NCBI GenBank assembly: GCA_963693365.1
Contig: CAVNZM010000011.1
Coordinates: 4,224,639-4,288,638 of the forward strand
Direction: 5' to 3'
Length of the DNA stretch: 64,000 bases
From: Amoebidium appalachense
Taxonomy: Eukaryota; Protista; Ichthyosporea
Below, piece by piece: positions 1-64,000 of the stretch; the first letter of the stretch is position 1, and the number at the start of each line of letters is the position of its first letter. The notes below the pieces were generated by a model. It had not been told where the DNA came from, did no database searches, and was given only the letters and a program-made list of their open reading frames with translations. The translations under genes were made by a program, and so were the position numbers.

Positions 1-378
1 CCCCCCCCCCCCCCCCCCCCCACACTCACCTCTCCGCCCCAACACACATACAAACGCACACACGCACACACGCACACACACACGCACACACACACACACA
101 CACCCAACCTACCCGACCCCACCCAACTTCAACCAACCCAGTCCGACCAACCGCCGAAACCTGTTTTGCATCACCTATGCCTAGGCGCACTGTTATGCAT
201 TAACCCACCAAGAAACTAGGGGGGTTGACACATGCTTGGGAACTGGTGAACCCACACTGCAAGTAAGTAGTTGAGGGGTAATGGGCTATTTGTATGCAAG
301 AGAGGGGGGATTATGCATTAGAGAGTTGGATAAACGAAAGCATACTCAAACAGAGGCTGGCAAAAAATGAAAGCTGTT

Positions 379-418
<40 letters not shown>

Positions 419-3308
419 CACACGCACACACACACACATCCTGTGCGCACACAAATACTCGTGCACAAATTGCGATAGATGTGTCAATGCAATACTTGCA
501 TCCCCACACGTAGCCCCTCGAGATCCAATTGTAAACACCCCCAAAAAGCGACCAGATTGGTTTCAGTGCAGACCACACAAGCTGTTATACAACCCGTAAT
601 CACACGTACATACATAATACTACACTCAAACACTTCTAACGGCGCGAATTTACACGCGGATATACTCAAACATACACCGTTGCTGCAACAACACAGACAC
701 AGGCTCACTCACCAACAAGCGAGACTAGGCACACCTACATGTGCACTAGCTTGTGGCATAGAGAGGGCAAAATGCAGCAGTTATAAAAGCTACAATAGCA
801 CAAAAACAGGAAGAGAAAGGGTGCCTCCGCACGCACAGCCTCGCACTCAAAAGTAGAGATACTTGCAAACGCGCACAAATGCACACACACACACGTACAC
901 ACAAAAGCGATATAGATGCACGTTGCCCTCACACACGTGTGAACACAAAATGCACACACACGGACACCTACCGTAAGTGTTTGGTTCGGAGGCATCTTCT
1001 TAGCACGGCTGCTCCGACCACCCGAAAACAAAGAGGTTTCCATCACAAGAAGGCATCGGCGTAAATAAAAGCATGCAAACAAAGGGAAAAAGTGCACTGC
1101 TATGTAAAACCAACAAGTATGATGGTCGGGCTTTACAACTTCTCCAACCGTTGAAAAATGTACATCAGATAATTAAAGCTATATGGTCAATGTGATGTTG
1201 GGAAATTTAAAAAACATGCCATTCACCCGATCGCTTGGAGCTCACCGAGAGGATTTATGCGGCACTCGGCATAACCAAGTTTTAAGAAAAACAGAATGAA
1301 GCTGAGGCATACGAACAATAAGTAAATAGTAACGTGAAAAACTGAGGGAGCCTGGGCAAGGAAAAACACAGCAACGCCTACGCAAGTATCATGTACCTAG
1401 GCCTATACATGTAGGGCACCCTGTAGATCCGAGGTATATTACAGTATAGCGCCTACCCCGTGAAGTTATGCTCTGTATAACTTATACCAACTGTGCAGCT
1501 ATACAATAAACAAATACAGCTTTTTTCGCGCAAGAAACTGGTAGTAGGGGATTGATACTATTGAATCCGCTATACTTTAACCTAGGATGCATTTTTATTT
1601 CAGATCTGACGGCGTATGGTGATTGGCCAAAGGGCTATAGTTCCTCCAATAGGAACGTGGAAACTTACCTCTTATACTCCTCCGGTCCGGCGAAAAAAAT
1701 TCAACCAGGCCGTTGCCTCCGCCAAAGCCGCTGATATGAGGTGAGAGTAATGAGTTGGAAAGGACATGCTCATTTGTGCTGTTGTAATTATACAGTTCAG
1801 TTTTCCAGATGCTAACTCTAGTTGGTGTCCTGAGAGGAACACCCGGGCAGGCTAGAAGTGTCTGGCAATAGTACAGCCTGTTGTTTGAAGCCTTGGGATA
1901 ACTGGACTTTCGAGAGACATACTACCCATAGTTATGATTATGATACTTTGAAATATGAGATCTTAATATTTATGCATTCATTTATTGCCACAATGTCTGA
2001 GTAGTTCAATATAGTTATATTTTTTATATTTTGATAAAAAGGGAAGCAATATGAATAATATCATGATCTTGTGGCTACTTGCTACTAGTACTTGCTACTT
2101 CAGATAACTTGTTCCATGATGATTTTGCACGAGATATTCTTCTTTGCTGTGATCTAGGGGCCAAGACAGGCCCAGGGATTGAATTACGACCCAAGAAATC
2201 GTCATATTTACGATTAAGCCACCAGGGGGTCAAAACGAATAACGCTGTGAGGTGCTGTATTGGTTTTTCGTAGCAGTGAAGTAGGGCACGATAGTATATT
2301 TTGGTGTTTTTCATACAAAAATGGGTGTTTTCAAAGGTAAAAGGTGGTCAGGTCGTTATTTTGGCACTCCAGAGCGGAATATGAAGCCCTGTTTTGTCTC
2401 TCAGGGTGTGTAATTGCTAAGGAAGTGTAGAATTAATTGAAATGAGTCGTCAATTTTAATAACCTAGGGGGTCTAAACGGGTCGTAAATCTTTTGACTCG
2501 GTTTTCATCCGTTGATGCCCAACGTGCAGCCACAGGCTACATAACCACCAATAGAACTGAAAAAGCCAAAGCTACGAAATAAAAATAAAGCGACAAGTGA
2601 CAAAGGACACCAGCGGGCAAAACCTTAAGTGTACGTGTATGCGTAAAAATAGTTTGCTCCAACAAGTCATGTGCATCGATGTTGACCAGACCACACTCCG
2701 CAAGAAGACATCATTACTGCTGCTTCCCAACAGGCCCCCCTCAAAACCTACCGAGGCACAGCAAGCAAGTCAGCCTCTAAAAGAGCAATGCAGACCAAAT
2801 CTGAGCTAAAAAACAATCCCAACGGGCCCGGCCCCTAGATAACCTGGAGAAACTGCATCTAGCTCTCTGATAAGGTGGCCTAGTTGTGGCAGGACACACA
2901 GAAAAACACAATTACAGAATGCATGCAAGCAGACCCGGTCATTGCCATACGACTGGAGGCTAAGGTCGTAAATCAAACGAACCCCGCCAATACGATTTAC
3001 AAATCTCGACAAAACGATTTCGTGTAAGGTAAAACGGGTAGCGCATTCAAAACCCCACAACCCCTGGACATGCCCAAAATTCCGCTCCGTTTGCGCAAAC
3101 AACGTTGTGGCTTTTCGATCCACCGTTACAAGGCTTATAGCTCATACACACACGAGCTTTCAAGCAACCAAGCAAAGTCGAAGGTGACCCAAGAGTCAAG
3201 ACATATGTATGTAGCCACACGTGCATATGTGGTGCTTAGGCTTTTAGAGGTTCAACCGGTGGCGGCTGGACTAATTTGAGTAAACGGTTTTTATGTATAG
3301 ATGCAGAG

Positions 3309-21663
<18,355 letters not shown>

Positions 21664-22776
21664 GGTCATCGCATGCCTCGGAAACTCTCTCTATATCACA
21701 CCACTGGGTCCGTCTCCCATGAATGGAAATGTGTGCGGGGGAAGGCCTGGGTTAATTATGCCTTGAATAATTCCATCATCTCTTCGAATATTCCTCCTTA
21801 ATCTCCACCTGATCTCAACAGAACGTTGGTGTGCAAAGCCCATCCAGCAAGTGGTTCAGATCTCAAGGAATCGGAGCCACCCTCGAGGCTCAGAATGCAT
21901 GCAGCGGCATGCGGAATACGTAGATTTTTAAATGCATGAATATGATTTTAGTTATGAATGTAACAGTTGTGATAGCATTATTATGACGGTTTTATGATAA
22001 TGGTATCGCATGCGCATACTATTTTTTTCGCCGCAACCGGGATGCATCAAACATTCATGATCGTAATATTACGTATACTCAGTGAGCTATTGCATTGCTT
22101 TCTGTATCGATCTCGGCATGCCCACCACCACTCACCTTAATTACTGTACGGAGTAATTAGTTGAGCATGAATACTAGTGTATGCACCATAACGGCAAATT
22201 TAAGCATGTGCATACTTAAATTTTTTTTATATAATAATGGATTTTATTTCGATGGGGGGCTCAGATCTGACAGGGTTAAGAATGGATATATAGTACAGTT
22301 ACCATGGACACAACGAGATAGTCGCTGAGATAGCTTCACCGGATATCCAACGAGAATACCAAAAAAAAATTGCATGAGGACCTTATGCATACGTTGTACA
22401 CCCAATATTATACTGGTGTAATTACAATGCATTTGGCGAAGCGATATTGTTATGTCAATACCACAACAGTCGAGAATGGAATAATCGTACGCCTACATAC
22501 ACGCAGCAAGCGCTAGCGTGAATAAATAAAACTCAAGGCTCCACGGCCGGTGTGCACATGTACACGTGCTACTATGACATAGTGGCCGTGGACTTTACAT
22601 GACCAACTTCTCTTGTGGGCGGACCATACATGCATGGTCAACTGAGTTTGATAGCTGGCGAGCTGCATGCATGAACATATGCATTGTGTCCGTTTGATAA
22701 GCTCGGCGTGTCACCCACACACTGTATCTGGTGGGAGCCTTCCACTCGTGCGTGTATTGGGGGGGGGGGGGGGGGG

Positions 22777-22925
22777 GTTTTGAATGCGGAACACAGTACG
22801 AAGTACGCATACACGATGAGAAGCATGGTGCAGGACACATGCAAAGGCAAACATTCAAGTATGCAGCATCAGCCATGCGCACAGTATGCGTCATAAGCAG
22901 AGCCCATCCTCAGGGAGGGCCCAAG
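22777..22925 (-). mobile_element. 5'-truncated copy, subfamily alpha
   Basis: Near-identical to 50281-50428 and flanked by G runs on both sides. Confidence 0.88.
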
Positions 22926-23257
22926 GGGGGATTGGTTGTGGACTGCCGGCATGAACACGACCTTGTCCACATGGCACGCTGTCTTTGTAATGGAAAATGC
23001 GCAAAACAGTTGCCTGGCAGTGCGTGAAGCGTTTGAACGGGAGGGTGTGCCCGGGTTTGTGTATGGTGTGTGTGTGTGTGAGAGCGAGTGAGCGAGTGAG
23101 TGAGTGAGTGTGTCTGTGTGTCTGTGTTTTGGGGGGGGGGGGGGGGGGGGCACAAATGATGCACAACAGGTTCTGAATCGGGTCATAGATTCAGCTAGGC
23201 GGACAGCGCCAGCTTGAGTTATTTTCTAGTCCGCAAACTCGCCCCAGAAGGGTTTAT

Positions 23258-24094
23258 TTAACGGGTGCTCTTGCGCACGGACTTGGTGGCCTCCTCGGCC
23301 TTGGGCACAGCCTCGGCCTGCTCGGCAACAACCAGCTCGATGTGGCAGGGGCTGGACATGTACGCTGGGGGGGGGGGGGTTCCGATGTCAGAATTTGCCC
23401 AATTTTCATCAGTGCTTTTTTTTTTTTTTGGAAAGAAAGGGGATCCGGACGATTTCGCAAGATGCATAATGTGTGCATTCTGTGCAGGCTCAGAAAAAAG
23501 TGATTGCCGTGTAGTTTTCACATGTTGCATATGTGAAAATGGCTTACCATGAGGGATTCCAAGTGAAAAAATGTATTACTCGGTTTGTGCAAGTGTGCAT
23601 GTGTTCACGGAAGACCCCAAACTATTTTACACCAAAATGTTGTCTGATGTGCGCTTGCCATCACATGGAAGACCCCGTACGAATGGCATAAACATTGCAT
23701 GTTGTATGTTTGATATCAATCGGCAAAGAAGACACGGAATCAAAAATCTAGAATTACCAGAAAAACAAGGGAAAGAGCACAAGAAAACGCGCAAAGACAT
23801 AACAGCCCGTGGTGTGTTTGCATACGGTATGTGGACGGTGTGTGGTGCCCATGCAGGATGGCACAGTCGAGCACGTGTGTGCATGGATAAACGACCCAAA
23901 CATGCCTATGTACAATCAAACAATCCAAAAGGTGCATGCACAAAAAGGAAAGGGCTCCGCAAAGACAATCGAAACAATGTGTGAACAAGTACGTGGTAAT
24001 CTTGGGAGCAGAAAAACCATGCAGAAGGTATAACTGAACGATGAACAACCGACACCCATTGACAAACAGACGAGAAAACGCCACACAGTATACC

Positions 24095-24125
<31 letters not shown>

Positions 24126-24529
24126 ACACACAACCCCACGCACACAAGTTTACAACCACACAACACACGCGAGTATGCATGAATGCACGTATCCACGGCC
24201 ACGTGTGTACCCACACAAACACGTGCACAATACGCCGTTCATGCCAACCACCACAATTAGGCCAGGAGCAAGACCGCAATATTCCGTTTTACTCTTGAAT
24301 GTACGTGAGCTACAAGGAGCAAGGCACGATGATGTGTGGGGTGATGATGGCACACATGTTGTTGGTATGTAGAAAACATAGCTATGGCGCAGATACATGT
24401 GTGCATGTGGTGTGTGGACACAACATACATATTCGTGTGCATGCCATCACATGAGGATGACCAAGCACAACCATGGATGTGACATTCTACACATTGGCGA
24501 GGGTGAAGGGGAAGTGGGAAAAAGGAGGA

Positions 24530-24562
<33 letters not shown>

Positions 24563-25062
24563 TGCCGAAGAACAAAAAAACAGGGACAGGAAAGGGATGG
24601 AGTGAAAGAAAGTGGTACACGGTGCAAGGTGTAATTTCAACGCATATAACAATGCACACGAATGCAAGTATGCCGATCCTCGAAAATAGCACATCAGTTA
24701 TTTACAGAAACCATGTTTTCACGTGTGGAGGAGGGTGGGAGGGTGGGAGGGTGGGTGGGTGGGGTGGGGGTGGGGTGGGGTGGGGGGGGGGGGGGTAGAT
24801 GCGATTATGAGTTACACAGCCTCACAGTACACACGATGCACACAAAAATAAACGCATACACAACACACACACACATACACGGTTAACATGTGCTCTAGCA
24901 CAACCACACCATCATGTACAAAATTGCAAAGTGTGGCTGATAGGTAAACGTGGAGGGATGCATGTTCGTAGTATTATACAAAAAGATGAAGGGAGTGGCA
25001 GCATAGGGTGGGCGAACATGTAGCAGGTCATGTACAATACCCCGATATTAGGAGGGGGGGAA

Positions 25063-25100
<38 letters not shown>

Positions 25101-27412
25101 TGCAAAAGCAAGCGCAGGGCGGGTAAACAATAATGGTTGAAGTAAAAAAGAAGTTTGGGGGTGAACTTACGGTTGATGCGACCGTGGGCACGGTACGTGC
25201 GGCGGCGCATGTGGGGGGCGCGGTTGACCTGCACCACATGCACATGTCAGCACACACACACACACACACATCCACCTACCAGCACCATGCAACCCATCAC
25301 CACCACACAGGCACAGAGCCAGAGGATGCAGACACATGAACAATTGAACCTGACGTGCAACGCGGACATTCATTTGCGCTTTGCACCTGCTACTTCCGAA
25401 AGCCCTTTGACCACTCTCCATGCAAACAAACACCTACACCTCCTCCGTCCACGCGCACACGCACACACAAGAACACACACAGATATACAGAGCTCCACGT
25501 ACCCACGAACACACACCCATACCCACACGCCGACACGCGCGCACACATAACACGCGCACACACACACCTGGATGTGTGCAATCTTGAGGTTGTCCACCTT
25601 CAGGCCCTTGGCCTCGGCATTGCTCTCGACGTTCTTGAGCAGGTCAAGGAGGAAGGCGCAAGACTTGACGGGCCAGCGACCCTAAACAACCCAACACGAC
25701 CCGAATTAGACAATAATTCGACCCGAATAATTCAAATACATCCCAAACAAATATGATTTCCGACACAAATAGCAACCATAGCCGACCTGCATCCGACCCA
25801 TAACCAGACCCCGTGGCCTAAATCCCGTACGGCCAATCCGAGAAGCAGCTATCCCCTGCCTCTGGTCGCGGCACTTCCCCACATGTCTGCACAGCACCGA
25901 CGCCGTGCAATGCTGGGTCGAAGATACCACCCATAACCCTCTCTCAGGCCATCCATTCACACCTGCAGCCATGCCCCGTGCTGGCTAAATCCGACCACTT
26001 TGTCAACTTATCCACCAGCCCAAGCAATTCCTCATAACTGCTTCCCATCCATCTCCGACCACATCTCGTGCCCACCAGGGCCACTTCAAACGCCTGAACC
26101 GCTTTGACCTAGATTTGATCACATACTCCGTCTCCACCCGTCGTCCCATACCTCCCCTCGCACACCGACGAAGTCGCACTCTCTCGCAGGCCCACCCACC
26201 CACAAACACTAATCCCGCCACTGCCCCTCCTCTATCCCACTCACAGGCTCCATCCGCCACCAAACCAACCAAGTACACCCCTCCCTCCCCCCCCCTAACG
26301 CATCTGGCAGGTCTTGCACTCCGTGCACCCACCCTCACATTCATCCCCTTTCAACCCCTCCTCCATCCACGCACACAACCCATCCGTCACACACACACAC
26401 TCACCTGGCAGGTCTTGAACTCCGTGCACTGGGCCTTGCGGCCGACATCGCCCTTGAAGCGGCGGAAGGGCACGATGCGCTTCTTGTCCTGCACCTGCTT
26501 GAGGTAGGCCATGGCCGACTGCAGGTTCATCCCGCTGATGGCCTGGGCCGTCTCCCGCGTGTTCTTGAAGTGCACGCGCAGGTGCGACCCACGCGCCTTG
26601 GCGCCTAACAGCCCGAGTGTTGAGAGAAAGAAAAGGGGGGGGGGGGGGGGGGGGGGGGGGGGGAGAGAACTCGTCGTACACACACACAGGCATGGCTGTT
26701 GCACATGCATCCAGCAGCATAAACATGCTGGGCCAAAAAGGTGTTCTTATGTATTGAAGCATAAAACTGTGCCCAATATTCCCCATTCTGAGTAGCTCCT
26801 ACCCTCCTCCGAGCCCCCCCCCCCCCCCCAAAAAAAATAAAAACACCCGCCCAAACCTCCACATACACCTTCGCGCTAAAATAGCTCCCTCCCCTTTCCC
26901 CCTCATCCATCCCCTGTAAACATGCCCGTACACATGGCAACAAAAAACACGCAGATGTTACTTTAGACTTCTTATGACCAACTGCCCACCCTGTAGCACT
27001 GCCTGTGAATGAAAACCTAAACACGTGCACGAACACACACACACACACACACACACACAGACCCCTGCACAAACACAACGGCATTGCAGCTACAAGCTTC
27101 TGACACAACAGTGCTTCTTCGATAAAGCCATGCAGACTTCACCTCTGAGCACAACGAAACAAAAGAGAAAATGCAACTACATACCCTTTGCAGGTGTTCA
27201 AAATATCTACGCACCCACCAGCTCAACAACCATGACATTCACCCACAAACAGAAGCATCCAGCACACAACCACGCAGCGTCCATAGGTGTGTTGTACACG
27301 CGTGCACACTCAAGCACGCACGCGCGCACACGCACACACACAACACACACGCACAAAAAGAAAACTTACTCTTGGTGCCGTCGAACTCCTGAGTGGTGGC
27401 GTAGCGAACCAT
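23258..27412 (-). CDS. RPL17: 60S ribosomal protein L17 (uL22), 5 coding exons, 173 aa
   Basis: Exons 27370-27412 ([14 protein letters not shown]), 26405-26604 ([20 protein letters not shown]...), 25568-25681 ([23 protein letters not shown]), 25171-25228 ([19 protein letters not shown]), 23258-23364 ([11 protein letters not shown]...STR*). Phases are consistent and total 522 nt. Confidence 0.98.
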
Positions 27413-28117
27413 TTTTGCTGTCCTTCACCTGTTCCCACCCCACCACTATCAATATGTGCCGATCCTCAAAAGCCTTCTCCACGCAGAGCATGGCTTTGCA
27501 GCTATCGGCCATACAGGAAACTATATGCTTCGCTCGTGCAATCCAGAAACAGTGATGATGTAACGGAAAGCCGTAGCTGTTTTATTGCATATTACAGTAA
27601 CTCAGAAAAATGATGGATGTTGCTTAACTAAAAAATAGTATATTGTGTATTTACACACGACGATATTGAATAAGCATACTCCGGGCCATCCTCTGACTCC
27701 CTCCATGTTATCCTCTGTGTTGCACACGAGCTCATGTTATCCTCCATGTTGCACACGAGCTCATGTGCATAGGCCGCTCATTCCCCGTTGGCAGCAGTCC
27801 CTGTCGTATCATACGCGATGTACAATCATTTTCAGCATTCCCTGTATTCTGAAAGGCAGCTTTGCGTCCCTCCCCGCACTGATGTGTGTCATGCCTGCCT
27901 GAACATGATCCCATCACCGACCACTACATGTTGGTATAGCGTAGCACTTCGCCGTATAACCGCTGATTTCCCCCTATTTCAACCGGGGAAAGCCCTGAAA
28001 AAAACAACCACCATAGTTCCGAGGTAAAAACTGGTTCACGCTATTTTTTTCCCCCCTAATCTCTCGCTCAAAGGTTGTCATGCTCACACTCGTTTTTCCG
28101 TTCCCTTCCCGACTTAC

Positions 28118-28152
28118 CAGACAGGCCAGGGAGGGAAAAGGGCAGAGGCAGG
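28118..28152 (-). promoter_or_regulatory. Probable non-coding first exon of RPL17 with a pyrimidine-rich (5'TOP-like) start
   Basis: The minus strand reads CCTGCCTCTGCCCTTTTCCCTCCCTGGCCTGTCTG|gtaagt (canonical donor). A matching acceptor (gggaacag) lies just upstream of the RPL17 ATG at ~27430. Confidence 0.6.
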
Positions 28153-30138
28153 GACATGTGTGTGTTCATCTACCATCGAGCCCCCCCAGAGTTATGCGCA
28201 CCCCTGAAATTGCAGATCGCTACCACGTGGATGTAGCTAAATTGAACCAATAGAGCGCTTTGATTGGTTGCTGGCTGTTCAGGTAGGTCTTAATTCCGGC
28301 CACTATATAAATGGCTGCACAGCTCATTTTTCACCGTGACACTCGATGTTTTTTACTATTGTTTTTCGGGGAGAAACGTTGTGTGTGAATCTGTATATAT
28401 TCGTGCGCAAATATATATGTATTGATAATATTGCTCGTGCAGCGTAGCCTTTTTTTTTCTTTTTTTTTTTAAAAAAAAACATTGCAACACAGCCTTTTTT
28501 TTTAACCAACCAATTGAAGACAGGGGTGTTTTTTAGTAGGTGATCAGGTGCGCAAATGTAAACATCAGCATGAGGCTGAGGACACATTTCATACCAAGCA
28601 AGACTAGAACACTGGTTGTCGATTGGTTGTTTCTCTAGAACGAGAGAAGGAGTGTATATGTATGTGGTGCGTGTGTTCGTGTATTTCCGATGTTTGGAGA
28701 TATTACAGATGCAACCTATGCATTCCACTTGGATTCGTTATGAGGATGTTGAGAGAGCCACCTTCTCGGGCGCCAATTGGTGGTTGCAATATATAATTTC
28801 ATAACGATGAAGCTCATGGGAGTGGAGTGCAAAACAAAATCTGTCTCAGGGGCAGCTTTTGAGCACTTCTTGTTTAATTAATGAAGTGTCTTTTGCATGT
28901 CGACTTGCATGCTTGAATAGAACATAGGACACGACAGACACACGCACACACACACACACACATTCACACTCACGCACACACTTGTAGGGGTAGATGTAGG
29001 GGTATCTTATTGAATTTATGTGTTTGGGTTCGAGCACCTTGCTTGCCAGCGAGCATATACCACTCTTCTCGCCGGCATTCTTGATAACACTTCACCGTGA
29101 ATCTGAACTTACCTCTTCACACTTTTTGTGACTTTCCATTTGCATGACCTGGTGCCGACATTGTCCCTTTCCCTTTCCCAACTCACTCGGTAACCCTCTT
29201 TTAGCCATACGTGTACAACCAGTGAAATACGCATACTTGAAACCACCCTCTCTTCCCCCCCCCCCCCCCCCCCCCCCCCAACAACAACAACAACATGCAC
29301 TCAGTGTTTTTGGCTTTGACAATGTACTAGCTGACAACCCGTCCTCTCCCTCCTGAGGCTCTCTCTCTCTCTCCCCTCCCTCCCCCTTCCCCCATACCCC
29401 TCGTCACCCGTCGCCCTGTGCACCTGTAATCACGTGCACCCACCCACGATTGAGTGGGGCCTGCCTCAAGGTATAACAAGGCACAGCCGTGTGTGAAGAC
29501 CGTTTGTTCGTGCACGTGTGAACACGGGGGGAGAGGGGGAAAAGGACAATACTCCTCTCCTCCACCCCCTCTCCTCCCTCGCTTCCCCCTCCCCCCTCCC
29601 TTTTTTACCACCACCGAGCAAGTATCATAAGCAGACACTGACCACAAAGTTACTTTTTTTTTTTGTGTATATTTTTTGTAAAACCTTTTTTTTTTTGCGC
29701 GCCAAACCTTCCCGCCAAAAATTCTATACTTGGCTAGTTGTGCGATCGCGTGCAAATTATTGGTCCATTCATGTTCCCCCCCCCCCCCCCACTTTTTTAG
29801 TTTTTTATCAAAAAAAAACTTGCGCGACAATATTTGGTGACGTATTGTTGTGTTGAAGGTAGCGTACTAAAAAAGATAAGATCCCCATTGCTTCCCCCCC
29901 CCCCTCCTCTCCCCCTTCCCCCCTTTCCCTCCCTCAAAACACGCACAAAAAAAATGGAGGGGAAATAATGAATGCTTATGAAAAAGGAGAAATAAAAAAG
30001 AAAAGAAAAGGCCCTTTTCTCCCCCACCAATATCAAAAAAAAAAAAAAAAAAAAAAAAAAAAGAAAGAAAAAAAAAGAAAAAAATACAATAAATGATAGA
30101 ATTGAGGAGGGGTGGGGGGGGTGGTGGTGGTGGTGTGT

Positions 30139-30187
<49 letters not shown>

Positions 30188-30319
30188 CTGGAGTGTGTGC
30201 CCGACAAAACCCAGGACGACTCAGCGGCAGAAATTCGAATTCATAGTGAAAAGGCAATTGGAGCATGTAGCGTGTGCACACCAGATCTATCTGGTGGTGG
30301 TGGTGGTGGTGTGTGTGTT

Positions 30320-30352
<33 letters not shown>

Positions 30353-30805
30353 ATGAGGCAGTACTACAAACTACCATTTCGTACTCTAGGGATATGTGTC
30401 ACAATGTGCTCAATATGCTCACATATAGGCTCAGTTTGCCATCTACTCAGAGCAACATTAACAGTTTATTTCACTGTATATATATGTGTGGATGCCGGAT
30501 GATAAATCATCATGATTTAGGGATTTGGCTTGAACTTGCTAGAGGGAAGAAAAACACAGGAATACATGCATGTGCGTCACTTAAATACCTGGTTAAACAA
30601 AATGATATATCCTCAAATATTCCGGTCGGAGTCCCCGGATCATTTTGCTGATTTATATTCAACATATCAGTGACACACTTTTAAACTCAAAATCTTAGGG
30701 AAGAAAAATCCGACCAGACATGGTCATGCATCGGATGGGATATACTGAGAACTTCAAGCCAACTTGCCCTGTGGCATGCTCCTATAGATTGTATACTCCG
30801 CTAAA

Positions 30806-36797
<5,992 letters not shown>

Positions 36798-37499
36798 TTT
36801 TCAGACTCAAACCTGCATGCCAAAAGAGTATGTTAGTAGCTGTTACAAAAATATTCCCCAAATGAAAAAACAAAAAAGGGGCTTACTGGTTAACAAGTCC
36901 TCGTGTTCCACACATGTGCATGTCAAGCAGGGGGAAAAAAATATTACTATACTGTAACAGTGCTAGTGTGGATAAGTTACGTTTGTTGTCGATAGCCAGA
37001 GCAGGCAGGCACAAGTTGGGAGTGACTAAAATGCGCCTCATAGTTATTGGGTCATTGTTGGAGGGTTAGAAAAGAGAGAGCTTGCAATTGCAGTCCATTT
37101 CCACACCTTGTCAAACAGAAAGAAAATCATTACAGTGTGGATATGGTTTACTCTTAAGCTTTCTGTCCATAGTCACGTGCACAGGCGACAGCACTTAACA
37201 GGCACATGTTGTTATGAGCACGACTTGTTGCGGCCATAATACAATATTTTGCTATTTAGAGGTTTTCTTTAGGGAGGAAAAGAAGAAACGACAAAACAAA
37301 AGGTAAAATCACCTTCTCACCCGTTTCCGTGGCACCAAAGGATGAGCTTTGTGGTGCTGTGTGGCGAATTTGTAATAGGTGTGGGGAGGAATGTGCTGCG
37401 GAATACTGTAGCTGAGACCCCCTGTATCTGTAAGACAATGGGGTTTATTAGCTCTTGGATGGTTCATATTTCGGAAATTTGGACAATGATACATTTGAA

Positions 37500-38732
37500 A
37501 ATTCAAGTTGTGTCCTCCTATGACTATTTAGGTATTCCTTTCACCTCTAAGGGTATTTGCTTTGAGCGCCTTTTTTTTTTTGACTTCGCGCATTTCCCGA
37601 GCGCGTGGTCGTTTACACATCTATCAAGGCATTTTCGCAAGTATTTCTGATGCCCATGCACACTACACTTTGAACAATCAACCTATCCCAGTTGTGTCCT
37701 CCTATGACTATTTAGGTATTCCTTTCACCTCTAAGAGTATTTGCTTTGAGCGCCTTTTGACTTCGCGCATGAAATTTCCCGTGCGTGTGGTCGTTTACAT
37801 CTATGTATCAAAGCATTTTCGCAAGCATTTCTAATGTCCATCCTGCTAATCTGCTCACTCTTAAGGTAAAGTTTTTCTTCGTCCATGTTTCGAAAATGGC
37901 CTCCCGTTACTCTTGTGTGCCCCTCCACGGCAACAGCGCGCGGCGCTTCGGAAATTCGATTCCTTTCAGCGTGAATTCATCCAGTTCATCACTCGGACCT
38001 CGCGTAGGCATCCTCTGGCGCTCCTTTGCTGAGTGTTTTTGGTCTCCCTCCGGCGAGTCAGCGCATGAATGAGTTAGGCCTTCGCTTTTGTTTTCTTTTG
38101 GTTAGGCTTCATTCTTAATATCATCCTTAAATTTGTTGCAATTCTTTCCTTCTTTAGACCCTACCCTGTTCCCATTTCTAATGTTCGTGCGAAATGTCCT
38201 CTACCCAATCTATCTCCCATTCAGAGATAATCCTTTAAATATTTGTCTCCTTTATTTTTCTCTTCCCCTATAGGCTATTTATCAGCAGTATGTTACTTGG
38301 TTTCATACTCAATATCCTTTGCTTTATCGTTGTGATAAAGAGTATTATGGTAGGACTCTTGAGCCTGTGCTTCTTTTTATATTAGAGACTCGTCTATCTT
38401 CTCTACAATCGTTATGTAAATTAGTTACTTATATTCATCCTTCCTCTCGTAAACCTACCACCCTTGCCGATTTTGCCATTCTAACCCCTTCGTGTGATAT
38501 TGCTTGGAAATGTTTATTTTGGCGTTGTAACCTTAGTTTCCATAAATGTTTGTGCCACTTTTGTGCAGAACCTTTTTCTCGCAAACATCTAGATATATGT
38601 ATTTATTTATCTCAGATTCTTCCGTTAGAGATTCGAAGACTCGCTTATTTAGATAATCCTGATGTTACTTCTATTGACTATCTGTTAAACCACCGTATGT
38701 TTAACGAGTTTTCTAGGGTGTATGATTATTGA
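37500..38732 (+). mobile_element. Degenerate, 5'-truncated LINE of the same clade (RT thumb plus C-terminal domain)
   Basis: PIPVVSSYDYLGIPF (RT end; compare PVPIVPEYKYLGVPV in the neighbouring ORF2) and YIHPSSR..LADFAI..WRCN..C..C..FSRKH..C..IDYLLN, colinear with the ORF2 C-terminus. Frameshifts and stops lie in between. A ~155-bp internal duplication is present (37504-37657 vs 37689-37841). Confidence 0.85.
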
Positions 38733-38991
38733 GTCGTTATCTCCTCCCTATCCGTGAGTAGGGGTTTTTGTATTTTCTTCTCTGAGATATCTGTGAGGGG
38801 TTTACGCTGTTTACTCGAGGCAAAGAGAACCAGTCTCAGGTATGGGGGGGGGGGTTTTGCTCGGAATATCCCCTCAGCGGTATATCATGATCACGTACAT
38901 AGATGTCGGGTGGTGACTATATATCAGGGTTTACTTTCTCTACGAGACACCATAAAGACTACAAGGAGAAATCAATTAGTTGGGGTTCCCC

Positions 38992-39032
<41 letters not shown>

Positions 39033-39064
39033 GGGCTCCCCTCGGGACACTCGGTATCAGCTGG

Positions 39065-39127
<63 letters not shown>

Positions 39128-39131
39128 TGCG

Positions 39132-42100
39132 CTATAATTTTGTAGTGATGTGTTTCTCAAGCCAATCAATACATCTAATAAACAGGTCGTAGTTACGCGT
39201 GTTTAGTATAAAATCAAGGATGTTGTAATTTACAGGTAGGCTATCTTTCTGGGTGTCTGTTGTGAATGTGACGTGTGTGTGTTGCGGTATTATGTGGTCT
39301 ATCAAACTACATTTGGCGATACATGACCGGTTAAACTGGTGTGTGTGTGTGTTGTTTGGGCATGCAAATGATGCCACCTTATACTTATTAGATCTCCACT
39401 GTATAGCACGTGTACAGTAAAAGCGTGGTAATTGATCAATAATACCATCAGCTAGAGAAAGACCAGTTCTACAGGAAGGTAATATGTATTTAGGTGTTAT
39501 ACACTTGCGAGTGCCATATTTGGCAATATGGTTGAGGCGGTCAGTATATATAAAACGAGACATAAGGCTTAGTTTTTCAAGGTGTATGCTTTCATCGGGT
39601 CTAGTGTCGTGTGGTATCTTTTTCCATTTGTTATATTGCGTGATTATCTTGTGATTGTGTACATGTTTAATAAGTAAGTGGCAGTCCAAAGTCACACACA
39701 CACTATTGCGGGGTTTATTTGTATTTGTGCCCAGGGGAGAAGGGGAGAGAGAGGGGAGGAAAGAGGGGAGAGGTGAGGAGGGGACAGGTCGGATAGAGAA
39801 GAGAGGGTGGGAGGGCAAATACTTCTTTAAGCGGCTTATGTGCTTATTGAATTTCAGCGCGAGATAGGATACTCTAGCAGCTATTGGGACCAGACCATAT
39901 ATCGAGAGCGTTACAGGCCCAGGTTTACAACAGTTGTTAGATAGAAAGGAGGCAACTTCTGCTTCAAGGAAATTTGCCAAGGGTTTAAGCGCTCTAGTTC
40001 TCTCTTTCTTGATCCAAGCGGCGAGAAGGGGTAAACCATATTCACATGCCGGGAAGACAAAAGTGCGAATAAATGTAAGTCTAATAGAAGGATGGAGGGG
40101 TGTGTCTTTAAAAATATTAGCCGAGAAGAAAGCTAACCGCTTACGAGCCAACTCTACCCTCTTTTCGACCATATGGGGAAACATAACACCAACAGAATCA
40201 ACCGGAACACCAAGATATTTGTATTCTGGAACTATAGGTACAGGTTTAGATGGTAATGTAAATGTGTGTAAATTGTTAGCTATATCAGGTACAAGAACAC
40301 CACATTTGTCTATGTTAAGGATCATAAGGTTTGCCTTGCACCACTCTGACACTACATCGAACAATCTTTGCAGGCGTCTAGGGGTACGGGCAAGGAGGGA
40401 CAGATCATCAGCATAGAGAAGTGCAGGCGGAAAGTTATTAATAGGGTCATCGTTTTCGGCGTAAATCTTGACAGCCAAATCATCTATAAATAGGTTAAAC
40501 AAAAAGGGGCTAAGCAATGAACCCTGCAAGAGACCTCTAGTACGAGCAAAACCATATGAAAGATGCCCATTAACCACAGCTCTACCATAGGTTTGAGACA
40601 AGAGTGCTTCTAACAGAACACCAATGCAGTGTGGTACACCCCGTGCAGCAAGCTTTTCCCATAGGAGACCAGGGGAGACAGAATCGTAAGCAGTTTTCCA
40701 ATCAATAAAGCCAACATATTGTGCACCAACTTGCATAGAATCGTGCAGTGCCATTATTTGAACATAACATGAATTGTTTTTACGAAAAGCGGATTGGCAT
40801 GGGTGTATGTGAAGAATAGATTGAAACCTAGGGTGATGTGCAAATAACCTAAGTAAGCAAGCTTCAAAGAATCTACGAACAACCTGGGTTAGTGTAATGG
40901 GGCGAAAGGATGATATGGGGCCCTCAGAGTCCTTCTTAACTATGGGGATCACTAAGGTATCTAACCAAGATGACGGGACATGTCCACATTTAACACACCA
41001 AGAAAAGAGAGAGCTTAACATGATAGTAAGATCAGGTTTAATAGCACGATCACTTTCCTTTTGTGGGTAGGAGGGAACAAGGATTTTAAGAAACCCAGCA
41101 GGGAGTCCATCAGGTCCACAAGACTTACTAGAGCTATAACTAGATATCACAGACCATATGGCATCGGGACTGAAAAAGGGGAGGATCGATTCTATGGGGA
41201 TAGATGGGTCTACAGGCCACACAATAGGTTTCTGAGCGGGGGTCCTATCTTTAAACAGTTCCGAGAAATACTTATCAGAGTCTATGAGGGGGTCTCCAGT
41301 GGTATCACCAATAATACGAGCAGGGGGGCCAAATCGATTCATACTAGCAAGCCGGCGCAAGCTTTCCTTTTGAGACAGGGGTTCACCTAGTCTAGCGGGA
41401 GTGGTGTTTGGTAACAAGAGAGCATCGGGGTATTCCTTCCTACCACCGCCAGCATAATCACCGAGATCTATCAAATCATCAACAATAAAGTTAGTGCATG
41501 TATCTAGTACGAGATGTGAATCTGGCCTGGCTTGTGCAGATTCTAATAGGCGCATATATATAGGGTGTTTCGTAGCATAGCATACACATACATCAACTCT
41601 ACCCCACTGTGACTTAAGCTGGGATAGACGGAGGCGAAAGGTGGGAGGGGGAGGGGGGAGCAGATCAAGGGAGATCTTAGGTAGGAAAAGGATAGGAGAG
41701 TGGTCAGATGACCTAGAGAGGTTAGGAGGGAGAGAGAGTTTTGACATGGTTGATGGCCAAAAGGCCACTCCCCAGTCGGTGTTGTGGGCATGGGATATTT
41801 GAGGGAACCGCAAAGTGTGACTTTGGACATACCTTGCTAAAGGGATAGCACGCTCCGGGGGCTTAGATGGGTACCCGACACTCACTTGCAGTGTGTCTGT
41901 GTGGTGGAGTCGCGTGTTAAAATCACCTAAAATAACAGTGGACATTGGTAACTGTGACAACTCGTGAGTCAATTCGACAACCGACATAGATGGTGGGTAA
42001 TATACAAAAGTAAAAACATTAGAAAGAAACTCTATAGAAACCGAGAATTCCGTTTTTGCTACCGGTTTGCACTTCACTCTCACGTGTGGTGCGGCAAGTA

Positions 42101-42326
42101 CAATAATGCCTCGGTTTTTCGCGTAACCGGGGTGTGTGGATGTGTCGACCAATGTAGAGTTGAATTTGTGGTGGTTTTTAAACTGTGTTTCGCAAATCAC
42201 TGTAAACGTGTGGTTGTTTGTCTGTTGTTGTATGTAGCTGATTTTATCGTCGAGTGTCCCGGGGGGGAGGCCCTTTTGGGGGCCCAGTGTCCGAGCATTC
42301 CAGAAGAAGAAGGATAAATTAGGCAT
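39132..42326 (-). CDS. LINE ORF2: apurinic-like endonuclease + reverse transcriptase + C-terminal Cys/His region, 1064 aa
   Basis: APE motifs FWNAR, ICET, VYYPP, ILGDFNT, SSDH; RT motifs KSCGPDG, FRPITL, Q-SAFR, FIDWKTAYDSV, GLLQGSLLSPFLFNLFIDDL, LLYADDL, YKYLGV; C-terminal AIQWRSN..C..FNRSC..C..LDFILN. Confidence 0.97.
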   Translation of the reverse strand: MPNLSFFFWNARTLGPQKGLPPGTLDDKISYIQQQTNNHTFTVICETQFKNHHKFNSTLVDTSTHPGYAKNRGIIVLAAPHVRVKCKPVAKTEFSVSIEFLSNVFTFVYYPPSMSVVELTHELSQLPMSTVILGDFNTRLHHTDTLQVSVGYPSKPPERAIPLARYVQSHTLRFPQISHAHNTDWGVAFWPSTMSKLSLPPNLSRSSDHSPILFLPKISLDLLPPPPPTFRLRLSQLKSQWGRVDVCVCYATKHPIYMRLLESAQARPDSHLVLDTCTNFIVDDLIDLGDYAGGGRKEYPDALLLPNTTPARLGEPLSQKESLRRLASMNRFGPPARIIGDTTGDPLIDSDKYFSELFKDRTPAQKPIVWPVDPSIPIESILPFFSPDAIWSVISSYSSSKSCGPDGLPAGFLKILVPSYPQKESDRAIKPDLTIMLSSLFSWCVKCGHVPSSWLDTLVIPIVKKDSEGPISSFRPITLTQVVRRFFEACLLRLFAHHPRFQSILHIHPCQSAFRKNNSCYVQIMALHDSMQVGAQYVGFIDWKTAYDSVSPGLLWEKLAARGVPHCIGVLLEALLSQTYGRAVVNGHLSYGFARTRGLLQGSLLSPFLFNLFIDDLAVKIYAENDDPINNFPPALLYADDLSLLARTPRRLQRLFDVVSEWCKANLMILNIDKCGVLVPDIANNLHTFTLPSKPVPIVPEYKYLGVPVDSVGVMFPHMVEKRVELARKRLAFFSANIFKDTPLHPSIRLTFIRTFVFPACEYGLPLLAAWIKKERTRALKPLANFLEAEVASFLSNNCCKPGPVTLSIYGLVPIAARVSYLALKFNKHISRLKKYLPSHPLFSIRPVPSSPLPSFLPSLSPSPLGTNTNKPRNSVCVTLDCHLLIKHVHNHKIITQYNKWKKIPHDTRPDESIHLEKLSLMSRFIYTDRLNHIAKYGTRKCITPKYILPSCRTGLSLADGIIDQLPRFYCTRAIQWRSNKYKVASFACPNNTHTHQFNRSCIAKCSLIDHIIPQHTHVTFTTDTQKDSLPVNYNILDFILNTRNYDLFIRCIDWLEKHITTKL

Positions 42327-42780
42327 CGGTTTGGTCCGACACCTGTGGGGTTGGTTCCCACTTGTCGCTTACGGGGTCGTATGCACGACCTTCCGCCAGC
42401 GCGAACAGTTCGCAGAAGAGCTCGATTTCCATCTCGCATCGGCGTTTGCGCTCGAGCAGTTTCTCACCAGAAAACATTGGTTCCTTCGTGTCCGTGTCTA
42501 TCACGCTCGTAGCATCGTTTTCCAACTTTGCGAGGAACTCTTTTGCCTTGCTGATGCGTACACGACAACGTGTGGCGCACGCATTCTTAGCAGACACTTT
42601 ACGTTCTTTGTCTGCTTTCTGAATGTTTTCCGGCGCGCATGGGTCGTAGCTTGGGAGGTGGGTGAAGAAGCTTCCACACCCCTTTGTCGCGTCACGGATG
42701 AACGCACGGTTATAGTCGCCCCGTACTGCTACTTCCAGCACATCGTATCCAATGAAGGACAGACAAAGGATGCGAGAGCA
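42319..42780 (-). CDS. LINE ORF1, C-terminal part (5'-truncated)
   Basis: Open frame CSRILCLSFIGYDVLEVAVRGDYNRAF..YDP..., resembling from memory ORF1 of fungal APE-LINEs. Its stop overlaps the ORF2 start (GATGCCTAA). There is no in-frame ATG upstream before a stop at ~42835. Confidence 0.6.
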   Translation of the reverse strand, partial: CSRILCLSFIGYDVLEVAVRGDYNRAFIRDATKGCGSFFTHLPSYDPCAPENIQKADKERKVSAKNACATRCRVRISKAKEFLAKLENDATSVIDTDTKEPMFSGEKLLERKRRCEMEIELFCELFALAEGRAYDPVSDKWEPTPQVSDQTDA

Positions 42781-42825
42781 CCGGAAATATCTGTGATATC
42801 TCCGGCTTGCAATTGCTTCTCTTTC

Positions 42826-43009
42826 ATGAGCATATCAATAAAGCCATTATATATAAAAAAAATTCAAGTCTGGGATAACTCTTCTTCGTTTCCTTCGAAC
42901 ATATGAGCACATCAATAAAGTCATTATTAAAAAAAAAGTTCGATGGCTTCTATTTTGCTGAGCATATCAATAAAGTCATTATAGATAAAAAAAAATTCAA
43001 GGCTGGGGG
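42826..43009. repeat. Three imperfect AT-rich tandem units (TGAGCA(T/C)ATCAATAAAG(C/T)CATTAT..A-run..TTC)
   Basis: Units start at ~42826, ~42903 and ~42958, next to the LINE 5' junction. Confidence 0.85.
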
Positions 43010-44290
43010 ACCCACGTAACTTGATAGGAGGAACCTGCCTATTTCTAATATTGGAGCGTTTTTATTGGTCTATCGATAAGATGCAAATACCTAAAAGATA
43101 AATTGAATAATATGAGTCATATATATCGATTTTCTTTTTCTCTTACATATTAGCTGTTATTGTATGTGGCACTTATCATAAACGTAGCAAACTACATAAA
43201 AAAATTCTATGTTATTCAGCTGCCAAGGCATAGGGAGTTACCTAACTGAAAACGCAGTACACTATGATGATGCGGAAGTGACTGCTTGATTGTTGTACCA
43301 AAGTTTCCAAACCCTGGGCGAGTTATGTGATTCACATTCCAGAGCGTCCTTCCGGCACGCAAAACTTTGCCCGACGTCGACAGCCGCGGACGCGGCACGC
43401 GTGTATGAGCAAGGTGTACTGGTCTGTACTATGGTGCACATGCCGTGTGACATAATCGCACAGAGCCGTGGAGGCCCTGGGATAGGCAAAAAAAAGCCAG
43501 GGTGATGGCATGGGCACTTGGAATAATTGCAACCCCAATTACAAGATTTTAGCTGGCATAGTAATTACATCCTGCACGTGTGGGAGAGAAGCTAACTACA
43601 TACGAAGCTCTGCAGTGCATGCCGGACCACATATCACATGAATGCATATATAGTAACACTTCGATATCAATCAGATATCGATCAGTCATTGATTGACAAG
43701 TCAAAGTCGTCATTGATTGACAAGTCGATGTCTTGAATTGCCAAAGTGACATCTAGCAGGAAGACGTGGCCGTGGGGCATCTTTGGAGTCTTTATTCATA
43801 TTGTAAATAAAGGCGCCGTGTCACTGAAATCGTGTCAATACCGAGGTCGACTGAGCTCCGAAAGTCGGGCACCGAAAGTACAGACACTATTACCATGGCA
43901 GTGCCAATCCAGCAGAGATGTGCATTCAATCGTTTAATTGTGTCAAACATTCGTGCATGGTATCTCATAGCAGTAGGTTAATAGGTGAGATTAGTTTCCA
44001 CTCGATCCTAGAACTCCAAATTGCGAATCTGTAAGGACAGAACAAAAAATAACGTCTAGTACTAACATAGACCTACAACGATATCGTCGAAACTATTTCA
44101 GAGGCTCAGAGCAACACGGGGCCTTGTTGGTCAGTTATCAATAAAACAAAATCTATATTAGGTATAATGTCAGAAAAAGCCAACAGCTGCATACTGTATC
44201 GCGCCCTATGTCTTGGGAGCCGCTAAGAACAAGTCAGGGTTATGGGTCTCAGTGTCCTTAAAAATTCATTGCAAGAATGTCAGGCGGCAA

Positions 44291-44496
44291 TCAGGAGCTC
44301 TTGATGACAACCGTGATGATGGAGTTGTCCATCATGTGCCTGCGCCAGAAACAACGTTAGCATTTCACTTTCTAAACACATTCCTAAGCCCATCAGTTAA
44401 TCTTCAGGATAAATTCAAAAAGGCAAAACAAGCTTGTGTTTTGTGTTGGTGTGTGTGTCTGTGTGGAGAGGGGGGGGGAGAGGTGGGGGAAGCGAG

Positions 44497-44529
<33 letters not shown>

Positions 44530-47345
44530 TTGTGTGTGTGTGTAGGTGTGGTGCTGTTGAAAGAGAGTATGTGCGCTAGTAGCATTGACAGGGACACATA
44601 CCGGTTGAACTGGCGCCTTGCCTTCACGGCATCCTCCGGGTTTGTGTACACCGCTGTGGCCCTTCGCGCCAACGTATCCACGTTCAGGATCTGCCCGACG
44701 TACAACACGTTAGCCATGGCGGGTAAAAATGTGCACAACTCGTATACGTGTGGGTGTGCATGTGCAGTTTGACCAAAGTGCAACTAAGAGGGAATGGTAC
44801 AGCGCGGCGGGGGAGGGGGGGGGGGGGGGGGGGGGGGGGGTCAAGGGTGGCGGCATGTTGCACGCAGGACAAGCACAACAGACTGTTGGGAACCACATGG
44901 ATGGTCGAGGTACACACTGCGACACATGAACGTGCGTGTGCACTGACACACACGCACACACACTCACTTCCGCTCCCCCCCACCCCACCCCCTCCCCCTC
45001 TCCCCCTCTCTCTCCGCCAAACGCCAACTAAAGCATGCTGACATTCAGCAAACACATGAATTCATCAGCACACTAGCACACACCAGTACACATTCCATAG
45101 GCACGTCCCCCCCCCCCCCCCCCCCCCCCCACCACCACCACCACCACCCCCCCACAACCACTGCCCCAGCACAGACATAACACACACACACACAAACACA
45201 CAAACACACACACGCACGCATACACACCTGCACGGGGCCAGCCTTTGCCAACAACTCATGCAGCGCGGACTGGGTAACGGATACAGGCAGGTTGCTGACA
45301 AGCACAGAACACTGCTGCCCCTGCTGGCCCTGGGGGGGTCCTTGGGAAGATCCCTGGGGGGGTCCATTACTATGCTGTGGTCGGCCATAGTCTTGGGGCC
45401 TCCGCTGGTTGTGATCGTCGCCTTGGTCGTGGCTACCACGGTGGTGGGGGGGTCGGTCCTGAAAATTGCCCCTACAGCAAGAAATCTTTCGTTAGTGCAA
45501 GGGGAAAAACATGTGGGGTTGCAAGGGTGGTGTAGAAAGACGAATCAAGACAAAGAGCCCAGAAGCGAGGAAGGCTCCTATGGGAGGACTGTATGGATCA
45601 TGCGGGGAGGGGGGGGGGAAGAAGCTGTATTGGATGTATAGTAGGTTCCGAATTATAGGCCCATTCGGGTCAGGCGAAAAAACTGTTTAATGTGCTCTCA
45701 CCAATTATAAAGGGTAGTCATTTTTCGGGTCTGACCCGAACCGGATCCCTACAAGAGTCTCCCTAAAAACGATTGATCGTGTCTGCGAGTGTGTGCATAC
45801 TGTGCATTGCAAACGGTTTGGGTCGGAGTGGTTGAGTGTGCAGTGAATAGCTAGATCAAAAGCCGCAAAAGGGACCTGAAGCAGAGCGATGTGAGAGGTA
45901 GGAGGAAGAGTGCGAGGGGGAACAGAGGGCACAGGCCGACATCATCAAGCAAAAAAGCAACGAAATACACAGCAGGGCACCACGAAAGTCCCAAGCACCC
46001 GTCAGCGTAACGTTAAATGATCTATGCAACAGAACATGAGCACCACCACCCACCTCTGCTGGTTTTGGTCATTATAAGGGGGTCTGGGTCTCTTCTGCAT
46101 ATTCATGCTGTTGTAGTCCTCACTGTGCCGCTTGTTGCCGTATCCGGGCCCATTTGGTACCATATCCGGTCCGTTGGGTCCAAAATTTCCTCCGCCCCTT
46201 GGACCCCCCATGCCCATTCCAGGACCCATTCCCGGGCCCATGTTCTGGCCTGGGGGTGGGTATTGGGGGCCGGGTCCGGGCCCACTGCCACCCATCATAG
46301 GGCCGGGGCCCCCACTACCCATCATTGGCCCGGGACCCCCACTACCCATCATTGGCCCGGGACCCCCACCACCCATCATAGGCCCGGGCCCCCCACCTCC
46401 CATCATCGGGCCGGGACCACCACTACCCATCATCGGGCCCGGTCCCCCACTACCCATCATCGGGCCGGGGCCCCCACCACCCATCATAGGGCCGGGGCCC
46501 GGAGGCCCAGGGGGGGGTCCTTGTTGCTGCTGCTGAAATGGAATTTCGATGATTAGATAGATAGACCCCCTAACAACCCGCTCTCATGGTCTTTCTGTGT
46601 TGCACATGCAGAGCCTAATGTGTTCGTTTGCACCCACCGTGTATCCTGCACGGTTTTCTTTACTCTTTGTTCGGTGTCTGTGCATCCTACTGCTTCCTCG
46701 CTTACAACCCCCCTCCCCCCTCCCCCCCCCAACTCCAACCCCCCCCCCCCCCTCCCCCCGCCCCGCCCCCTCCCCCCAAAAAAACACACACACATGAAAA
46801 AGGGGGGGCTTATGGCTGTCCTCGGAGGCTTCGCATACTCCATCCTGGCGATCCTACCCACAACCTCCATGTCACGTAGACTCAAAAAAAATGAGCCACT
46901 CAAAGCAAAAACAACACGCGAAAACATACCCTCCCTCTAAGTGCACACAAAACAGAAACGATAAATGTCAAGCAGAGGGTTTACTGCAAGACACACGAAA
47001 AAAAAAAAAACCAACAGCGCGGAATAGATACCAAGAACCTGGGGTTGACGTGCACAGTTCCTCGCCCTTTCACCGGTCTGTATGGGCACAAAATCCAATC
47101 AACACTTGACATGATTGAGAAGTCATAAAGGGAGCCGATTCATGTCGTAGCACCTCCCCCCCCCCCCCCCCCCCCCCCTTGGGTTCCCCTTCCCCAGAAG
47201 CCCCTCCTTGCTTCTACCAATATTTTCAACACGGCATTAAAAGGGGCACAACCAGACGTTACATGAACAAATGGAAGAGCGAGGAGGAAGAGTGAGGGAG
47301 AGGGGGACGGAAGAGAAGAATCCTTTACTCGTTCAACTCCTTCCC

Positions 47346-47390
<45 letters not shown>

Positions 47391-47618
47391 CGCTCTTTAA
47401 ACCCGAGAACATGAAAAAAATAACACCAACACACGCATGCACGAACAAATGCACAAACCAACGAAAGGGACGGAATGGCATTACTTACCCGCCTGCAGGG
47501 CCGCCCACGTTGGAATCCATGCCACCAAAGTTGCCACCCCCCTGCTGTGTGCACCCGTTAGCCCCCACTGCATATACTCAGTGCACGTTGTGCGACAAAA
47601 AGAGAACAAGAAGAATAA

Positions 47619-47677
<59 letters not shown>

Positions 47678-48589
47678 GGGGGGAGAGGGGGGGGGGGAGG
47701 GGGGGTGTTCGGATGCCTTCCAGGGTACCAAGAACACATTCATGACAGACACACAACGCAGATTGCAAGCACAGAAAAAGAACATGCACCATAAGAGCGT
47801 GGGCACGGGCAAGCCTAGTTTGTGGTCAGAACAATCTGGTCAATGAGGAGCAAAAGGGCTTCCTTGCATGCACAAGTGTTCAGGACAGAGGTGGCTGCAA
47901 ACATTGCACATTAGCACCAAACGACACCCAGCAAACAAAGTCATACAGCCAAAACTGAGAGTCAACCACCCATCTAGAACTGCCTTGTATGAAGCACAAC
48001 ACCTTAACTCCTTCACTGCGTACCTTCCAACTCCTTCGCTGCGGTAGATTTCACAAGTAATTGGTCTCCTATAGTATATATATTTCTTTGGTAACATTTT
48101 CTTGGTGGGTTGTCAATCAGAGCCCAGGCACCACTACATCGGTGCCATGGGTACACGGCACGAAATTGCAAATCACAATGAAGATTATATCCACAAGCTA
48201 AAATGGAAAGGGTTTACTCACGTTCCCTTGAAAATTCCCACCACCCATGTTGCCCCCTCCCATGTTGTTGTTGTTGGTGTTGTTGTAGAATCTGAACGGG
48301 ATAATAGCAGTGTCGGACACACCTTCCGGAATAACCCTAAAAACAATACCCCCCCCCCCCCCCCCCCCCCCCCCCAAAGGAAAAAAAAAACCCCTCACGC
48401 ACACACATGTGCACATACACGAGCGCGCGCACACACGCACACGCACACGCACACGCACACGCACACGCACACACACAAACACACCACCACCATCCTCACC
48501 CTTGCACAAACACATACAACCACCCCTCGAACATAACCCCCCCGGCACCCCCCCCCCCCCCCCCCCCCCCCCCACCACCACCCACCAAC

Positions 48590-48637
<48 letters not shown>

Positions 48638-50827
48638 AAAAAAAAAGGAAGAAAGAAAGAAAGAAAGAAAAAGAAAAAGAAAAATGGAAAAGAAAACCCG
48701 CCACCACCATCTATCACCACACATACTGCCAGCAGAGCAGCTTTATTCGCAATCATGACCCCAACACTGGCATGTGCATAGACAGACAGCACGTGCAGCA
48801 CAGGCACATGGACGTGGCCACACGAGGGCACCCAGCACGGGCACACCCACACAGAGATAAAAAGGGGATGTGTGAACAACCCGCCGACGGGTGTGGGTGT
48901 ATGAAACCGACGGAAGCCCCGGGATGATGAGGGGGAGATAGAGGGGGGTGTGTGGAAGGATGAGGAGGAGATAGGGAGTTGGGGTGTGTGTGTGCATGTG
49001 GTGATGGTGGCAGTGGTGGGTGGGTGGGGGGGGGGGGGGGGGGGGGGGGGGGGCAATTACATACAAGGAGTGCACAGCAACACATACCAAGACAAGTGAT
49101 GCAAAAAAGGGAATCTGTGATATGCAACAATTGCTCAACCAGACAGTAACGCATGCAGCCATCAATACATCAAATAAAAACTTTCTCCCAGCCACGCATG
49201 CTAACGAGCAAAAACGACACCCACCCTGTGTTGTTGAAATTCCCTCCGCCTTGGAAGTTGCCAGTCCCTTGGTTGCCCATACCCCCGCCTATATTCCCAC
49301 CCATATTCCCACTGCCCATATTCGTATTCCCGGGCCCCATATTCCCGAACCCTCCACCACCCATACTCCCACCCATATTCCCACCCATGTTTCCTCCACC
49401 CATTTGCGGCGGTGCGCCATTCATATTTCCGCCCATGTTACCCCCCGTCGGCATCGGCCCACCCATGGCCTGTCCGGAATTCCCACCACCCATATTTCCA
49501 CCGACGACCGGTGGCCCCACGGTGGGGTTCATGTTCACATTCCCCATATTTCCGACCGGGCCGGGGGGGACACTAGCGTTAGGTTGCTGGTTTCCAGTTG
49601 CCGAAGCCTGCTTCTTGCGCAATTCATACTCCTCGCGTGCAGACAACCTCTTCTGTGGAATTTGCGGCGGCGGAGCGGCATTGAAACCCCCCATGGGTTG
49701 ACCGAGGGCTACGGGGGGGCCCATGACATTTGGGACATTTGGCGGTTGCTGGGGGGGGATGTTTGGGTGGGTGAAGGGACCAGTGGTGGGGCTCGGGCCC
49801 ATATTGACAGGGTTGAATGGCGGCTGCATGGGCCCACGTGGTCCACCTGAAAAAAGGTTTGGTTTCGTCAATACTAATGGATTGAGGAAAGTGAAAGAAA
49901 CACATGACAGCAATGACTCCCCCACCCCCCACCCCGGGCCCCGGCCCCGGCCCCGTCCCCGGCCCCGGCCCCGGCCGCTGTTCTTACCCGTCTCCCCCTT
50001 CGTCCTCCTCTCATGCTGCAGAATAGAAGTAGACTACACCGTGTCGGGAACAAAACAAGCTAGCCACCCCCTAAGTCTCATATCCCCCGCCCCCCTCCCC
50101 CCCCCCTCGCCCCCCAATACACCCACACCCACACCCACACCCACACCCACACCCACCCACATCAACACACACCACCACCACAATCCAGCCATCTTTAGAC
50201 ACACAAAAAGCACAAACATTGCTATCACACTACGAAGATATCACTAGCAGACAGGGGGGGAGGGGGAGGGGGGGGGGGGGGTTTGAATGCGGAACACGGT
50301 ACGAAGTACGCATACACGATGAGAAGCATGGTGCAGGACACATGCAAAGGCAAACATTCAAGTATGCAACATCAGCCATGCGCACAGTATGCGTCATAAG
50401 CAGAGCCCATCCTCAGGGAGGGCCCAAGTCATCAATTGCGTCTGAGTTTCGACCCCTTAGCCCGCGTATATACGACTCTCCAACTCAGACAGCAGCATCA
50501 ACTGAACTTGGGAGGGTCAACCCGTCTTGATCAAAGACGAGCAGGGTTGCTTATGCAAGCAAGGTGAGCAAAACGGTGAAGACGTGTGTGCAAACTAAAG
50601 CAGTGCAGCGAAAAATGCGTATGTGCTTACAGATGCACGACACAGAGCAACCATGCCCGGTTGCATGGAAGTAAGGCGGTCTCCACACAGCGGTCTGTCC
50701 TGAAAGGACACCTCTGAAAGAAGACTGGGGGGGTTTGAATGCGGAACACGGTACGAAGTACGCATACACGATGAGAAGCATGGTGCAGGACACATGCAAA
50801 GGCAAACATTCAAGTATGCAACATCAG

Positions 50828-50858
<31 letters not shown>

Positions 50859-51707
50859 AGAGGGAGAAAAGGGGGGGGGACGGTGGGGAGGGGAGGGAGG
50901 GAGTGAAGATTGTTGACGAGCTACACATACCAACACCAACGCACTCAGTAGTGAAAAAAAAGGCGGGGTGGTGAGGATAAGCGAGTGTGGGCAGGGTTAA
51001 TGGGAATAAAGGGACGCAAGCATAACTGTGTGTGACGACTTACCCATCTGGTTGCCAGGCATATTCCCAGGACCCCACAGGTTGCCAACAAACTGCAGGC
51101 CAAGCCCATCAATCATTAGTTGCATTGAATAGCCTTTTTTGTCCAGCAAAAGCCTTACAAGTTACAACACTCTGACATGATTATGAGCAGGTGTCATTAT
51201 GGGCAGACCAATAGTGGCTTGGGGGACCACCCATGCCATCATTGGGAACAATGGTTTGAAAGGAATAAATATACGTACGCTATACTACCAAGTACAAAGA
51301 TTCACAAACCGAAAAAATAATGCGGATACACAAAAACGGCCACGCGAAGAGCATGTACTATCACTGCCCCATTGGTAGAAGGGGTGGGCGGGGAGGGGGG
51401 GGAGTTGTACCTGAGGTCTTCCCATAGGCCGAGGGAGAGGGTTTGGCATAAAGGGCTGGCCCATCCTCATGGATCCCTGCATGCACATATATCAGATAGG
51501 TCATACATTACAAACTGGCTCCCACTTCAACCCCCCCAAAAAGGGGGGGGGGGGAATGCGGAACACGGTACGAAGTACGCATACACGATGAGAAGCATGT
51601 TGCAGGACACATGCAAAGGCAAAAACATTCAAGTATGCAATATCAGCAATGCGCACAGTATGCGTCACAAGCAGAGCCCATCCTCGGGGAGGGCCCAAGG
51701 GGGGAGG

Positions 51708-51747
<40 letters not shown>

Positions 51748-52240
51748 GGAAAGAAGGAAGTGAAAGGATGGGAGAACAAAAATAAGAGGGGGGGGGGGGG
51801 GGGGGGGGGGGGAGGAGAAAGGAGGAAAGGAAAGAACACAGATTGGGGAACCAAAAAAAAAAAAAAAAGAAGGGGGAGGGGGAAGGGTTCAGAATATGGT
51901 AAGTAGTACGTAGTACAAATATAAAACAATAGGACATAAGGATATAGGGGAGGGGCAGGGGGGGAGAAAGGGGGGGGGGGGGAGGGGGGGGGCGGAGGAC
52001 GCAGTATGCAACAAAGGTACAGTATACCCTCGGGGGAGGGGCAGGGGGGGGGGGGGGGGGGGGGGTATGATTAAGTTATGGCTTACGAAGGGCACATTCA
52101 CGTCGACATCACATTGCGGATTTTGTAAAGCACACACACAAAGAACGCATCATAAGCAGGGCCCATCCTCAGGGGGCGCCTAAGTCAAACTGAGGAGCGA
52201 GCAAAGCTCATTTACGCGTGTGTATTGGTGTGTGTTGGGA

Positions 52241-52288
<48 letters not shown>

Positions 52289-52637
52289 GATGTATGCGTT
52301 AGGGTGGGGGGTTGGGGGGTATGCATCAGAGGGTTGGATATACGGAGGAGGAGACACCAAAAGACAAACCATAACAAATCACAAAATTAAATCACCCGAA
52401 ATCAAACACTGGGGGGGGGGGGGGGGGGGGGAGGGGAAGAAGAAGAGCAGACAGAAGAATTAAGGGGGGAGGGGGGGAGGGATTACGTCTTGCACAAGTC
52501 CAGGTCGGCCGCCCAGTAGTGGCATCTCTGCAAAGCAAAATAGTCTTAACACAGTGCACCGAGCACATCAGGCATAACAATTTAGATACCAGCCATCTAT
52601 TCGGCGCCACTTTTCAAAAGCACTTTCGACCCCTCTT

Positions 52638-52681
<44 letters not shown>

Positions 52682-54245
52682 ACTACGCTGAGAAAAACAT
52701 AGCATTGCATCTTACATGTAGGTTTATACGGTCTTACATGAACACACGGGGTTTGCACTGTTCACTCGAGGCACAGATACGAGTCTCGAGTATGATGGGT
52801 GGCTTTCTCAGTAAAATGCCGCAAAAAGGATGCCCTGAGGCTCGATTCCGATTCCGAACGATCGTCGACTGAAAGTAAGGTTGTGGTATCGATCCGATGT
52901 GCCACATCGGAATTTGCGCAAACATCGAAAATATGGGGTTGAGATCTCGATCACCTGGTTAGGATCGAACTCACGACCTTAGGATTATGAGACCTACGCG
53001 CTACCTACTACGTTACCAGGACGATTCAGCATTTCCGATATGTACATATTTGCGCCATGTGCATTTGCGTAGAGGCCAAGGGTACCAAAACAGGGACCAA
53101 ACAGTCTTATGCACCACCTTGCGCAACAACAACCAGGCAGTATCGAAACATGGCACGTAAACGGCACAAGCCCGGGGAAAAAAAAGAAAAGAGAAAAGAG
53201 AGAAAAACTACAAGACAATACAAAACGCTGAGTCGACGAAAACCTGCTAAAAAATCCCCATAGTTCCATTGTCTCTATCACCACACACACTCAGCCATTC
53301 ATCATCTAATTAAGTGCCTTCCAGCCGCCCCTCCCCCTCCTCCCCCCCCCCCCCCCTCCCCCCTCCCCCCTCTTCTTCCCTTCTCTTCCAGAAGCCCCGC
53401 CAGACCTGGCCTTCTTGCCCCATTTCTGCCACGAATATATCTCTATTCCTTCAGTTCCAGAAATCAAATGAGTGGGTGGTGGAGTGTGTGTGTGTGTGTG
53501 TGTCTCTGTGGGGAAGTGCGTGGAGAGGGAGGGGGTTCGGGTGGTGACATGCATCCTGAGCACTTGAGCTCGAATGCATGCTTCTCTTCCATAGGAAGGA
53601 GGGGTCATGGGGGGCTTTATTGTTGTTGTTGTGGTGGTGGTGGTGGTGGTGGGGAGAGGGGGGGGGGGAGGGGGGGGGATAAAAATAATAAATGCGGCCC
53701 AAAGCATGAAGTACCGATCCACAGTGCAGATTATGCAAAAAGGAGCACAGGAGTGTGCATCATATGTAGAGCCCATCCTCCGCGGGGAACGGGGAGGGCA
53801 CCCGGGGGGGGGGGGGGGGGGGGGGGGGGGATGACCATAGCAGTGGGGTGTGTGGGGGGGGGAAGGTGGGGGAGGATGACCATAGCAGTGGGGTGTGTGG
53901 GGGGGGAGGGGGGGGGGGGGGGGGGCCTTACGGCCTGGCGGGAGGAATCCAGGGCGCTGAAAGATTGGTGGGCGATTGCGGTTGAAGGGGATGGGCAGGT
54001 TGAGGCCAGGCCCACGAGGCCCATGCAGAAGACCGGGGGGTCTGTGGAAATTACCGTCAGAAAAAAGAGAGGGGATACCGTGTCTGGGGGGGGGGGGGGG
54101 TCTATGGAACTTAGAGTGAAACAACCGAAAAAGGAATGCTGTTGATGGAAAGCAGAAGACATAACTTGACCCATGTATTGCTCAAGCGCAAATGAAAAGG
54201 AGACGGAGGTCCCTCGGGACCGGGGGCGCCCCGGGGGGGGGGAGG

Positions 54246-54289
<44 letters not shown>

Positions 54290-54463
54290 GAACGTGTCAT
54301 AGATGAAGGTTTCCCAAGGTGCAAACAGGGCCCTCTTGCCTTCGATCCTTCATATTTAAGACCATCCAAAAATGTGCAACTAAACTGCGGGTTCTAAGGT
54401 GTATAACCAAAATGAGGTCGACAAAAGGTGTTAATCTTTTTTCTTTCTTTTTTTTTCTTTTTT

Positions 54464-54498
<35 letters not shown>

Positions 54499-54522
54499 GA
54501 GGGGAGGGGGGGAGGGGGGATC

Positions 54523-54615
<93 letters not shown>

Positions 54616-54665
54616 CACATGTGCACCCATGTTTGCGTGTGCATGTGCCTGTGTGTGCACGTGTA

Positions 54666-54696
<31 letters not shown>

Positions 54697-56027
54697 TCAA
54701 TACCTCGGGGCACCTGTCGAAGGTTGACTGGTTGCAGTGGGGCTACTCGTTCTGTATGGGACAAAGAGTGTCAGATGGTGCTGTCTAATGTATGTAGGTA
54801 AAAACAATACACACAGCAATCGTCTCTGCATGTACGTGTGCATGTTGCAGATGTGTGCCTTTTTGGTTAAAGACACGGGCATGGATGTGTTCCCAAAAGC
54901 TGGGGGAGGGGGGGGGGGGGGGAGGGGGGGGGAGAAGGGGGAATGTTTGGAAGAGCCCAAAAAAAGGGAAACAAAAGAGCAAACGAAGTAAGAAGGTCCT
55001 GGGGTAGAGTTGTCATGGCCTTTTAAATGCCGCAAGATACTGCATATGATTGTGTTATGGTGCCGGGTGTATGCGCGCATCTCTGCCTGTGTGTGTCCAT
55101 GTGCGTGTTTTTCCGCATGTGTGCATGTGTGTGTGCATGCTAGCAGTCAGACGTGTGCATGCTAGCAACCAGACAGGAAGGGGGAAAGAAAGGGGGGGGG
55201 GGGGGGGGGGAGGGGGGGAGGCGGAGGAAAGGAGGAGGGGGAGGGGGAGCGGGTGGGCGCGGCGGAGGAGGAGGGGGAGGAGGAAGGAGGGGGAGGAGGA
55301 GGGAGGAGGGAGGAGGGGGAGGAGGAAGGGGAAGGAGAGGAGGGGAGGGGGGGGGGGGGGTGGAATGCGCCATAAAATACGAAGCACACATTCACAACGG
55401 ACAACGCAGGAGGGGGGGGGGGGGGGGGGTTATACTTTTGTTTAGAGCCCCTCCTGCGATTACCACCCCAGTCGTCATCCTCATCATCACTGTGGCCATA
55501 CCCAACCCTGTGCATAAAATGTGTGTGTGAGGAGTATGGTAAACGGGTGGTTTTGTAGAAGTAGACTATGCTTGTGTTTGCTTGTACAATGGCCTATACC
55601 GGGAAACAAAACAGATGTGTATTCAGGCACTTGTAGTGCAGAGAAACGGGCTGTATCAACAAGATACGATTCTTGGTCCCTAAAACATGTGTACTCCCAC
55701 CTTCCCAAACGAACCCAAAAAGAGAAGGGGGGACATGATTGTTATAAGTAAACACTTTTGGTGATCCCACGTATATAATGCCTCTGGCAAAGTGCACAAA
55801 AAGACAAGAAAGAGTGGGCGTATTCAGGTTCTTATTAGTAGCAGAATTGCAAAAATGGGCTGAGGGAGATGCGGGGGGGGGGGGGGAGGGGGGGGGGGGG
55901 GGCCAAAAACGCCTCGTAATGTTGGCAGTAGGGGGGAGGGGAGGGGTTGGGGTATTACACACGCAGACAGGCAGGCAGGCAGGCAGATGCATGGGGTAGG
56001 GACAGGGTAAGGGGGGGAGCGTCTGCA

Positions 56028-56058
<31 letters not shown>

Positions 56059-57126
56059 TGAATGGAAGCACACAAAGCGGGATGCACGGGAATGAAGGTG
56101 GGGAGGGGGAGGGGAGGGGGGATAAAGAGAGGGGGAGAGAACACGCACTTGCTTTCGTCATCCACATGGTCCTTCTCATCCTCCTTCTCCTTCTCCTCCT
56201 GTCCCTCCCCTTTACTCTCTTCCTGCCCCTCGCCCGATACACCACCCGATGCACCCTCGCCACCCTTCCCCTCCCCCTCCCCCTCCCCTGTGGGTTGAGT
56301 TTCGACGTGTTTCGTGTTGTTTTCGTTTTCCTCTGTGGCGTGATCGAGGTCGTTTGTAGCGTCGTGTTGCGCTGTGTCAGTCTGTGCATCCATAAACGAG
56401 TCCTGTTCGTCATATGCGCCGTAGTCGAGGTCTGCATCCCCGTCATATCCGTAATCCGTGTCTGTTTTGCGTGTTTAAAGCACCTGTTAGTATGTTTTCA
56501 CCGCTTTGGCTATTTGTTTGGATATTTTCTTTACGTCCAATCACTTGCTAGTGTGTTTCTCCAATAGGAACCTATTCAGGAATTTCCATTTTTTACCCCA
56601 TGCACCTGTACATGTCAGAGCTCCATAAAATCAATAATGAAAATCGAGGTATGAAATGTAGGTTGACCTGAGGTCCCCAATCCAACCGTACCAATGCTAA
56701 GTTGATGGTATCCCCTCCACTACAAATACTTGCTTCATAAAAATAAATTTTGGTAACTGCAAATCGTCAAACCAGGGAGCTGGGATTGGAAATTATGGAC
56801 GGAAGAGAAGACCAGAGGGGAGAGGGCCCGGAGTGGGGAAGAGCGGGGGGGGAGGGGGGGGGGGGGAGGGGGGGAGGGGGGGGAGGGGGGACATGCAGTA
56901 AAGCGAAACCAGCAGGCGATAACTCAAACACACCTTCATAGTTGGTCTGATCAAGCGTACTGGAATCAAACTCCCCATAGTTCCCGTCGACATCAAAAGA
57001 ATCATTGTTCAGATCATCATCCCCAAAAACGTCCCCACCATCCAATTTAAACGTGGCATCCAACTCATCATCGTGTTTTTCGATCCCAAAGTCATCCAAC
57101 CCGTCGTTGTCGTTCTCAAAACTCAT
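44291..57126 (-). CDS. RBM33: RBM33-like RNA-binding protein: acidic N-terminus, long G/P/M/N-rich low-complexity region, C-terminal RRM
   Basis: Exons approx 56934-57126 ([13 protein letters not shown]..), 56149-56461, ~55436-55507, ~54704-54751, ~53931-54039, ~52487-52527, ~51410-51475, ~51044-51092, ~49225-49846, 48221-48290, ~47488-47542, ~47032-47077 (TVHVNPRF, like RBM33 IHINPHF), ~46054-46532, ~45228-45471, ~44601-44691, 44291-~44340. The C-terminus [47 protein letters not shown] matches the RBM33 RRM from memory. One junction (48221 to 47542) needs an unseen small exon. Confidence 0.75.
46270..46500 (-). repeat. Coding 27-bp tandem repeat, ~7 x GPGPMMG(G/S)G
   Basis: The minus-strand translation shows repeated [18 protein letters not shown] with synonymous variation between units. 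Confidence 0.9.
50281..50564 (-). mobile_element. Poly-C-associated structured retroelement, long copy B (subfamily alpha)
   Basis: Near-identical 3' part at 22777-22925, 50733-50825, 51553-51698 and 63448-63628. The 3' end abuts a G run (C on the element strand). Confidence 0.88.
50733..50825 (-). mobile_element. 5'-truncated copy, subfamily alpha
   Basis: Matches 50281-50374 and is flanked by G runs on both sides. Confidence 0.88.
51553..51698 (-). mobile_element. 5'-truncated copy, subfamily alpha
   Basis: Matches 50285-50427 with a few substitutions; embedded in poly-G. Confidence 0.88.
52951..53022 (-). pseudogene. Degenerate tRNA-Met(CAT), inside an RBM33-like intron
   Basis: GTCCTGG-TA-ACGT-AGTAGGTA-GCGC-G-TAGGT-CTCATAA-TCCTA-AGGTC-GTGAG-TTCGATC-CTAAC-CAGGTGA has the elongator Met layout, but the D-stem, T-stem and acceptor stem carry mismatches. 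Confidence 0.75.
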
Positions 57127-58354
57127 CTTGGCGGTTGGCGGAGGCCGGAAATGACGCTCGCTCCGCTATAGTATTACTGCAGTGTTGTTTCCGTTCATGT
57201 TTTACTTATGATATCCCTAAAACCACAGCTAAAACTCAAGATATATATATAAAGTGTTAAGAATGAACCATGGTTCATATTGATGTTCATATTATAGCAG
57301 GGGGGATGCATATAGAAGAGCTGGTGGGGGGGCATGCACAGATGTATATTTTTTGACATTATAGAACACAACGATAGACGTATCCAGTCCATGCACCAAC
57401 ACATGACCCACTACATGCTTGCCAATCCACCCATCCATTCATTTCTCTGTCCCTCTTTTCTCTTTTCTTTCTGTTTTCTTTTTTTGCTGCATCCACATCA
57501 TATATGGTCAAAATACAACCCCCAGCCCATATATCCAATTAATAATAAGGCAAGAACGAAACGCCTACAACACCAATCTAAACAGGCACCATGAAACTCC
57601 TAACACAACGAAAAGACCATTGATCTACAACTTGGTCGTAAGCCCCAACCCCAATATTTTTCATTTTTTCTTCAACAAAAGCGGCGAATACCCCCAATAT
57701 TTTTCGTTTTTTCTTCAACAAAAGCGATGAATATAGGTGTGCATACTGGAGATTGATATAACTAGCTTGCACTACACATTGACACCATCACCAAATTTCT
57801 CCCTACATACAGCAGCACGCCATACATGCTTCCAGAAAGCCACAGTAAGGCTAACTGAACTAACTTTCGGGAAAATACTCAGCGTCAAAACGAATTTTTT
57901 GGACACTTGCCCACTGAGAGATAGCAAACAAAAACCTCACATAAAGTCTAAGTAACCCCACTAAACTTTATTCTAAGCCCAACTACTAGCTTGCCAGCTT
58001 TATGCATGGATTGGTTTGCAAAACACCAGGAGAAAGTCTGCACGGGCTTCTGATTTCCGGCCATTTTAGGAACAGTATCTCCGTAGTTTCTATGTTGTCT
58101 ACACAGCGGAGGCAAAGCTCGCCGACGTGTGTGGCACAACGGTTTGTGTGTACGCAAGCCTCTCATAACCCAAACAGCCAACAAAAAACCTGAGCCCCTC
58201 CTGAGCCCGTGTATATTTATGTGTGACAGAAAAGAAAGGGGATGGGGAGACGGAAGAATACGGACGAGGAAATCGAGGTGTGTGTGTGGGTATATGTGTA
58301 TATATATACCTCTAAATAAGTAAGTGGGGGGAGAGAGAGGGAGAGGGAGAGACT

Positions 58355-58430
<76 letters not shown>

Positions 58431-58439
58431 TGTGTGCGT

Positions 58440-58485
<46 letters not shown>

Positions 58486-59253
58486 CTGTGTCTGTGCGTT
58501 TATGTAAGGTTCTGCTCCTCTGTGTGTGTGTCGGGGGGTATGGTGCTAAAAAGCCGTGTAGTATGTTGCCTGGAGCCAAAAAACCTTTCAACACCACGTA
58601 TATCTCTAAAACCTCAGGCTACCAGCACTAGAGACCCAACATGAAGCCAAACACACACGAATAGCAACTACTCACGTTAAACAGCCCTTTTCTATGGAGA
58701 TTTGAAGCGCAACCAAGCCGGGGCTCCTGTTGCCGTCCGCCGTTACACCGTCGGATGTAGAATCACCTATGCTGCTGTAGAACGTCCGTTGGCTCACACT
58801 TCCAAAGCACTCCGATCCACCGTGATTACTCAAAAGGGCATGGGTTGTTCAAGCGATGGTAAGCACCTGACTTTGCTTGTGGCTCACAGCACTGATCGTT
58901 TCAGAACTCCCATCATGCGATCTCTAACAACACTAAGAGAGTGCTAGGCCCCCAGGTGAACGAGCAGTAATCAGCCTGTCAAAAAATGTAACGAAATATG
59001 TTTGTTGAAAAGGTTCACATGTCCATAAAGACACGATTAGTAACCTGTTTGCAATGCTAAAACGTACGTCTCTGCAGCCTAGAATAAAAACAATTGCACT
59101 GCACAGCTGACGTTCTGACTTCACTGCTTGGGAAGTTGGTGAGCCTTGCGTCACGAACCTTTGAATCTACAAATCGGGTACCGACCCGAATCGAAAACAA
59201 TCTAAATCTAAAAGCTACCATACAGATACAAACGCATTATCACATTAATATAA

Positions 59254-59299
59254 TGACGTCACCAGTAGTGTAGACTACACTCGACGTGTCGTGACGTCA
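59254..59299. promoter_or_regulatory. Two palindromic CRE/bZIP sites upstream of the SSR3-like gene
   Basis: TGACGTCA at 59254-59261 and 59292-59299, plus GACGTG at 59283, 230-280 bp upstream of the ATG. Confidence 0.55.
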
Positions 59300-59530
59300 G
59301 AAAAACAACGGTTACAGCTGCATCCCAGTTTACACCACTCGGCTGTTGTCACGGGCTTGCGCAAGTGAGCGACAAAGTTATTTCTGGTTGCCAAGGCCGG
59401 CAGCATCTTCCCTCCCCGCCCGCCATTTTACCGTCACTCCCTCTTTCCTCTTTTTTTATTTTTTTACGGTTCCAGGCTTCTTTCCTTTGTTAGTTTACAT
59501 ATACCCCTTGGGGTCTTTTTATACGCAAAC

Positions 59531-60706
59531 ATGTCTGACTTCGACTCCGTTTCCGCACCGAAGAAGAGCGACAGCACCGCCGCAAACCTTGTACGTGGCC
59601 CCTTTGCTCTTATCTTGGTATTCACAGGATCCTCATGTAGATGGTGATTTTTTCAAGGTTTTTTTTCGCTACTCTTTCTTGACAGTTCACCAATATGAGC
59701 TAAACGCATTTCTTGTTTAGGGCTTACACCACTTCGGTGTGTTTGCTCTTGTTTCTTTGTGCGGGTAGTTTTTAGCAGAAAGCAAGGCGAAGTGCATGTG
59801 AACAGAACAGCCTCATATGATCACTACGAGAGTTTGGCCGGAAGGGGGCTTTTTGGGTTTAATATAGATGCCAAGACCACCACATTGCCCTCCGCCTACG
59901 CCTCGGGTGGTGCTCCTTCCTCACGCGCGTGCACACACAGTCACACACCCAGAGAGGCACACACACACATACACACACACAGACACACAGACACACACAC
60001 ACACAGACACCTCGTGCATGAATGCACGCACTTGCCCTTGCAAACACGAGTTGTGGTAGTTGCTCACATGCAGATTGGTTGAAATTGGGCAGGTGTTTTT
60101 TAGCCACAGCTGACAGACACGCGTACAAAGGCAGTTTACCTTAACAAAGGTCATGCTTACACTTGCATAGGCAGGCACGCATGTGCACGCACACTCGCAC
60201 GGGTAGTCGTACTTATGTATAGACACACACAACAACATGTTGACACCAAGGATTGCAGACGAAAATATGTCAGCTCCCTCTCTGTATATCGTTGGTTTCA
60301 ACCGATTTGTTTTGCGTGGCTAACTGGTTACTACAGGGTGAGGAGAGGGAAGGGAACAGGGAGTAGTTTTATCACATTGAGTTCTCTGCTTTTTGTATTT
60401 CTAAACCCTACCATCTTGGTGGAAGACAGTATTGTTAGAAGGCAGGGGAAATTGTTTTATACTGGGATTCTTGCCTACACCTTAAACCCAAGGATTCCTC
60501 TACCACAATTGTTAAGGTCGTGTTCGTGGTCGATTCAGGGTATGCGGTTGAATCGATCTCTCTCTCTTCCCGTCCCTTCCCCCCTTCCCCCCTAGATATC
60601 AGTTTTTTGGTATGTTTTTTTTGCTTCTTCGCCTTCCTTGTCTCTCTACCCTCCCCACGCACATACACGGGGACCGCTCCCCCCTCCCCCTCCACACACA
60701 CACACG

Positions 60707-60737
<31 letters not shown>

Positions 60738-61416
60738 ATACACATACACCGTGCGAAGGCACACACTCTCTCTTCCCCCCCGCCCCCCTCCCGCCCCCCC
60801 CCCCCCCCCCCCCCCCAACGCCCTCTTCCCCGTCCCTCATTTCATGCCCCACACCTATCTTCATACGGCTTTTGGGGGCTAGTCTCAGATGTTTCAGCCT
60901 GTTTGTAGACCGCGGAGCACGTTTTCTTAGTGTTCATGCACACTTATTTTGTATTGTGTAGATTTACGTTTAGAGCCTGGGTACATAAGGGGAGGCATAT
61001 TGTCTTCCTCGGTACTGCCTTGCTTCCGTGATAGACTGGACCTGTGTGTGTGGCCGATGTATACAGGTCTACCGGTTGCTTGGTACACATTTGTACAGTA
61101 GTAGTGGAGGGGACGGGGGGGGGAGGGGGGGGGGGGAGGGGTTTGCTGGCTGTACGTTTGAGTTGATCTGCATCATTATTTAACCCCGTGTTCATTTCTC
61201 ACCCACACTTAACCCATCTAGTTCTACGCGGTGGGCCTGGCTGGCCTGTACGGGTTCCTTCATGTCAAGGCCAAGGGCATCTACCTGGACACTACATCCA
61301 TTGTTGTTGCTGCCGTGTCCGTGTTGATCACCTTCTACGTGCTGTTCATTTCCTATGGCAAGCACATCGAGAACGTCAAGATTCAGGTGTGTGTGCTGGT
61401 GTTTGTGTGTGTGTGT

Positions 61417-61451
<35 letters not shown>

Positions 61452-61676
61452 GGTGTGTGTGCGTGCTTGTGCACGCGTGTTTGGGTGGGAGAGGGGGGGG
61501 GGGGGGGGGGGGACTGGATGATAAGGGAGGGCACGCTTGTGTGCGTGTGCGTGTGCGCGTGCGTGTGCGTGTGCTGGTGGGTTTGTTTGAGGGGATATTG
61601 GTTACGTGTGCCTTTCGTGTTAAAAGGTGTGTTTTTTTTTTTTTTTTTTTTTTTTTGTTTGTTTGTTTGTTTTGGT

Positions 61677-61707
<31 letters not shown>

Positions 61708-62197
61708 CTTTGTTTTTTTTTTTGTTTTTGTTTTTTTGTTTTGTTTTGTTTTTTTTTTTTTTTTTTTTTTTGGGGGGGGGGGGGGGGAGGGGATCTCCAT
61801 GCGCCAGTGGTGTTACCTCGGTTGTCTTATAAGTTGGTGGTTATGCGAGTTTTGGGTTCGAGGTGTTTTTCGCCTTTTTTTGTTTGTTTGTTTGTTTTTT
61901 GGTTTGTTTGTTTGTTTGTTTGTTTTGGGGGGGGAGGGGTTGATCGCCCTCATCCGCACACCCATCACCGCACCTCTCTCTTTCTCGGACTCTTTGCTTC
62001 TCACTATGCCTCCTTTTCTTTTCCCGCTTTGGTGTACATTCGTGTATGGGAGAGAAGGGGGCGGGGAGCCGGGGGGGGGGGGGGGGGGGGGATGGTAGGC
62101 CAAGGGCATGAAATGGTATGGATGTGTCCGTAAGCCCTTCAGTTGGATGTGTGTCGAAGCTCGGGGCCGTGGTGTGGTGGATCGTGCCCTTGGTGCA

Positions 62198-62293
<96 letters not shown>

Positions 62294-62917
62294 TGGGGGG
62301 GGGGGGGGGGGGGAATGGTGAGAGTAGAATAACAGCAGTAACGAAAATACCTTTGCTCCTGACTACCGGAGACCAGATAGGCAAATAGCAAACTCCCCTT
62401 CTCCCCCTCCTCCCCTCCCCCACGGGTGATTTGGGCTTGGGCTCCCCCCGCCCCCCCTGAGGGTGGGCATCAATGTTTTGTTCTTTATTTGTTCCCCTTG
62501 GCATATCTGCATTGCTCGGCCAGTTATGGGTTTGTGCTTTGCGCTGAGTTCCACATTCCACACATATAAACACACTGATATTTACACACATATTTGCTCA
62601 CAGGCTCGCTCACTCACTCACACTCACTCACTCGCACTTACACTGGCATGCACTCACTCAGTCACTCACTGACTCACTGACTCACGTACGCACACACACA
62701 CACACTCACACACAACACACATACACGTACACACACCCTCCCTCTCTCTCTTTTCCCTTTCATATTGCAGCTGTCTCTGGCGCAGCGGGGCAAGGGCAGC
62801 AAGCAGACTGGGGAGGACGAGGCAGCCATGCACGATGCTGCCGTCAGCATCAGCCACCTGTACCTCAACACCCTGTTCACTATGCTGAGCCTGGTCTTCA
62901 CCTTCTTCATGTTCAAG
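59531..62917 (+). CDS. SSR3: Translocon-associated protein subunit gamma-like (partial; continues beyond the window)
   Basis: Phase-0 exons 59531-59590 (MSDFDSVSAPKKSDSTAANL), 61222-61386 (two hydrophobic helices ..LITFYVLFISY), 62771-62917 (AAVSISHLYLNTLFTMLSLVFTFFMFK; compare human [27 protein letters not shown] from memory). Confidence 0.72.
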
Positions 62918-63447
62918 GTACCTTTTGGTGGGGGGGGGGAGGGGAGAGGGGGGGGGGGGGGGGCTTCAAAATCTTCATGTCCAAGGTAACACGATCTCTT
63001 TGGCGCCTTTTTTTTTGTATGTCTGTGTGAGGAGAGAGAGAATGAAATGTCTTTGGTTTGCATTTTGAATTTTTTCTCCGGTGTACCCCTCATAAGTTCA
63101 GGATGTGCCTAGACGCTTTGAATCTGTTGCTTTATAGTTTGGATATGCGCTCCTTCTTGCCGGGTGTTGGGTTAGCATCTTGGGGACATTGCGTTTTGCT
63201 CCTGCTCCGTCAGAGACCTGTATCATACTCCGTATCTTTCTCTCCCCTATTCCATTCCCTTTCCCTTTTCCCTCTGTCCCCTTCACTTCACTTCCCCCTC
63301 CCCCTTCCCCCCCCCCCCTCCCCCCCCGCCCCCGGGGGATAATGGGCTCTTCTTATTATGCATACTCTTTTTCCTTGGCACTTTGGCATTGTGTTGTCCA
63401 TCATGTGTGTACTTGGTGCTCTGTCATGCAGCCCCCCCCCTACCTCC

Positions 63448-63628
63448 GCGCGGGTTCAGGGGGCGAAACTCAGACGCAATTGATGACTTGGGCCCTCCCT
63501 GAGGATGGGCTCTGCTTTTGACGCAAACTATGCATGATTTTGCATACTTGAGTATTTACTTTTGCATGTGTCCTGCACCGTGCGTCTCGTCGTGTACATG
63601 TACTTCGTGCCGTGTTCCGCATTCAAAA
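63448..63628 (+). mobile_element. 5'-truncated copy, subfamily alpha, preceded by a decayed beta copy (~63335-63430)
   Basis: GCGAAACTCAGACGCAATTGATGACTTGGGCCCTCCCTGAGGATGGGCTCTGC...GCATTCAAAA followed by a C run. Confidence 0.85.
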
Positions 63629-63911
63629 CCCCTCCCCCCAACCCCCCCCCCCCCCCCCCCCCCCCCTCGCCCTGGCTTATGTGGTGCACAGACAAGTACT
63701 CATGCAAGCATACACCACGCAACCCCATCATCCAGGCGTGATTGCTCCAGTGCATAGCCGCAGTAGGGCTTGACTTTCAGCGTGTTTTGTCTTGCATATG
63801 GGCGTTAGTGTGTGTGTGTGTGTGCGTGTGTGTGTGTGTGTGTATGCGCGCGCACGCATGCGCATTTTGTAGCAAACTTTGTAAAAGAAGGTCATTTGAT
63901 TGTGGTAGTGA

Positions 63912-63943
<32 letters not shown>

Positions 63944-64000
63944 TGTGTTTGGGGGGGGGGGAGGGGAGGGGGGGGGGGGGGGGTTTAAATAACCGTAGCA

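What the first reader, a model, noticed from the sequence alone, without database searches (positions are those of the whole stretch)
39029..42276. LINE 3' end is complementary to the start of its own ORF2: ~3.2-kb panhandle next to a stop/start overlap
Seen: the last 34 nt before the poly(A) on the element strand (39062-39029: AGCTGAT-AC-CGAGTGTCCCG-A-GGGGAG-C-CCCTTT) can pair with 42276-42236 (AAAGGG-C-CTCCCC-CC-CGGGACACTCG-ACGATAAA-ATCAGCT). That gives four helices of 7+11+6+6 bp, starting ~50 nt downstream of the ORF2 ATG. The ATG overlaps the ORF1 stop (GATGCCTAA, ORF2 in the +1 frame). The 5' arm overlaps a competing local hairpin GGGCCC-CCAAAA-GGGCCT and encodes an insert-like peptide (GPQKGLPPGTLDD) right after the APE WNAR motif. 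Established: termination-reinitiation of ORF2 that depends on downstream RNA structure is known for SART1, and long-range 3'-to-5' pairings control recoding in plant RNA viruses. Inference: a switch allowing ORF2 translation only from full-length RNA, or delivering the 3' end to nascent RT (cis-preference).
Basis: partly seen in the sequence, partly recalled or inferred. Interest (0 to 1): 0.8.

Follow-up and report, generated by a model that had tools for sequence, protein, structure and literature searches.

The report
LINE tail pairs with own ORF2
In a young retrotransposon family of the protist Amoebidium, the last 34 bases before the poly(A) tail are complementary to the start of the element's own reverse-transcriptase gene 3.2 kb away, which likely closes the RNA into a loop that would give the enzyme a grip found only on full-length copies, though this function is untested.

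Summary
The complementarity is real: 30 Watson-Crick pairs ending at the first A of the poly(A), 0 of 5,000 shuffles as good, and present in the predicted fold of the whole element. It is not a one-off. The element is a young APE-RT LINE (99% identical to an Amoebidium parasiticum transcript), and both arms are unchanged in the runs that cover them (5' arm 4 of 4, 3' arm 3 of 4). It is not clade-wide: 0 of 21 distant relatives show it, while 18 of 24 have the same kind of ORF1-stop/ORF2-start overlap, so ORF2 translation in this clade does not need it. Those relatives usually end in telomere-like repeats (13 of 19); this family instead has (CA)28, the arm and poly(A), and the 5' arm lies in a lineage-specific 10-residue endonuclease insert. 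Best reading (0.4): a long-range stem abutting poly(A) that ORF2p grips to start reverse transcription, like the stem-plus-poly(A) template of human L1 ORF2p, built only by RNAs that contain ORF2. Main rival (0.35): a functionless inverted copy fixed in the family founder; the absence of G·U pairs fits it. Covariation could not be tested.

The parts
39029..39062 (-). 3' arm: last 34 nt before poly(A); 30 of 34 nt pair with the 5' arm; nearly all the non-repeat sequence of the 3' UTR
   Evidence: covered without substitutions in runs X1, X3, X19
42236..42276 (-). 5' arm, ORF2 nt 51-91 (codons 17-31); helices 1-3 lie in the lineage-specific insert, helix 4 in core codons I29-S30-Y31; the conserved K28 codon is in the 8-nt unpaired loop
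39132..42326 (-). ORF2, intact, 1064 aa: APE endonuclease, reverse transcriptase, C-terminal Cys/His region
   Evidence: (RVT_1 E 6e-28)
42249..42278 (-). about 10-codon insert (Q17-D26; edges approximate) in the loop after the first endonuclease motif, aligned between L1 EN Asn19 and Lys23
42319..42786 (-). 3' 155 codons of ORF1 (full length 388 aa in P0034); its stop overlaps the ORF2 ATG; 5' truncation point 42786
42321..42344 (-). predicted 9-bp hairpin enclosing the ORF2 AUG
   Evidence: z -4.0
42268..42285 (-). local hairpin competing with helices 1-2 of the long-range duplex
   Evidence: z -1.9 for 42300-42236
39067..39122 (-). (CA)28 spacer between ORF2 stop and 3' arm; no AATAAA/ATTAAA in the last 370 nt
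38993..39028 (-). poly(A), 36 nt, directly after the last paired base
38797..38992 (-). 196-nt extra piece inside the target-site duplication, resembling the body of a tRNA-headed SINE-like element at 52750-53010 (3' transduction, template jump or nested insertion)
38787..38796 (+). target-site duplication, one copy (10 bp)
42787..42796 (+). target-site duplication, other copy (10 bp)
37273..38732 (+). older, broken LINE of the same clade; the insertion sits antisense in its 3' UTR, which resumes at 42797 and ends in AATAAA-poly(A) repeats near 42830-43000

Best explanation
The element's last 34 bases are complementary to ORF2 nt 51-91, and the RNA likely closes into a 3.2-kb loop whose stem, ending right at the poly(A), would serve as the handle that ORF2p grips to start reverse transcription. 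Shown: the complementarity, its family-wide presence, its exact end at poly(A), its absence from distant relatives, and the remodelled 3' end of this lineage. Predicted: that the duplex forms. Inferred: that ORF2p binds it as human L1 ORF2p binds a stem next to poly(A); that the rare ribosome translating ORF2 opens it only briefly; and that, because one strand lies inside ORF2, only RNAs that carry the ORF2 start build the handle, which favours full-length coding templates over truncated transcripts and parasites. Probable origin (inferred): an inverted copy of the ORF2 stretch captured at the 3' end and then kept.
For: Significance and predicted fold. Both arms unchanged in the runs that cover them. 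The tail alone has no notable structure (z -0.17), so a strong stem beside the poly(A) exists only through the long-range partner. Human L1 ORF2p anchors on a stem adjacent to poly(A); unpairing it lowers TPRT modestly and makes start sites heterogeneous (PMC10830416, passages); R2 also needs a 3'-terminal stem-loop plus single-stranded tail (PMC11194090, passages). The partner is not a random stretch: it lies in a lineage-specific insert and in the codon window with the highest GC3 of ORF2 (11 of 14 against 41% overall; 4 of 1,051 windows as high). The lineage has replaced the AATAAA/telomere-repeat end common in the clade (13 of 19 relatives) with this tail.
Against: No covariation: 0 of 21 distant relatives have any such pairing and close copies show no informative variation. 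No G·U among 30 pairs (P about 0.05 at the 9.7% G·U of the element's own predicted fold, but 0.19-0.44 for a copy with 2-4 random substitutions), which favours recent copying. A captured inverted copy would also cover the whole tail. The L1 analogy crosses a large distance (16-17% structural identity). Minimum-energy folds of 3.8-kb RNAs are unreliable, and in Ty1 long-distance pairings differ between cell compartments (PMC9503155, passages).
Confidence: 0.4

Rival explanations
1. Functionless relic: a 41-nt piece of ORF2 was copied in inverted form between the (CA)n and the poly(A) of the family's founder (template switch or repair insertion), then partly decayed and was amplified with the family. 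The peptide insert would matter only to the protein, for instance by altering endonuclease-DNA contacts when telomere targeting was lost.
For: All pairs Watson-Crick; sharp ends; absent from 21 of 21 distant relatives; the match runs across insert and conserved core codons alike; P0002 has an insert of different sequence at the same place; the loop aligns with L1 EN residues Asn16/Asn19/Lys23 that contact DNA (PMC8565326, passage).
Against: The source happens to be the ORF2 start, within an insert and the highest-GC3 window; no microhomology seen at either edge (by eye); two gaps but only one or two substitutions in 30 paired positions; a 30-bp duplex over ORF2 codons is kept in an apparently active family.
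Confidence: 0.35
2. Translation switch: the duplex, in competition with the local hairpin and together with the AUG-enclosing hairpin, sets ORF2 termination-reinitiation so that ORF2 is made only from full-length RNA.
For: Stop/start overlap; AUG hairpin z -4.0; a mutually exclusive local hairpin; downstream RNA structure is needed for SART1 reinitiation (PMC10275272 and PMC3894237, passages).
Against: 18 of 24 relatives have the overlap without the duplex; none of 19 relatives has a significant structure at +20 to +100 (z above -1.6); the duplex starts 50 nt past the AUG, beyond a terminating ribosome's reach (own knowledge); the junction is not UAAUG.
Confidence: 0.15
3. 3'-end formation or protection: the duplex marks where the transcript is cut and polyadenylated, or shields the 3' end from exonucleases, replacing the lost AATAAA signal; or it forms in the single-stranded cDNA, where Watson-Crick-only pairing is equally possible.
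For: No AATAAA near the end, whereas many relatives have one; stem abuts poly(A); the cDNA duplex is also stable (-33.9 kcal/mol, DNA parameters).
Against: No break or truncation pile-up seen at the 5' arm: single contigs cross it in X1, X12 and X19 (tables are cut). The poly(A) can be genome-encoded, needing no signal.
Confidence: 0.09
4. Chance complementarity of two GC-rich stretches.
For: Both arms are GC-rich with C/G runs.
Against: 0 of 5,000, 0 of 2,000 and 0 of 300 dinucleotide-preserving shuffles.
Confidence: 0.01

Closest known systems
Human L1 ORF2p template anchoring (stem plus poly(A), as in Alu RNA; PMC10830416)
   Same: APE-RT ORF2p; an RNA duplex directly 5' of a single-stranded poly(A).
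   Different: There the stem is a local stem-loop; here its second strand would be coding sequence 3.2 kb upstream. Binding is not shown here.
Stringent LINEs and R2: 3'-UTR stem-loops recognised by their own RT (PMC11194090 passages; PMC5135761 abstract start)
   Same: Short, family-constant 3'-terminal sequence before the tail.
   Different: This tail has no significant local fold (z -0.17). R2 also engages a 5'-ORF RNA together with the 3' UTR (PDB 8ibz title), but through the protein (recalled), not by a long duplex.
SART1 translational coupling (Kojima 2005, seen only through PMC10275272 and PMC3894237)
   Same: ORF1 stop overlapping the ORF2 start, with RNA structure downstream.
   Different: AUGCCUAA rather than UAAUG; the structure is long-range; different lineage; no functional test.
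Ty1 CYC5/CYC3 cyclisation (PMC9503155); end-to-end pairings of plus-strand RNA viruses (recalled)
   Same: Kilobase-range intramolecular pairing tied to copying of the genome.
   Different: Ty1 is an LTR element primed by tRNA; this is a target-primed LINE and the 3' strand is the terminus itself.
   Same: About 1000-aa ORF2, shared motifs, stop/start overlap; one supported clade in a quick tree (35 rows, SH-aLRT 97).
   Different: No telomere-like repeat or AATAAA at the 3' end; has the endonuclease insert and the duplex.

Membership tests
APE-type non-LTR retrotransposon (LINE) | ORF2 with N-terminal APE endonuclease and RT | tested here: met
   Pfam RVT_1; family profile matches L1 ORF2p and L1 EN chains; fold search top hits L1 ORF2p. 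Pfam did not call the APE domain on the single sequence.
APE-type non-LTR retrotransposon (LINE) | Upstream ORF1 | tested here: met
   388-aa P0034, 100% identical over the retained part; no Pfam family in the retained part
APE-type non-LTR retrotransposon (LINE) | Poly(A) tail, target-site duplication, 5' truncation, 3'-biased copy depth | tested here: met
   A36; 10-bp duplication; truncation at 42786 and depth falling 3' to 5' in X1, X3, X19, flat in X12 (depth is no copy number)
SART1-type translational coupling | UAAUG overlapping stop-start | tested here: not met
   junction is AUGCCUAA
SART1-type translational coupling | Downstream RNA structure required for ORF2 synthesis | not testable with these tools
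   structures predicted; needs a reporter
Stringent LINE with local 3' stem-loop | Stable local stem-loop in the 3' tail | tested here: not met
   -8.4 kcal/mol, z -0.17, 75 of 200 shuffles as good; no Rfam match at the tail
Conserved long-range RNA structure | Compensatory base changes across relatives | tested here: inconclusive
   close copies invariant; distant relatives lack the pairing; DNA of mid-distance relatives not found
Conserved long-range RNA structure | Duplex forms in the RNA | not testable with these tools
   prediction only
Telomere-associated members of the same clade | Telomere-like repeat within 260 nt after the ORF2 stop | tested here: not met
   window has (CA)28, arm, A36; 13 of 19 relatives have the repeat
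Ty1-type cyclisation | LTR element with tRNA-primed reverse transcription | tested here: not met
   APE-RT element with poly(A) and no LTR

The most novel reading that the evidence does not exclude
A LINE that builds its reverse-transcriptase handle out of its own coding sequence: a loop inserted into the endonuclease gene doubles as one strand of a 30-bp stem with the RNA's 3' terminus, so that only full-length, ORF2-bearing RNA is a good template, and ORF2 translation and reverse transcription are physically coupled through one switchable helix. This would be an RNA-structural route to cis-preference, arising as the lineage abandoned telomere targeting.
Probability: 0.35. Interest if true: 0.82.

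Novelty: new variant of a known kind. Interest (0 to 1): 0.55.

Why it matters
How LINE proteins pick their own full-length RNA (cis-preference) and how ORF2 translation hands over to reverse transcription are open questions. A single 30-bp helix joining the ORF2 start to the poly(A) junction in an intact, apparently active family makes both directly testable with synonymous disrupt-and-restore mutants, and would offer a design rule for template RNAs in retrotransposon-based gene insertion. If it is a relic, it is only a curiosity of one family's history.

Tried and rejected
No whole genome is held for this window, so copies could not be aligned. No second full copy in the window. Locus searches with ORF2 or small alignments found nothing in metagenome or viral contigs; a 99-row alignment was too diverse for that tool on two collections; the degenerate RT motif found 50 metagenome loci and none in prokaryote or viral contigs. 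A search for short N-terminal relatives found none. A 19-nt piece of the 3' arm: 0 viral matches, 1 unrelated bacterial match. Rfam: only one chance match, inside ORF2. Run X12 laid nothing on the 57-nt tail stretch; the tool warns this is no proof of absence. No listed run is on record as RNA; X19 is only guessed to be RNA, so expression rests on the named transcriptome proteins P0001/P0035/P0034. One- and two-base deletions in G/C runs in X3 (42261, 42274, 39032-39038) occur at homopolymers throughout that run and were not taken as variants. The constrained fold left both arms unpaired and was discarded; one search replaces it. The tree is the quick version, unrooted, RT region only. Earlier-findings look-ups returned nothing. 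Kojima 2005 is not held. An alternative weaker register of the 3' arm on 42300-42278 (-20.6 kcal/mol) was noted, not pursued.

Full report
Observation. They form four helices of 6, 6, 11 and 7 Watson-Crick pairs, -48.8 kcal/mol, the last pair being the base before the poly(A); scanning the 3' arm along both strands of the window gives no better partner except its own opposite strand. With dinucleotide-preserving shuffles, 0 of 5,000 shuffled arms and 0 of 2,000 shuffled element bodies reach the alignment score of 35 (mean 17), and 0 of 300 reach the duplex energy. The predicted fold of the whole 3,776-nt element contains the duplex, by about 17 kcal/mol over folding body and tail separately.

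The element. ORF2 (42326-39132, 1064 aa) is intact, with an RT domain and an APE domain recognised through the family profile and the predicted fold. It is 99% identical over 70% of its length to a protein from an Amoebidium parasiticum transcriptome (P0001), and P0035 from the same source matches its C-terminal third at 99.7%. The copy is 5'-truncated at 42786: in all 4 runs laid the sequence continues with the same other letters, one 4,512-nt contig running about 850 nt further, and the full ORF1 is 388 aa. A 10-bp target-site duplication (38787-38796, 42787-42796) encloses the LINE, a 36-nt poly(A) and a 196-nt SINE-like piece; the whole sits antisense in the 3' UTR of an older broken LINE of the same clade. 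The family is young: only two fixed differences from the runs over 3.6 kb, and summed depth falls from the 3' to the 5' end in three of four runs (depth is not copy number).

Family-wide, not one-off. No substitution is listed in the 5' arm in any of 4 runs. The 3' arm with its CA and A flanks is covered in 3 of 4 runs with no substitution at 1% or more; its depth in X1 (80) lies between that of the ORF2 3' end (118) and the 5' part (49), and X3 shows differing A-tail continuations. The 3' UTR consists of 8 nt, (CA)28, 4 nt, the arm and poly(A), with no AATAAA; the arm by itself has no notable fold (z -0.17).

Not clade-wide. A profile search found a large clade of ~1000-aa ORF2 proteins, mostly 22-28% identical. 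A degenerate RT motif fetched 50 metagenome loci, 21 with a complete ORF2 and stop. None of the 21 has significant complementarity between its 3' end and the ORF1/ORF2 junction (lowest count 10 of 200 shuffles; window 0 of 200) or anywhere upstream (lowest 5 of 60); some have only short 3' flanks (29-89 nt in three). By contrast, of 24 loci with the ORF2 start in view, 18 have an ORF1 stop 1-14 nt after a candidate ORF2 ATG, one has it 25 nt before, and five could not be scored (a few loci are close kin). So the overlap is ancestral and works without the duplex. Thirteen of 19 relatives with at least 60 nt of 3' flank have telomere-like repeats within 260 nt of the stop, against 1 of 261 control windows, often after AATAAA. 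The Amoebidium-type proteins (window, P0002, P0036) form a supported branch inside this group in a quick RT tree.

The 5' arm. Codons 17-26 are a 10-residue insert absent from the clade; P0002 (46% identical) has 7 other residues there. The insert is predicted as an ordered loop before helix 24-38 and aligns between L1 EN Asn19 and Lys23, residues that contact DNA (PMC8565326, passage). Twenty-three of the 30 pairs fall in the insert and 7 in core codons after the conserved Lys28, so the tail most simply derives from ORF2 as an inverted copy (inference). Codons 12-31 have the highest GC3 in ORF2. A 9-bp hairpin encloses the AUG (z -4.0) and a weaker local hairpin competes with the duplex (z -1.9); 3 of 19 relatives have a junction fold with z below -2 and none has one at +20 to +100.

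Mechanism. Human L1 ORF2p holds an RNA stem next to the poly(A) tract, and unpairing the stem lowers TPRT modestly and scatters its start sites (PMC10830416, passages); R2 needs a 3' stem-loop plus single-stranded tail for faithful positioning (PMC11194090, passages). The duplex here has that geometry, but needs a strand from inside ORF2. I therefore favour a template handle present only on ORF2-bearing RNA (0.4). Against it: no covariation; no G·U pairs, which a decayed copy gives more easily (P 0.19-0.44) than an average structure (P 0.05); and the unreliability of long-range predictions (PMC9503155, passages). The relic reading gets 0.35, the translation switch 0.15 (SART1 known only from passages of PMC10275272 and PMC3894237), 3'-end protection or cDNA pairing 0.09, chance 0.01.

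Novelty. Five full-text searches (listings and abstract starts only) showed no report of a LINE 3' terminus base-pairing with its ORF2 start, and a search for Amoebidium LINEs (passages of PMC11244446) showed no description of this family; subscription journals, Repbase and supplements were not seen. Long-range pairing is known in Ty1 and RNA viruses, and 3' stems in LINE and SINE templates, so this is a new variant of a known kind, real in sequence, unproven in function. Interest 0.55.

Noticed in passing
L006, L012, L015, L030, L033, L041, L042, L046, L049 (C-rich strand); L019, L024, L040, L044 (G-rich strand); also L027, L039: Relatives of this ORF2 from metagenomes are followed, a short way after the stop and often after AATAAA, by telomere-like repeats (13 of 19 scored against 1 of 261 control windows). 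The two orientations fall mostly on two branches of the tree, as with TRAS and SART. This looks like a large, unnamed clade of telomere-repeat-targeting APE LINEs in microbial eukaryotes; two literature searches and passages of PMC10088271 did not show it.
   Followed up: partly
window 38797-38992 and 52750-53010 (minus strand): A tRNA-headed SINE-like element near 52750-53010 (not called by ARAGORN) shares its 3' 56 nt at 79% with the 196-nt piece after the LINE's poly(A); both stop at the same short motif without poly(A). The LINE-poly(A)-SINE-body unit inside one target-site duplication may be a template-jump chimera or a 3' transduction.
   Followed up: partly
window 37273-38732 and 42797-43000 (+ strand): Older, frameshifted LINE of the same clade (37% to P0036) with an internal 184-nt-spaced duplication; its 3' UTR ends in three tandem AATAAA-poly(A) units and is a repeated sequence in the runs.
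   Followed up: partly
window 42344-42321 (minus strand): A 9-bp hairpin with two G·U pairs hides the ORF2 AUG and ends at the first base of the ORF1 stop (z -4.0); a candidate local control of reinitiation independent of the long-range duplex.
   Followed up: partly
window 42295-42251 (minus strand): Codons 12-14 and 23-25 are an imperfect direct repeat 33 nt apart, suggesting the endonuclease insert arose by tandem duplication; the upstream copy offers a weaker alternative register for the 3' arm (-20.6 kcal/mol).
   Followed up: partly
P0037 (NCBI EFX60362.1): A protein annotated as Daphnia pulex is 91% identical to P0002; since Amoebidium lives on Daphnia (recalled), it may be an epibiont contaminant and hints that P0002 is another Amoebidium family.
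   Followed up: no
P0040, P0051, P0055, P0068, P0076, P0079, P0094; L012, L015, L016, L033: Several relatives have Ser/Pro-rich inserts a little further into the endonuclease (after the first helix); in the four with DNA these show no pairing with the 3' end.
   Followed up: partly
window 17443-17524 (+): tRNA-Ser(GCT) gene called by ARAGORN.
   Followed up: no
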